Shown: positions 1 through 50,185 of the stretch, in pieces
Layout: every line of letters begins with the position of its first letter
Numbering within the stretch: position 1 is the stretch's first letter
Source: an uncultured Nitrospinaceae bacterium
GTDB taxonomy: Bacteria; Nitrospinota; Nitrospinia; Nitrospinales; Nitrospinaceae
DNA length: 50,185 nucleotides
Assembly: GCA_965372625.1 (NCBI GenBank)
Contig: CBDVDB010000001.1
Coordinates: forward strand, 1-50,185
Direction: 5' to 3'
Translations under genes and position numbers: made by a program
The notes under the pieces: model-generated
What the model saw: only the letters and a program-made list of their open reading frames with translations
The model's database searches: none
Told to the model about the DNA's origin: nothing

Positions 1-68
1 CCAGCCCGGTATGGGCGCAGGCGGGAGGCCATGCCAGCGTCGGGCTGGGGCATGGGGAAGAGGGTTAT

Positions 69-335
69 TTGCATCTTCAGGAGATGGTTAAGCACCTTGA
101 ATTCAGTTTGAAGATGGAGGATGCCTCCCCGGAGTTGAAAATGCATGGCGGCGTAGCCCTGAAACATGCCCGGGAGGCTCTCAAGCATTATAATGAGGCG
201 CTGGCCCACGCTTCGGAATCGCTGGGACGTCCCCCCGGAAATCCCATGGCCGGTGGCTCCGGTGGCGACCACGGTTATGAAGAAGGGTCCGGCCAGGCAC
301 CGGGTCAGGGCGGGGGCATGGAGGGTTCCCACTGA
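69..335 (+). CDS. Small His/Ala/Lys-rich helical-repeat protein, SmbP-like (small metal-binding protein); possibly 5'-partial
   Basis: The translation has KHAxEAL-type repeats (VALKHAREALKHYNEALAHASESL) followed by a Gly-rich tail. GAGG lies 5 nt upstream of the TTG at 69. The frame stays open to the window's 5' edge (codons from nt 3), so the true start may lie upstream. Confidence 0.4.
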   Translation: MHLQEMVKHLEFSLKMEDASPELKMHGGVALKHAREALKHYNEALAHASESLGRPPGNPMAGGSGGDHGYEEGSGQAPGQGGGMEGSH

Positions 336-359
336 CGTTACAGACAGGGTGGAGCGGAT

Positions 360-1304
360 TCAGGATTCGACCGGCAGTTTCGAGTTGCGGCTCCAATCCC
401 ACCATGATCCGTCATAATTGCGGACCTTGAACCCGAGATGACGAAAAACGAAAAACGCCATCGCCGAGCGCACTCCGCCAGTACAATAAACAACGACTTC
501 TTGGCGTGCTTTAATACCCCTGGTACTTAATAGAGAACCCAGTGTTTTCCGCGGTTTTAAGGTGCCGTCTTTTTTAAAAAAATCCCGCCAATCGATATGA
601 AGCGCTCCGGGAATATGACCTCCCCGGGGTGAGCCGTAAGGCGTGGCGCCCTCAAATTCTTTTTTTTCCCGATTGTCTATCAGAATGATATCCTTCGATC
701 CCAATCTTGGGACGATCCAACTTTGATCGGCCATAACTTCCCGGTTGAATTTGATAGCCGCTGTTTTCAAGGCAGAGGGTTGAGGGTCATTTCCCAGGCC
801 CCGCTCCAGGGCGAGTCCGGCTTTTTGCCAATGCTGGATTCCCCCTTCCAGCAGGGCGACCCGTTTAAATCCGTAGTACTCAAACATCCAGAAAAAGCGG
901 CCGTCGGTGCGCCATTTATCGGTCAGGTCGCCATAGACGACAATCATTTTCGCGTGATCGATGCCGAGGGAGCGCAATTTTTGAACGATAAATTTTTTAT
1001 CCTGATTGATCTGTCCGTGAACGCCGCCGGATCGAACGGTAAACTCCCGCCAGTCGCTTAAATTAAGGGCGCCCGGAATATGTCCCATCAGGTATTTCCA
1101 GGACGGCCGGGCGTCGATCACCACCCGTTCGATCCGAGGCAGGGATTGAAGTTTCTGGACGGTGATAAGGGGTTCAAAATCAGGGGCGGAAAGGGCCGCT
1201 GGCAGGGTCGCCACGAACCCGAAGGCAAGGACTGAAATCCCCAGGAAAATGGCCTTAATTTTCCTTGACAAACTGCGGTTTAGACTTGTAATATCAACCT
1301 TCAT
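360..1304 (-). CDS. Exported tandem-rhodanese sulfurtransferase (thiosulfate/3-mercaptopyruvate sulfurtransferase family)
   Basis: 314 aa. It has an N-terminal hydrophobic signal/anchor (IFLGISVLAFGFVATLPAALSA) and two rhodanese-like halves. The C-terminal half carries the active-site loop VVYCTGGVRS. Confidence 0.8.
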   Translation of the reverse strand: MKVDITSLNRSLSRKIKAIFLGISVLAFGFVATLPAALSAPDFEPLITVQKLQSLPRIERVVIDARPSWKYLMGHIPGALNLSDWREFTVRSGGVHGQINQDKKFIVQKLRSLGIDHAKMIVVYGDLTDKWRTDGRFFWMFEYYGFKRVALLEGGIQHWQKAGLALERGLGNDPQPSALKTAAIKFNREVMADQSWIVPRLGSKDIILIDNREKKEFEGATPYGSPRGGHIPGALHIDWRDFFKKDGTLKPRKTLGSLLSTRGIKARQEVVVYCTGGVRSAMAFFVFRHLGFKVRNYDGSWWDWSRNSKLPVES

Positions 1305-1572
1305 TTTTTGACCCAGGGCCTTTCAAATGTGATGTTTTTTCGGAAAATTTCCCGATCTTCCCCGGTCCTCACTCACCATCGTTTAGTTACAGATTTACAG
1401 AGATTGTCGGCCGGGGCGGCACAAAGTCTTTTGGTTAAAGACGGTTTTTAAAGGGGTCTGGATTCAAAAATCTTTGTTTTCCTGATAATACACCGGTCCT
1501 CCCCGGTATTGGGAATCGATTTGATTAATGAGTGGCATAAAATAATCCACCACAAGCGGGTTCGGGGGAGCT

Positions 1573-2388
1573 ATGACAAACGGACAGGAAAATGACAACG
1601 ATAAACCATCTCCAGATCGGCTGGATGAGATCAAACAAGAGGCTCAGGAGGATGCCAGCTCCTACTATGCTCAGGGTAAATCGGAAGATGATCATATGAC
1701 AGAAGAAGATTTCAACAAGCCGGTCCTGCCTGTGGAAACAGCAAAAGAAGAAATGAATCTGATGAAAGCCCTGGCGTACCTGGGATTCGGTATGGGCGCT
1801 TTGGCGATTATCGTTATCCTGTTCTTCCTGCGTAATCTGGACCATAAAGTGGGCGATATGGATGCCGCTGTCGGCACCCTGGAGCAAAAATTCGGTCCTC
1901 TCAAACAGGAGATGCAAGAAGGTTTTGCCAAGGTCGACGCCGATGTTTCGCAATTGAAGGCCCGGTTTGGTAATTTTGAACGGCAGGCGGCGGTGACGGA
2001 GTTAAAACGGGCGCAGGTGGCGATTCAGACCGTGACCGCAAATACGTCTCCGGAGGTTCAGGCCAAATCGGATCAGGTTTTGGCGAGCATCGATAATCTT
2101 CTGCAGGAATTGGGCGCCGGGCCTCCTGGAGCAGGCACTTCGGTTCCCGCGCCTGCTTCAGCCGCACCCGGCCCGGCAGACAAGCCTTTTGAAATTATTC
2201 TGGAACAACCTGCGGCAGAGCCCGCTCCGATGGCTGAAGCCGCTCCCCCAGTAGAACCGGTGGTTGAAGCTGAAGCGGCCCCCGCCGAACCCGTAGCGGA
2301 AGAAGCTCCAGCACCGGTTGAAGAACCGGCCGCTGAAGAAAGCCCGGATAGCGGCGATGAGTCGGAAGATGAAGAGGATGACGAATAA
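1573..2388 (+). CDS. Hypothetical single-pass membrane protein with coiled-coil region, Pro/Ala/Glu-rich linker and poly-acidic C-terminus
   Basis: 271 aa. The N-terminus is acidic and there is one TM helix (ALAYLGFGMGALAIIVILFFL). A heptad-like region follows, then PAxEP-type low complexity ending SGDESEDEEDDE. A hairpin terminator follows the gene. I recognised no family. Confidence 0.6.
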   Translation: MTNGQENDNDKPSPDRLDEIKQEAQEDASSYYAQGKSEDDHMTEEDFNKPVLPVETAKEEMNLMKALAYLGFGMGALAIIVILFFLRNLDHKVGDMDAAVGTLEQKFGPLKQEMQEGFAKVDADVSQLKARFGNFERQAAVTELKRAQVAIQTVTANTSPEVQAKSDQVLASIDNLLQELGAGPPGAGTSVPAPASAAPGPADKPFEIILEQPAAEPAPMAEAAPPVEPVVEAEAAPAEPVAEEAPAPVEEPAAEESPDSGDESEDEEDDE

Positions 2389-2405
2389 AGTTTTATGAAT
2401 TCACG

Positions 2406-2443
2406 GCCTGGGACCTTCCAAGGGTCTCAGGCTTTATTTGTTT
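2406..2443 (+). terminator. Rho-independent terminator candidate downstream of the 1573-2388 gene
   Basis: GCCTGGGACC (2406-2415) pairs with GGTCTCAGGC (2423-2432) with one G-U pair and a 7-nt loop. TTTATTTGTTT follows. Confidence 0.55.
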
Positions 2444-2464
2444 GAGCGGCTTCGGGATGCCATC

Positions 2465-2779
2465 ATGCCTGTAAAAATCATTGTATTCATCATTCTGGTT
2501 ATTATTTTTACAATTTTCGCCGTTAAAAATATGGATTTTGTGGAAGTCAGTTTTTATGACTTCAGTTTTAATTCCCACGATGTTCAGGTTCCCCTCCTGA
2601 TTGTGGTTTTGATCTCACTGGGTTTTGGATTTCTTCTGGCATGGGTGGATGGTTGGATTGCTAAAATGAAATTGAAATCCACCATTCGTCGTAATGATAG
2701 AATAATTCAATCACTCAACGAGGAACTGCTGAAATACAGGAAACCTGTTTTGCCTGAATCCTCTGAATCAGAAAAATAA
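2465..2779 (+). CDS. LapA-domain (DUF1049/YciS-like) inner-membrane protein
   Basis: It has two TM helices (MPVKIIVFIILVIIFTIFAV and PLLIVVLISLGFGFLLAWV) followed by a basic amphipathic tail, the typical LapA_dom layout. I prefer ATG 2465 over the track's TTG 2438 because TTG 2438 lies inside the upstream terminator T-tract. Confidence 0.6.
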   Translation: MPVKIIVFIILVIIFTIFAVKNMDFVEVSFYDFSFNSHDVQVPLLIVVLISLGFGFLLAWVDGWIAKMKLKSTIRRNDRIIQSLNEELLKYRKPVLPESSESEK

Positions 2780-2807
2780 CTATCATCTTTTTCCAGCCGG
2801 CAGTTTA

Positions 2808-3572
2808 ATGGTTCCTCAATTCTTATCCGAACAACAACTCCAGGACTTTAATCGTGACGGATTTCTTTTAGTCCGCAGTCCCTTTGAATCCACCCGGTTG
2901 GATCAAATTGTCTCCTGGGTTGATGAAGTCCAGAATTACCCGGAGGCGCCGGGCAAATACATGATGTATTACGAAAAAAGCCTGCTCGATCCTAATAAAA
3001 AGTTACTCCACCGGATGGAAAGTCTTTTTGATTTTCATGATGGGTTTAATGAGTTGTTCGGCAGTGACCCGGTTTTGGGAGTGGTTTCCGATTTGTTGGG
3101 TGAGCCCGCTGTCCTGTTTAAAGATAAAATAAACTTCAAATTCCCGGGAGGCATCTCATTCGATTGGCATCAGGACCATCAGGCGGGATGGTGGGTTTAT
3201 GGCGAACTGTTTATCACGGCCCTCATCTGTATCGATAAAGTCACCAAAGACAACGGCCCTTTGGAGTTGGCCGCGGGGTTTCATAATAAAGGGTTGATCG
3301 GCGAGAAGTGGAAACCCATGACGGAGGAACACATTGCGGGAATGAAGTTTGAACCTTATTTGCTTGAGTCCGGGGATATGGTGTTCTTCGATTCCTTCGT
3401 TCCCCATGGTTCCGGCCCCAACCTGAGCGATAAGTCACGGCGAGTCCTGTACATCACTTACGGCCGTCTATCGGAAGGCGATCACCGAAAGCAGTATTAC
3501 GCGGACAAGCGCAAGAATTTTCCACCCGACTGCGAACGCGATCCCAACAAGGAGTATCACTACCGGGTTTAG
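2808..3572 (+). CDS. Phytanoyl-CoA dioxygenase (PhyH) family Fe(II)/2-oxoglutarate oxygenase
   Basis: 254 aa. The HxD...H facial triad context is present (FDWHQDHQ, then FVPHGSGPN), followed by SRRVLYITY (2OG-binding Arg). Confidence 0.75.
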   Translation: MVPQFLSEQQLQDFNRDGFLLVRSPFESTRLDQIVSWVDEVQNYPEAPGKYMMYYEKSLLDPNKKLLHRMESLFDFHDGFNELFGSDPVLGVVSDLLGEPAVLFKDKINFKFPGGISFDWHQDHQAGWWVYGELFITALICIDKVTKDNGPLELAAGFHNKGLIGEKWKPMTEEHIAGMKFEPYLLESGDMVFFDSFVPHGSGPNLSDKSRRVLYITYGRLSEGDHRKQYYADKRKNFPPDCERDPNKEYHYRV

Positions 3573-3587
3573 ATTCCTTCCACGTTT

Positions 3588-4643
3588 TTATATTTCCGGT
3601 TGTTGTTGGGTGACGCAGTGAATGGCTCCCAATCCCCAAACGAACGTTTCGCAGGGTATTGCCACAATCTCCCGGTCAGGAAAATACCGTTTTAAAATGG
3701 ATTCGGCCTCCGCATCGTTGGGATGGTTGTAGGTCGGCAGCAAAACCGCCCGGTTACCGATATAAAAATTGGCATAACTGGCTGGCAACCGGCCTTCGTC
3801 GCCGATAATGCGTCCCGGCATAGGAAAGTGCAGGATATTTAAAGGCCGTCCGTTTTCGTCCCGGAACGACTCGAGAATTTTGAGGTTTTCCGCAAGGCAG
3901 GCGTGGTTGGGATCCGTGGTGTCCTCTTCACGGGCGCAGAGTACCGTATCTGGATTCACAAAGCGCACCAGATTATCGATATGGCCGTCGGTATCGTCTC
4001 CTTCAATATGACCCTGACACCAGATGATTTGCCGGACGCCCAGATACCGCTTTAAATACGACTCCATCTCCGATTGGTTGAGCCCGCCATTGCGGTTGGG
4101 ATTCAACAGGCATTGCTCCGTGGTGATGCACAGGCCCTGGCCGTTGACCTCGATGGCGCCCCCCTCCAGCACTATTCCGGGCTGAAAAGGAGCCATTTTC
4201 AAAACATCCATAATGGCGGAGCCGGCCTGGGCATCCAGATCCCAATCATATTTGCCGCCCCAGGAATCAAACTTCCAGAGATTGGCCGTGACCTCCCGCT
4301 TTCCGTCAGGCGTTTCCCGGACCAGAAAATTAGGCCCGTAATCCCGAATCCAGGCGTCATTGGTTTTAATAAGATGAATCTTTATATTTTCATTAGATAG
4401 GATTATATCTATAATGTTTTTCATTAACTCTTTATGGATCGCTTCCTGATTGACCAGCAGGTTGACTGTCTCCCCTACGGACAATACCCGGATCATCTGG
4501 AGATAGACCGCTTCGATATTCACCATATTTTGTCCCGGCCAGGTTTCGGGATTATGGGGCCAGGTCAGCCAGGTGGCGGCATGGGGTTCCCATTCGGCGG
4601 GCATGCGAAATCCTTGATCGGCGGGGCAGGTGTCAGGTTTCAT
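3588..4643 (-). CDS. aguA: Agmatine deiminase
   Basis: 351 aa. Family motifs are present: WLTWPH, AWIRDYGP, GGAIEVNGQG, DGHIDN and the C-terminal catalytic-Cys motif GAIHCVTQQ. It overlaps the upstream aguB by 11 nt. Confidence 0.9.
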   Translation of the reverse strand: MKPDTCPADQGFRMPAEWEPHAATWLTWPHNPETWPGQNMVNIEAVYLQMIRVLSVGETVNLLVNQEAIHKELMKNIIDIILSNENIKIHLIKTNDAWIRDYGPNFLVRETPDGKREVTANLWKFDSWGGKYDWDLDAQAGSAIMDVLKMAPFQPGIVLEGGAIEVNGQGLCITTEQCLLNPNRNGGLNQSEMESYLKRYLGVRQIIWCQGHIEGDDTDGHIDNLVRFVNPDTVLCAREEDTTDPNHACLAENLKILESFRDENGRPLNILHFPMPGRIIGDEGRLPASYANFYIGNRAVLLPTYNHPNDAEAESILKRYFPDREIVAIPCETFVWGLGAIHCVTQQQPEI

Positions 4644-5523
4644 TCTGGTCGATGAATAGATGGGTCAGGTCCTGGTAGGCGTCGACCCGGCGATCCCTTA
4701 AAAATGGCCAGCCCTGCCGGGTTTCCTCGATCAAACCGAGATCGCAGTCGGCGACCAGTACTTCGGGCGCTTGCGCAGAGGCCTCCGCCAGAACTTCACC
4801 AAAGGGGTCGGATATAAAGGAACCTCCCCAGAAATTGATTTCGTTTTCCTGGCCCACGCGATTGACGGCGGCGGTGAACACGCCATTGGCAATACTATGG
4901 GCCTTTTGAATGGTTTGCCAGGCCTCGGCCTGTTTTTGGGCCACCGCGGCATCAAAGGCCTGATAACCGATGGCGGTGGGATAAAACAGAATCCGGGCGC
5001 CGGCTAAAGCCGTCAGCCGGGCGGCTTCCGGAAACCATTGGTCCCAGCAGATAAGAATTCCAATTTTTCCGAACCGCGTGGGAATGGCCTGAAATCCCAT
5101 ATCACCCGGCGTGAAATAGAATTTTTCATGAAAACCGGGATCGTCCGGGATATGCATCTTACGGTAGCGGCCGGCCATGGAGCCGTCAGCGTCGATAACC
5201 ACTGCCGTATTGTGATAAATTCCGGAGGACCGCTTCTCGAACACGGGGACTATAAGGACCACTTGCAATTCACCAGCTATCTTTGATAATGCCTGCGTGG
5301 TCAGGCCCGGTATTGCCTCTGCCAATTGGAAATTCTGGGGGTCCTCCACCTGGCAAAAATAGGGAGTCTGAAAAAGCTCCTGCAGGCAGATGATCTGCGC
5401 GCCTTTACCGGCGGCTTCCCGGATGCCCTCTTCGGCTTTCTGCATGTTGGACTGCGAGTCCGTGGCGCAGGCCATTTGGACGAGGCCGATTCTTATAATT
5501 TCCTTGCTGGAATTAGGGGTCAT
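4633..5523 (-). CDS. aguB: N-carbamoylputrescine amidase (carbon-nitrogen hydrolase family)
   Basis: 296 aa. The nitrilase-superfamily Glu-Lys-Cys triad contexts are present (ICLQELF, YRKMHIP, ILICWDQWFPE). It is co-directional and overlapping with aguA. Confidence 0.85.
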   Translation of the reverse strand: MTPNSSKEIIRIGLVQMACATDSQSNMQKAEEGIREAAGKGAQIICLQELFQTPYFCQVEDPQNFQLAEAIPGLTTQALSKIAGELQVVLIVPVFEKRSSGIYHNTAVVIDADGSMAGRYRKMHIPDDPGFHEKFYFTPGDMGFQAIPTRFGKIGILICWDQWFPEAARLTALAGARILFYPTAIGYQAFDAAVAQKQAEAWQTIQKAHSIANGVFTAAVNRVGQENEINFWGGSFISDPFGEVLAEASAQAPEVLVADCDLGLIEETRQGWPFLRDRRVDAYQDLTHLFIDQNET

Positions 5524-5756
5524 AATCTAATAAAATTGTGAAATATTCCCCGATAGAATTTGATTGGGAGTATAGGCGAACTTTAGAGTTGCGGCAATCA
5601 GTTTCCCCTGGTTATCATGCGGGATCGCTGTTGTTTGAAGCTCAAAAATATGTTATAAAACAATAAGTTATGATGATTATCGGCCAGGGGTAATAGAATC
5701 GGGCCGGCATAATAGCGTAAATATTAAAACTTTTAGCCAGCGGGATTTAAAAGACT

Positions 5757-6134
5757 ATGTGGGTTAAACAGGCTTTTCGGGATTATTACAAGCCCAAACT
5801 CTGCCGGGAATTAAAGCGCGACCCGTCCCAGGAGGAGTGCGACCAGCGGTTTGAGGAAATTTATAAAGAACTCCGCCTGACGCTTCTGGCAGGGGTCTAT
5901 GAGGGCGTGTCCCTTTATTTTTATGAGATCGCCCAGTTTACCCTGGACGAATTCAATACCTTTCGCGATCGTCCGAAGGAGTACCTGTTCGAGCGGTTCG
6001 GCGGCGGCAATTTCAAGTTGAACTTTTATGAAGGCGATTCGTTCGTAGTCACCGTCAATTTCAAACCTGAGGGAGAGCCCAAGTGGCATCATCTGCTCCC
6101 TGAGAAGGCCAAACCCTTTATCAACTCTCAATGA
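5757..6134 (+). CDS. Hypothetical protein, translationally coupled to mfd
   Basis: 125 aa with no signal peptide or TM helix and no motif I recognise. Its TGA overlaps the mfd ATG (ATGA at 6131-6134). Confidence 0.5.
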   Translation: MWVKQAFRDYYKPKLCRELKRDPSQEECDQRFEEIYKELRLTLLAGVYEGVSLYFYEIAQFTLDEFNTFRDRPKEYLFERFGGGNFKLNFYEGDSFVVTVNFKPEGEPKWHHLLPEKAKPFINSQ

Positions 6135-9100
6135 ATTCACCCACCTCTTCGGCGCTGTCCGGTAATGTTCAGGAAATCGAGCAATGGACCGAGCTGTTGG
6201 ACTCCCTTAAAGCCTCGGAAAATCCAGTAAGCCTGGATGGATTAGTGGGCGCCTCCAAGGCGTTTTTGCTGGCGCAGGCATGGAAACATGCCAAGCGTCC
6301 ACTGGTCGTGATCACCCCGAACCCGATCAGCGGCGAAACCTGGCTATCCGACCTGCGTTTTTTTCTCCATCATGAAAAAGTGCGCGTGGCTCCCCAGTTT
6401 TTTCCGACGTGGGAGCTGTTGCCCTACGAGCCGTTGTCGCCTTTCAGTGAAGTTTCGGGAGAGCGTCTGGCGGTTTTGAGCGGATTGCTGGAGCACCAAT
6501 GTCCGATTCTGGTGGTTCCGGTAGAGGCGGCATTCCAATACCTGATGCCACGTTCGGCTCTCCAGAATCTGATTTACGATGTCCAAAAAGGTCAAACCCT
6601 CGACCGGGAAGTGTTCGAAATGTGCCTGGTGGATAACGGCTATTCCCGCTCTCATCTGGTGGAGGAAAGGGGTCAGTTCAGTTCGCGGGGAGACATTCTG
6701 GATGTCTTTCAATCCCATCAACTGCACCCCATCCGCCTCGAGTTTTTTGGCGATGAGGTGGAGTCCATCCGGAAGTTCGAAGTCGGCTCCCAGGTTTCCA
6801 TCGAAGATTGCGGCCGGGTGAAAATTCTTCCGATCCGGGAGTTGTGTCTGACCGATAAAGATTTTCAGACCGGTATGGAAAACATCATTCAATACGGTGA
6901 GGAGAATGAAGTCGACCGTTCCCGCTTTAATGAGCTGGTTGAAAAACTCCGCAACCTGAAAAATTTTTCCGGGATGGAAATGCTGGCGCCTTTCTTTTTT
7001 GAGAAAAGGGAAAGTCTGTTCGATTATCTTTCTGAGAACACCTTGATCGTTCTGGATGATTTGGAATTATTAAAAGAAAAGGGAGAACAATTTGAGGAGT
7101 TGGTGCAGGAGGAATACCACCGGTGTACCGGCCGGGGGGATATCGCGGCGGACCCCGATCATCTGTATCTTTCCCAGGAAAAATTTTTAAAGAATATCCA
7201 GTCCCGGCCTCATCTGACTCTGAATACCCTGAAACTTTCCGATGATGAGGGAGGAATCGCGAGGCGGTTTCAAATCAAGCCGATTCCCCCGTTTCAGGGG
7301 AAGTTCGATCTGTTCACGCTGCATGCCGAAGAATGGACCGGGAAGGGTTGTCAGGTGACGGTGGCCGCGCCCACCAAGGGGCATGTCCGGCGCATGAATG
7401 AACTGCTGGTGGATAAGGAATTGAACCTGCCCGTCGAACTTGGGTTTATCAGCCAGGGGTTCCAGTTCCCGGGGCTCAATAGTGTGTTTGTCGCCGAGCA
7501 TGAAATATTCGGGAGAACACACAAACACCGGCATCGCCGCAAATCGCGTTCTCTGCCTTTCCAGCGCGGTTTCAAGGATCTAAAGGAAGGCGATCTGCTG
7601 GTGCATGTCGATTATGGCATCGGCCGATACACCCGGACCAAGGAGTTGACCACCGGCATTGGCGGCGGCGAGTTTCTGGAAATTTATTATGCCGACGATC
7701 AGAAGCTTTATATTCCCATGGACGGATTGGCCGCTATTCAGAAATATGCGGGAGCGGGTGAGGACCATCCCCCTTTAAGCAAACTGGGCGGTACGCAATG
7801 GAAACGGCAAAAGAAAAAAATCAAAGATTCGTTGAAGGAAATGGCAGGGGAACTTTTAAAAGTTTACGCGGCCCGCAAGCTGGCTCAGGGATACAGCTAT
7901 TCCCATAACCCGGTCCTTATGCAGGATTTCGCGGATTCGTTTGAGTATGTCGAGACCGAGGATCAATTGAAAGCGATTGAGGACGTGTTGGAGGATCTGG
8001 AGCGGGAAAAACCCATGGACCGGTTGATCTGCGGTGACGTGGGTTACGGGAAAACCGAGGTGGCGATGCGAGCCGCTTTCAGCGCGGTGCTGGACAAAAA
8101 ACAGGTGGCCATTCTGGTACCCACCACCATTCTGGCCCAGCAGCATTGGTCTACCTTTCAGGAGCGGTTTCATATGCATCCCGTTCAGATTGAAATGGTC
8201 AGCCGGTTTCGCACTCCCCGCCAGCAAAAGGAAACTCTCAAGAAATTAAAGGAAGGGAAAGTGGATATCCTGGTCGGGACTCACCGGTTGCTGTCGAAGG
8301 ACGTGCAATTCGCCGACCTGGGGCTGGTGATTATCGATGAGGAGCAGAGGTTTGGCGTTAAGCACAAAGAGCGGTTGAAGGAACTTCGCGCCTCGGTGGA
8401 TGTTCTCACCCTGAGCGCCACGCCGATTCCCCGAACCCTTCATTTTTCGCTGATGGGAGTGCGCGATTTGAGTGTCATCGAAACCCCGCCCAGCGACCGG
8501 CTGTCGATCAAAACCTATGTCCGGAAATTTGACGAAGGGATCATTCGAGAGGCCATTCTCCGTGAAAAAGACAGAGGAGGGCAGGTGTACTTTGTGCACA
8601 ACAAGGTGCAAAGCATTCATTCGATCGGCGCAATGCTCAGGAAAATCGTTCCGGAAGTAACGATAGGTATCGCTCATGGCCAGCTTCAGGAACGGATGCT
8701 GGAACAGGTGATGAAACAATTCATCGAGAAGGAAATCGATCTTCTACTGTGTACGTCCATCATTGAGTCGGGGCTGGACATTCCCTCCGCCAATACCATC
8801 ATCATCAGCCGGGCCGACCAGTTCGGCCTGGCACAGTTATATCAATTGCGGGGAAGGGTGGGGCGTTACAAACATCAGGCGTATGCGTATCTTCTGATTC
8901 CCGGAGCGTTGACCATCAGCGATGATGCCCGCAAACGGTTGACGGCCATTGAAGAGATGAGCGACCTCGGCGCCGGCTTCGAGCTGGCCGCCCGTGATAT
9001 GGAAATTCGTGGAACCGGGAACATGCTGGGGCATGATCAATCCGGCCATATTTCAGCCATCGGATTTGATTTATATTGTAAGATGATGGAGGAAACGATC

Positions 9101-9577
9101 CGGGAAATGAAGGGCCAGAAAATTGAGTCCCGAATAGAACCTGAAATCAACCTTGAAATCAAGGGCTTCATTCCTAAAGATTATGTTTCCGATTTAAATC
9201 AAAGATTGGAAATCTATCGCCGACTGCAACTGTTGGATGAGTTTGAAGGATTGGAAACCCTTAAGGTGGAGTTGGTGGACCGGTATGGCAATTTCCCTGA
9301 AGAAGTGGAAAAACTGGTGGTGTTGATGGAAATCAAGCTTTACTGTCAAAGGCTCGACATCAGCAAAATCCAATTGAGGCACGGCGAAGCGGCTTTTACC
9401 CTGGACCCCGCCACCCGGATAGCAACCCAAAAACTTATGGGCATTCTTGATTCAGGAATGCGGCTGGTATCGGAGTATCATTTGAGTTTAAAATTCAAAA
9501 TTAAGGGCTGGAAAGAGGATACCGCCCTGATCAGTTCTTATTTAAAAAAATTGATGAGCTGTGTGGAAGAAAATTGA
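6131..9577 (+). CDS. mfd: Transcription-repair coupling factor
   Basis: 1148 aa. It has a UvrB-homology N-terminus, a CarD/RNAP-interaction region (LVHVDYGIGRY), superfamily-2 helicase motifs (GDVGYGKTEVA, IIDEEQRFG, LSATPIPRTL, QLRGRVGR) and a TRCF C-terminal domain. Confidence 0.95.
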   Translation: MNSPTSSALSGNVQEIEQWTELLDSLKASENPVSLDGLVGASKAFLLAQAWKHAKRPLVVITPNPISGETWLSDLRFFLHHEKVRVAPQFFPTWELLPYEPLSPFSEVSGERLAVLSGLLEHQCPILVVPVEAAFQYLMPRSALQNLIYDVQKGQTLDREVFEMCLVDNGYSRSHLVEERGQFSSRGDILDVFQSHQLHPIRLEFFGDEVESIRKFEVGSQVSIEDCGRVKILPIRELCLTDKDFQTGMENIIQYGEENEVDRSRFNELVEKLRNLKNFSGMEMLAPFFFEKRESLFDYLSENTLIVLDDLELLKEKGEQFEELVQEEYHRCTGRGDIAADPDHLYLSQEKFLKNIQSRPHLTLNTLKLSDDEGGIARRFQIKPIPPFQGKFDLFTLHAEEWTGKGCQVTVAAPTKGHVRRMNELLVDKELNLPVELGFISQGFQFPGLNSVFVAEHEIFGRTHKHRHRRKSRSLPFQRGFKDLKEGDLLVHVDYGIGRYTRTKELTTGIGGGEFLEIYYADDQKLYIPMDGLAAIQKYAGAGEDHPPLSKLGGTQWKRQKKKIKDSLKEMAGELLKVYAARKLAQGYSYSHNPVLMQDFADSFEYVETEDQLKAIEDVLEDLEREKPMDRLICGDVGYGKTEVAMRAAFSAVLDKKQVAILVPTTILAQQHWSTFQERFHMHPVQIEMVSRFRTPRQQKETLKKLKEGKVDILVGTHRLLSKDVQFADLGLVIIDEEQRFGVKHKERLKELRASVDVLTLSATPIPRTLHFSLMGVRDLSVIETPPSDRLSIKTYVRKFDEGIIREAILREKDRGGQVYFVHNKVQSIHSIGAMLRKIVPEVTIGIAHGQLQERMLEQVMKQFIEKEIDLLLCTSIIESGLDIPSANTIIISRADQFGLAQLYQLRGRVGRYKHQAYAYLLIPGALTISDDARKRLTAIEEMSDLGAGFELAARDMEIRGTGNMLGHDQSGHISAIGFDLYCKMMEETIREMKGQKIESRIEPEINLEIKGFIPKDYVSDLNQRLEIYRRLQLLDEFEGLETLKVELVDRYGNFPEEVEKLVVLMEIKLYCQRLDISKIQLRHGEAAFTLDPATRIATQKLMGILDSGMRLVSEYHLSLKFKIKGWKEDTALISSYLKKLMSCVEEN

Positions 9578-9581
9578 TTTT

Positions 9582-10553
9582 ATGAAAATGAAAAGAGATG
9601 AAATCTGTTGGAGGTTTTGCCTGGTTTTCTTTCTAACGGTTTTGTGGATAGGGTGCGACTCCAGTGATTCCATAGAAAGCGGGAAGGGCTCTGATGAGGT
9701 GGCTACTGTTAATAAGGAAGCCATTACGCGCGATCAACTTCTCAATGAATTGAAATTGGCAAAGAGAATGTACAGGATTCAGAAAAATGATGTCCTGCCG
9801 CCAGAGCAATTGGTTTTGCTGAAGACCAACGCCCTTAATGAGCTTATTAAGTTAACGATGCTGCTGCAAGAGGCGAAACGGCAAGGCATCACCATTTCCA
9901 AACAGGAAACAAGGACTCAGCTGGAAAGATCCCGGGAAGGCTATGATAACGAAGGTTTTCGGAGAACGTTGGAAATCGAAGAGATTTCCCAGGAGATATG
10001 GAATAAAAAGCAGGATAATATTTTATTGATCAAGAAGCTTACCGAAAGTGTCTTGAACAGTAAAATCAATATCAGCGAGAAACGTCTTCTGGAGTACTTC
10101 AATATAAATCGGGAAGAATTCCAAAAAGGAGAGCAGGTCCGGGCGCTTCATATTATGGTCGAAACTGAAGATGAAGCGAGAAGGATTTTGAAAAAGATCC
10201 GCAAGGGGAAATCATTTTCAGAATTGGCTATCGATCATTCGCGAGGACCGGAGGGCAAAACCGGAGGCGATATGGGTTTTTTTGAGGCCGGACAAATGCC
10301 CAAGGGTTTTGATGATGTCTTTAAACTCAAGATCAACAAGGTGAGTGGTATTATTCGGACTCCATTTGGATATCATATTTTTAAAGTGGTCGAAAAAAAG
10401 CCCGAGCGAAATATGAGCTTTGAGGAATCTAAAAAACAGATTCATAACAAACTGTTGCGCAAGGCCCAGGAAGAAGCTTTTCAAAAATGGGTGGAAACCA
10501 TCAAGGAGAAATCGGAAATTGTCGTCCATTATGATGTTTTGGAAACCATTTAA
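9582..10553 (+). CDS. Parvulin-type peptidyl-prolyl isomerase, PrsA/SurA-like, probable lipoprotein
   Basis: The signal peptide ends LWIGC. A SurA-N-like helical region follows, then a parvulin domain (RALHIMV..., GGDMGFF, TPFGYHIFKV). An alternative ATG at 9561 overlaps the mfd stop. I prefer ATG 9582. Confidence 0.75.
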   Translation: MKMKRDEICWRFCLVFFLTVLWIGCDSSDSIESGKGSDEVATVNKEAITRDQLLNELKLAKRMYRIQKNDVLPPEQLVLLKTNALNELIKLTMLLQEAKRQGITISKQETRTQLERSREGYDNEGFRRTLEIEEISQEIWNKKQDNILLIKKLTESVLNSKINISEKRLLEYFNINREEFQKGEQVRALHIMVETEDEARRILKKIRKGKSFSELAIDHSRGPEGKTGGDMGFFEAGQMPKGFDDVFKLKINKVSGIIRTPFGYHIFKVVEKKPERNMSFEESKKQIHNKLLRKAQEEAFQKWVETIKEKSEIVVHYDVLETI

Positions 10554-11778
10554 TCGTTTGTGGATGGGTGTGATTTTCTGCGGAGGGATTGTTTTGTTCT
10601 CCGTTTCCGGAATAGCGGCAACTGTTGACCGCATTGTTGCCAAGGTTAATAAAGAAATAATCACCCAGAGCCAAGTGGAGGAGAGAGCTTTACTTAAGCT
10701 GACGAGCCTTCGAAAGATGAATGTTCAACCCCTGCCTTCCAAAGAGGAAATGATCTATAGGGAATTGGAACTCATGGTTGAGGAAAAGCTGTTGATTGAT
10801 GCCGGCCGTAAGCGTGGGTACAAGGTGAATGAAAAGCGAGTCGCCAGGGCCATCGAGGATATTGAGCGTCGTAATGGCCTCAATGAAGGGGATCTTGAGA
10901 AGATGCTGGAAGCGGAATTCAAATCCCTGGAGGAGTATAAAGATAAAATTCGGGATCAGATTTTGTTAAGCGATGTAAGAATCTATGAGGTCCGTAAGCG
11001 CGTTAACGTAAGCAAGGAGGAAATCGAGGATTATTACAGCCGGCATCTTAAAGATTACTGGATTTCCGAAAAGCTTAAATTGCGGCATATATTGTTTTTG
11101 ATGGACGATGATCTGTCGGAGGAGGAAATCCTTTTTAAAAGGAAAAAAGCCCTCCAGGCTTTGCAGAAGATTCGGTCCGGCGAGAATTTTACCGCAGTGG
11201 CCAGGGAATTTTCCGAAGATGTTTCAGCCAGGACTGGGGGAGAGCTGGGGGAAATAGAGCGCGGCAAAATGGTGCCCGAGTTTGCAAAAGCCGCCTTCAA
11301 TTTAAAAGAAGGTCAAGTGAGCGGGTTGGTGAAAACCCCTTACGGTTTGCATATTATCAAGGTCGACAAAATTATTCCGGGCCGGACCCTTCCTTTGGAA
11401 GAAGTTAAGGATCAGATTAAAAAGCAATTTATGGAGAAAAAATCAAAATCGGAGTATCAGGCATTCCTGCGGGAGTTGAAACAAAATGCTTTTATTGAAA
11501 AAAAAATATCACCTCCAACTAAACCTGCTGGGAAGCATGCGGACAAAATAAAACCCAAAAAGGCGTTAAAGAATTTTTCCAATCCCAAGGGTGCATCCGA
11601 TGTTCTTTCTTCCCGGAAGACCGGGGAGTCAAAACCGAAGTTGATTCAAAAGCAGGAGTTTTCGAGGTTTCAGGCTTTTGAAGATAAACTGCGTTACTAT
11701 AAAAAACTGCGCGACAAGGAGCAAATTTCCGAAGGGGACTATCAAAACAAGAAAAAGCAGCTTTTGAATCAACTTTGA
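10531..11778 (+). CDS. SurA-like periplasmic chaperone/PPIase with Lys-rich linker and SHOCT-like C-terminal motif
   Basis: The signal peptide (MMFWKPFNRLWMGVIFCGGIVLFSVSGIAA) is followed by VDRIVAKVN (the SurA N-domain start). The parvulin domain carries LRHILF, GGELGEIERGKMVPEF and TPYGLHIIKV. The tail ends KLRDKEQISEGDYQNKKKQLL. I reject the track start at 10420 because it lies inside the previous gene. Confidence 0.75.
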   Translation: MMFWKPFNRLWMGVIFCGGIVLFSVSGIAATVDRIVAKVNKEIITQSQVEERALLKLTSLRKMNVQPLPSKEEMIYRELELMVEEKLLIDAGRKRGYKVNEKRVARAIEDIERRNGLNEGDLEKMLEAEFKSLEEYKDKIRDQILLSDVRIYEVRKRVNVSKEEIEDYYSRHLKDYWISEKLKLRHILFLMDDDLSEEEILFKRKKALQALQKIRSGENFTAVAREFSEDVSARTGGELGEIERGKMVPEFAKAAFNLKEGQVSGLVKTPYGLHIIKVDKIIPGRTLPLEEVKDQIKKQFMEKKSKSEYQAFLRELKQNAFIEKKISPPTKPAGKHADKIKPKKALKNFSNPKGASDVLSSRKTGESKPKLIQKQEFSRFQAFEDKLRYYKKLRDKEQISEGDYQNKKKQLLNQL

Positions 11779-11862
11779 TTCGATCCTCCAAGCGGACCCG
11801 GCTTCCCTGACTTTTTAGTCCCCCCTCCTCGTTTTGGGGCAGCGCACTCATCAAACTGCGAT

Positions 11863-13287
11863 ATGGATTCTCTCATTAAAAAAATAAAAAAAACTCTGAC
11901 CGATCATCAAATGATCGAGTCAGGAGATTGTGTTCTTGTCGGGGTTTCCGGAGGGCCGGATTCGGTTGCACTGTTGCGGAGTCTGATTGAGTTGAAACGG
12001 GAATTAAATATTGAATTAGTTGTGGTCCATTTGAACCACGGAGCCCGCGGGGCAGAATCCGACCGGGATGCGCAGTTTGTGCGCCATCTGGGTGAAGAAC
12101 TGAATCTTAAAACACTCATTGAAAAAAGAGATGTGCCGGCAGAGCGGTGGGTATCCAAAACCTCTTTTCAGGAAACCGCCCGCCAGGTTCGCCTGGAATT
12201 TTTTGAAAATGTTATGAAACAGACGGGCGCCCAGAAAATCGCCCTGGGGCATACCTCGGATGATCAAGTGGAAACGGTTTTGATGAATCTTTTGCGGGGT
12301 AGTGGCATGGCAGGGTTGGGGGGCATGAGTCCCGTCCGGTTTCCGTTTATCCGCCCTTTGTTTGACTGCTCCCGGTCTGAAATCATCGAATTTTTAAGTG
12401 GCAGAAAAATTCCCTGGTGCCAGGATTCTTCCAATGAAAAAACCGATTACTTGCGCAACCGGGTTCGCCTTGAACTGATTCCTTTTTTGCAGGAAAAATA
12501 TAATCCGAAAATTATGGAAAACCTTTTTGAGGCGTCGGGGATTTTAAGAGCGGATAATGATTTGCTCAATACTTTGGTGGATCATGAATTTGATCGTGTG
12601 GTTTCAGGGTCCGATGCCGGAAATATTCTGGAAATGAAACTCATTCTTTTCAACCCCCTGCCTCTGGCTCTAAAGCGCCGATTGGTTCGGAAAGCCATTC
12701 AGGGCGTGAAAGGGGATTTAAGGGGAATCTCCTCGTCACATATTCAGGATGTGCTTCAGTTGATCCAAAACTCTCAAAAAGGTAAGCGCATCGATTTACC
12801 TGACACTATTGAAGTCTTGTATCTGGAGGACAAGATTGAGGTTAAAAGAATCCAGAAGACCGATCCCCGCATCTTAAATGATGGGAAAAATGCATCCCAT
12901 TGGGAGGGGCATCTGGTTATTCCAGGTGAAACTCAAGTCGGTCGGGCGGGAGTCCTCCTGCAATCGGAAATTATTGATCCGGTTGAATTAGAATTTTCCA
13001 GTAATTATTTGAACCAGGCTTTTCTGGATTTTGATAAAACCGGCGGCGAAATCAGGGTGCGTTTCTTTCAACCGGGAGACCGGCTGAAACCGCTGGGGAT
13101 GACCGGCACTAAAAAAGTAAAATCCCTTTTTATCGACGAAAAAGTGCCCCGGGGAATCCGGCCCGGCGTTCCCATCTTGACAACCGGAGATAATGATATT
13201 ATCTGGGTGTATGGAACCCGCATTGCCGAACCCTACCGGGTGACTTCGGACACAAGGAAAGTATTATTTATCAAAGGGTTATCCTGA
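11863..13287 (+). CDS. tilS: tRNA(Ile)-lysidine synthetase
   Basis: 474 aa. It has the PP-loop motif VGVSGGPDS, the GHTSDDQVETVLMNLLRGSG motif and a TilS C-terminal domain. Confidence 0.9.
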   Translation: MDSLIKKIKKTLTDHQMIESGDCVLVGVSGGPDSVALLRSLIELKRELNIELVVVHLNHGARGAESDRDAQFVRHLGEELNLKTLIEKRDVPAERWVSKTSFQETARQVRLEFFENVMKQTGAQKIALGHTSDDQVETVLMNLLRGSGMAGLGGMSPVRFPFIRPLFDCSRSEIIEFLSGRKIPWCQDSSNEKTDYLRNRVRLELIPFLQEKYNPKIMENLFEASGILRADNDLLNTLVDHEFDRVVSGSDAGNILEMKLILFNPLPLALKRRLVRKAIQGVKGDLRGISSSHIQDVLQLIQNSQKGKRIDLPDTIEVLYLEDKIEVKRIQKTDPRILNDGKNASHWEGHLVIPGETQVGRAGVLLQSEIIDPVELEFSSNYLNQAFLDFDKTGGEIRVRFFQPGDRLKPLGMTGTKKVKSLFIDEKVPRGIRPGVPILTTGDNDIIWVYGTRIAEPYRVTSDTRKVLFIKGLS

Positions 13288-13405
13288 TTTTTCCGGCAAG
13301 TGAAGAACCAAAGAAAGAGCCATTTCCCCGGGGGAATGTGCTACTATTAATTCTAAGATACCTAGAGCATGGGGTTTCCCCATTCGTCAATAAAAGGAGA
13401 AGGTT

Positions 13406-15349
13406 TTGAACCAATTTTATAAAAATTTGGCTCTTTGGATCATTATTGCTTTTATCCTGCTGGCTCTGTTCAATATGGTCAATCAACAGCCGGAGACGCC
13501 CAAAATCGTTTACAGCGATTTCATCAGCATGGTGGAAAGAAATGACGTCAAGGAAGTAGAGATTCAAGGACAGAAGGTTACCGGAAAGGACAGCAAAGGG
13601 GAATCTTTTGAAACCGTCATCCGTAAAGAAGACCCCGAACTCCTGAAACTTTTACATGAAAAAGGCGTGCGGACGAATGTGGTACTTCCCGAGCAGATGA
13701 ATTGGTACACGAATGTCCTTATTTCATGGTTTCCGCTGGTCCTGCTGCTGGGTATATGGATTTTCTTCATGCGGCAGATGCAGTCCGGCGGAGGGAAAGC
13801 CCTTTCCTTCGGCAAAAGCAAAGCCCGTCTGATGGGTGACAAAAAGAATCAGACCACCTTTAAAGACGTAGCCGGAGTGGATGAAGCCAAGGAAGAGCTC
13901 CATGAAATTATCGAATTCCTGAAAGAACCGCAGAAGTTCAGCAAGCTGGGAGGTAAAATTCCTAAAGGCGTTCTGCTGGTCGGCCCTCCGGGCACCGGCA
14001 AAACCCTGCTGGCCCGCGCCATCGCGGGTGAAGCGAGTGTTCCCTTCTACAGCATCAGTGGTTCCGACTTTGTGGAAATGTTTGTCGGCGTGGGCGCTTC
14101 CCGCGTGCGCGACCTGTTTGAACAAGGCAAGAAAAACAGCCCCTGCATCATCTTTATCGATGAAATCGATGCGGTCGGCAGGCATCGCGGCGCCGGATTG
14201 GGTGGAGGCCATGACGAACGCGAGCAGACCCTGAACCAATTACTCGTCGAAATGGACGGGTTTGAAAATAATGAGGGCGTCATCCTGATCGCCGCCACCA
14301 ACCGCCCGGACGTTCTCGACCCGGCCCTGCTCCGGCCCGGCCGTTTTGACCGGCAGGTGATCGTCTCCCGGCCGGATATCAGAGGCCGCGAAGGTATCCT
14401 TAAAGTCCATACCTCCCAGGTTCCTCTGGATGACGATGTGGTGTTGAAAACCATCGCCCGCGGAACCCCCGGTTTTACCGGGGCCGATCTGGCCAACCTG
14501 GTCAATGAAGCCGCACTGCTGGCGGCACGCGGTGAGAAAAAAGTCGTTACCATGATCGATTTCGAAGACGCCAAGGATAAAGTTTTGATGGGCGTCGAGC
14601 GGCGAAGCATGGTGATTACGGAAAAGGAAAAGAAAAATACGGCTTATCACGAAGCCGGCCATGCTTTGGTGGCTTACCTGCTTCCGGAAACCGACCCCTT
14701 GCATAAGGTGACCATCATTCCCCGTGGCAGAGCGCTGGGCGTTACGATGCAATTACCCGTGGATGACAAACATACGTATCCGAGGAGGTATCTCGTCAAC
14801 CGCCTGGCGATCATGATGGGCGGGAGAGTGGCTGAGGAAATTTGTCTCGGTGAAATGACCACCGGCGCGGGTAACGACATTGAGCTGGCCACGGATATGG
14901 CCCGTAAAATGGTCTGTGAGTGGGGGATGAGCGAAAAAATGGGGCCCTTGACTTACGGCACCAAGGAAGAGCAGGTTTTTCTCGGAAGAGATTTTAACAC
15001 GCAGAAAAACTTCAGTGATGAAACGGCCAAGTTGATTGACCTTGAGGTCAAGGCCCTGGTCATGGGGGGTTATAATACCGCCGAGAAGCTGCTCACCGAG
15101 AACCGGAAGACGTTGGAGAAACTTTCCGCGGCCCTCATTGAATATGAAACTCTGGACTTGAAGGAAATCACTGAAATTATCGATGGCAAACCTTCGGATT
15201 CCGGCGATGATGCAGAGAAACCGGAAGAGGTGGCGGATGACAAGGTCCTCGCCAAAAATAAAAAGGTCAAAAAGGGTAAGAAAAAATCCGACGATGGCTC
15301 TGATGGAATCATGGGAGACGGTGGAATGCCTGATCCATCTCCCGCATAA
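13406..15349 (+). CDS. ftsH: ATP-dependent zinc metalloprotease FtsH
   Basis: 647 aa with a TTG start and two TM helices. It has AAA+ Walker A GPPGTGKT, Walker B IIFIDEID, the SRH region and the zinc motif HEAGHA. Confidence 0.97.
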
Positions 15350-15378
15350 AGGAAGTTGGACTCTTTATCTATAACTGC

Positions 15379-15419
15379 AAAGCTCCGCTCCTGAGTCACT
15401 CAGGAATGGAGCTTTTTTT
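15379..15419 (+). terminator. Rho-independent terminator after ftsH
   Basis: AAAGCTCC pairs with GGAGCTTT as the outer stem. An inner stem CCTGAGT/ACTCAGG lies within it. A run of seven T follows. Confidence 0.7.
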
Positions 15420-15443
15420 CATTCTTACCTGATCCCGGTTTAC

Positions 15444-16280
15444 GTGACTCCTGTGCTGAACTCGAAAGGTGATTTTGAATCTCCAAAAATAATGGGGATC
15501 ATCAACTTGTCTCCCGACTCGTTTTATCCGGAAAGCCGGGTGCCGTCGGTCTCCGCCGCCCTCAAATTGGCGGAGCGTCTGATTGAAGAGGGGGCGGATT
15601 ATCTGGATGTGGGTGCGGAATCGTCCCGGCCCGGTGCCAAACCCATCTCCGAGGAAGAAGAACTGGCGCTTGTGGTTCCGGTGATCACGCAATTGTGCAA
15701 GAGCTTTCCGGTCCCCGTTTCGGTAGATACGTATAAGCCGGGCGTCGCGCAGAGGGTGTTGGAAGCGGGAGTTCCCATCATCAACGATATCACCGGACTG
15801 CGCTTCCCGGAGATGGCTCCGATTATCGCTGAATATGATGCGGGAGTGATCATCATGCACATGTTGGGGACTCCGGACACGATGCAGGAAGATATTCATT
15901 ACGATGATTGCGTGGGCGAAATTAAAAAATTTTTGCAGCAGGGAATTCGAACCGCCGAAGAGGCAGGTATTTCTTCCAAAAAGATTTGGGTGGATCCTGG
16001 AATCGGGTTCGGCAAAACGGTCGAGCACAATCTTGAAATATTGGCGCGGCTGGATTCCTTCGCGACATTGGGAAAGCCGCTGTTGCTGGGTACTTCACGC
16101 AAGTCGTTTATCGGAAAGATTCTGGATTTGCCGGTGGCCGAGCGAATGGAGGGTTCCCTCGGCACCGCAGTGATGGGGATGATTAAAGGAGCGCGGATAT
16201 TGCGGGTCCATGATGTCCTGGAAACAGTTCGTGTTGTTAAAGTTGTGGGTGAGATTTTAAAATATCAAAATGGAAAATAA
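15444..16280 (+). CDS. folP: Dihydropteroate synthase
   Basis: 278 aa with a GTG start. Pterin-binding domain motifs are present: IMGIINLSPDSFY, GADYLDVGAESSRPGA, SVDTYKP, DPGIGFGK and RVHDV. An alternative start is the internal Met at IMGIINL. Confidence 0.9.
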   Translation: MTPVLNSKGDFESPKIMGIINLSPDSFYPESRVPSVSAALKLAERLIEEGADYLDVGAESSRPGAKPISEEEELALVVPVITQLCKSFPVPVSVDTYKPGVAQRVLEAGVPIINDITGLRFPEMAPIIAEYDAGVIIMHMLGTPDTMQEDIHYDDCVGEIKKFLQQGIRTAEEAGISSKKIWVDPGIGFGKTVEHNLEILARLDSFATLGKPLLLGTSRKSFIGKILDLPVAERMEGSLGTAVMGMIKGARILRVHDVLETVRVVKVVGEILKYQNGK

Positions 16281-17016
16281 GATTCGTTTGTTCGTCAACG
16301 TCGATCATGTGGCCACCCTCCGGGAGGCCCGGAAAACGATTGAGCCTGATCCTCTGGCAGCCGCCCTCCTGGCCGAACAGGCCGGGGCCGACGGCATCAC
16401 CATTCATCTGCGGGAAGACCGGCGACATATCCAGGATGACGACGTGTTCCGCATCCGGGAAAAAATAAATACCGTGCTCAATCTGGAAATGGCGGCGGTG
16501 GCGGAAATGGTTCAGATTGCTTTCAAAATAAAGCCTTATCAGGTATCGATCGTTCCGGAAAAACGGCAGGAAATAACCACTGAGGGGGGATTGGACGTCA
16601 TTTCCCAAAAAGAGCATCTTAAAAAAGTTCGGGAGACTCTGCAACCGAAGGACATCCGATTCAGCCTGTTTGTCGATCCGGACCTCAAACAAGTGGACGC
16701 AGCCCGGGAAGTGGGAGCCGAGAGCATCGAAATCAACACCGGAGGTTACACCGAGTTAAAAGATAAAACCGCTATCCAACAGGAATTGGAAAAAATCAAG
16801 GGCGCCTCCCGTCATGCCGCACAACTGGGCCTGCGCGTGTTTGCGGGGCATGGTCTTACCCGGGAAAATGTGGTGGCCATCGCCGCGGTGCCGGAGATCG
16901 AGGAGCTCAACATCGGTCACAGCCTGGTGTCCCGCTCGGTTTATTACGGTTTGGAAAGAGCGGTTCAAGATATGATCCAGGCCATCCGGAAGGGTGCGGC
17001 CCGGCGGACTCATTAA
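16270..17016 (+). CDS. pdxJ: Pyridoxine 5'-phosphate synthase
   Basis: 248 aa. Motifs are LFVNVDHVATLREAR, ITIHLREDRRHI, EIELNTGGY-like EINTGGY and NIGHSLV. It overlaps the folP end by 11 nt. Confidence 0.92.
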   Translation: MENKIRLFVNVDHVATLREARKTIEPDPLAAALLAEQAGADGITIHLREDRRHIQDDDVFRIREKINTVLNLEMAAVAEMVQIAFKIKPYQVSIVPEKRQEITTEGGLDVISQKEHLKKVRETLQPKDIRFSLFVDPDLKQVDAAREVGAESIEINTGGYTELKDKTAIQQELEKIKGASRHAAQLGLRVFAGHGLTRENVVAIAAVPEIEELNIGHSLVSRSVYYGLERAVQDMIQAIRKGAARRTH

Positions 17017-17038
17017 GCGCCTTGCCTTGCAGGATTAG

Positions 17039-17067
17039 TTGACTTGCTCCGGTAATTTCTTCATAAT
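17039..17067 (+). promoter_or_regulatory. Sigma-70-type promoter candidate for gap-tpiA-secG
   Basis: TTGACT (17039-17044), a 17-nt spacer, then CATAAT (17062-17067). It lies about 85 nt upstream of the gap ATG. AGGAGG (17141-17146) precedes that ATG. Confidence 0.45.
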
Positions 17068-17141
17068 TTTGCTCCTTCCGGTTTTCTCCGGAAATTTCTG
17101 GTAGAGTTCTCATTTTAATTGCGCAATCGGCATTTGTTTAA

Positions 17142-18167
<1,026 letters not shown>

Positions 18168-18189
18168 ATATAATTTTATCAAGTAAAAT

Positions 18190-18945
18190 ATGAGAAAACC
18201 GCTGTTTGCCGGGAATTGGAAGATGAATAAAACCGTCCCGGAATCCTTGGAAATGATCCGGGCCTTGAGGGGAAAGTTGGGCTCGTCCTGCCCGGCGGAA
18301 GTGGTGGTGATTCCCCCCTTCACTTCTTTGTTTTCGGTACAGGAAGCCCTGCGCGGGAGCGATATTCGGTTGGGCGGCCAAAACCTTTCTCATTTAGCCC
18401 AAGGCGCCGTGACCGGAGAAGTGTCCGGAACCATGCTGGTATCCGTGGGATGCCGGTATGTGCTGGTGGGCCATTCCGAGCGGCGCAAGCTGTTTCATGA
18501 AGACGATTCCCTGATCAATCTTAAAATGAAGACCGCCTTGTCCGAGGGTCTCTATCCCATCTTATGTGTGGGAGAAACCTGGGAGGAGCGCGAGGCCGCC
18601 CAGGCAAAAATAATTATCGGGAATCAATTGCAGGTGGGGTTGGACGGCCTGACCCCGCTGGAAATGGGGAAAACGACCCTCGCCTATGAACCGGTCTGGG
18701 CGATTGGCACTGGGAAAACCGCTCAACCGGAACAGGCCCAGGAAATTCATGAGATGATCCGAAACCAACTGAGTTCCAGGTTCGGGCTGGAAATGGCTCA
18801 AGCCATCCGCATACTCTACGGGGGAAGTGTGACCCCTGAAAACAGCGCCGATCTGTTGGCACAACCGGATATAGACGGAGCTCTGGTAGGGGGAGCCAGT
18901 TTGGAGGCCGATTCCTTTTATGCTATTATTAACGCCGCTCAATAA
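18190..18945 (+). CDS. tpiA: Triose-phosphate isomerase
   Basis: 251 aa. Motifs are AGNWKMN, VGHSERR, AYEPVWAIGTG and YGGSV. Confidence 0.95.
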   Translation: MRKPLFAGNWKMNKTVPESLEMIRALRGKLGSSCPAEVVVIPPFTSLFSVQEALRGSDIRLGGQNLSHLAQGAVTGEVSGTMLVSVGCRYVLVGHSERRKLFHEDDSLINLKMKTALSEGLYPILCVGETWEEREAAQAKIIIGNQLQVGLDGLTPLEMGKTTLAYEPVWAIGTGKTAQPEQAQEIHEMIRNQLSSRFGLEMAQAIRILYGGSVTPENSADLLAQPDIDGALVGGASLEADSFYAIINAAQ

Positions 18946-18965
18946 TCGATTTTCTGAGGAGTTCC

Positions 18966-19286
18966 GTGGATACCTTCATTAGTGTTTTGCATATTGTGGT
19001 TGCATTGTTTCTGATTATGGTGATTTTGTTACAGGCTGGAAAGGGCGCCGCCATGGGGGCCTCTTTAGGTTCCGCCGGCAGCCAGGCCATGTTCGGAAGC
19101 AGCGGATCGGGTAATTTCCTCACCAAGCTCACCACCGCCGCGGCGATTATTTTTATGGTCACCTCTTTAACTTTGGCCATCCTTTCCACCCATGAGGACA
19201 AGAGTTCGGTCATTGATGAAGTGGAAAGCACAACCGAGCAGATTCCCAGCCCCCTCGCAAACGATGACGAGCTACCCTTAGAATAA
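18966..19286 (+). CDS. secG: Preprotein translocase subunit SecG
   Basis: 106 aa with a GTG start. It has two TM helices with the Gly-rich loop LLQAGKGAAMGASLGSAGSQAMFGS typical of SecG. The tpiA-secG-tRNA-Leu arrangement supports the call. Confidence 0.85.
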   Translation: MDTFISVLHIVVALFLIMVILLQAGKGAAMGASLGSAGSQAMFGSSGSGNFLTKLTTAAAIIFMVTSLTLAILSTHEDKSSVIDEVESTTEQIPSPLANDDELPLE

Positions 19287-19299
19287 TTTTCTGGATATA

Positions 19300-19384
19300 G
19301 CCGATGTGGTGGAACTGGTAGACACGTGCGCTTGAGGGGCGTATGGGGCGACCCGTGGGAGTTCGAATCTCCCCATCGGCACCA
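19300..19384 (+). tRNA. tRNA-Leu (anticodon GAG), class II with long variable arm, CCA encoded
   Basis: I folded the cloverleaf by hand. The acceptor stem is GCCGATG/CATCGGC and the D stem is GTG/CAC. The anticodon stem is TGCGC/GCGTA with loop TTGAGGG. The variable arm is 13 nt and the T arm is GGGAG-TTCGAAT-CTCCC. The discriminator is A, followed by CCA. E. coli has the same secG-leuU(GAG) arrangement. Confidence 0.93.
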
Positions 19385-19410
19385 ACTTCCTCCGCAGGTT
19401 TTCATCCTAC

Positions 19411-19767
19411 ATGCAGGCGACCAGCTTAGGCGATATTTTTTCCCATCCCAGCTTTCTTACTATTTTAGCCACCATTTTGATCGTTATCGCCAATATCATC
19501 ATTGGCGTTGGTCTGCTTCCCAAGGATGCCCGTAAAAAGCGTTATAAACTCCACCGAGCCGTTTTCGGGGCGGCCCTGGTTTCCCTGGGAGTTTTTCTGG
19601 CCGTTACCCACCGCTTGATGGGCAATTCCCCTTTTAATTTCGTGGTCTTGGCTTACTTTATGATCGCCATTCCCTTGAGCCGGAGATGGAACGTCACCCT
19701 GCATGCCATCATCGCCTCCGTAGGACTGGTCCTGCTGATGGGGATCGCCACTTTCAGTGTTTTATAG
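19411..19767 (+). CDS. Hypothetical small polytopic membrane protein (about 4 TM helices)
   Basis: 118 aa, almost entirely hydrophobic segments separated by short basic loops ([18 protein letters not shown]). I recognised no family. Confidence 0.55.
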
Positions 19768-19806
19768 GCGGCAACGATCCCATTGCCTAAACTCCCGCGA
19801 ATGTGC

Positions 19807-19832
19807 TGTAATGTGTTTTGTAAACTCACCTT
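19807..19832 (+). promoter_or_regulatory. Shared upstream motif, copy A (TGTAATGTGTT..AAACTCACCTT)
   Basis: It lies 19 nt upstream of the flavoprotein ATG. It shares TGTAAT, TGTGTT and an exact 11-mer AAACTCACCTT with copy B upstream of the Rieske gene. Confidence 0.35.
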
Positions 19833-19850
19833 ATATCGGAAATTATCGGC

Positions 19851-21185
19851 ATGAATGAATACGATGTCCTGGTCATTGGCGGCGGAACCGCAGGTGTTGC
19901 GGCGGCTCTTTCCGCTGCCCGGCAGGAAGCCCGGGTCGGCCTCATCGAGTCAAGCCGTCCGGGAGGGCATTCCCTGTTCAAGGGACACATACCCCTGCAA
20001 GTCCTCCGCGACCCAAGTGAAACATCAGATGCAATAATTTCCCTGGAAAACCTGGCTCAAAGGGCGGAGGAACAGGCAGAAAAGGCTTCCCGGCAAGTGG
20101 TTGAGGATTTGCAGAACGCCGGGGTGGAGCGGATTCCGGGTGAGGGTTCGTTAGCGGGTAACCGGCAAGTGATGGTGCTTGAGGAAGGGAATCAGACTCC
20201 TCTTAAAGCCGGGAAGATCATTATCGCAACCGGTTCTCTTACCAAGCCGGTGAATACGATTCCCTTTGATGATCAAAGCATATTTCCGTTGGACCGGTTT
20301 CTGGATTGGCAGAAAACCCCCAACTCATTGCTGATCGTGGGCGGCGATAAAGCCGGGTTGGAAGCGGCGCAAATTTTCAGTCTGCTCGGCGCCCGGGTTT
20401 TTCTGGTGGACGAGCATAGCCGGTTGATTCACGATCAAGATCCCGAGTTGATTACGGCTTTGGAAGCAGGATTCAAAAAACAAAAAATCAAAGTATTGCT
20501 CGGCAAAAAAATCATTTCAATTTTCAAGGATAAGGAAAGCATTGATGTCACTCTGGACGGGGGGGTTAAGTTTTCCACCGAAAGGATTCTTGTGTCGGGG
20601 GCGCGTTTGGGAAATACGGCGAACCTGGGATTGGACTCTTTGAATGTTGAAGTGGGACCCGGCCGCGAAATCTGGGTCAATGAACATATGGAGACATCGC
20701 TGGCAGGAGTGTTCGCCGCGGGCAGTGTGACCGGGCGGTCCCGTTCCCTTCAAATTTCAGAAGAAGAAGGCCGGGTGGCGGGAATCAATGCATCGGGAGG
20801 GCATCAACCCCTGCAACGAGAGCATATTTCTTTTTGCCTGCAAACCCAACCGAAGATTGCGAGTATCGGCTGCATCGTTGCCAATGCCCATTACCAGGGA
20901 TTTCGCGCGGTGGAAGGGCGTTACGATTCTACAGAAACCGGGAATTCCACCGGCAGTGATGGGGAGTTCTGCAGGATCATCGCGGATCGTGAATCGAAAC
21001 AGATCATCGGCGCTCAAGTTTCAGGAGCGCAGGCTTTTGAGTGCATCGCTCTGGTGCAGTCGAACATCAAAAAGGGCGTTTCGGTTAAAGAATTGGTGCA
21101 AAATAATGAAGATCAATCACCCCATTTGGAACCCATCCTTAAGGCGGCTAAAAAGTGTGCGCGGGCCTTGTCTGGTCGGCGTTAA
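19851..21185 (+). CDS. FAD-dependent pyridine nucleotide-disulfide oxidoreductase homologue (dihydrolipoamide dehydrogenase-like) lacking the redox-active Cys pair
   Basis: 444 aa. It has the FAD Rossmann motif DVLVIGGGTAGVAAAL and a second Rossmann region LLIVGGDKAGLE...VFLVDE. A dimerisation-domain-like C-terminus is present. At the position of GGxCLNxGCIPSK it reads GGHSLFKGHIPLQ. Confidence 0.8.
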   Translation: MNEYDVLVIGGGTAGVAAALSAARQEARVGLIESSRPGGHSLFKGHIPLQVLRDPSETSDAIISLENLAQRAEEQAEKASRQVVEDLQNAGVERIPGEGSLAGNRQVMVLEEGNQTPLKAGKIIIATGSLTKPVNTIPFDDQSIFPLDRFLDWQKTPNSLLIVGGDKAGLEAAQIFSLLGARVFLVDEHSRLIHDQDPELITALEAGFKKQKIKVLLGKKIISIFKDKESIDVTLDGGVKFSTERILVSGARLGNTANLGLDSLNVEVGPGREIWVNEHMETSLAGVFAAGSVTGRSRSLQISEEEGRVAGINASGGHQPLQREHISFCLQTQPKIASIGCIVANAHYQGFRAVEGRYDSTETGNSTGSDGEFCRIIADRESKQIIGAQVSGAQAFECIALVQSNIKKGVSVKELVQNNEDQSPHLEPILKAAKKCARALSGRR

Positions 21186-21225
21186 ATCAAGGTTTTAGAC
21201 CGAATATCTGGCCTTGACTCGAATT

Positions 21226-21250
21226 TGTAATTGTGTTAAAAACTCACCTT
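21226..21250 (+). promoter_or_regulatory. Shared upstream motif, copy B, overlapping a possible promoter (TTGACT 21214-21219 / TAAAAA 21237-21242)
   Basis: TGTAATTGTGTTAAAAACTCACCTT lies about 80 nt upstream of the Rieske ATG. TTGACT and TAAAAA are separated by a 17-nt spacer. Confidence 0.35.
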
Positions 21251-21329
21251 TGCTAACGGGTAAACATGGCCACCCGCAGCGCTATCTTCCAACAAAGAGT
21301 TTCCACAAGTTATTGAAAAAAAACCATTT

Positions 21330-21890
21330 ATGAGTGATGTAAAAGGGGAAGCCAAACCGGCACCCGCCCAACCCAAAGCCACGGGCAAAAAAGACGTGGT
21401 TCAAGATACGATTTGGTCACGGCGCGACTTTTTTTCGCTTGCCGGCTGGGCCGGTTTTATGGCCTCGTTGGGGTTGTCGTCTCTGTATTTTTTGAGACTA
21501 TTGTTTCCGCGAGTTCTGTTTGAACCCTCCCCTAAATTCAAAGCCGGTAATCCGGGAGACTATACCGTGGGTGAAGTCAGCTCCAAATGGGTCAGCGAAC
21601 AGCGGGTATGGATCATTCGGGATGAGGAGAAGCTTTATGCGATTCTGGCGCGTTGCACGCATTTGGGATGCACGCCGTTGTGGTTGAAGACCGAGGGGAA
21701 GTACAAATGTCCCTGTCATGGCAGCGGTTTTACCATGGAAGGCATCAATTTCGAAGGCCCGGCACCGCGTCCGCTGGAACGTTTGAAAGTGGAGCTCGGA
21801 CCGGACGGCCAGATCGTTATCGATAAAAGCAAAAAATTCCTTTTTGAAAGGGGAGAATGGGGCAAGCCCGGCTCGTTTCTCAGGGTTTGA
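21330..21890 (+). CDS. petC: Rieske [2Fe-2S] subunit of a cytochrome b6f/bc-type complex
   Basis: 186 aa. It has the twin-arginine motif SRRDFFSLAG followed by a TM anchor. The cluster-binding boxes CTHLGCTP and CPCHGSGF are present. Confidence 0.9.
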   Translation: MSDVKGEAKPAPAQPKATGKKDVVQDTIWSRRDFFSLAGWAGFMASLGLSSLYFLRLLFPRVLFEPSPKFKAGNPGDYTVGEVSSKWVSEQRVWIIRDEEKLYAILARCTHLGCTPLWLKTEGKYKCPCHGSGFTMEGINFEGPAPRPLERLKVELGPDGQIVIDKSKKFLFERGEWGKPGSFLRV

Positions 21891-21938
21891 CGTCTTTATC
21901 CCAAGTTTAATTTAGAGAAGTTCACGGAGGTTTCAGTT

Positions 21939-22769
21939 TTGGCCAACAAACCCAAAATTCCAAATATAGCCGAAGTCATGGCGTCCATCAAAAGCGGCAA
22001 AATCTGGAAAGATATTGCCAAGCAGGTGACGGAATCCCAGATATGGACCTCTTCGTTTCGGCACGGATACGCAGACACACCCCGCAACCGGGTTCTTCAG
22101 ATTGCCAGTAACGTCTGGTTGCATTTACATCCGGTAAAAATTCACCGCCACGCGTTGCGGATCAAGTTCACCTGGTGCATGGGCGGAATTACGTTTCTAT
22201 TGTTTTTGTCCACGGTGGTCACCGGTGTGATTCTGATGTTCTATTACCGGCCGGTAGGGGAGTACGCCTACTTCGATATGAAATACCTTCAGTATGACGT
22301 ACCGTTCGGCATGTTGATGAGGAACATGCACCGGTGGGCCGCGCATGCCATGGTGATCACCGTATGGCTTCATATGCTCCGCGTGTTTTTGACGGGATCC
22401 TATAAACCGCCGCGGGAATTCAACTGGGTGATCGGCGTGTTTCTGGTGACCTTTACGTTGCTGCTGAGTTTTACCGGTTACCTGCTTCCCTGGGACCAAC
22501 TGTCCATGTGGGCGGTAACCGTGGGAACCAATATGGCCCGCGGGACTCCCTTTTTAGGGCATGAGGGGCCCTTTCAGGAATTTGTGCCGCTCATCAGCCC
22601 CAGATATGATGCCCGGTCCGTGCTTTTGGGAGGAAGTCTGGTCGGACCTCCGGCCTTGCTGCGGTTTTATGTGTTGCATTGCATTTTTATTCCGTTGGTC
22701 GCCGGGGCTCTGATGATCGTCCATTTCTGGCGTATCAGAAAAGACGGTGGGATATCCGGCCCGCTTTAA
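21939..22769 (+). CDS. petB: Cytochrome b6-type subunit (split cytochrome b, N-terminal four-helix part)
   Basis: 276 aa. The TTG start is supported by GGAGG 8 nt upstream. It is collinear with cyt b6: [10 protein letters not shown] (the b6 Cys35 position), HRWAAHAMV...[31 protein letters not shown] and [11 protein letters not shown]...[15 protein letters not shown] at the C-terminus. Confidence 0.9.
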
Positions 22770-22819
22770 TTTCGTCGTTTCCGGATTATCCGGTTTTTCG
22801 ATAAGGGATCGTTTCGATT

Positions 22820-23575
22820 ATGGCTACCGCCGCTAAAAAGAAGACCGTTGAAGATTTACCCGAAAAGGTCCATGTCTGGCCTTATCTGGTACGCTTGGAG
22901 CTTTTGTGTACGATCATTGTGATCATTGCCTTGACGGTATGGTCCATCGTGATCGACGCGCCTCTGGAGGAAGCGGCCAATCCCACCAAAACCCCCAATC
23001 CCTCGAAAGCCCCCTGGTACTTCCTGGGCCTGCAGGACATCCTGGTTTATTTCGATCCCTGGTTCGCCGGTGTGGTCGCCCCGGTATTGATTATCGTGGG
23101 GCTGATGATGATTCCCTATCTCGACGTCAATCCCAAGGGCAATGGATACTACACTTATACCGAGCGAAAATTCGCCATTTGGGTTTATTCTTTCGGGTTT
23201 ATCGTTTTGTGGATCTCCCTCATCATCATGGGCGTGTTCCTGCGCGGACCGGGATGGAATCTGTTCATGCCCTGGCAATATTGGGACCCCCACAAGGTGG
23301 TGGCGTTGGTCAACGTCGATTTACCTTATGCTTTCGGTTTTCGTACTTACCTTGGCGCCAGTTTATTTGGCGGAGCTGTGATATTGGGCTATTTCGCTAT
23401 AGGGACAGCCGGGTATTTTTTCATGGAACGAAAAGCCATAAAAAATGTGGGTTTTCTCAGAATGCTCATCAAGATTATACTGCTCCTGATCATGCTGGGT
23501 ATAGTTATTAAAATCGTTCTCCGGCTGGCATTTAATATCAAATATGTCTGGGTCACCCCCTGGTTTAATATCTGA
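22820..23575 (+). CDS. petD: Subunit IV-like (cytochrome b C-terminal part) with extra C-terminal TM helices
   Basis: 251 aa. It is collinear with PetD: EAANPTKTPNPSKAPWYFLGLQDIL, where the Qo-site PEWY box reads APWY. Several additional hydrophobic helices follow, beyond the roughly 160 aa of canonical subunit IV. Confidence 0.8.
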   Translation: MATAAKKKTVEDLPEKVHVWPYLVRLELLCTIIVIIALTVWSIVIDAPLEEAANPTKTPNPSKAPWYFLGLQDILVYFDPWFAGVVAPVLIIVGLMMIPYLDVNPKGNGYYTYTERKFAIWVYSFGFIVLWISLIIMGVFLRGPGWNLFMPWQYWDPHKVVALVNVDLPYAFGFRTYLGASLFGGAVILGYFAIGTAGYFFMERKAIKNVGFLRMLIKIILLLIMLGIVIKIVLRLAFNIKYVWVTPWFNI

Positions 23576-23589
23576 CTATTTAAAATCAC

Positions 23590-26283
23590 ATGACAGACGA
23601 ACCACAAAAAAGAGAAGGGGAATTTGACGAGACGACCTCGTACAGTTTCCTGTTTTTCCTGATGTCCGGGGCATTGCTGTTTGTCACCCTGTGGTCGTTC
23701 TGGGATGATGAATATAGCCGGCGAGGCTTCAAGGAATTCCAGGATGTCTATTACAAGGAACAGTTCGCGCGGGCAGAGCGCAATTTCAAGGAAGTCAGCG
23801 AAAAAATCAACGTCAAAGAGCAGGAAATCCTGGCCTCCATCGCCACCGAAGAACAGACGATGGAGGGCAGTGACGAATACCAGGTATTAGCTGAAGTCGC
23901 ATGGGAAGCTCAAATCCATCTGGATGAGGTGACCGAGGAGCAGAAATTCGCCAAGAGCCATCTGGATGAGTATTATTACTATTACAAAAAAGCCATGCAC
24001 GAAGGCAAGAACTTCGAGGTCCAGTTAGCCAAGGTTCATGATACGGAAAAGGAAATCGGGGAATATGATCCGATCATTGCGGAAGCGGCTCGCCATAGAG
24101 ATGAGGCGGAGGAGAAATTACTCAAATTCAAGGCGAAAAAAGAAAATCTTGAAAAAGAGCTTGGCCTGCTGGTCAATGACAAGGTGGTTCTCCAGGGAAC
24201 GATGGATTTTTATAAACCCTATCCCTTTTTCTGGAAACCTGCTGAAATTTTTCAAACCGTAATCCCTTCCTACGGTAAAAACAATTTCCAGGAAATCACC
24301 TATAAAGTCGACCGGTGTCATACCTGTCACCTCTCCTTTGACGACCCTTATTATGAAAAGTTTGAGCATCCGCTCAAAAGCCATCCCAATCCTGAAATAT
24401 TAATTACAAAACACGATCCCCTGGTAACCGGTTGCACCTGGTGTCACAAGGGGCAGGGGACGGCGACCGCCCCCGCGGAGCACGCACATGGTTCCCACCA
24501 TGAAATGGACCAATCGACGGGCATTAACGAACCTCTTCTGCTCGGTAACCTGGTGCAGGCCAGTTGCCACAACTGCCACGCGCCTCAGGTGGAATTAGAA
24601 GGGGCGCCTATACTCTCCCAGGGTAAAAAAATATTTTTAAAACTGGGTTGCCATGGTTGCCACATGGTAGACGGTTATCAGGCAGAAAAGAAAGTAGGGC
24701 CCAGCCTGTTGCGTATTGCTTCCAAAGTAGATCCGAGTTGGCTGGTCCGCTGGGTCAAAAAACCGAAAAATTATCTCCCCAAAACGCGCATGCCGTTCTT
24801 TAGCTTGAGCGATGAGCATACGCTGGCTATTTCCGCCTATCTCTGGGATGTTTCGGAAAAAGATTACCAGGTGGCGGAAAAATATAATGGCGGCGATGCG
24901 GCTAAGGGGAAAAAATTGTATGACAGCGTGGGCTGCCAGGCCTGCCACAAAGTTAACGGAGACGGTGAGTTGTTCGGGCCCGACCTGACCCGCATCGGCA
25001 ACAAGGTTACTCCGGATTGGCTGGTCAGCTGGATTCAAAATGCGGATGATTACAATCCGAACAGCATCATGCCGGATTTGAGGTTGACGTATAAAGATGC
25101 GTCTGATATCACCGCTTACCTGTTGCAATTTGACAAAAGACAGCCTCTGACAGGTGTCGAAGACCAACTCAATAATCCCGAGCTGATCAAGCTGGGCAAA
25201 ATCCTGATCAGGCGCCAGGGTTGTTTCGCCTGTCACGACATCAAGGGTATGGAAAAAGTGGGCCGGATTGCTCCCGAGCTTTCCGCATTCGGCAACAAGC
25301 AGACCCGCGAACTGGAATTTGGCGATGCGCATATTCCTCATACCTGGGAATCCTGGACTCGCACCAAGTTGAAAAATCCTGATGCGTACCGTACGGAGCG
25401 GATTCTGGACAAGATGCCCAATTTCGACCTGAAGCCGGATGAAGTGGAAGCGCTTCTGGTTCTGCTTAAAGGGCTTAATGGCGTTAAAATGCCGGCCCAA
25501 TATCAGAAAAATTACTCAGAGAAAGAATTAATCATTGAAAAAGGCCGCCGGTTGATCACCCGCTTCAATTGCCGCGGATGTCATGTCGTGGAACGAACCG
25601 GGGGAGATATCCAGGAGTTTCTTTCCTCTAAAAAACAATATCCGCCGCCCCTGGAAATGGGGAATTATCATGTGGGAGAACGTTTAAAGGGTTCGTGGCT
25701 GTTTTCTTTCCTGAAACAACCCACTCCGGTAAGAACCTGGATGAAAGTCCGCATGCCTACCTTTTCTTTAACCGATAAAGAAGTCCGGGATTTAACGGCT
25801 TATTTTGAAGCCCTGTCGCCGAATGAGATCAGGTATGAACCGGACGTCCATATTAAAAAGAGCAAGGATAGCATTCAGACCGGGGTTAAAATCGTCAATT
25901 ACATGGACTGTGGAAAATGTCATGACGATGGCGAAAAAGGCATTGATTTCTCCATTGCCGCCCAGCGCTTGAAGCAGGACTGGATACCCAAATGGATGAA
26001 AGATACCCGGGATTTGATTCCCTGGACCGGGATGCCCAACCACTGGACTAAAAAAGAGGATAAATACGTCATACCCTCCAAATTCAGTGATCTGAAAGAG
26101 TTTGAAGAGGGGAATATCGATTCGCACATCAAACACATCGGAGATTTTGTCCTTTCCTACAATACCGCCGAAGGTATTGATTTTGATGTCTCTCTGGGTG
26201 AAAGCGGCGGGGGTGAAGATGAGGGTGACGATGAAAGCGAAGCCGGGGACGATGAAGAAGAGGAAGAAGACGAAGATGAGTAA
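23590..26283 (+). CDS. Membrane-anchored octahaem c-type cytochrome (3-haem cluster plus five tandem class-I cytochrome c modules)
   Basis: 897 aa with one N-terminal TM helix and about 200 aa of charged, heptad-like sequence. There are eight CxxCH motifs: CHTCH, CTWCH, CHNCH, CHGCH, CQACH, CFACH, CRGCH and CGKCH. The last five each have a downstream Met-Pro motif (RMPFF, IMPDL, KMPNF, RMPTF, GMPNH). The C-terminus is GEDEGDDESEAGDDEEEEEDEDE. Confidence 0.85.
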   Translation: MTDEPQKREGEFDETTSYSFLFFLMSGALLFVTLWSFWDDEYSRRGFKEFQDVYYKEQFARAERNFKEVSEKINVKEQEILASIATEEQTMEGSDEYQVLAEVAWEAQIHLDEVTEEQKFAKSHLDEYYYYYKKAMHEGKNFEVQLAKVHDTEKEIGEYDPIIAEAARHRDEAEEKLLKFKAKKENLEKELGLLVNDKVVLQGTMDFYKPYPFFWKPAEIFQTVIPSYGKNNFQEITYKVDRCHTCHLSFDDPYYEKFEHPLKSHPNPEILITKHDPLVTGCTWCHKGQGTATAPAEHAHGSHHEMDQSTGINEPLLLGNLVQASCHNCHAPQVELEGAPILSQGKKIFLKLGCHGCHMVDGYQAEKKVGPSLLRIASKVDPSWLVRWVKKPKNYLPKTRMPFFSLSDEHTLAISAYLWDVSEKDYQVAEKYNGGDAAKGKKLYDSVGCQACHKVNGDGELFGPDLTRIGNKVTPDWLVSWIQNADDYNPNSIMPDLRLTYKDASDITAYLLQFDKRQPLTGVEDQLNNPELIKLGKILIRRQGCFACHDIKGMEKVGRIAPELSAFGNKQTRELEFGDAHIPHTWESWTRTKLKNPDAYRTERILDKMPNFDLKPDEVEALLVLLKGLNGVKMPAQYQKNYSEKELIIEKGRRLITRFNCRGCHVVERTGGDIQEFLSSKKQYPPPLEMGNYHVGERLKGSWLFSFLKQPTPVRTWMKVRMPTFSLTDKEVRDLTAYFEALSPNEIRYEPDVHIKKSKDSIQTGVKIVNYMDCGKCHDDGEKGIDFSIAAQRLKQDWIPKWMKDTRDLIPWTGMPNHWTKKEDKYVIPSKFSDLKEFEEGNIDSHIKHIGDFVLSYNTAEGIDFDVSLGESGGGEDEGDDESEAGDDEEEEEDEDE

Positions 26284-26351
26284 AATTTCCTATCCCCTTG
26301 GACAGGAAATAGGGTAAAGTTGAAACTCTGATGTTTTAAAGGATACACATA

Positions 26352-26534
26352 ATGGAAAACTCTGGACTTGAAAATTTTCTTATCATCGCATTGAAACCCG
26401 ATAATATGCCGATTGGCGCCATGTTGGGAATCGTTGCGTTCCTGTTTTGGATTGCGATTCGTCAAATGATCAAACACGATCGTCTGATCAAGGCTAACAA
26501 GAAAGATAAAGTTTACGATGAAATGATAAAATAA
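26352..26534 (+). CDS. Small single-TM hypothetical protein
   Basis: 60 aa with AAGGA 9 nt upstream of the ATG. It has one TM helix (IGAMLGIVAFLFWIAI) followed by a basic tail. Its TAA is immediately followed, in the same frame, by the GTG of the next ORF. Confidence 0.4.
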   Translation: MENSGLENFLIIALKPDNMPIGAMLGIVAFLFWIAIRQMIKHDRLIKANKKDKVYDEMIK

Positions 26535-27029
26535 GTGTCTCTGTTCATCATCACATTTTTTGCTTTCTTTATTGGAATCATCCTGATCCTGTTTTTAAAA
26601 AATACCTCTCCGCCTGCTCCGCAAGAACAAATTCACTTCGAGAATCCCGACGATAAACCGATTTACCTGATAGACTCTGAAGCCTTTAAGGAAAAGTGTC
26701 TGGAATTTCTGGGTAAGTTTAATCTTGAATACAAACACTCGATCTGGGCCAACGAGCAGGAACTTGAAATTGATATGCTGGACGAAACCCCCGTCGTCGG
26801 CGGCAAATACCTGGCCTTATGCATTTTTGACCCGCCGCACCGCCTGGTTGATCTCTTCAAGGTGAAGGGTTTTATTGAAACCGTGAAAGGGGAGGGAGCC
26901 GCTCGGGGTATTTTGATTACCACGGGTTATTTTTCCGAGGATGCCCAGAGAGTGATTGAAGAGGACCCGGTGGAGCTGGTCAACGTGGTTTCATTTCTGG
27001 ATTATTTGAAAAAATTTGACATATACTGA
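26535..27029 (+). CDS. Membrane-anchored Mrr-like (restriction endonuclease fold, Mrr_cat-type) domain protein with degenerate catalytic motif
   Basis: 164 aa with a GTG start and an N-terminal TM helix (LFIITFFAFFIGIILILFL). It is collinear with the Mrr catalytic-domain pattern: FKEKCLEFLGKFNLEY, ELEIDMLD, ARGILITTGYFSEDAQRVIEE and VELVNVVSFLDYL. The expected (Q/E)xK box reads LCI. The family call is from memory of the profile only. Confidence 0.5.
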   Translation: MSLFIITFFAFFIGIILILFLKNTSPPAPQEQIHFENPDDKPIYLIDSEAFKEKCLEFLGKFNLEYKHSIWANEQELEIDMLDETPVVGGKYLALCIFDPPHRLVDLFKVKGFIETVKGEGAARGILITTGYFSEDAQRVIEEDPVELVNVVSFLDYLKKFDIY

Positions 27030-27117
27030 ACCTTCCCCGTAGCGCCCCTGTATTTCAAGGATTATTCAAGGCCTCCCTTATTTTCGGTTCCCACCTTTGT
27101 GTTATACTTACAAACCT

Positions 27118-28002
27118 ATGAAAATTAAGGCAATATTAGAAAAGGTGCACCCCTCGTTTTCGTTTGAGTTTTTTCCACCCAAGAACCGCGAGGGGTTTGA
27201 CACATTATTCACCACGATTGAGCAGTTGCAGTCTTGCCAGCCGTCTTATGTTTCGGTTACCTTTGGCGCTGGCGGCAGTACCCGCACCCAAACGATTGAC
27301 CTGGTTGGAAAAATTAAAAATGAAATCGGGTTGGAGTCGATGGCTCACCTGACCTGCGTGGGCAGCGATAAAGAAGAGCTACGTTCTATTCTGGACATCC
27401 TGCAGGACAGAGGCATTCAAAATGTACTGGCTTTACGGGGAGATCCTCCGCAGGGTCAGGATCAATTCGTGAAGCCGGAGAACGGGTTTGCTTATGCCAA
27501 CGAACTGGTGGAATTTATCCGGAAGAATTACGATTTCTGTATCGGAGTGGCGGGATATCCGGAAGGCCATGTGGAATGCCCCGATAAAACTGCCGATTTG
27601 GAAAATTTAAAACGCAAAGTAGACGCGGGGGCGGATTTTATCGTGACCCAGTTGTTTTTCGACAACCGCTTCTATTTTGATTTTGTTGACCGGGCGCGAA
27701 ACCTCGGAATTCAAGTGCCGATTATTCCCGGGATCATGCCTATTTTGAATTTCAAGCAGACCCAGCGGTTTACTAAAATGTGCGGAGCCACCATTCCTTC
27801 CCTGCTTTTGGGAAGGCTTGAAGCCGCTCAGGATGACCCGGAAACGGTTCGGAAAATAGGCGTTGATCATGCCGTACTCCAATGTGAATTATTGCTTCGG
27901 GAAGGAGCGCCGGGTATCCACTTTTACACGCTGAACCGTTCAAACGCCACATTAAAAATACTGGAAACATTGAGATGCCGGGCTGACCAGACTGGCGATT
28001 AA
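27118..28002 (+). CDS. metF: 5,10-methylenetetrahydrofolate reductase
   Basis: Motifs are FSFEFFPPK, SVTFGAGGSTR, HLTCVG, LALRGDPP, VAGYPEGH and DFIVTQLFFD. I prefer ATG 27118 (MKIKAILEK) over the non-ATG start at 27097 in the track. Confidence 0.9.
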   Translation: MKIKAILEKVHPSFSFEFFPPKNREGFDTLFTTIEQLQSCQPSYVSVTFGAGGSTRTQTIDLVGKIKNEIGLESMAHLTCVGSDKEELRSILDILQDRGIQNVLALRGDPPQGQDQFVKPENGFAYANELVEFIRKNYDFCIGVAGYPEGHVECPDKTADLENLKRKVDAGADFIVTQLFFDNRFYFDFVDRARNLGIQVPIIPGIMPILNFKQTQRFTKMCGATIPSLLLGRLEAAQDDPETVRKIGVDHAVLQCELLLREGAPGIHFYTLNRSNATLKILETLRCRADQTGD

Positions 28003-28027
28003 TAATCGGGCTTTCAATATCCCGTCT

Positions 28028-28789
28028 ATGCAAATACTATTAACCGCTTTGCTGATAGCGATATTCCTTACAGCCCCCGCTGCGGCTGAACAGGAGTCGA
28101 CCCGCTCTTCCATTGGAGAGGATGTCGGGCGGGATATGGTCCTGATCTCTGCGGGTAAATTCCAAAGAGGTTGTGATGCCTTGGGCCCCGAGCATGGAGC
28201 GCCGGCGCATCCGGTCTACCTGGAATCGTTTATGGTCGATATTTACGAAGTGACCAATGAACGGTTGGAAAAGATCATGCCCGATCATAAATTCAGACGG
28301 AGTATGTCCTCCCACTGCGATCAATGTCCGGTGACTAAAATCACCTGGTACGAGGCGGCGGATTACTGTCATCTCATCGGAAAAGCCCTGCCCAGCGAGG
28401 CGCAGTGGGAAAAGGCCGCCGGGGCCGCCAGCGGGTGTGAATTTTCCTGGGGACCGGACTTCGACCCGGCAAAAAAGCAGGCTCGCGGCGGCCTGAAATT
28501 GATAGATAAAACCAGCCCGGTCGGAAGTTATCCACCCAATAAATTGGGAATCCATGATATGGCGGGCAATGTCTGGGAATGGGTGGCGGACTGGTATTCA
28601 CCCCAGTATTATTTTTTGGAGCCCCTTTATAATCCCAGAGGGCCTTCCCGGGGAGTGATGAAGGTCCGGCGGGGCGGCGCCTGGTCGGACAGCGTCAAAG
28701 CGATGAAAGCCGGGTACCGGGACTGGAGTTATCCCTTTTCCAGAAGTTACAGCGATATCGGTTTCCGCTGTGTCATCAATCTCAAATAA
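28028..28789 (+). CDS. Exported FGE-sulfatase (SUMF1/formylglycine-generating enzyme) domain protein
   Basis: 253 aa with signal peptide MQILLTALLIAIFLTAPAAA. FGE-fold motifs are present: MVLISAGKFQRG, YEVTN, ITWYEAADYC, LPSEAQWEKAA, GNVWEWVADWY, RGGAW and GFRCV. Confidence 0.8.
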   Translation: MQILLTALLIAIFLTAPAAAEQESTRSSIGEDVGRDMVLISAGKFQRGCDALGPEHGAPAHPVYLESFMVDIYEVTNERLEKIMPDHKFRRSMSSHCDQCPVTKITWYEAADYCHLIGKALPSEAQWEKAAGAASGCEFSWGPDFDPAKKQARGGLKLIDKTSPVGSYPPNKLGIHDMAGNVWEWVADWYSPQYYFLEPLYNPRGPSRGVMKVRRGGAWSDSVKAMKAGYRDWSYPFSRSYSDIGFRCVINLK

Positions 28790-28791
28790 TC

Positions 28792-29523
28792 ATGATCACA
28801 CCTACCAAAATGGAATACATCAACCGCCTGGTGGCGGAGTGCCTCTCGGAGGAGGGTGACTCGCTGGAGATGCAAGGCCGGTTTATCGGGGACGAGGGTC
28901 TGGAAGCCCTCATGCAAGGGGACCAGCTGGAGGAGATCGAAAACCTCGACCTCTCTAAAAATAATATCACCTATCGGGGCATACCGCATCTGGTCAACTC
29001 CAGCCGGTTGGTCAAGCTCAAGCGGCTTTACCTGGGAGAAAACACGCTGGCCGACAAGGGAGCCGTGCCGTTAGCGCAGGCGCCTTTTATCCCCAACCTG
29101 GTGCATCTGGATATCCGGTACAATCAAATCGGGCCGGAGGGCGGGTTGGCGCTGGCGCAGGGACCCTTCAAAAAAATTCAGGTTTTCATCGTACAGGACA
29201 ATCCGATCGGCGATGAAGCGCTGAAAACCATGGCGAAGAATCCCGGTTTCATGCACGTCCGAAAACTCAACGTGTACCGGACGCAAATCACCGATACCGG
29301 GATCAAGACGCTGGCCAAGTCCAAAGTGTTTAAAAAACTGAAACATCTGAACCTGGCCCGTAATATCCTGCGCGTGGATGCGGCACTGGCGCTGGCCAAA
29401 ACTAAAACGCTGCTAAATATAGAAACCCTGTTGATGTTTGATACCTTCATCGGCGAACAGGGGGTGGACGCCCTGCTGAAATCCGAAAGCCTCTCCAAAC
29501 TCAAAACCCTCCGGCTGACGTAA
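28792..29523 (+). CDS. Cytoplasmic leucine-rich-repeat protein (RNI-like, about 27-residue units)
   Basis: 243 aa with no signal peptide. About eight consecutive units of the type IGDEGxxALxxxxxLxxLxxLxLxxNx begin at residue 32. The ATG is 2 nt after the FGE gene's stop codon. Confidence 0.8.
   Translation: MITPTKMEYINRLVAECLSEEGDSLEMQGRFIGDEGLEALMQGDQLEEIENLDLSKNNITYRGIPHLVNSSRLVKLKRLYLGENTLADKGAVPLAQAPFIPNLVHLDIRYNQIGPEGGLALAQGPFKKIQVFIVQDNPIGDEALKTMAKNPGFMHVRKLNVYRTQITDTGIKTLAKSKVFKKLKHLNLARNILRVDAALALAKTKTLLNIETLLMFDTFIGEQGVDALLKSESLSKLKTLRLT
28885..29520 (+). repeat. In-frame tandem 81-nt (27-codon) LRR-coding units
   Basis: The translation shows periodic IGDEG/ITYRG/LADKG/IGPEG/IGDEA/ITDTG/IGEQG unit starts. 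The periodicity also produces the long spurious antisense ORFs here. Confidence 0.7.
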
Positions 29524-29537
29524 AGAATTTGGAATAT

Positions 29538-31106
29538 TCATTTGGTTGAAGTCAATTCCAATAGAATAGCGGTTCCCGGAAGATAGGATTCAATCCGGGA
29601 TTGGGCCTTATCCTTCAGGAACCCCTCTAAAAACTCAAGAGCGGCGCCGCCGCCTGTCGACACAAAAAAGTTGGAGGAAAAGTAATTGAACAGGGTATAG
29701 ATATCGTCAACATTGAAATCGATGGACAGCAAATCCGGATTGACCGGCCGGTTCAGTTGCCGGGCCACCTGTTTCCGGATCAGGTTTTTAAATGCCTCAA
29801 AATCGATTTTATTCAGAATGGCCGCAGAGTCGCCTCCGCCAATGACAATGGAAAGATCTTCCTGTGCCAGGGCGGCGGCGAATAGCATTTGGGCCATTTT
29901 AATCGAACCCTCTGCATAATGATCGCAATTGGGATGATCATAGGCCCCCAAGGGGCCATTCCAGAAAATTTGCTTGATTTGGCCTTTTTGCAGAATATTC
30001 CTCGAAAAATTAACGATTGTTTTCGGTCCCAGGTCCAATTGGAAATCCTGTGAGAAATCAGGCTCCGCTTGGATGGTATAGTCCGTCTCGAAATAATCCT
30101 TGGTGATCTTATAATCGTCAGGGAAAATGATAGTGACGTTTTTTGCCTGCGCCAATTCAAGGATTTCGTGCGCGAGTTTGATTTCATTCAGTAAATCATT
30201 GCATTCCTCCTCACATTTGGACTCATACATTTTGGTGGGGAGGTGCTCCAGGGTCAGCGAATCCATGACCTTTTTCAGCTTGCGGGCCAGCAGGAAAGCA
30301 TTGACCATCCGGCCGCCGATAAAGATTAACTTGATTTTTGACTCCACAAACTGCTTTAATATACTGATTTTATCTGCAATCTTGGCTCCCCCGGCGATAA
30401 CCGCAGTTTGCTCCGGGTGGTCGAGCACACGCTTCCCGAATTGAGCCAATTGTGTGATTTCCTCATGAAGCAGGGTTCCCGCAACGGCCAGCTTACCTGC
30501 CTTACGCATGATTTGAGGGAGCAACTTGATACTCTTGGTTACCCGATGACTGCACCCAAAAGCGCAATTGATGAAGACATCAGATACTTTCCCCAACTCC
30601 TCAATAAATTCCTGACGGTAGGTGTCCAGGTTGCTGGGTTCGAGCAGGTACCTGAGGTTGGGCAAAAATTTGATGCCGCCCGTGGGAAGCTGATTGTTGA
30701 AACAGATTTCCAGGGAATTCTTTAAATGGGAGTCGGTAATTTCCGGCGGAAAAATAGTATAAGTATCGCCGTACAGTTTCCGGATTAATGTGTCAAAATG
30801 AGAACAGACAAATTGGATGTTGAAAATCCCATCCCATCCATGACGATCCAGTTTTTTGTGAGGACGGCCTAAATGGGAACCGATAATAATCCTGCAATTA
30901 CCATCGGTCAGTTCATGAATTTTTTTAAAAGTCAAATCCAGGAAGCGGCGTATGCGGGTATCGTCGCCGACACGATAACCCTTGGGGGTGGAAACCAGAG
31001 GGACATTGAAATCAACACGAATGAATATCGTTTTATTAGTTAAGTCCTCTGGATGCAAATCATCCAGAAGGGGCATTTTAAATTGATTCTCCGATATCGC
31101 ATCCAT
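29538..31106 (-). CDS. pgk: Phosphoglycerate kinase, unusually long and divergent (522 aa)
   Basis: The PGK signature blocks are present in order: IFIRVDFNVP, DDTRIRR, GSHLGRP, LPNLRY, AFGCSHR, IAGGAKIADK, DLGPKT, WNGPLGAYD, IGGGDSAA and STGGGAALEFLEG. Several 15-40-residue insertions lie between the blocks, and both termini are extended. Confidence 0.8.
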   Translation of the reverse strand: MDAISENQFKMPLLDDLHPEDLTNKTIFIRVDFNVPLVSTPKGYRVGDDTRIRRFLDLTFKKIHELTDGNCRIIIGSHLGRPHKKLDRHGWDGIFNIQFVCSHFDTLIRKLYGDTYTIFPPEITDSHLKNSLEICFNNQLPTGGIKFLPNLRYLLEPSNLDTYRQEFIEELGKVSDVFINCAFGCSHRVTKSIKLLPQIMRKAGKLAVAGTLLHEEITQLAQFGKRVLDHPEQTAVIAGGAKIADKISILKQFVESKIKLIFIGGRMVNAFLLARKLKKVMDSLTLEHLPTKMYESKCEEECNDLLNEIKLAHEILELAQAKNVTIIFPDDYKITKDYFETDYTIQAEPDFSQDFQLDLGPKTIVNFSRNILQKGQIKQIFWNGPLGAYDHPNCDHYAEGSIKMAQMLFAAALAQEDLSIVIGGGDSAAILNKIDFEAFKNLIRKQVARQLNRPVNPDLLSIDFNVDDIYTLFNYFSSNFFVSTGGGAALEFLEGFLKDKAQSRIESYLPGTAILLELTSTK

Positions 31107-31322
31107 TCGTTATAAATTTAATAAAAATAATAGGTTATATAATAAATGTTAATCCTGAGTGTTAACCGAAAAGAATAAAGCCCATTTCCAAATAGACTTT
31201 CGTACCTAAAATAACACGACTGGCCGGTTTTTGAAATATTTAAAGTTTTGATTTATCTTAACAATCGGCTGAAATGGGCGGCAATTGCCAAAATCAGGCG
31301 ATTGAGAAAGGCCAAATATAAA

Positions 31323-33257
31323 ATGTCAAAAATAAACAAGAAAATGCTGATCAACGTGGATCAGCCGGAAGAATGCCGTGCCGTGGTGATTGAAAATGGC
31401 AAGCTGGCAGAGATTATTGTCGAACACTCCTCCCAGGAGTTGGTCAAGGGCAATATTTATCTGGGGGTCCTCAGCCGGGTAGAACCCGCCATCGAAGCGG
31501 CTTTTGTCGATTTTGGTGGCAAGAAGTATGGCTTTCTTCCCTTCAAAGACGTGCTGCCGGAATCCTACTTGCAGACCGGTGAGAGAAAAGCCCGGACCCG
31601 GATTCAGGATGTCATGGTGCGCGGTCAAAAGCTGCTGGTACAGGTAGTCAAGGAAAGCCGCGACGCCAAAGGACCTTCGCTGACCAATGCCGTGACCCTG
31701 CCAGGCCGCTTTCTGGTGCTGATGGTTTCCAGCGACTCCAGCGGAATATCCCGCAAGATTGAAGACGAGTCGGAGCGCAAAAAAATAAAACAGATCGTGT
31801 CCGATCTGGGAGTTCCCCCCAGCATGGGCGTGATCATTCGAACCGCCGGTCTGGGGCGGACCAAGACAGAACTCCAGAAGGATATTCAGGCTCTTCTCAG
31901 TATCTGGGAAAACATCGAAAAGAGGGTCAGTACCTCGGAAGCCAAGGCGCCCTGCCTCTTGTACGAGGGACCGGATATGGTGGTGCGTACCGTCCGCGAC
32001 CATTTCACAAATGATACTTCTGAGATCCTGGTCGACGATCCGGAATCTTTTAAGGCCCTGAATGATTTTATGAAAATGGTAATGCCTCGAATGCGGAACC
32101 GGGTGAAACTCTATACGGATACCAAACCTATTTTTTCGCAGTTCAATGTCGAGGAACAAATCGAAAGCATTTACAAGCGGCGGGTTGAATTACCTTCTGG
32201 CGGGTCTATTGTGATCGATGTGGGGGAGGCGATGGTTTCCGTCGATGTGAATTCCGGAAGGACCACCGGTGCCAGCGCTCTGGAGGAAACGGCGGTGAAG
32301 ACCAACCTGGAAGCGGCTGATGAAATTGCCCGGCAACTGCGTCTGCGGGATCTGGGAGGGTTGATCGTAATCGATTTTATCGACATGTTTCAAAAGAAAA
32401 ATAAAGCCCTGTTGGAAAAACAGATGAAACAGGTATGTAAGCTGGATAAGGCCCGGATCAATCTTTCAAGATTATCGCGGTTCGGCCTGCTGGAAATGTC
32501 GCGGCAACGTCTAGCCCCCCCTGTCAAGGAGGGATTCTTTATGGATTGCCAGAATTGTAGAGGAACCGGGCATGTTAAAACCGACAGCTCCGCGACTTTA
32601 AGTGTGATACGCAAGATTCAGGAGCATCTGGCCACTGGAAATGTGAAATTACTACAGGTTAAGCTTTCCACGCAGGTCGCAAATTATCTTTTAAATAATA
32701 AGATGAAGAGCCTGGTCGAACTGGAAGAGAAGAATGGAGTGGATATTCAGTTTGAGAGCAAGGATGATCTCTCCTATGAAAATTTCACGTATACCGTTGT
32801 CGAACGTAAAAAAGACGAAGATAAGGTCATCGAGCAGAAATCCCGGATACAAAGGGATTCCCAGGCAACCAGCGAAACGTCTGAAGAAGACAAAGGGGTA
32901 AAACGGGTGCGGGGCCGCCGACCCTCCTCGGGCCGGGGGCGGGGGCGGAGAACCACCTCTCCTCGCCGGCCGGGAGGTAAAAGACCCACGCGTAACACAA
33001 GAAACAAGCCCCGGAAGTCAAAGACTAAAGAAAGTTCTGCAACGGAGAATGGCAGCTCTGCGGGAAGCGATGCTCCCAATGAAGAAAAAACCGCTCAAGC
33101 AAAAGGTCCCAAGGTTACAACCCCTGCTCCGTCACCTGCCGCGAAGCCGGATATCGATGTCGGCGAAGATCGGCAACCCATGGAAAATGTATCCCGGTTA
33201 CATGAGGTGATCGTTAAAGAACCGTCGCGATCCAATCCCGGTTCGTCTGAGGAATAA
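31323..33257 (+). CDS. rne: Ribonuclease E/G family endoribonuclease with Arg/Lys-rich C-terminal tail
   Basis: It has an S1 domain (GNIYLGVLSRVEPAIEAAFVDFG), the catalytic region (VVIDVGEAMVSVDVNSG, GGLIVIDFIDM) and the Zn-link CQNCRGTGH. The C-terminus is disordered and basic (RGRRPSSGRGRGRRTTSPRRPGGKRPTRNTRNKPRK). I prefer ATG 31323 (MSKINKKMLINV) over the TTG at 31248 in the track. Confidence 0.9.
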   Translation: MSKINKKMLINVDQPEECRAVVIENGKLAEIIVEHSSQELVKGNIYLGVLSRVEPAIEAAFVDFGGKKYGFLPFKDVLPESYLQTGERKARTRIQDVMVRGQKLLVQVVKESRDAKGPSLTNAVTLPGRFLVLMVSSDSSGISRKIEDESERKKIKQIVSDLGVPPSMGVIIRTAGLGRTKTELQKDIQALLSIWENIEKRVSTSEAKAPCLLYEGPDMVVRTVRDHFTNDTSEILVDDPESFKALNDFMKMVMPRMRNRVKLYTDTKPIFSQFNVEEQIESIYKRRVELPSGGSIVIDVGEAMVSVDVNSGRTTGASALEETAVKTNLEAADEIARQLRLRDLGGLIVIDFIDMFQKKNKALLEKQMKQVCKLDKARINLSRLSRFGLLEMSRQRLAPPVKEGFFMDCQNCRGTGHVKTDSSATLSVIRKIQEHLATGNVKLLQVKLSTQVANYLLNNKMKSLVELEEKNGVDIQFESKDDLSYENFTYTVVERKKDEDKVIEQKSRIQRDSQATSETSEEDKGVKRVRGRRPSSGRGRGRRTTSPRRPGGKRPTRNTRNKPRKSKTKESSATENGSSAGSDAPNEEKTAQAKGPKVTTPAPSPAAKPDIDVGEDRQPMENVSRLHEVIVKEPSRSNPGSSEE

Positions 33258-33279
33258 TCCCGGGTGGACTACTACAAAA

Positions 33280-34047
33280 TCAGGAAGCGGTTTTCGAGGG
33301 AAGGGGAACGGACCGGGCGCATCGAAATCCGGTATCCCATGATCTCATTTTAGGAGGGGCGAAATTCCGGTAGGGGAGCTGCGCGAATTCCTTCATAAAT
33401 CCATGCTCCCTTTTATTGATGGCCCCGCCCCGGATCACCTTGTATTTTTTTCCATAATTGGGATCCTGAAAAGTGGAATCCTGATAAGGGAGATACCAGC
33501 TGGAGGTCCATTCGGACACGTTGCCATTTAAATCGTATACGCTGAATTCGCTGATATCCTGCGGTTGTTTGGCTGAGGGTTGTACGGTTTTCCCGAAGTT
33601 GGCGTTTTCCCGTTTAAATTGGTTGCCCCAGACATACAGATTTCCCTTTACCCCGCGCGCGGCTTTTTCCCATTCAAACTCCGTCGGCAAACGTTTCCCC
33701 AACCACAAGCAATAGGCGTCCGCTTCAAACCAGGATATGCCTTGAATCGGGTTATTGAGCCGGCCTTCCGAATATTGGGCCTGAGGTTTGAATTGCAAAA
33801 ACTCCACGTAGCGAACCTCACGGATATCGATATAAAATGCGCTGAGTTGCATTTCCTGCCGGGGTTGCGCATTTTTGCCGGATGTCTGGTCCGATACGAA
33901 AGCAGGTATTTCGTCTGTGGGATCCAGGCCGAGGGTAAACTCACCCGCGGGTATTAAGACCATTTCCCGATCGGGTTGAGACGAGGGTTCAGTGCATGCG
34001 GCTAAGAAGAAACAGGCTGTTAGAAGGATGGCTATCCGCTGTTTCAA
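33280..34047 (-). CDS. FGE-sulfatase (SUMF1) domain lipoprotein
   Basis: 255 aa with a TTG start and the lipobox LAAC in MKQRIAILLTACFFLAAC. FGE-fold motifs are MVLIPAGEFTLG, ISWFEADAYC, LPTEFEWEKAA, GNVSEWTSSWY, RGGA and GFRCA. It overlaps the upstream gene's stop (TTGA). Confidence 0.8.
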   Translation of the reverse strand: MKQRIAILLTACFFLAACTEPSSQPDREMVLIPAGEFTLGLDPTDEIPAFVSDQTSGKNAQPRQEMQLSAFYIDIREVRYVEFLQFKPQAQYSEGRLNNPIQGISWFEADAYCLWLGKRLPTEFEWEKAARGVKGNLYVWGNQFKRENANFGKTVQPSAKQPQDISEFSVYDLNGNVSEWTSSWYLPYQDSTFQDPNYGKKYKVIRGGAINKREHGFMKEFAQLPYRNFAPPKMRSWDTGFRCARSVPLPSKTAS

Positions 34048-34751
34048 GGAGACACCTGGGCGGTTTTGGGAAGAGCGGGCTTCGGTTCGGGAAAGGTCTG
34101 CATCCCGGAAGGAATGTATTGATATTCCAGAGAGAGACAGGCCGCTTCATCCCGCGGGCACATAATGGTTTGGCATTCGCTTTCAAGCCGCCGGCAATAA
34201 TAATTTAAAATCTTCAGTTTCAGGTGACCGTCCCCGGTTTTAATCAAATAAACATTTCTTTTCGATTCGACATTATGAGTCCGGGTGCGATAAAGGTACC
34301 AATCGACCATGGAAGGATTGTTGACATTCCCCCAGGAACGAGTATCCGGCACGAAAGGGATTTCGGGAATATCCACCACTGAATTAAAATCCACCGGCCC
34401 CAGGTTGGCGATCGTCACTTTTCCCCGCGGATTGGTAACCCCGCCATTGGAAATGATCTTGGTTCGCTGGAAGCCCAGATCCCAGTCCTGCTGGTTCATC
34501 TGGTCTTTATCCTTTTCGGGATCTGATATTTGAAATTTGTTTTTCGTGGAGAAATCCACCAAAGTCCACTTTTCCTTGGACCGGGCATCGACTTTCAGCA
34601 CGGGATTGTCTGTTTTGAGGATTTTTTGAGGTATGGCGGGCAGGCGCCGGTTCTCGAAATCCGAAATATTGTCTCCCATATAATTCATGGCGACATTTAA
34701 AAAGAGGGTGCCGGCCAGCAACATGGCAAAAATTTTCAAGGTACTGTTCAT
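34044..34751 (-). CDS. Exported hypothetical protein, HmuY-like beta-sandwich family (tentative)
   Basis: 235 aa with an N-terminal signal/anchor (IFAMLLAGTLFLNVAM). The pattern KWTLVDFSTKNKF...DWDLGFQRTKIISNGGVTNPRG resembles the HmuY-family core. The C-terminus has four Cys (YYCRRLESECQTIMCPRDEAAC). The family call is from memory only. Confidence 0.45.
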   Translation of the reverse strand: MNSTLKIFAMLLAGTLFLNVAMNYMGDNISDFENRRLPAIPQKILKTDNPVLKVDARSKEKWTLVDFSTKNKFQISDPEKDKDQMNQQDWDLGFQRTKIISNGGVTNPRGKVTIANLGPVDFNSVVDIPEIPFVPDTRSWGNVNNPSMVDWYLYRTRTHNVESKRNVYLIKTGDGHLKLKILNYYCRRLESECQTIMCPRDEAACLSLEYQYIPSGMQTFPEPKPALPKTAQVSP

Positions 34752-34924
34752 GGTTTCATTTTATCAGAGGCGCCGCCGGTTTTCGAAAATTTTACCCTCG
34801 TAAAGGTCTAAAATCAGGGGCCTGGGATTCCCGGGCAACGGGAAGTTTAATCTTTTTTCCGCTACCGGGGTTGGCTATAATGATGGGGCCATGCATTATT
34901 TATCAATGAAATTACAGGCTGTCA

Positions 34925-35557
34925 ATGGTCAAAGATCGACATTTTGCATTTAAAAAGGCCCAGGTCGAGGGGTTTGTAAAGAAGGAGTTCCAGCGTTATT
35001 TCGGAAAAGGCGGAAGAATATCCATCCGGAAGCGACAGCGGTTTATGGAGCGCATCACTGAGAAAGTGGGCAAAAAATTCGGGAAGGATGTCCTGTGCCT
35101 GATTGATTTTACCCGGCAGGGTTTCGTCACCCTGGTTTCTCCCGCCCATACGGAATCGACTGATAAAGGCAGGCTATTCAATTCGTTCACCCATCCTCAA
35201 GTGGCCTACACCTCCCACTGTGTGGAGCGGTTCAGCGAGCGCACCGAAACGATGGACAACTGCATCATTACCCTGGATTCCTACATGGATGAAGCGTTAT
35301 TGACTTATGGCCTGCATAAAGGATATCTGGTATGCTCTCAGGGGTTGTTTGCTTTTGTGATAGAAGACGACCGGCTGGTCATTAAGACCTATATCAATTT
35401 TGAGCTTTTGTCGGATGATCAGATTCGCCAGTATTATACCCACGATATGGCTTCTTTTTTGACGCCGGATATGATTTCAGAGGATGTTATGGAGAGCGAC
35501 ATTATTTTAATGGATGAACTTCCTCCTCAGGGCCAGGACCCGAATGAGCGGTCATGA
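34925..35557 (+). CDS. Hypothetical protein (central region faintly DUF4258/toxin-like)
   Basis: 210 aa with a basic N-terminus. The central segment AYTSHCVERFSER...GLFAFVIEDDRLVIKTY resembles the HaxxRxxeR...viTvy pattern of DUF4258-type small nucleases. The tail is acidic. TATAAT (34876-34881) lies upstream. Confidence 0.5.
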   Translation: MVKDRHFAFKKAQVEGFVKKEFQRYFGKGGRISIRKRQRFMERITEKVGKKFGKDVLCLIDFTRQGFVTLVSPAHTESTDKGRLFNSFTHPQVAYTSHCVERFSERTETMDNCIITLDSYMDEALLTYGLHKGYLVCSQGLFAFVIEDDRLVIKTYINFELLSDDQIRQYYTHDMASFLTPDMISEDVMESDIILMDELPPQGQDPNERS

Positions 35558-35622
35558 GGGAGACGGTTTCCTCGAATATATAAATTGACCCATTCACCGA
35601 TTTCCTTACTCCCTGGATTGCA

Positions 35623-36288
35623 ATGATCCAGCTATACAACGTTTACAAATCCTACAATAACACCCCCGCATTGGTGGATATCTCTTTCATTATCAAGAAA
35701 GGCGCCTTTGTTTTCGTCACCGGTCCCAGTGGCGCCGGCAAGTCGACATTACTGGAACTGCTGTTCGGCTGGGAAACCTACGATAAGGGGCAGGTCCTGG
35801 TTAATGGCACCAATGTAGGCAAGCTCAAATACAACAGGCTCTGGCAGTTGCGGCGCCAGATTGGAGTGGTGTTTCAGGATTATAAACTGCTCCCCGGAAA
35901 AACCATTTTCGAAAATGTTGCCTTTACACTGGAAATTATCGAAGCCGAAAAAAAAACCATCCGCTACAAGGCCTGGGATGCCCTCAAGAATGTGGGGCTT
36001 TCACATAGAAAAGATGCGTACCCCATGGAGCTCTCCGGTGGCGAGCAACAACGGGTAGCGATCGCCCGGGCGCTGGTGAACTCTCCCGAAATTTTATTGG
36101 CCGATGAACCGACGGGAAACCTGGACCCGGAAATGGCCAGCGAAATCCTTCACCTGTTTGAAAAAGCCAATATCGAAGGCACCACGGTGGTTCTGGCGAC
36201 CCATAGCCAGAGAATTTTAAATGAAGGCAACCATGCCGTGATCACTTTGAAAAACGGTAAAATTGTGGACACACGAGTCGTTGTTTGA
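35623..36288 (+). CDS. ftsE: Cell-division ABC transporter ATP-binding protein FtsE
   Basis: 221 aa. It has Walker A GPSGAGKST, the signature LSGGEQQRVAIARAL and Walker B ILLADEPTGNLD. Confidence 0.93.
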   Translation: MIQLYNVYKSYNNTPALVDISFIIKKGAFVFVTGPSGAGKSTLLELLFGWETYDKGQVLVNGTNVGKLKYNRLWQLRRQIGVVFQDYKLLPGKTIFENVAFTLEIIEAEKKTIRYKAWDALKNVGLSHRKDAYPMELSGGEQQRVAIARALVNSPEILLADEPTGNLDPEMASEILHLFEKANIEGTTVVLATHSQRILNEGNHAVITLKNGKIVDTRVVV

Positions 36289-36292
36289 GCCC

Positions 36293-37189
36293 ATGATGAG
36301 AATCCTCCGTACGACCTTTTCCAATATCAAATCCAACAAACAGTTATTTCTGGCTTCAGTAGGTACCATTTCCATCGCGCTTTCTATTTTGGGGCTTTTT
36401 CTGTTTGTTTATGTCAACCTGAATTCCGTTCTTTCTTTTTGGAATGATCAGGTTCAGTTGGTTGTTTACCTGGATGATGACATTACCGGTAAGGAGAAAA
36501 AACGATTGGAGAAAATAATTTTTTCCCAATCTCAAGTCAATTCGTATGAATATGTATCGAGAGAAAAAGCCTGGAAAAATTTTCAATCCATGTTTTCCGA
36601 AAAATCCGCTGTTCTCAAGGGAATAGGGTTTAACCCTCTGCCCGCCTCCTTTAACCTGACCCTACAGCCCTCTCCGGACAGGCTGATAGCCATTCAATCC
36701 CTGGCCGGGAAATTAAGCGGGCTGGAGGGAGTGGAATCCCTCGAATATGGCGAGGAATGGATCAGCCGCTTTGAATCGTTCGTAATTTTAATGCGGGTTT
36801 TTCTCTGGGCCCTGGGAGGCTTGTTATGCCTGGGAGCCGTTCTTATCATCTCCAATACCGTCAAGCTTTCTGTTTTATCCAGGAAAAATGAAATCGAACT
36901 GATGCTTTTGGCAGGAGCTACTCCCAGATTTATAAAGATACCGTTTTTCCTGGAAGGCATTTTTCATGGTCTGCTGGGGGCCACACTATCTCTGATCTTG
37001 ATAAAAGGCATCCACTTGTATCTGGTGAATCAATTTCAGAACTCCATTGATACCTTTGGCCGGGGCATGGAGTTTCAGTTTATATCAATGCCCTTTATCC
37101 TGATTATCGTGCTGGCCAGTATTTTAGTAGGCTGGTTGGGGAGTTATTTATCCCTTAAGCAGTTTCTTGGGGATTATAGAAAATTATGA
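36293..37189 (+). CDS. ftsX: Cell-division ABC transporter permease FtsX
   Basis: Four TM helices surround a periplasmic domain, and the gene follows ftsE. I prefer ATG 36293, 4 nt after the ftsE stop, over the track's GTG 36263, which lies inside ftsE. Confidence 0.88.
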   Translation: MMRILRTTFSNIKSNKQLFLASVGTISIALSILGLFLFVYVNLNSVLSFWNDQVQLVVYLDDDITGKEKKRLEKIIFSQSQVNSYEYVSREKAWKNFQSMFSEKSAVLKGIGFNPLPASFNLTLQPSPDRLIAIQSLAGKLSGLEGVESLEYGEEWISRFESFVILMRVFLWALGGLLCLGAVLIISNTVKLSVLSRKNEIELMLLAGATPRFIKIPFFLEGIFHGLLGATLSLILIKGIHLYLVNQFQNSIDTFGRGMEFQFISMPFILIIVLASILVGWLGSYLSLKQFLGDYRKL

Positions 37190-38373
37190 AATTTCAGAAA
37201 ATATTAATTCTGGTTCTGGCGACGGTTTTCTGTTGGGCGGGTCCTGTTTATCCGGGTGACCCGTCAGAAAAGGAAATTGAAAAACTTATTCGTGACGAAA
37301 AGTCAGAACTTGAAGCTCTGAAAATGAAAATCGAGAAACAAGCCAGGGAAATCTCCTCCATGGGTAAAGAGGAATCCAAAATTCTTAAAACCGTGGAAAG
37401 TCTGGGGAATAAGAAAAAAGTCCGGGAAAGAGAACTTAAGATTTACCGGTGGAATATCAAAATCAACCAAAAACAATTGGACCAACTTTCAAGGAAAATT
37501 AAAATTACGGAAAAACAATTGTCCCGCCAGGAAAATATGCTTGGGAGACGCCTGCGTGCTTTATATAAGGAAGGAAAAATGTTTAGTTTTAAAGTCCTGT
37601 TTTCCGCGGAGGATTACAGCGATTTAATACAAAAAATGAAGTACATGGACCTGCTCATGTCCCATGATTCGCGGATTTTCAAAAATTATCAAAAGCGATG
37701 GGGTCAATTCCAGGAAGAAGAAAAAAATTTATCGCGGGCCAGGAAAAAAATGATCCAATTGAAAAATGCCGCACTCCAGAAGAAAAATGAAATCGATAAG
37801 GAAAAAAATAATAAATCCCGGTTTTTGAAAAAGATAAAAAATAAAAAAATTTATTTCATTCAAACGCGAAAAGAATTGCTGAAGGCCTCCGAAAACCTGA
37901 ACGATCTGATCTCCAAATTGGAGAAAAAAAAGATTTCGGGTGAGAACCTCAGTTTTGCCGATAAAAAGGGGCGGCTGTTATTTCCAGTGAGCGGAAAAGT
38001 CCTCAACCGTTTTGGCCGAGTGCGGGATAAGCGATTTGAATCCTATATTATTAATAATGGTCTCAACTTAAAGGTTAAAAAGGGCACAAAAGTTCATTCT
38101 ATTTTTGAGGGGCCGGTTTTATTCGCCGATTACCTGGAAGGCTACGGGAATTTAATCATTGTGGGCCATAGCGGTCAATATCATTCGTTGTACGGCCATT
38201 TGGATCAGATAAACGTTGCCCCGGGAGAATATGTTCGTGAAGGTCAAATTATTGGCTCGTCTGGAGATACGGGGTCCCTGGTCGGGGAAACCCTGTATCT
38301 TGAACTGCGCCACCGCGGCAAGCCCGTTGACCCGGCCCCCTGGCTGCAGGCCGGCAAAAGAAAGGCCAACTAA
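37186..38373 (+). CDS. envC: Murein hydrolase activator EnvC-type (coiled coil plus M23/LytM domain)
   Basis: 395 aa with a signal peptide and a long Lys/Glu coiled coil. The C-terminal LytM domain carries GHSGQYHSLYGHL, GDTGS and LYLELRH. An ATGA overlap couples it to ftsX. Confidence 0.85.
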   Translation: MKFQKILILVLATVFCWAGPVYPGDPSEKEIEKLIRDEKSELEALKMKIEKQAREISSMGKEESKILKTVESLGNKKKVRERELKIYRWNIKINQKQLDQLSRKIKITEKQLSRQENMLGRRLRALYKEGKMFSFKVLFSAEDYSDLIQKMKYMDLLMSHDSRIFKNYQKRWGQFQEEEKNLSRARKKMIQLKNAALQKKNEIDKEKNNKSRFLKKIKNKKIYFIQTRKELLKASENLNDLISKLEKKKISGENLSFADKKGRLLFPVSGKVLNRFGRVRDKRFESYIINNGLNLKVKKGTKVHSIFEGPVLFADYLEGYGNLIIVGHSGQYHSLYGHLDQINVAPGEYVREGQIIGSSGDTGSLVGETLYLELRHRGKPVDPAPWLQAGKRKAN

Positions 38374-38501
38374 TTCATAAAACCTGAAGAATTTCGGGTA
38401 TAATTGTGGGTAACGAACACATATTTTCATTCATTTTTTCCTGGAGAATTAACTTGAGTTGCGACAAAGTCTCCCCTCGTTGTTTTAAAAACATTAGAGC
38501 C

Positions 38502-39902
38502 ATGGCCACGGCCCTTTTGATCTGCCTGCTGTTTCTTGGTTTTGGATTCGGGCCGGCCCGGGCTCAGGAAACGGCGGTTAAAACCAGCGGGGCCTCCGTC
38601 GATTCTTATGAAAAACTCAGGGTGTTTTCGGAAATTCTTTCGTTGCTTGAAGCCAATTATGTTGAAGCGCTGGATACCAACGAATTGATTGACGGCGCCA
38701 TTCGTGGAATGTTGAAAACTCTGGACCCGCACACCTCGTATCTCCCTCCGGAATCCTTCAAACAGATGAAAGTGGAAACTTCCGGCCGGTTCGGTGGTTT
38801 GGGGATTGAAATCTCCATCAGGAAAGGAATTTTAACGGTGGTGTCCCCGATCGAAGATACTCCCGCTTTCAAGGCGGGTATCCAGTCCGGTGACCGGATC
38901 ATTAAAATTGAGGATGAATCCACCCTGGATATGACCCTGACCGATGCGGTGGAACGCTTAAGAGGCAAGATCGGCACCTCAGTCAACATAACCATTTTCC
39001 GTGAAGGCGTGGATGAACCGTTCCCCGTGTCTCTGGAGCGAGCCAACATTCAAGTCAAAAGCGTTAAAAGTAAAATTTATGAAGGCAGTATCGGTTATGT
39101 GAGAATTAGAAGCTTTACCAAAACCACCAGCCGCGATCTGGATAAGATACTGGATGAATTCCGGGCCAAAAAGGTTAAAAAACTGGTTTTGGATTTGCGC
39201 AATAATCCGGGGGGATTGCTGAATCAGGCGGTGGAGGTGTCGGACCGTTTTCTCAAACCTGAAAACCTGATTGTGTATACCCAGGGCCGGACCGAAGAGC
39301 AGAATATGAGATTCACCACTCACGATCGCGTCCAGAGAGTTTCGTATCCCATGATTATTCTCGTCAACGGCGGTAGCGCCAGCGCTTCCGAAATCGTGGC
39401 GGGCGCCCTTCAGGATTCCAGCCGCGCCATTATTCTGGGAACCCAGACTTTCGGCAAAGGCTCCGTTCAAACGATTATTCCCCTGAGCGACGGCTCCGCT
39501 CTGAGGTTGACCACCGCCCGGTATTACACCCCCAGCGGCAGAGTGATTCAAGAAAATGGAATCATTCCGGATATCATTGTTGAAGTTCCCGTAGCCGCAA
39601 AAAGCTCCGGCGATGAAGAGGATAAGAGTAAGGAAGAGATCAATAAAATGAAAAATAAAATGAGGAAGTTCCTTCGGGAAAAGGACCTGAAGCAGCACCT
39701 TAAAGGTAAAAAAAGTTTTGGTGAAGAAGAATCCATTCCAGAAGAAGATGTGAAATCGGAAGAGGATTTAAAGAAACAGGAAATCATAGCTTCCTTGAGA
39801 AAAGACCTTGAAAAGGATATTCAATTAAAAGAAGCCGTGGCTCTGCTTAAAGGATGGTCGATCATGAGCCATGTATTCAGTAACAGCCAGGCCAATAATT
39901 AA
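38502..39902 (+). CDS. ctpA: Carboxy-terminal processing protease (S41 family)
   Basis: It has signal peptide MATALLICLLFLGFGFGPARA, a PDZ domain (GGLGIEI...GDRIIKIED), the S41 catalytic region (NGGSASASEIVAGALQD, TFGKGSVQ) and a Lys/Glu-rich C-terminal extension. I reject the track start at 38406 because it adds a non-signal-like extension. Confidence 0.88.
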   Translation: MATALLICLLFLGFGFGPARAQETAVKTSGASVDSYEKLRVFSEILSLLEANYVEALDTNELIDGAIRGMLKTLDPHTSYLPPESFKQMKVETSGRFGGLGIEISIRKGILTVVSPIEDTPAFKAGIQSGDRIIKIEDESTLDMTLTDAVERLRGKIGTSVNITIFREGVDEPFPVSLERANIQVKSVKSKIYEGSIGYVRIRSFTKTTSRDLDKILDEFRAKKVKKLVLDLRNNPGGLLNQAVEVSDRFLKPENLIVYTQGRTEEQNMRFTTHDRVQRVSYPMIILVNGGSASASEIVAGALQDSSRAIILGTQTFGKGSVQTIIPLSDGSALRLTTARYYTPSGRVIQENGIIPDIIVEVPVAAKSSGDEEDKSKEEINKMKNKMRKFLREKDLKQHLKGKKSFGEEESIPEEDVKSEEDLKKQEIIASLRKDLEKDIQLKEAVALLKGWSIMSHVFSNSQANN

Positions 39903-40023
39903 ACTCGTTTAAGTTTTTCAGAAAATATTTTTTGCCAGGACGGGCGGGTGAGCTACCCGGCTCATCCTGCAGGTCCTATTCCTTCCTGATGAGTACGATT
40001 CACCCCTAACATATTCATGTGTC

Positions 40024-41034
40024 ATGCTGGTTTTAGGAATTGAAACATCCTGTGATGAAACGGCGGCGGCAGTGCTGAAGGATGGAGATTCGCTGCTCTC
40101 CAATATCATCGCTTCTCAAGATGAAATCCATTCCCAATATGGTGGCATCGTTCCGGAATTGGCGGGGCGGTCCCATGTCGAGCGCATCCACCTTATTATT
40201 GAAACCGCGCTCACCGAAGCCGGCGTTGGGTTGAGTGATATTGACCTCATCGCCGCCACCCAGGGTCCCGGACTGGTGGTATCCCTGTTGGTGGGTTTGA
40301 ATACCGCCAAGGCCATCGCCTATTCAAGGGGGATTCCGGTTCTCGGCATCAACCATCTGGAAGGTCACGTGCTGGCCATTTTTCTTCAACAGAAAGTGGA
40401 ATTTCCGTTTTTGGCCCTGATTGTATCCGGCGGGCACACCGATTTGTGCCGGGTGAACGGTTTCGGCAAATACCGCATTCTCGGCCGTACCCGTGACGAC
40501 GCGGCAGGGGAATCCTTTGATAAAGTGGCCAAGATGCTGGGCCTCGGCTACCCCGGGGGCCCCATTATCGAAAAAATAGCGCGGCAGGGGAAGGTCGGAG
40601 CCCATGAATTTCCCCGCGCCTTGCTGGAAAAAAATTCACTGGATTTCAGTTTCAGTGGCTTGAAAACTGCTGTCCGCACTACGCTTCTTAAACGCAAAAA
40701 AGGTAACGGCGCTGCCTTATCCGATGCGGATATCGCCGCCGGATTTCAGGAGGCGGTAGTGGACGTTTTGGTTCGCAAAACCCTGTCCGCCTGCCGGCAG
40801 GAATCTCTCAAACGGGTGGTCGTCACCGGCGGGGTGGCCGCCAATGGCTATCTCAGAGACCGCATGACTGCCGCTGCCCAAAGGGAAGGCATCGCAGTGT
40901 CGGTTCCCAAGCCGGTGCTGTGTACGGATAATGCCGCGATGATCGCCTGCGCCGGTTATTACCGTTCCCAGCATTGTCCGCCTTCGGATAACGATCCATT
41001 TTTGCTGGACGCACATCCCAACTTACCCTTTTAA
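40024..41034 (+). CDS. tsaD: tRNA N6-adenosine threonylcarbamoyltransferase
   Basis: 336 aa. Motifs are LGIETSCDETA, GINHLEGH, VSGGHT and GGVAAN. Confidence 0.95.
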   Translation: MLVLGIETSCDETAAAVLKDGDSLLSNIIASQDEIHSQYGGIVPELAGRSHVERIHLIIETALTEAGVGLSDIDLIAATQGPGLVVSLLVGLNTAKAIAYSRGIPVLGINHLEGHVLAIFLQQKVEFPFLALIVSGGHTDLCRVNGFGKYRILGRTRDDAAGESFDKVAKMLGLGYPGGPIIEKIARQGKVGAHEFPRALLEKNSLDFSFSGLKTAVRTTLLKRKKGNGAALSDADIAAGFQEAVVDVLVRKTLSACRQESLKRVVVTGGVAANGYLRDRMTAAAQREGIAVSVPKPVLCTDNAAMIACAGYYRSQHCPPSDNDPFLLDAHPNLPF

Positions 41035-41048
41035 CGGAATATCGTTTT

Positions 41049-42047
41049 ATGAACGTTCTGGTGACCGGAGGCGGTGGATTCCTGGGCAGTCATCTGGCCC
41101 GCCGGCTGGCTGAACTGGGCCACCGGGTTTCAGTTCTGGGGCGGAGCCGGTACCCCGAACTACCGGGAAGTATCACGGCCATCCAAGCCGATCTTCGAGA
41201 CCCTGAAGCCGTTTCCGGGGCCTGCCGGGGGCAGGATTCGGTGTTTCATGCCGGCGCTCTCACCGGCATCTGGGGAAAGAAGGAGGATTTTTACCGAATC
41301 AATGTCGAGGGGACCCGTCATGTCATTGAAGGATGCCTCGCACAGGGGGTCCAAAAACTGGTCTTCACCAGCTCACCCAGCGTAATTTATGACCAGAGTG
41401 ATATGGAAAACGTGGATGAGTCCGCTCCATACCCCACTCATTACCTGTCCGAATATCCCCGAACCAAGGCCCTGGCGGAGCAGAGGGTCATGGCCGCCAA
41501 CGGCCAGCAGGGTTTGCTGACCGTGGCGCTCCGGCCGCATCTGATCTGGGGGCCGGGCGATCCGCATCTGGTCCCCAGAATCGTCGCCCGGGCCAGAAAA
41601 TTCAAATTGGTTCGGGTGGGGGAGGGCACCAACCGGGTGGATATCATTTATATCGACAACGCCGTGGAGGGGCATATCCGGGCCTGGCAAGCTTTGGAGG
41701 CGGGCTCCCCGGTGGCGGGAAAATGCTATTTTATCAGCGACGGCGAACCGGTGGCGTTGTGGGATTGGATCAATCAATTACTGATCGCCCTGAGGATCGA
41801 TCCCCCGACAAAGAGCATATCCTATGGCATGGCGAGGAATCTGGGAGGCCTGCTGGAAGTCATCTATCGGGTGTTCAGGCTTCCGGGAGAGCCTCGGATG
41901 ACCCGCTTTCTGGCCGGACAGCTGGCGACCTCACATTATTTTGACATTAGCCGGGCCAGAAGGGATTTTAATTACGAGGCTATTATCTCCCCCGAGGAAG
42001 GGATGAAACGCCTGCTCAAATCGCTTCAGGTTCCCCCAGAACGTTGA
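41049..42047 (+). CDS. NAD-dependent epimerase/dehydratase, 3-beta-hydroxysteroid dehydrogenase/isomerase-like SDR
   Basis: 332 aa. It has the Rossmann motif VLVTGGGGFLGSHL, FTSSPSVIY and the catalytic YPRTK (YxxxK). The overall layout is that of extended SDRs of the 3-beta-HSD family. Confidence 0.8.
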   Translation: MNVLVTGGGGFLGSHLARRLAELGHRVSVLGRSRYPELPGSITAIQADLRDPEAVSGACRGQDSVFHAGALTGIWGKKEDFYRINVEGTRHVIEGCLAQGVQKLVFTSSPSVIYDQSDMENVDESAPYPTHYLSEYPRTKALAEQRVMAANGQQGLLTVALRPHLIWGPGDPHLVPRIVARARKFKLVRVGEGTNRVDIIYIDNAVEGHIRAWQALEAGSPVAGKCYFISDGEPVALWDWINQLLIALRIDPPTKSISYGMARNLGGLLEVIYRVFRLPGEPRMTRFLAGQLATSHYFDISRARRDFNYEAIISPEEGMKRLLKSLQVPPER

Positions 42048-42777
42048 TACGGTGGGCCAGGCAACCCGCGCCGAATCCATTGCCAATATTGACCACCGCC
42101 ACCCCCGGCGCACATGAATTGAGCATGGTCAAGAGGGCCGCCAATCCCTCAAACGCGGCGCCATAGCCGACCGGGGTGGGAACGGCGACCACCGGACAGG
42201 CCACCAGCCCGCCGACCACACTCACCAAAGCCCCATCCATACCCGCCACCACAATGATGACCCGCGCCGCCCGCAACCGGTCCATTTTATCCAGGAGACG
42301 GTGAATCCCGGCGACGCCTACGTCATAAGTGGTTTCGACCCGGCTCCCGAGAAGGTCGGCGGTGACCACCGCTTCCTCGGCGATAGGGATATCGGAAGTC
42401 CCCGCCGTGAGGACCAGAATATGGCCGACCTTTTTTCGTTCAGGATTGCGGGCGAGTACCAGAGTCCGGCTGGCGGACTGGTATTGGGCTTCGGCAGGCA
42501 GTTGCGGCTGGATTTGTGCGTACACCTCTGGCGGAAGACGAGTCGCCAGGATATCACTCTGCTCCATTTTTTGGATGATGGTCAGAATTTGATCCGGGGA
42601 TTTCCCCTCGCAGTAGATCACCTCCGGCATGCCGTTGCGCAGAGATCGATGGTGGTCCACCTGCGCGAATCCCAAATCCTCGTAAGGCAGATTTTTCAAC
42701 CGTTGGTAGGCCTCCTCCGGTTTGATTTTTTTCTCGTAGAGAGAGTGAATCAGTTGATGCAGAGCCTCGCGGTTCAT
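42016..42777 (-). CDS. larB: LarB-type (PurE-like) nickel-pincer cofactor biosynthesis carboxylase/hydrolase
   Basis: 253 aa. The N-terminal region (LPYEDLGFAQVDHHRSLRNGMPEVIYCEGK) is followed by a PurE-like fold (ILVLTAGTSDIPIAEEA, VAGMDGAL, PTPVGYG). An ATGA overlap couples it to gpsA. Confidence 0.85.
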   Translation of the reverse strand: MNREALHQLIHSLYEKKIKPEEAYQRLKNLPYEDLGFAQVDHHRSLRNGMPEVIYCEGKSPDQILTIIQKMEQSDILATRLPPEVYAQIQPQLPAEAQYQSASRTLVLARNPERKKVGHILVLTAGTSDIPIAEEAVVTADLLGSRVETTYDVGVAGIHRLLDKMDRLRAARVIIVVAGMDGALVSVVGGLVACPVVAVPTPVGYGAAFEGLAALLTMLNSCAPGVAVVNIGNGFGAGCLAHRINVLGEPEAI

Positions 42778-43802
42778 TCCAACCCTTTGATTCCGGTAAA
42801 TTCGGAAGTGATCTCAACATTCATTAAATCCTGCAGGGCCTTTTTGGGGGGCTTTCCTTCATGAAGGACGCGGTAGGTGGCTTCAATAATGGATGCCTGA
42901 ATATCGAATTTATTTTTGAGTTGCCAGGCGGAGGTGACGGTGCGCACTCCTTCCGCTACCATTTTCATGTTGGCGGTGATTTCCTCGAGCTTCAGGCCCT
43001 GGCCCAATTTCAGTCCGACAGTCCGATTGCGGCTGAGATCGCCGGTACAGGTCAGTACCAGATCTCCCATTCCGGACAATCCCGAGAAGGTTTCCGGCCG
43101 CGCACCCAGGGCTGTTCCAATCCGTGTGATTTCCACCAGTCCGCGATTGATTAAGGCCGCCCGGGTATTGAAACCCAATCCCAGGCCGTCAGAAATTCCC
43201 GTGGCGATGGCGATCACATTCTTGAGAGCGCCGCCCAGTTCGACTCCCGATAAATCGGTACTGGTGAAGACTTTTAATTTGTCCGTATTGAAAATGTCCT
43301 GCACCCTCAGCGCGGTTTCCAACTGCTCCGCCGCTGCAACTATGGCGGAAGGTTTACCCTCGGCGATTTCCCTGGCGAACGTGGGGCCCGACAGGGTCGC
43401 CAGGGAGTGGGAACCGGGAAGGACTTCCTGAATGATTTTATGAATCGGCAGAAGCGTTTCGTTTTCAATTCCCTTGGCGGCGTTGACGAGCAAACAGTCA
43501 GGATCGAGAAATGGTTTTAGTTGCTCCAGGATGGACCGTAAAATATGGGTGGGCACCACCAGCAGAAGGATTTGTTTATTCGCCACCACATCCTGCAGCG
43601 AGTTGGAGGGACGGATGGCATCCGGAAGTTGAAAACCCGGCAGATAAACCTGGTTTTCCCGCTGTTGCTGTATAATTCCGCAGAGGTCTTTTTCATAGAC
43701 CCAAAGGTCGACCCGATAGCCCTCTCCGGCCAGAAAAAGAGACAGCGCGGTTCCCCAACTGCCCGCACCGACGATACCGATTGATAGGGAGGAATTTGAC
43801 AT
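42774..43802 (-). CDS. gpsA: NAD(P)H-dependent glycerol-3-phosphate dehydrogenase
   Basis: 342 aa. Motifs are IGIVGAGSWGTAL, AKGIE, GPTFAREIA, GALKNVIAIA and GDLVLTCT. Confidence 0.93.
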   Translation of the reverse strand: MSNSSLSIGIVGAGSWGTALSLFLAGEGYRVDLWVYEKDLCGIIQQQRENQVYLPGFQLPDAIRPSNSLQDVVANKQILLLVVPTHILRSILEQLKPFLDPDCLLVNAAKGIENETLLPIHKIIQEVLPGSHSLATLSGPTFAREIAEGKPSAIVAAAEQLETALRVQDIFNTDKLKVFTSTDLSGVELGGALKNVIAIATGISDGLGLGFNTRAALINRGLVEITRIGTALGARPETFSGLSGMGDLVLTCTGDLSRNRTVGLKLGQGLKLEEITANMKMVAEGVRTVTSAWQLKNKFDIQASIIEATYRVLHEGKPPKKALQDLMNVEITSEFTGIKGLE

Positions 43803-43984
43803 GGAAGTTCAGCAGGTGTTTGAAATTTGAACAATAGCAGGAATAACCCTGATCCTGCTTTGAAGCCCCATTTTACCTTAATAAAACGGGAAAATGAGCT
43901 TGTGCTGTAAAAATCTTTGTGCTTAAATCAAGACCATTAGAAAACATTTATTCCCGTTTCTGCTTCAAATTATAATCCACAATT

Positions 43985-44671
43985 ATGGCTCAAGATACCA
44001 AATTAACACGAAAAGACCTGAAGAAACCGGACCAGTTTCTGGTATCCAGCAATGAGTTTCTCGATTTTTTAGGCCGCAACAAAAACGTCCTTATCGGTTT
44101 GATGGCAGGGTTGCTGTTGGTTGGGGGAGGGGCCCTGCTGGTATCCCATCAGAAAAAAGCGGAAAGTTTGAGGATGGAGTCGCTCTACTACAAAATGACC
44201 CAGCGGGTGGAGGAGAGTAAGGATTCCAACGGCGACCAATTGATTTCCGATTTGAATTCCCTTTTGGAGCAGTTTAATGAGGGCGATCAAAAATTAAGAG
44301 CCGGGGTTCTGCTGGCGGATGCCCAATACCAGAATCAACGCTATGATGATGCGGTTTCGTCTTTTAAAATGGTATCGGACAAGGCACAACCGGGAACACT
44401 GATTTTCTTTATGGCCCAATCCGGGTTGGCTCATTCTTACGAAGGGAAAAAAGATTTTAAGCAGGCCATAACTCATTTCAAAAATATTATCGACCGTCCG
44501 GGAGAGTTTCCTCTATTCTATACCTACCTTGGGTTGTCACGTTGCTACGAATTGACGCAGGATACCCAAAACGCCCTGTTGATTTTGCGTGAGATGCAAA
44601 CCAAATTTTCCGAACATGCCGGCCTGGAGAAAGTTAATTTTTCCATCAAGCGGTTGGAAGGTACGGCATAA
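43985..44671 (+). CDS. Membrane-anchored tetratricopeptide-repeat protein, YfgM-like
   Basis: 228 aa. A short basic N-terminus is followed by one TM helix (VLIGLMAGLLLVGGGALLV) and TPR-like helices. The layout matches the YfgM/UPF0070 family. Confidence 0.6.
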   Translation: MAQDTKLTRKDLKKPDQFLVSSNEFLDFLGRNKNVLIGLMAGLLLVGGGALLVSHQKKAESLRMESLYYKMTQRVEESKDSNGDQLISDLNSLLEQFNEGDQKLRAGVLLADAQYQNQRYDDAVSSFKMVSDKAQPGTLIFFMAQSGLAHSYEGKKDFKQAITHFKNIIDRPGEFPLFYTYLGLSRCYELTQDTQNALLILREMQTKFSEHAGLEKVNFSIKRLEGTA

Positions 44672-44688
44672 TTCCATGAGCATTCCTT

Positions 44689-45771
44689 ATGAGCCCCTTT
44701 AAACACAGGGTCCTCTGCACCTGTTCAGGTTTTCTTTTTTCAGGTTTGATTTTTCTTCTCAATCCCTCCTCCTCCTTTTCCGTTCTATTTATCGACAAAG
44801 AATCTGAATTATCCATGGGGCAGGAAGCGGATAAGCAAGTCATCGCCCGATTCGGGTTATATCCCGATAAAAGTCTTCAACTGTATGTGAATGGAATCGG
44901 CCAGAAGCTGGTTTCCAATCTATCCGACAAGGAATTCAAAAAGTATTTTTTTAAAGTCGTGGACAGTTCGGACATCAACGCCTTTGCTTTGCCGGGGGGT
45001 TATATTTATGTGACCCGCGGAATGTTGGCCACGATCAATAATGAGGCGGAGCTGGCCGGCATCCTGGGCCATGAAATCGGCCATGTCACCCAGCACCATG
45101 GGGCCAAGCAGATCGTTCGATCCATCGGGGCCCAGATTCTTGCCGTCGGTGCGGCCATTGCCAATCCCCAAAACGCCGGCCAATGGCTGTTGTTAAGTAC
45201 TCAGATGTTCAATCAGATCAATCTGGGTTATGGACGCGATGCGGAATTGGAATCGGACGCGCATGGCCTGTTATCGGCCTCCAAGGCGGGATATGACCCA
45301 CGCAGTATGGTCGACTTTTTAAGGAACCTGCGCCAGCATGAAATGATGTCCGGCCAGGCCTACCATAGTTTCCAGGCCACTCATCCGGAAACTCAGGAGC
45401 GAATCGTTAAAACCGGAAGTTTGTCGCAGGCCATCATTAACCGTGAAGGGGATTCCTTTGTAAAAAACCGGACCCAATACATAACACATATCCAGGGACT
45501 CGCTTTCGGCGGAAAGAAGCACCAAAAAGATCGAAAAAACTACAAAGAAAAGCATATTGATATTTATGAGATCCAACCCGGTGACACCTTCAAGAGCATT
45601 GCTGTTAAGGAGCTTGGAGATGAAAGGGAGGATTTGACCATTGCGGTTCTGAATGGAATGCGCCTGAAGGATTCAATTCAGCCCGGCGAATTATTGAAAA
45701 TAGTCCGGCCCGGACCCTACCGCAAAGATAAAACCCTGGAGATCAGGCCCGATAGCAACCCCCCTCAATAA
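44689..45771 (+). CDS. M48-family zinc metalloprotease with C-terminal LysM domain
   Basis: 360 aa with a signal/anchor. It has the zinc motif GHEIGHVTQHH and a downstream E...D region. The C-terminal LysM-like segment is YEIQPGDTFKSIAVKELG...LNGM...PGELLKIV. Confidence 0.85.
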   Translation: MSPFKHRVLCTCSGFLFSGLIFLLNPSSSFSVLFIDKESELSMGQEADKQVIARFGLYPDKSLQLYVNGIGQKLVSNLSDKEFKKYFFKVVDSSDINAFALPGGYIYVTRGMLATINNEAELAGILGHEIGHVTQHHGAKQIVRSIGAQILAVGAAIANPQNAGQWLLLSTQMFNQINLGYGRDAELESDAHGLLSASKAGYDPRSMVDFLRNLRQHEMMSGQAYHSFQATHPETQERIVKTGSLSQAIINREGDSFVKNRTQYITHIQGLAFGGKKHQKDRKNYKEKHIDIYEIQPGDTFKSIAVKELGDEREDLTIAVLNGMRLKDSIQPGELLKIVRPGPYRKDKTLEIRPDSNPPQ

Positions 45772-45783
45772 TTCTTTAACTTC

Positions 45784-45822
45784 CAAAAATAAAAAACGGG
45801 CAGACCTTGCGGCCTGCCCGTT
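45784..45822 (-). terminator. Rho-independent terminator for the aconitase gene (hairpin shared by convergent genes)
   Basis: The hairpin is AACGGGCAGaCC-TTGC-GGcCTGCCCGTT (45795-45822). On the minus strand TTTTTTATTTTTGG follows it. On the plus strand no T-tract follows. Confidence 0.7.
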
Positions 45823-45846
45823 GATCGTTGAACGGTAAGTTTCGAA

Positions 45847-48087
45847 TTACTTCTGGCTTCCAACAAAATTCAGGGCGGAACCCGCGTTGAACCAGTTGAT
45901 CTCGCCCTCGTTCAAGCTGTGGTCCAATTGAATTTTGTCCGTTGAACCGTCCTCATGCTTGATCGTCATGGTCACCGGCTGGCCGGGTTTCAGCTTGTCC
46001 AATCCCTCAAATGTAATAGCGTCTTTCTGCTGAATTTTCTCGTAGTCGTCCTTGTTGGAGAAGGTCAACGGCAGTACCGCCTGTTTCTTGAGATTGGCCT
46101 CAAAGATGCGGGCATAGGATTTAGCGACAAACGCCAGGCAACCCATATGGCGCGGCTCCATTGCGGCGTGTTCGCGGCTGGACCCCTCACCGATGTTTTC
46201 ATCGGCGAAAGCAACCCATCCTTCCCCGTTGTCTTTATAGTGGCGGGCGATCTTGTTCAACTCATCCGTTTTGCCGGTCATCAGATTGTTGCCTTTGCCG
46301 GTTTCATCGTAGAAGGAGTTGTTGGCTCCCAGGAACAGGTTGTTACTGATATTGTCCAGGTGGCCGCGGAACTTTAACCAGGGGCCGGCCTGCGAGATAT
46401 GGTCGGTGGTGCATTTTCCCGCCGCTTTGAACAATACCTTGAGATTCCGGTAATCCTTCACCGGGTCCTGTTTCGGGAACGGTTCGAGGAAGGACAGCCG
46501 TTCGCTCTTGGGATCGATGACGACCTCGCCGGTAAAGGTGGGAGCCATATATCCGCTATCCTTGGTGGCATACCCCTGTTTCGGATAAACCTCACCCTCA
46601 GGCGGCTCAAATTTAAAATCGCCGATCGAGTCGGTCATGGGATTGAATTTCATACTGCCGCCAAAAGCCATGGCAACCACGATTTCCGGACTGCTGATAA
46701 AGCTCAACGTTTCGGCGCTTCCGTCATTCCGTTTGGCAAAGTTGCGGTTGTAGGAACTGAGGATACTGTTGGGTGTCCCTTTTTTGACATCATCCCGTTT
46801 CCATTGGCCGATACAGGGTCCGCAGGCGTTGGCGAGTACGGTGCCGCCGACATCCTCAAAATCCTTCAAAATTCCGTCCCGGCTGATGGTTTCGAAAATC
46901 CGTTCGGAGCCGGGAGTCACCAGGAATTTGGCCTTGGACTTGAGACCGGCCTTTTTGGCCTGACGCGCCAGGCTCACCGCACGGGTCAGATCCTCATAAC
47001 TGGAGTTGGTGCAGGAGCCGATCAAGGCGGCGGACAGCTTTTCGGGATAGCCGTTCTTGTCCACATCGGCGGCCATCTGCGAAATGGGCCGGCCCAGGTC
47101 GGGACTGTGCGGTCCAACGATATGCGGTTCGAGAGTGGACAGGTCGATTTCGTGAATCTCGTCGTAATATTTTTCCGGATCCTTCTCCACTTCCGGATCG
47201 GAAACCAGATGTTCGGCGTACTTTTTACAGAGATCGGCAATGGCATCGCGCTCGGTTTTACGGAGATAGACGTCCATGCTCTCGTCATAACCGAAGATGG
47301 AGGTGGTGGCGCCTATCTCAGCGCCCATGTTGGTGACCGTGCCCTTGCTGGTGGCGCTGAGTGAGCGGGCTCCTTCACCGAAATATTCGACGATCTTGCC
47401 GGTGCCGCCTTTAGCGGTCAGCATGGTGGCGACTTTGAGAATGACATCTTTGGAGGCCGTCCAGCCGCTCAGTTCACCGGTCAGTTTGATGCCAACCAGT
47501 TTGGGCATGCGGGTCATGAATTTCTGGCCGGTCATGACGTCCACCGCGTCCGCGCCACCGACGCCGATAGCGATCATACCCATGCCGCCGGCATTGGGGG
47601 TATGAGAATCGGTACCGATCATCAAGGTTCCAGGGACGGCGTAATTTTCGAATACCACTTGGTGAATAATGCCGGAACCGGGTTTCCAGAATCCCATGCC
47701 GTATTTCATGGCAGCGGACTGCAGAAAGTCATATACTTCCTTGTTTGTTTCGATAGCCGCTTTGAGGTCTACGCCGGAGCCGATATAGGCTTGGATCAAA
47801 TGGTCGCAATGAACAGTGGTGGGCGCCGCCACTTTGGACATTTGAGCGGACATGAATTGTAAAATTGCCATTTGTGCGGTGGCGTCCTGCATGGCGACCC
47901 GGTCCGCATTCAAGAAGATGTTGGATTTTTCCCGCTCAAGTTTGGAAAAATCAGTATCAGAATCCATGTGGGAATATAAAATTTTCTCCACAATGGTCAA
48001 TTTCCGGCCCAGGTTACTGCGGGCCGCGCTCAGGGATTTATCCATGGATTGAAACAGTTTTTCAATAGGCGCTGGATCCAATAACAT
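45847..48087 (-). CDS. acn: Aconitate hydratase (about 745 aa, mitochondrial-type)
   Basis: Fe-S ligand motifs are present (GTDSHT, IGSCTNSS, ANACGPCIGQW), along with a swivel domain. I prefer ATG 48087 (MLLDPAPIEK), which has GAGGAG 6 nt upstream, over the track's GTG 48138. Confidence 0.93.
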   Translation of the reverse strand: MLLDPAPIEKLFQSMDKSLSAARSNLGRKLTIVEKILYSHMDSDTDFSKLEREKSNIFLNADRVAMQDATAQMAILQFMSAQMSKVAAPTTVHCDHLIQAYIGSGVDLKAAIETNKEVYDFLQSAAMKYGMGFWKPGSGIIHQVVFENYAVPGTLMIGTDSHTPNAGGMGMIAIGVGGADAVDVMTGQKFMTRMPKLVGIKLTGELSGWTASKDVILKVATMLTAKGGTGKIVEYFGEGARSLSATSKGTVTNMGAEIGATTSIFGYDESMDVYLRKTERDAIADLCKKYAEHLVSDPEVEKDPEKYYDEIHEIDLSTLEPHIVGPHSPDLGRPISQMAADVDKNGYPEKLSAALIGSCTNSSYEDLTRAVSLARQAKKAGLKSKAKFLVTPGSERIFETISRDGILKDFEDVGGTVLANACGPCIGQWKRDDVKKGTPNSILSSYNRNFAKRNDGSAETLSFISSPEIVVAMAFGGSMKFNPMTDSIGDFKFEPPEGEVYPKQGYATKDSGYMAPTFTGEVVIDPKSERLSFLEPFPKQDPVKDYRNLKVLFKAAGKCTTDHISQAGPWLKFRGHLDNISNNLFLGANNSFYDETGKGNNLMTGKTDELNKIARHYKDNGEGWVAFADENIGEGSSREHAAMEPRHMGCLAFVAKSYARIFEANLKKQAVLPLTFSNKDDYEKIQQKDAITFEGLDKLKPGQPVTMTIKHEDGSTDKIQLDHSLNEGEINWFNAGSALNFVGSQK

Positions 48088-48309
48088 TGAACACTCCTCA
48101 CGTGAAAAATTTTTTATTATATAATGGCGCCTCCACACTCAAAAGGATTTCAGGTTGAGGCAGGTTGGATAACTCAGTCAGTTTGGGAAACGCATATTCT
48201 GCCATGAAAGCCGTGAAAATTCAATACTATTAAGACCAGCGTTTTTAAATTTTAAATTTATTTACCACAATTAAATTGTATGGTTATATAGTAATTATTA
48301 ATGTAAATT

Positions 48310-49074
48310 ATGAATTCTGTTTTTGATTCATCTCAATTCAACGCAAACCTGTTTTTCCCCAGGCCCGACCCGTTGCCTTCACCGGAGGGCACGGATGAAA
48401 TTTATGTCGAGGTGGAACCGGGTGTAAAAGTTCATGTTCGGCGGTATCTTTCACGCACTGCCCGGTTCAGTCTGCTGTTTTTTCACGGCAACGGGGAAAT
48501 CGCTTCGGATTACGATGAGATTTATAAAGCATTTGATTCTCTGGGGGCGGAGTTTCTGGTCTGCGATTACCGGGGGTATGGCCGGAGTGATGGCCATCCC
48601 ACATTGAGGACGGTTCTTAAGGATGCGCATCTCGTCTATCAATCATTGAAAAATAATGAGAAGTTGTTGAACCCACTGTGTGTCATGGGCCGGTCTTTGG
48701 GCAGCGCTTCGGCGATCGAGTTGTGCTCGCATTATCCGGAGATCGATTGTTGTGTGATCGAGAGCGGTTATGCCGACCCGATTCCTCTAGTGGAGCGTCG
48801 CGGTCTGCGGGTCGGCAACATCACCCCGGAGGAAAACGACCTGTTCAATAACAGCCGGAAAATGAAGAAAATAACCTGCCCTTTACTCATTATGCATGGG
48901 GAGGATGATACATTGATCTATCCTCACGAAGCGGAATTGAATTACCAGCAGGCGGGTTCGAAATCCAAGGACTTGCAGATACTGGAAGGGGTAGGGCACA
49001 ATGACATTCTGATGGCGCCGGACAACGCCTATTTCAACTGCCTGCAACAGTTTTTCGATAAAGTTCTGGGTTGA
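48310..49074 (+). CDS. Alpha/beta hydrolase fold protein
   Basis: 254 aa. It has FFHGNGE (the oxyanion region), the nucleophile elbow GRSLGS, HGEDD and GVGHND (candidate Asp and His). Confidence 0.8.
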   Translation: MNSVFDSSQFNANLFFPRPDPLPSPEGTDEIYVEVEPGVKVHVRRYLSRTARFSLLFFHGNGEIASDYDEIYKAFDSLGAEFLVCDYRGYGRSDGHPTLRTVLKDAHLVYQSLKNNEKLLNPLCVMGRSLGSASAIELCSHYPEIDCCVIESGYADPIPLVERRGLRVGNITPEENDLFNNSRKMKKITCPLLIMHGEDDTLIYPHEAELNYQQAGSKSKDLQILEGVGHNDILMAPDNAYFNCLQQFFDKVLG

Positions 49075-49085
49075 ATGGAGTACTG

Positions 49086-50185
49086 ATGACCAAAAAGTTT
49101 TATAACATTGAAGGAATCATTCGCAACGGTTTCAAGCTGAGCCGGAACTATGAAACCCTGGATTTCAACTTTACCAAACTGGGAGATGCCGGGGTGGCCG
49201 CGCTGGCCAAATCCAGGTCCGTCAAACGACTGAAACGCCTGATCATTCCCGTGCAAAAACTGAGCCCGGAAAGCGCCAAAGCCATTGCCGAATCCGATAC
49301 CCTGCAGAGCCTGCAATATCTGAAATTATACAAAAATAAAATCGGCGATGAAGGGGTCAAATATTTTACCGAATCCAAAAAGCTTACCCATCTGATATCG
49401 TTGCGTCTGGCTTGGAATGGAATTTCCGGTCAGGGGGCTAAGTATATTTCGGACTCCGGCAACTTTCAGTCATTGACCAGCCTGGTTCTTTCCCAAAATA
49501 AACTGGGTGACGAGGGAATGAAATTTCTCGCCGAAAGCAAGAACCTTCCCAATCTGGAATTACTGGACCTCAAGAAAAACGGGATCACCGATGAAGGGGC
49601 TCTGGTTCTGGCGCAAAGTCCGAATTTCGTTAATCTGCAGAGCATCGACCTGACAGAAAATGCATTAACCGAGAAGGGTAAGGAAGCGATTGCGGGGTTC
49701 CTGATTCTCAATCTGATCCGCAAACGGTTGAGCGAGGACGGCGAGGTTCTTGATCTCAGCAAACTCAATCTGGGTGACATGCAGGCCAAAATAATTGCGG
49801 ATTACGAAGGACTGAAGGATCTCAAGAAACTTTACCTCGAACTCAACTACATTACCGCGGCAGGTGTGAAGCGTCTGACTGAATCACCCCATCTGAAAAA
49901 CCTGATCCTGCTTTCCCTGGATCGTAACCAGATTGGTGATGAGGGCATTAAGCTGATCGCTGAATCTGAAAATTTCGGGAACCTGGAAACGCTGATGGTT
50001 GAGAACAATGAAATTTCCAATGAGGGTCTGCAGGCCATTGCTAAATCGGAATTGATGCCCAATCTGCTGAAGCTGTATATCGAGGGGAACCCCTATGACG
50101 ATGAGGGTTGGGAAGCTTTGAGGAATTCGGAGTTTCTGCAGGATTTGGAATATCCCGTCTTCGAGCGCGAGGAAGAGGAAGAAGA
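49086..50185 (+). CDS. Cytoplasmic leucine-rich-repeat protein (RNI-like, 27-residue units), 3'-partial; not in the supplied ORF track
   Basis: I translated this by hand. ATG 49086 has GGAG 5 nt upstream, and the frame is open for 366 codons to the window edge. The sequence begins MTKKFYNIEGIIRNG...LGDAGVAALAKS. Repeated units follow (IGDEGVKYF, ISGQGAKYI, LGDEGMKFL, ITDEGALVL, ... IGDEGIKLI, ISNEGLQAI). It ends EYPVFEREEEEE at the window edge. Confidence 0.8.
   Translation, partial: MTKKFYNIEGIIRNGFKLSRNYETLDFNFTKLGDAGVAALAKSRSVKRLKRLIIPVQKLSPESAKAIAESDTLQSLQYLKLYKNKIGDEGVKYFTESKKLTHLISLRLAWNGISGQGAKYISDSGNFQSLTSLVLSQNKLGDEGMKFLAESKNLPNLELLDLKKNGITDEGALVLAQSPNFVNLQSIDLTENALTEKGKEAIAGFLILNLIRKRLSEDGEVLDLSKLNLGDMQAKIIADYEGLKDLKKLYLELNYITAAGVKRLTESPHLKNLILLSLDRNQIGDEGIKLIAESENFGNLETLMVENNEISNEGLQAIAKSELMPNLLKLYIEGNPYDDEGWEALRNSEFLQDLEYPVFEREEEEE
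49179..50100 (+). repeat. In-frame tandem 81-nt (27-codon) LRR-coding units
   Basis: Unit starts at 49341, 49422 and 49503 are spaced exactly 81 nt apart. The same unit type occurs in the 28792-29523 gene. Confidence 0.7.

Follow-up and report, generated by a model that had tools for sequence, protein, structure and literature searches.

The window, by which we mean the whole 50,185-nt stretch of DNA analysed here, comes from an uncultured Nitrospinaceae bacterium and contains an uninterrupted open reading frame whose 444-aa product is an Lpd-like flavoprotein; we refer to the gene as LPDL (Table 1). It is preceded by orf118, which encodes a small membrane protein, and followed by a Rieske/cyt b operon, and the 144-nt gap between LPDL and the Rieske gene given in the original prediction was confirmed. 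The operon has the structure of the bc-like operon of N. gracilis, which encodes a Rieske protein, a split cytochrome b and an octahaem cytochrome c; neither the paper describing that operon nor its Table S1 mentions or assigns an Lpd-like neighbour (Luecker et al. 2013, PMC3578206), and our literature search on the LPDL gene and the N. gracilis locus tags found nothing. We found the order orf118-LPDL-Rieske/cyt b/octahaem on one strand in 19/19 related loci from four families, as well as in two deep-branching members, so that LPDL adjoins orf118 on its upstream side and the Rieske/cyt b genes on the other in every related locus examined; the adjacency from which the original prediction drew is a conserved one. 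G024, a genome from a sister genus of the same family, shares this gene order and likewise has LPDL upstream of the operon. Insertions were seen upstream of orf118 and never within orf118-LPDL-Rieske, and the whole 13-kb block gap-tpiA-secG-tRNALeu...metF is collinear across the related loci. An open reading frame on the minus strand at 18929-19405 was rejected as spurious, since it overlaps secG (18966-19286, plus strand) and the tRNA-Leu gene (19300-19384).

Table 1. Features of the LPDL locus in the window, in order of position.
Feature	Position	Strand	Basis
orf118 (P0121), 118-aa four-helix membrane protein	19411-19767	+	19/19 loci; AF2
LPDL promoter-like site TTGCCT-N18 (ending TGTGC)-TGTAAT, 38 nt before ATG	19783-19812	+	Consensus match
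LPDL (P0001), Lpd-like flavoprotein gene	19851-21185	+	ORF, Pfam, AF2, Foldseek
FAD GxGxxG motif, GGGTAG, residues 10-15	19878-19895	+	Family conservation
Ribose-binding acid E33	19947-19949	+	Family conservation
Redox-disulfide helix remnant GGHSLFKGHIPLQ; S41, H46 and Q50 for Cys, Cys and Lys	19962-20000	+	Alignment
Second dinucleotide motif GGDKAG, second Gly = D166	20340-20357	+	Sequence
D187-E188	20409-20414	+	Sequence
Lys-rich NAD-domain segment EAGFKKQKIKVLLGKKIISIFKD...GGVKF, residues 205-241	20463-20573	+	Family-specific conservation
GD motif changed to GS, AAGSVTG (S292)	20715-20735	+	Family/outgroup alignment
C341...H347 (CIVANAH), interface domain	20871-20891	+	Family-specific conservation
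His-Glu dyad remnant DQSPHLE; Q422 for catalytic His, E427 present	21111-21131	+	Alignment
C436, third of the C341/H347/C436 trio	21156-21158	+	Family-specific conservation
Putative Rieske/cyt b operon promoter TTGACT-N17 (TGn)-TAAAAA	21214-21242	+	Consensus, 20/20 loci
Neighbouring Rieske/cyt b operon	21330-26283	+	Pfam; structure of published N. gracilis bc-like operon
Rieske gene	21330-21890	+	Pfam
cyt b6-like gene	21939-22769	+	Pfam
Subunit IV-like gene	22820-23575	+	Pfam
897-aa multihaem cytochrome c gene	23590-26283	+	Pfam

Two promoter-like sites flank LPDL. The arrangement found upstream of the gene recurs in 8/20 loci, belonging to genera g1, g2, g4, g13 and g14, and with this site of its own LPDL would constitute a genetic unit separate from the downstream complex III operon. 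The putative promoter of the Rieske operon lies 28 nt past the LPDL stop codon and 87 nt before the Rieske ATG in the window, and its internal spacing is identical in 20/20 loci, where it begins 17-34 nt past the LPDL stop. A consensus scan detected no intrinsic terminator between LPDL and this promoter, and no hairpin with a U-run precedes it consistently in the 20 loci; with no consistent terminator and the LPDL stop only 17-34 nt from the -35 box, read-through from LPDL into the operon is possible. The original prediction further drew attention to a sequence motif shared by the regions upstream of LPDL and the Rieske gene. Within the window this observation holds: allowing 3 mismatches, the motif has one further match, against a chance expectation of 0. 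Its 5' half falls in the LPDL promoter-like site and its second copy in the Rieske operon promoter. Across relatives, by contrast, the copies prove to be promoter regions of sigma70 type that differ from each other, and the 3' half (AAACTCACCTT) lacks conservation, which rules out a common regulatory site.

LPDL has the fold of the class I flavoprotein-disulfide-reductase (FDR) superfamily. We assigned membership of this class by matches to Pyr_redox_2, Pyr_redox and Pyr_redox_dim together with an Lpd/GR-like three-dimensional fold, and LPDL presents all of these: its matches to Pyr_redox_2 (E 1.6e-41), Pyr_redox and the C-terminal Pyr_redox_dim lie above the Pfam cut-offs, its AF2 model has a pLDDT of 91.8 and a pTM of 0.90, and Foldseek returned Lpd structures first (TMq 0.86-0.88), followed by STH and MerA, within an overall TMq range of 0.81-0.88. 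The class I layout originally described for the 444-aa product, with GGGTAG (residues 10-15) and VFLVDE (residues 183-188), is thus correct. Curated family cut-offs, on the other hand, were reached by 0/22 LPDL family members scored. The best curated family for LPDL is dihydrolipoyl dehydrogenase (TIGR01350), at 226.3 bits against a cut-off of 408.8, and the scores for NF005883 (LpdA-type NAD(P)H-quinone dehydrogenase; 170.9 bits, cut-off 479) and TIGR02053 (mercuric reductase; 181 bits, cut-off 454) are also too low. Automatic annotation (JGI names) nevertheless calls LPDL a dihydrolipoamide dehydrogenase. This annotation is wrong for LPDL, which should not count as E3 in metabolic reconstructions; the host genome possesses two Lpd-type paralogues with CxxxxC, one of which exceeds the TIGR01350 cut-off, and E3 is therefore not missing.

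The thiol/disulfide machinery of the superfamily has been dismantled in LPDL. HMMER alignment onto T. thermophilus Lpd (2eq6) places GGHSLFKGHIPLQ over GGVCLNVGCIPTK, with S41 and H46 at the positions of the two redox cysteines, bearing out the substitutions that were first read from the sequence. Both cysteines are found in 103/109 nearest outgroup representatives, whereas the second is present in 0/112 aligned LPDL family sequences and the first position holds Ser in 61 and Cys in 36 of the same 112. The redox-disulfide helix shows the biggest conservation drop between the LPDL family and ordinary FDRs (-0.74 and -1.08 bits). The catalytic His of HPxxxE is replaced by Q422, and His never occurs at this aligned column across the LPDL family, while the outgroup has His in 114/119 sequences and Glu in 117/119; the Glu position in the family is K45/Q24/E14/R12, such that E427 of the window protein is not a family-wide feature. 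The Lys of CIPSK, on the flavin side and found in 115/119 outgroup sequences, is Q50 in LPDL and Gln or Arg in the family, and the Asp of the GD motif has become S292, a position at which all 112 family members have Ser and all 119 outgroup sequences have Asp. The changes at Q422, Q50 and S292 lie beyond those listed in the original prediction.

As far as alignment can tell, then, every residue required for disulfide chemistry is lost in LPDL. Neither the CxxxxC nor the C-terminal His(-Glu) that characterize group 1 disulfide reductases (Lpd, GR and mycothione reductase) is present, and because the whole family is without the Cys pair and the catalytic His, LPDL cannot be a conventional disulfide reductase, as had been proposed. 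The five cysteines of the protein are at positions 329, 341, 374, 398 and 436. With none in residues 1-328, a relocated N-terminal catalytic Cys is absent, including the single FAD-domain Cys of group 3 enzymes (Nox/Npx/CoADR), and no alternative active-site Cys occurs in the FAD or NAD domains. MerA and high-Mr TrxR carry a flexible C-terminal tail whose vicinal Cys (or Cys-Sec) pair serves as a second redox centre. LPDL lacks the combination of such a pair with CxxxxC that defines these group 2 enzymes, having a single C436, which sits inside a helix predicted by AF2 at residues 424-441.

This C-terminal cysteine belongs to a trio that is specific to the family: C341 (106/112), H347 (110/112) and C436 (108/112), with all three together in 101/112 sequences, where outgroup proteins have L/M/I, K/R/E and A/V/I/L, respectively. 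It is conceivable from the conservation of these residues in place of the hydrophobic or charged residues of FDRs that LPDL keeps thiol chemistry, with C341 and C436, accompanied by H347, forming a relocated redox or metal centre, perhaps across the dimer interface. We regard this as extremely unlikely. C436 is in a confidently predicted helix and not in a flexible tail as in MerA/TrxR, one of the cysteines is missing from several deep members, and both C341 and C436 stand in place of buried-type residues (L/M/I and A/V/I/L), which suggests core packing.

In contrast to the redox-disulfide helix, the FAD GxGxxG segment is conserved at the level of ordinary FDRs (2.82 bits in the LPDL family vs 2.74), with G10 and G15 invariant and G12 and E33 at least 90% conserved, and LPDL probably binds FAD. 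The Asp of the GD motif binds the FAD ribitol; given its family-wide replacement by Ser, LPDL may bind flavin differently or with a changed geometry. The second dinucleotide motif reads GGDKAG (residues 164-169) rather than GxGxxG, as was pointed out originally, and the Asp that replaces its second Gly in this genus could make NAD(P)H binding weaker or prevent it altogether. Position 166 is variable in the family (D53/G29/N14/E7/S5, n=112), and deeper LPDL lineages retain an intact GGGGAG; the second GxGxxG is likewise intact in the N. gracilis orthologue. Other elements of the site are better preserved: E171 occurs in 111/112 sequences, R252 in 104/112 and E188 in 92/112, and the ATGS motif, D187/E188 and R191 are also conserved. 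An acidic pair closing the second beta-alpha-beta unit is, in Rossmann folds, the classic mark of NAD(H), and NADH is the donor that these residues suggest for LPDL.

Conservation in the LPDL family has moved from the active site to two surface segments, residues 205-241 and 346-360. The first of these shows the largest gain relative to ordinary FDRs (+1.24 and +1.53 bits) and is rich in lysine, with a mean of 8.1 Lys and a net charge of +4.0 compared to 5.4 and +1.4 in ordinary FDRs; conservation reaches at least 90% at each of K209, K212, K214, K219, K226 and K240. LPDL is also the fastest-evolving gene of the block, with 32-67% identity across the order compared to 87-95% for cyt b, and its dN/dS of 0.20-0.29 exceeds that of gap (0.12-0.15) and Rieske (0.06-0.11). 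These ratios nonetheless indicate that LPDL is under purifying selection.

Such a pattern raises the question of whether LPDL is a pseudoenzyme that keeps the fold and perhaps a structural FAD, does not turn over pyridine nucleotide and uses its new surfaces to act as a scaffold, sensor or regulator. The disappearance of all parent catalytic elements (Cys pair, His-Glu dyad, Lys50 and GD Asp), an NAD GxGxxG that is degenerate in this genus and variable family-wide, the shift of conservation to the two surface segments and the relaxed selection on this fastest-evolving gene relative to its neighbours are all in line with this idea, and Irc15p shows that such paralogues can acquire non-metabolic roles (PMC6296175). 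However, the FAD GxGxxG/E33, ATGS, E171, R252 and D187/E188 are retained at the levels of active enzymes, the deeper lineages have an intact GGGGAG, and Irc15p itself remains reducible by NADH (PMC6296175). On balance we consider a pseudoenzyme unlikely.

The LPDL family comprises approximately 30 clusters at 50% identity and was found in 55/57 high-quality genomes searched across the phylum, with all clear members in one Nitrospinota order. One apparent absence, from the single-scaffold genome G090, proved to be an N-gap artefact, as the part encoding the C-terminal third of LPDL still lies upstream of Rieske. The family is sharply delimited: among 1.84 billion representatives, profile scores are at least 369 bits within it and drop to 332 bits on passing to all other proteins. 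It forms a monophyletic clade on a long stem (SH-aLRT 100) in a tree built without LpdA sequences. The long monophyletic stem, the gap in profile scores and the newly conserved surfaces make a new function, and not decay, the most likely explanation of how this sequence family has diverged. To see whether LPDL tracks nitrite oxidation, we searched for NxrB/NarH in five genomes, some of which have LPDL and some of which do not, and all five showed comparable matches below the cut-off.

The gene upstream of LPDL is equally restricted in its distribution. Relatives of orf118 in the ESM Atlas are from Nitrospinota only, and orf118 was not found in five genomes from other orders, all of which are likewise without LPDL. 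The protein has invariant N28, H48, Y82, H98 and S103, and its AF2 model (pLDDT 86) consists of four long helices, consistent with a four-TM, two-His protein. It matches no Pfam family (the best, DUF420, is not significant at E 0.12), and comparison to solved structures gave only generic four-helix bundles with Z values typical of helical bundles. Beyond its own family, the ESM Atlas places DUF4079/cytochrome b561, COX15-CtaA and Cytochrom_C_asm proteins close to it (TM 0.68-0.76), a modelled likeness to haem-handling membrane modules that is only a lead, the bundle being so short.

The original prediction considered a functional link between LPDL and the Rieske/cyt b complex possible but unproven. 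In the fullest form of this link, LPDL, perhaps with orf118, would serve the b6f-type Rieske/cyt b/octahaem complex as a redox module on the cytoplasmic side, through which NAD(H) or a different carrier of the cytoplasm is connected to the quinone site or the b haems; FNR on the chloroplast b6f is one analogue, and the NAD(P) oxidoreductase subunits that have been proposed for the bc complexes of anammox bacteria are another. The orf118-LPDL-Rieske order is invariant in 19/19 loci although LPDL has diverged to ~33% identity, it admits no insertions, LPDL and orf118 are co-distributed among the genomes checked, transcripts could read through into the operon, and the conserved Lys-rich surface of LPDL could serve as a docking face. 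Yet the adjacency proved to be weak evidence. Since the gap, tpiA, secG, tRNA-Leu and metF genes are all part of the same collinear block, it is not specific to LPDL and Rieske; in 20/20 loci a putative promoter belonging to the Rieske operon itself is strictly conserved, and the shared motif is not conserved. A subunit of the complex would be expected wherever the homologous operon occurs, but two genomes from other orders of the class (G118 and G001) have homologous Rieske/cyt b operons with no LPDL or orf118 nearby, and elsewhere in these genomes there are canonical CxxxxC/GD reductases only. Moreover, LPDL evolves several-fold faster than the complex subunits, the N. gracilis study reports this operon also for Kuenenia and M. 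oxyfera without listing a flavoprotein, and its Table S1 leaves the Lpd-like neighbour out of complex III (PMC3578206). A role of LPDL at complex III is therefore possible but unsupported, and we judge the redox module decidedly unlikely. The narrower proposal of a flavoprotein module specific to the lineage, made up of orf118 and LPDL and docked on the cytoplasmic side of the Nitrospinales complex, seems less probable still. If true, this module would directly link the NAD(H) pool to complex III or the quinone pool in the major marine nitrite oxidisers and would represent a previously unrecognised step in reverse or cyclic electron flow, much like FNR on the chloroplast b6f.

Overall, we favour a model in which LPDL is a cytoplasmic, probably dimeric, FAD-binding protein of class I FDR fold that would have given up thiol/disulfide chemistry and gained a new function in the ancestor of one Nitrospinota order. 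Its flavin would be reduced by pyridine nucleotide, NADH rather than NADPH, and would then transfer electrons directly to a non-disulfide acceptor, presumably a quinone or a protein partner, the latter docking on the new Lys-rich surface. By analogy with STH, Mtb LpdA and Irc15p, disulfide-less Lpd relatives with bound FAD that accept electrons from NAD(P)H and pass them to quinones or artificial acceptors (PMC6296175), we assign a probability of roughly one half to LPDL being a non-thiol FAD oxidoreductase of similar mechanism with a non-disulfide acceptor. Against this reading we counted the family-wide S292, the variability at D166, the loss of Lys50, the fast evolution of the gene and the failure to reach any curated cut-off.

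Nitrospinales are the ocean's main nitrite oxidisers, and so far only a genome-based hypothesis describes the uphill route by which electrons from nitrite would reach NAD(P)H and ferredoxin in them. LPDL is an order-wide, selected and uncharacterised gene beside their only complex III operon, and if it connects to complex III, current views of how nitrite oxidisers conserve energy would change. As a putatively soluble protein of 444 aa with a confident model, it is a cheap and well-defined target for biochemistry. It further provides a natural example of a disulfide-reductase relative in which the otherwise invariant GD Asp has been replaced, which bears on the evolution of the flavin site.

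Among known systems, E3 (TIGR01350) supplies the best structural matches to LPDL (6uzi and 2eq6), but LPDL differs from it in lacking CxxxxC, His-Glu, Lys50 and the GD Asp. STH/SthA (PDB 9n4y), at Foldseek rank 10 with a TMq of 0.84, shares the fold and is likewise without the second Cys and the catalytic His, and one could envisage LPDL as a divergent STH-like soluble pyridine-nucleotide transhydrogenase. The STH family NF003585 is its second-best NCBIfam match (207.4 bits), deeper LPDL members keep the first Cys only in a GGxC(V/F)HxG motif comparable to the GGGCTHWG of E. coli SthA (common pattern GGxCxHxG), and no protein in the order (0/52 genomes) reaches the STH cut-off. That cut-off is 465 bits, however, far above the LPDL score, and in the tree LPDL and E. 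coli SthA do not group together. STH proteins keep the first Cys, have Thr at the second and possess an intact NAD(P) GxGxxG, while the window protein has S41/H46 and the degenerate GGDKAG, and SthA also retains the GD Asp that LPDL has lost. Transhydrogenation is in any case already covered by PntAB in LPDL genomes, PntB of this membrane transhydrogenase being present in 50/52 genomes of the order. We consider an STH-like activity of LPDL very unlikely.

Returning to the non-thiol oxidoreductase that we favour, S. cerevisiae Irc15p, a recent eukaryotic duplicate of LPD1 that binds microtubules, resembles LPDL in being an Lpd paralogue without both redox cysteines and with a new function, their common ancestry being at the superfamily level only. 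Irc15p is a dimeric FAD protein that is reduced by NADH and has diaphorase and quinone-reductase activity, and it retains the His-Glu dyad that LPDL does not (PMC6296175). Mtb LpdA (Rv3303c; PDB 1xdi) shares with LPDL the class I FDR fold and full-length homology (1xdi, E 3.9e-25). Part of its disulfide and its His-Glu dyad are gone, and its substrates are quinones, not disulfides (PMC6296175). Unlike LpdA, LPDL is without both cysteines, the GD Asp and Lys50 and belongs to a separate Nitrospinota clade, but by analogy LpdA is the best model of how LPDL may work.

The Lpd-like flavoprotein (LPDL) carries Pyr_redox_2 (E 1.6e-41), Pyr_redox and the dimerisation domain Pyr_redox_dim by Pfam, and its confident AF2 model (pLDDT 91.8, pTM 0.90) matches Lpd structures with TMq 0.86-0.88 and those of soluble transhydrogenase (STH) and MerA slightly less well. 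LPDL scores below the cut-off of all four of its best curated families, namely dihydrolipoyl dehydrogenase, the top-scoring model (226 bits, cut-off 409), STH (207, cut-off 465), MerA (181, cut-off 454) and LpdA-type quinone reductase (171, cut-off 479). In a HMMER alignment, GGHSLFKGHIPLQ of LPDL falls opposite GGVCLNVGCIPTK of the solved T. thermophilus Lpd, which places S41 and H46 where the two redox cysteines should be and bears out the original observation that both were lost. Residues 1-328 are free of cysteine and therefore a relocated catalytic cysteine of the Nox/CoADR kind, the exception that had been allowed for, is ruled out. Three further losses had gone unlisted: Q422 replaces the catalytic His of HPxxxE, Q50 the flavin-side Lys of CIPSK and S292 the Asp of the GD motif, positions at which ordinary flavoprotein disulfide reductases, our outgroup, have His (114/119), Lys (115/119) and Asp (119/119). 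Across 112 family sequences neither the second Cys nor the catalytic His occurs once (0/112 each), S292 is invariant, and the first Cys position holds Ser in 61 and Cys in 36.

The host genome also holds two canonical Lpd-type genes whose CxxxxC segments read GGVCLLRGC and GGDCLHTGC. Both have the GD motif and end in a motif of the HPT type, and one exceeds the E3 cut-off, so E3-type chemistry is met elsewhere in the genome. A sister genus likewise holds Lpd-type paralogues with CxxxxC. A sister-genus genome (G024) additionally gave three NxrB/NarH-like matches with identical scores (C1:89158, 888646 and 2180837; L096), which fits nitrite oxidisers carrying several almost identical copies of nxr.

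Coordinates of the features discussed
Feature	Position	Strand	Remarks
secG	18966-19286	+	
tRNA-Leu(GAG)	19300-19384	+	
orf118	19411-19767	+	118 aa, four-helix membrane protein; always directly 5' of LPDL
LPDL	19851-21185	+	open reading frame, product 444 aa
C341/H347/C436 trio, LPDL interface domain	20871-20891 and 21156-21158	+	
Rieske/cyt b operon promoter	21214-21242	+	extended -10 type, TTGACT-N17(TGn)-TAAAAA
Membrane-anchored Mrr-like gene	26535-27029	+	3' of multihaem cytochrome gene in all examined relatives
metF	27097-28002	+	same collinear block as Mrr-like gene
Canonical Lpd-type gene, host genome	G000:C53:9422-10783 (L001)		motifs in text
Canonical Lpd-type gene, host genome	G000:C356:1-1347 (L002)		motifs in text

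Searched as a profile against 1.84 billion representatives, the family came out as about 30 clusters of at least 369 bits, followed by a fall to 332 bits, where ordinary reductases start. Nitrospinota (Nitrospinaceae, Nitromaritima, Nitrohelix) were the sole source names among its sequence-search relatives, and all clear members found fall within one order. Both cysteines are present in 103 of the 109 nearest outgroup representatives and the GD Asp in all. In a maximum-likelihood tree, the 27 family representatives group in a single long-stemmed clade (SH-aLRT 100) that neither nests in Lpd nor joins E. coli SthA. An STH-like role is unlikely, since 50/52 genomes of the order have PntB and neither the STH score nor the tree lends it any backing. 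In Nitrospinota, the phylum from which the window itself derives, LPDL occurs in 98/120 genomes and 55/57 high-quality ones; one apparent absence proved to be an assembly gap and not a true loss. With dN/dS of 0.20-0.29 against two close relatives, above gap and Rieske, the gene is clearly under purifying selection.

Dinucleotide-binding elements are mostly kept in the family (G10/G12/G15, E33, ATGS, E171, D187/E188, R191 and R252), and the second Gly position of GxGxxG at the NAD site is occupied by Asp in the window's genus and by Gly in deeper lineages (D53, G29, N14 and E7 among 112 sequences). Relative to ordinary reductases, constraint has been lost from the disulfide helix and the His-Glu segment and gained in a Lys-rich NAD-domain stretch (205-241) and at 346-360 of the interface domain. 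The latter domain also bears a family-specific trio, C341, H347 and C436, complete in 101/112 sequences at positions where ordinary reductases have hydrophobic or charged residues; a metal site, a redox pair and core packing are candidate roles. A pseudoenzyme, a reading that we consider unlikely, would suit the family-wide replacement of Asp by Ser, the degeneration of the NAD motif in the window's genus and the movement of constraint to surfaces.

Gene order is the same in all 19 fetched loci, which span four families: gap, tpiA, secG, tRNA-Leu, a variable insert, orf118, LPDL, Rieske, cyt b6-like, subunit IV-like, multihaem cytochrome c, Mrr-like and metF. The LPDL-Rieske junction recurs on short contigs of two deep-branching family members. 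The sole variable place in this 13-kb collinear block is the tRNA-Leu-orf118 junction, which measures 26 nt in the window (19385-19410) and holds inserts of ~1-3 kb in many relatives (L039, L040, L043, L046-L049 and others), as expected of a tRNA-adjacent insertion site. A 158-aa ORF at 18929-19405 (-) is spurious, lying antisense over secG and tRNA-Leu(GAG), an overlap that explains its seeming conservation in relatives. Downstream lies the bc-like operon already described in N. gracilis, in a paper that reports the same operon in Kuenenia and M. oxyfera and does not mention an Lpd-like neighbour in its text or Table S1 (PMC3578206).

The 118-residue membrane protein encoded by orf118 was recovered solely from Nitrospinota and has two invariant His residues, H48 and H98, where helices 2 and 4 begin on the cytoplasmic side, with N28, Y82 and S103 also invariant. 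Its structural neighbours outside its own family in the ESM Atlas are haem-handling membrane modules (DUF4079/cytochrome b561, CtaA), making it a candidate small protein for haem or metal binding. Its distribution across the genomes checked equals that of LPDL; five genomes of other orders have neither, with canonical reductases only. This shared distribution would fit a dedicated role of LPDL in complex III, as would an adjacency that is invariant although LPDL diverges to ~33% identity and the failure to find a terminator between LPDL and the Rieske/cyt b operon. However, the operon has its own promoter in 20/20 loci from four families, with identical spacing and a 59-117-nt leader, and a separate promoter-like site precedes LPDL in 8/20. 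The upstream motif that the two genes were originally said to share does match in the window, but it is an overlap of these two promoter regions and its 3' half is window-specific. In two genomes of other orders the homologous operon lacks an LPDL-like neighbour, LPDL evolves several-fold faster than complex III subunits and, since the entire block is collinear, adjacency to Rieske is non-specific. Taken together, these points make a dedicated role in complex III distinctly improbable.

We found no description of LPDL in the searchable literature; its family falls short in every curated membership test and has a signature that comprises GS for GD, the C341/H347/C436 trio and a Lys-rich NAD-domain face. 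Cysteine-less Lpd relatives are already known as a kind. From the retained dinucleotide motifs, and by analogy with STH, Mtb LpdA and yeast Irc15p, LPDL is best read as a putative NADH-reducible flavoprotein. NADH would reduce its flavin, which would pass electrons directly to a non-disulfide acceptor, probably docked at the Lys-rich face. The three precedents are Lpd relatives that have no working disulfide, yet they bind FAD, take electrons from NAD(P)H and pass them to quinones or artificial acceptors (PMC6296175).
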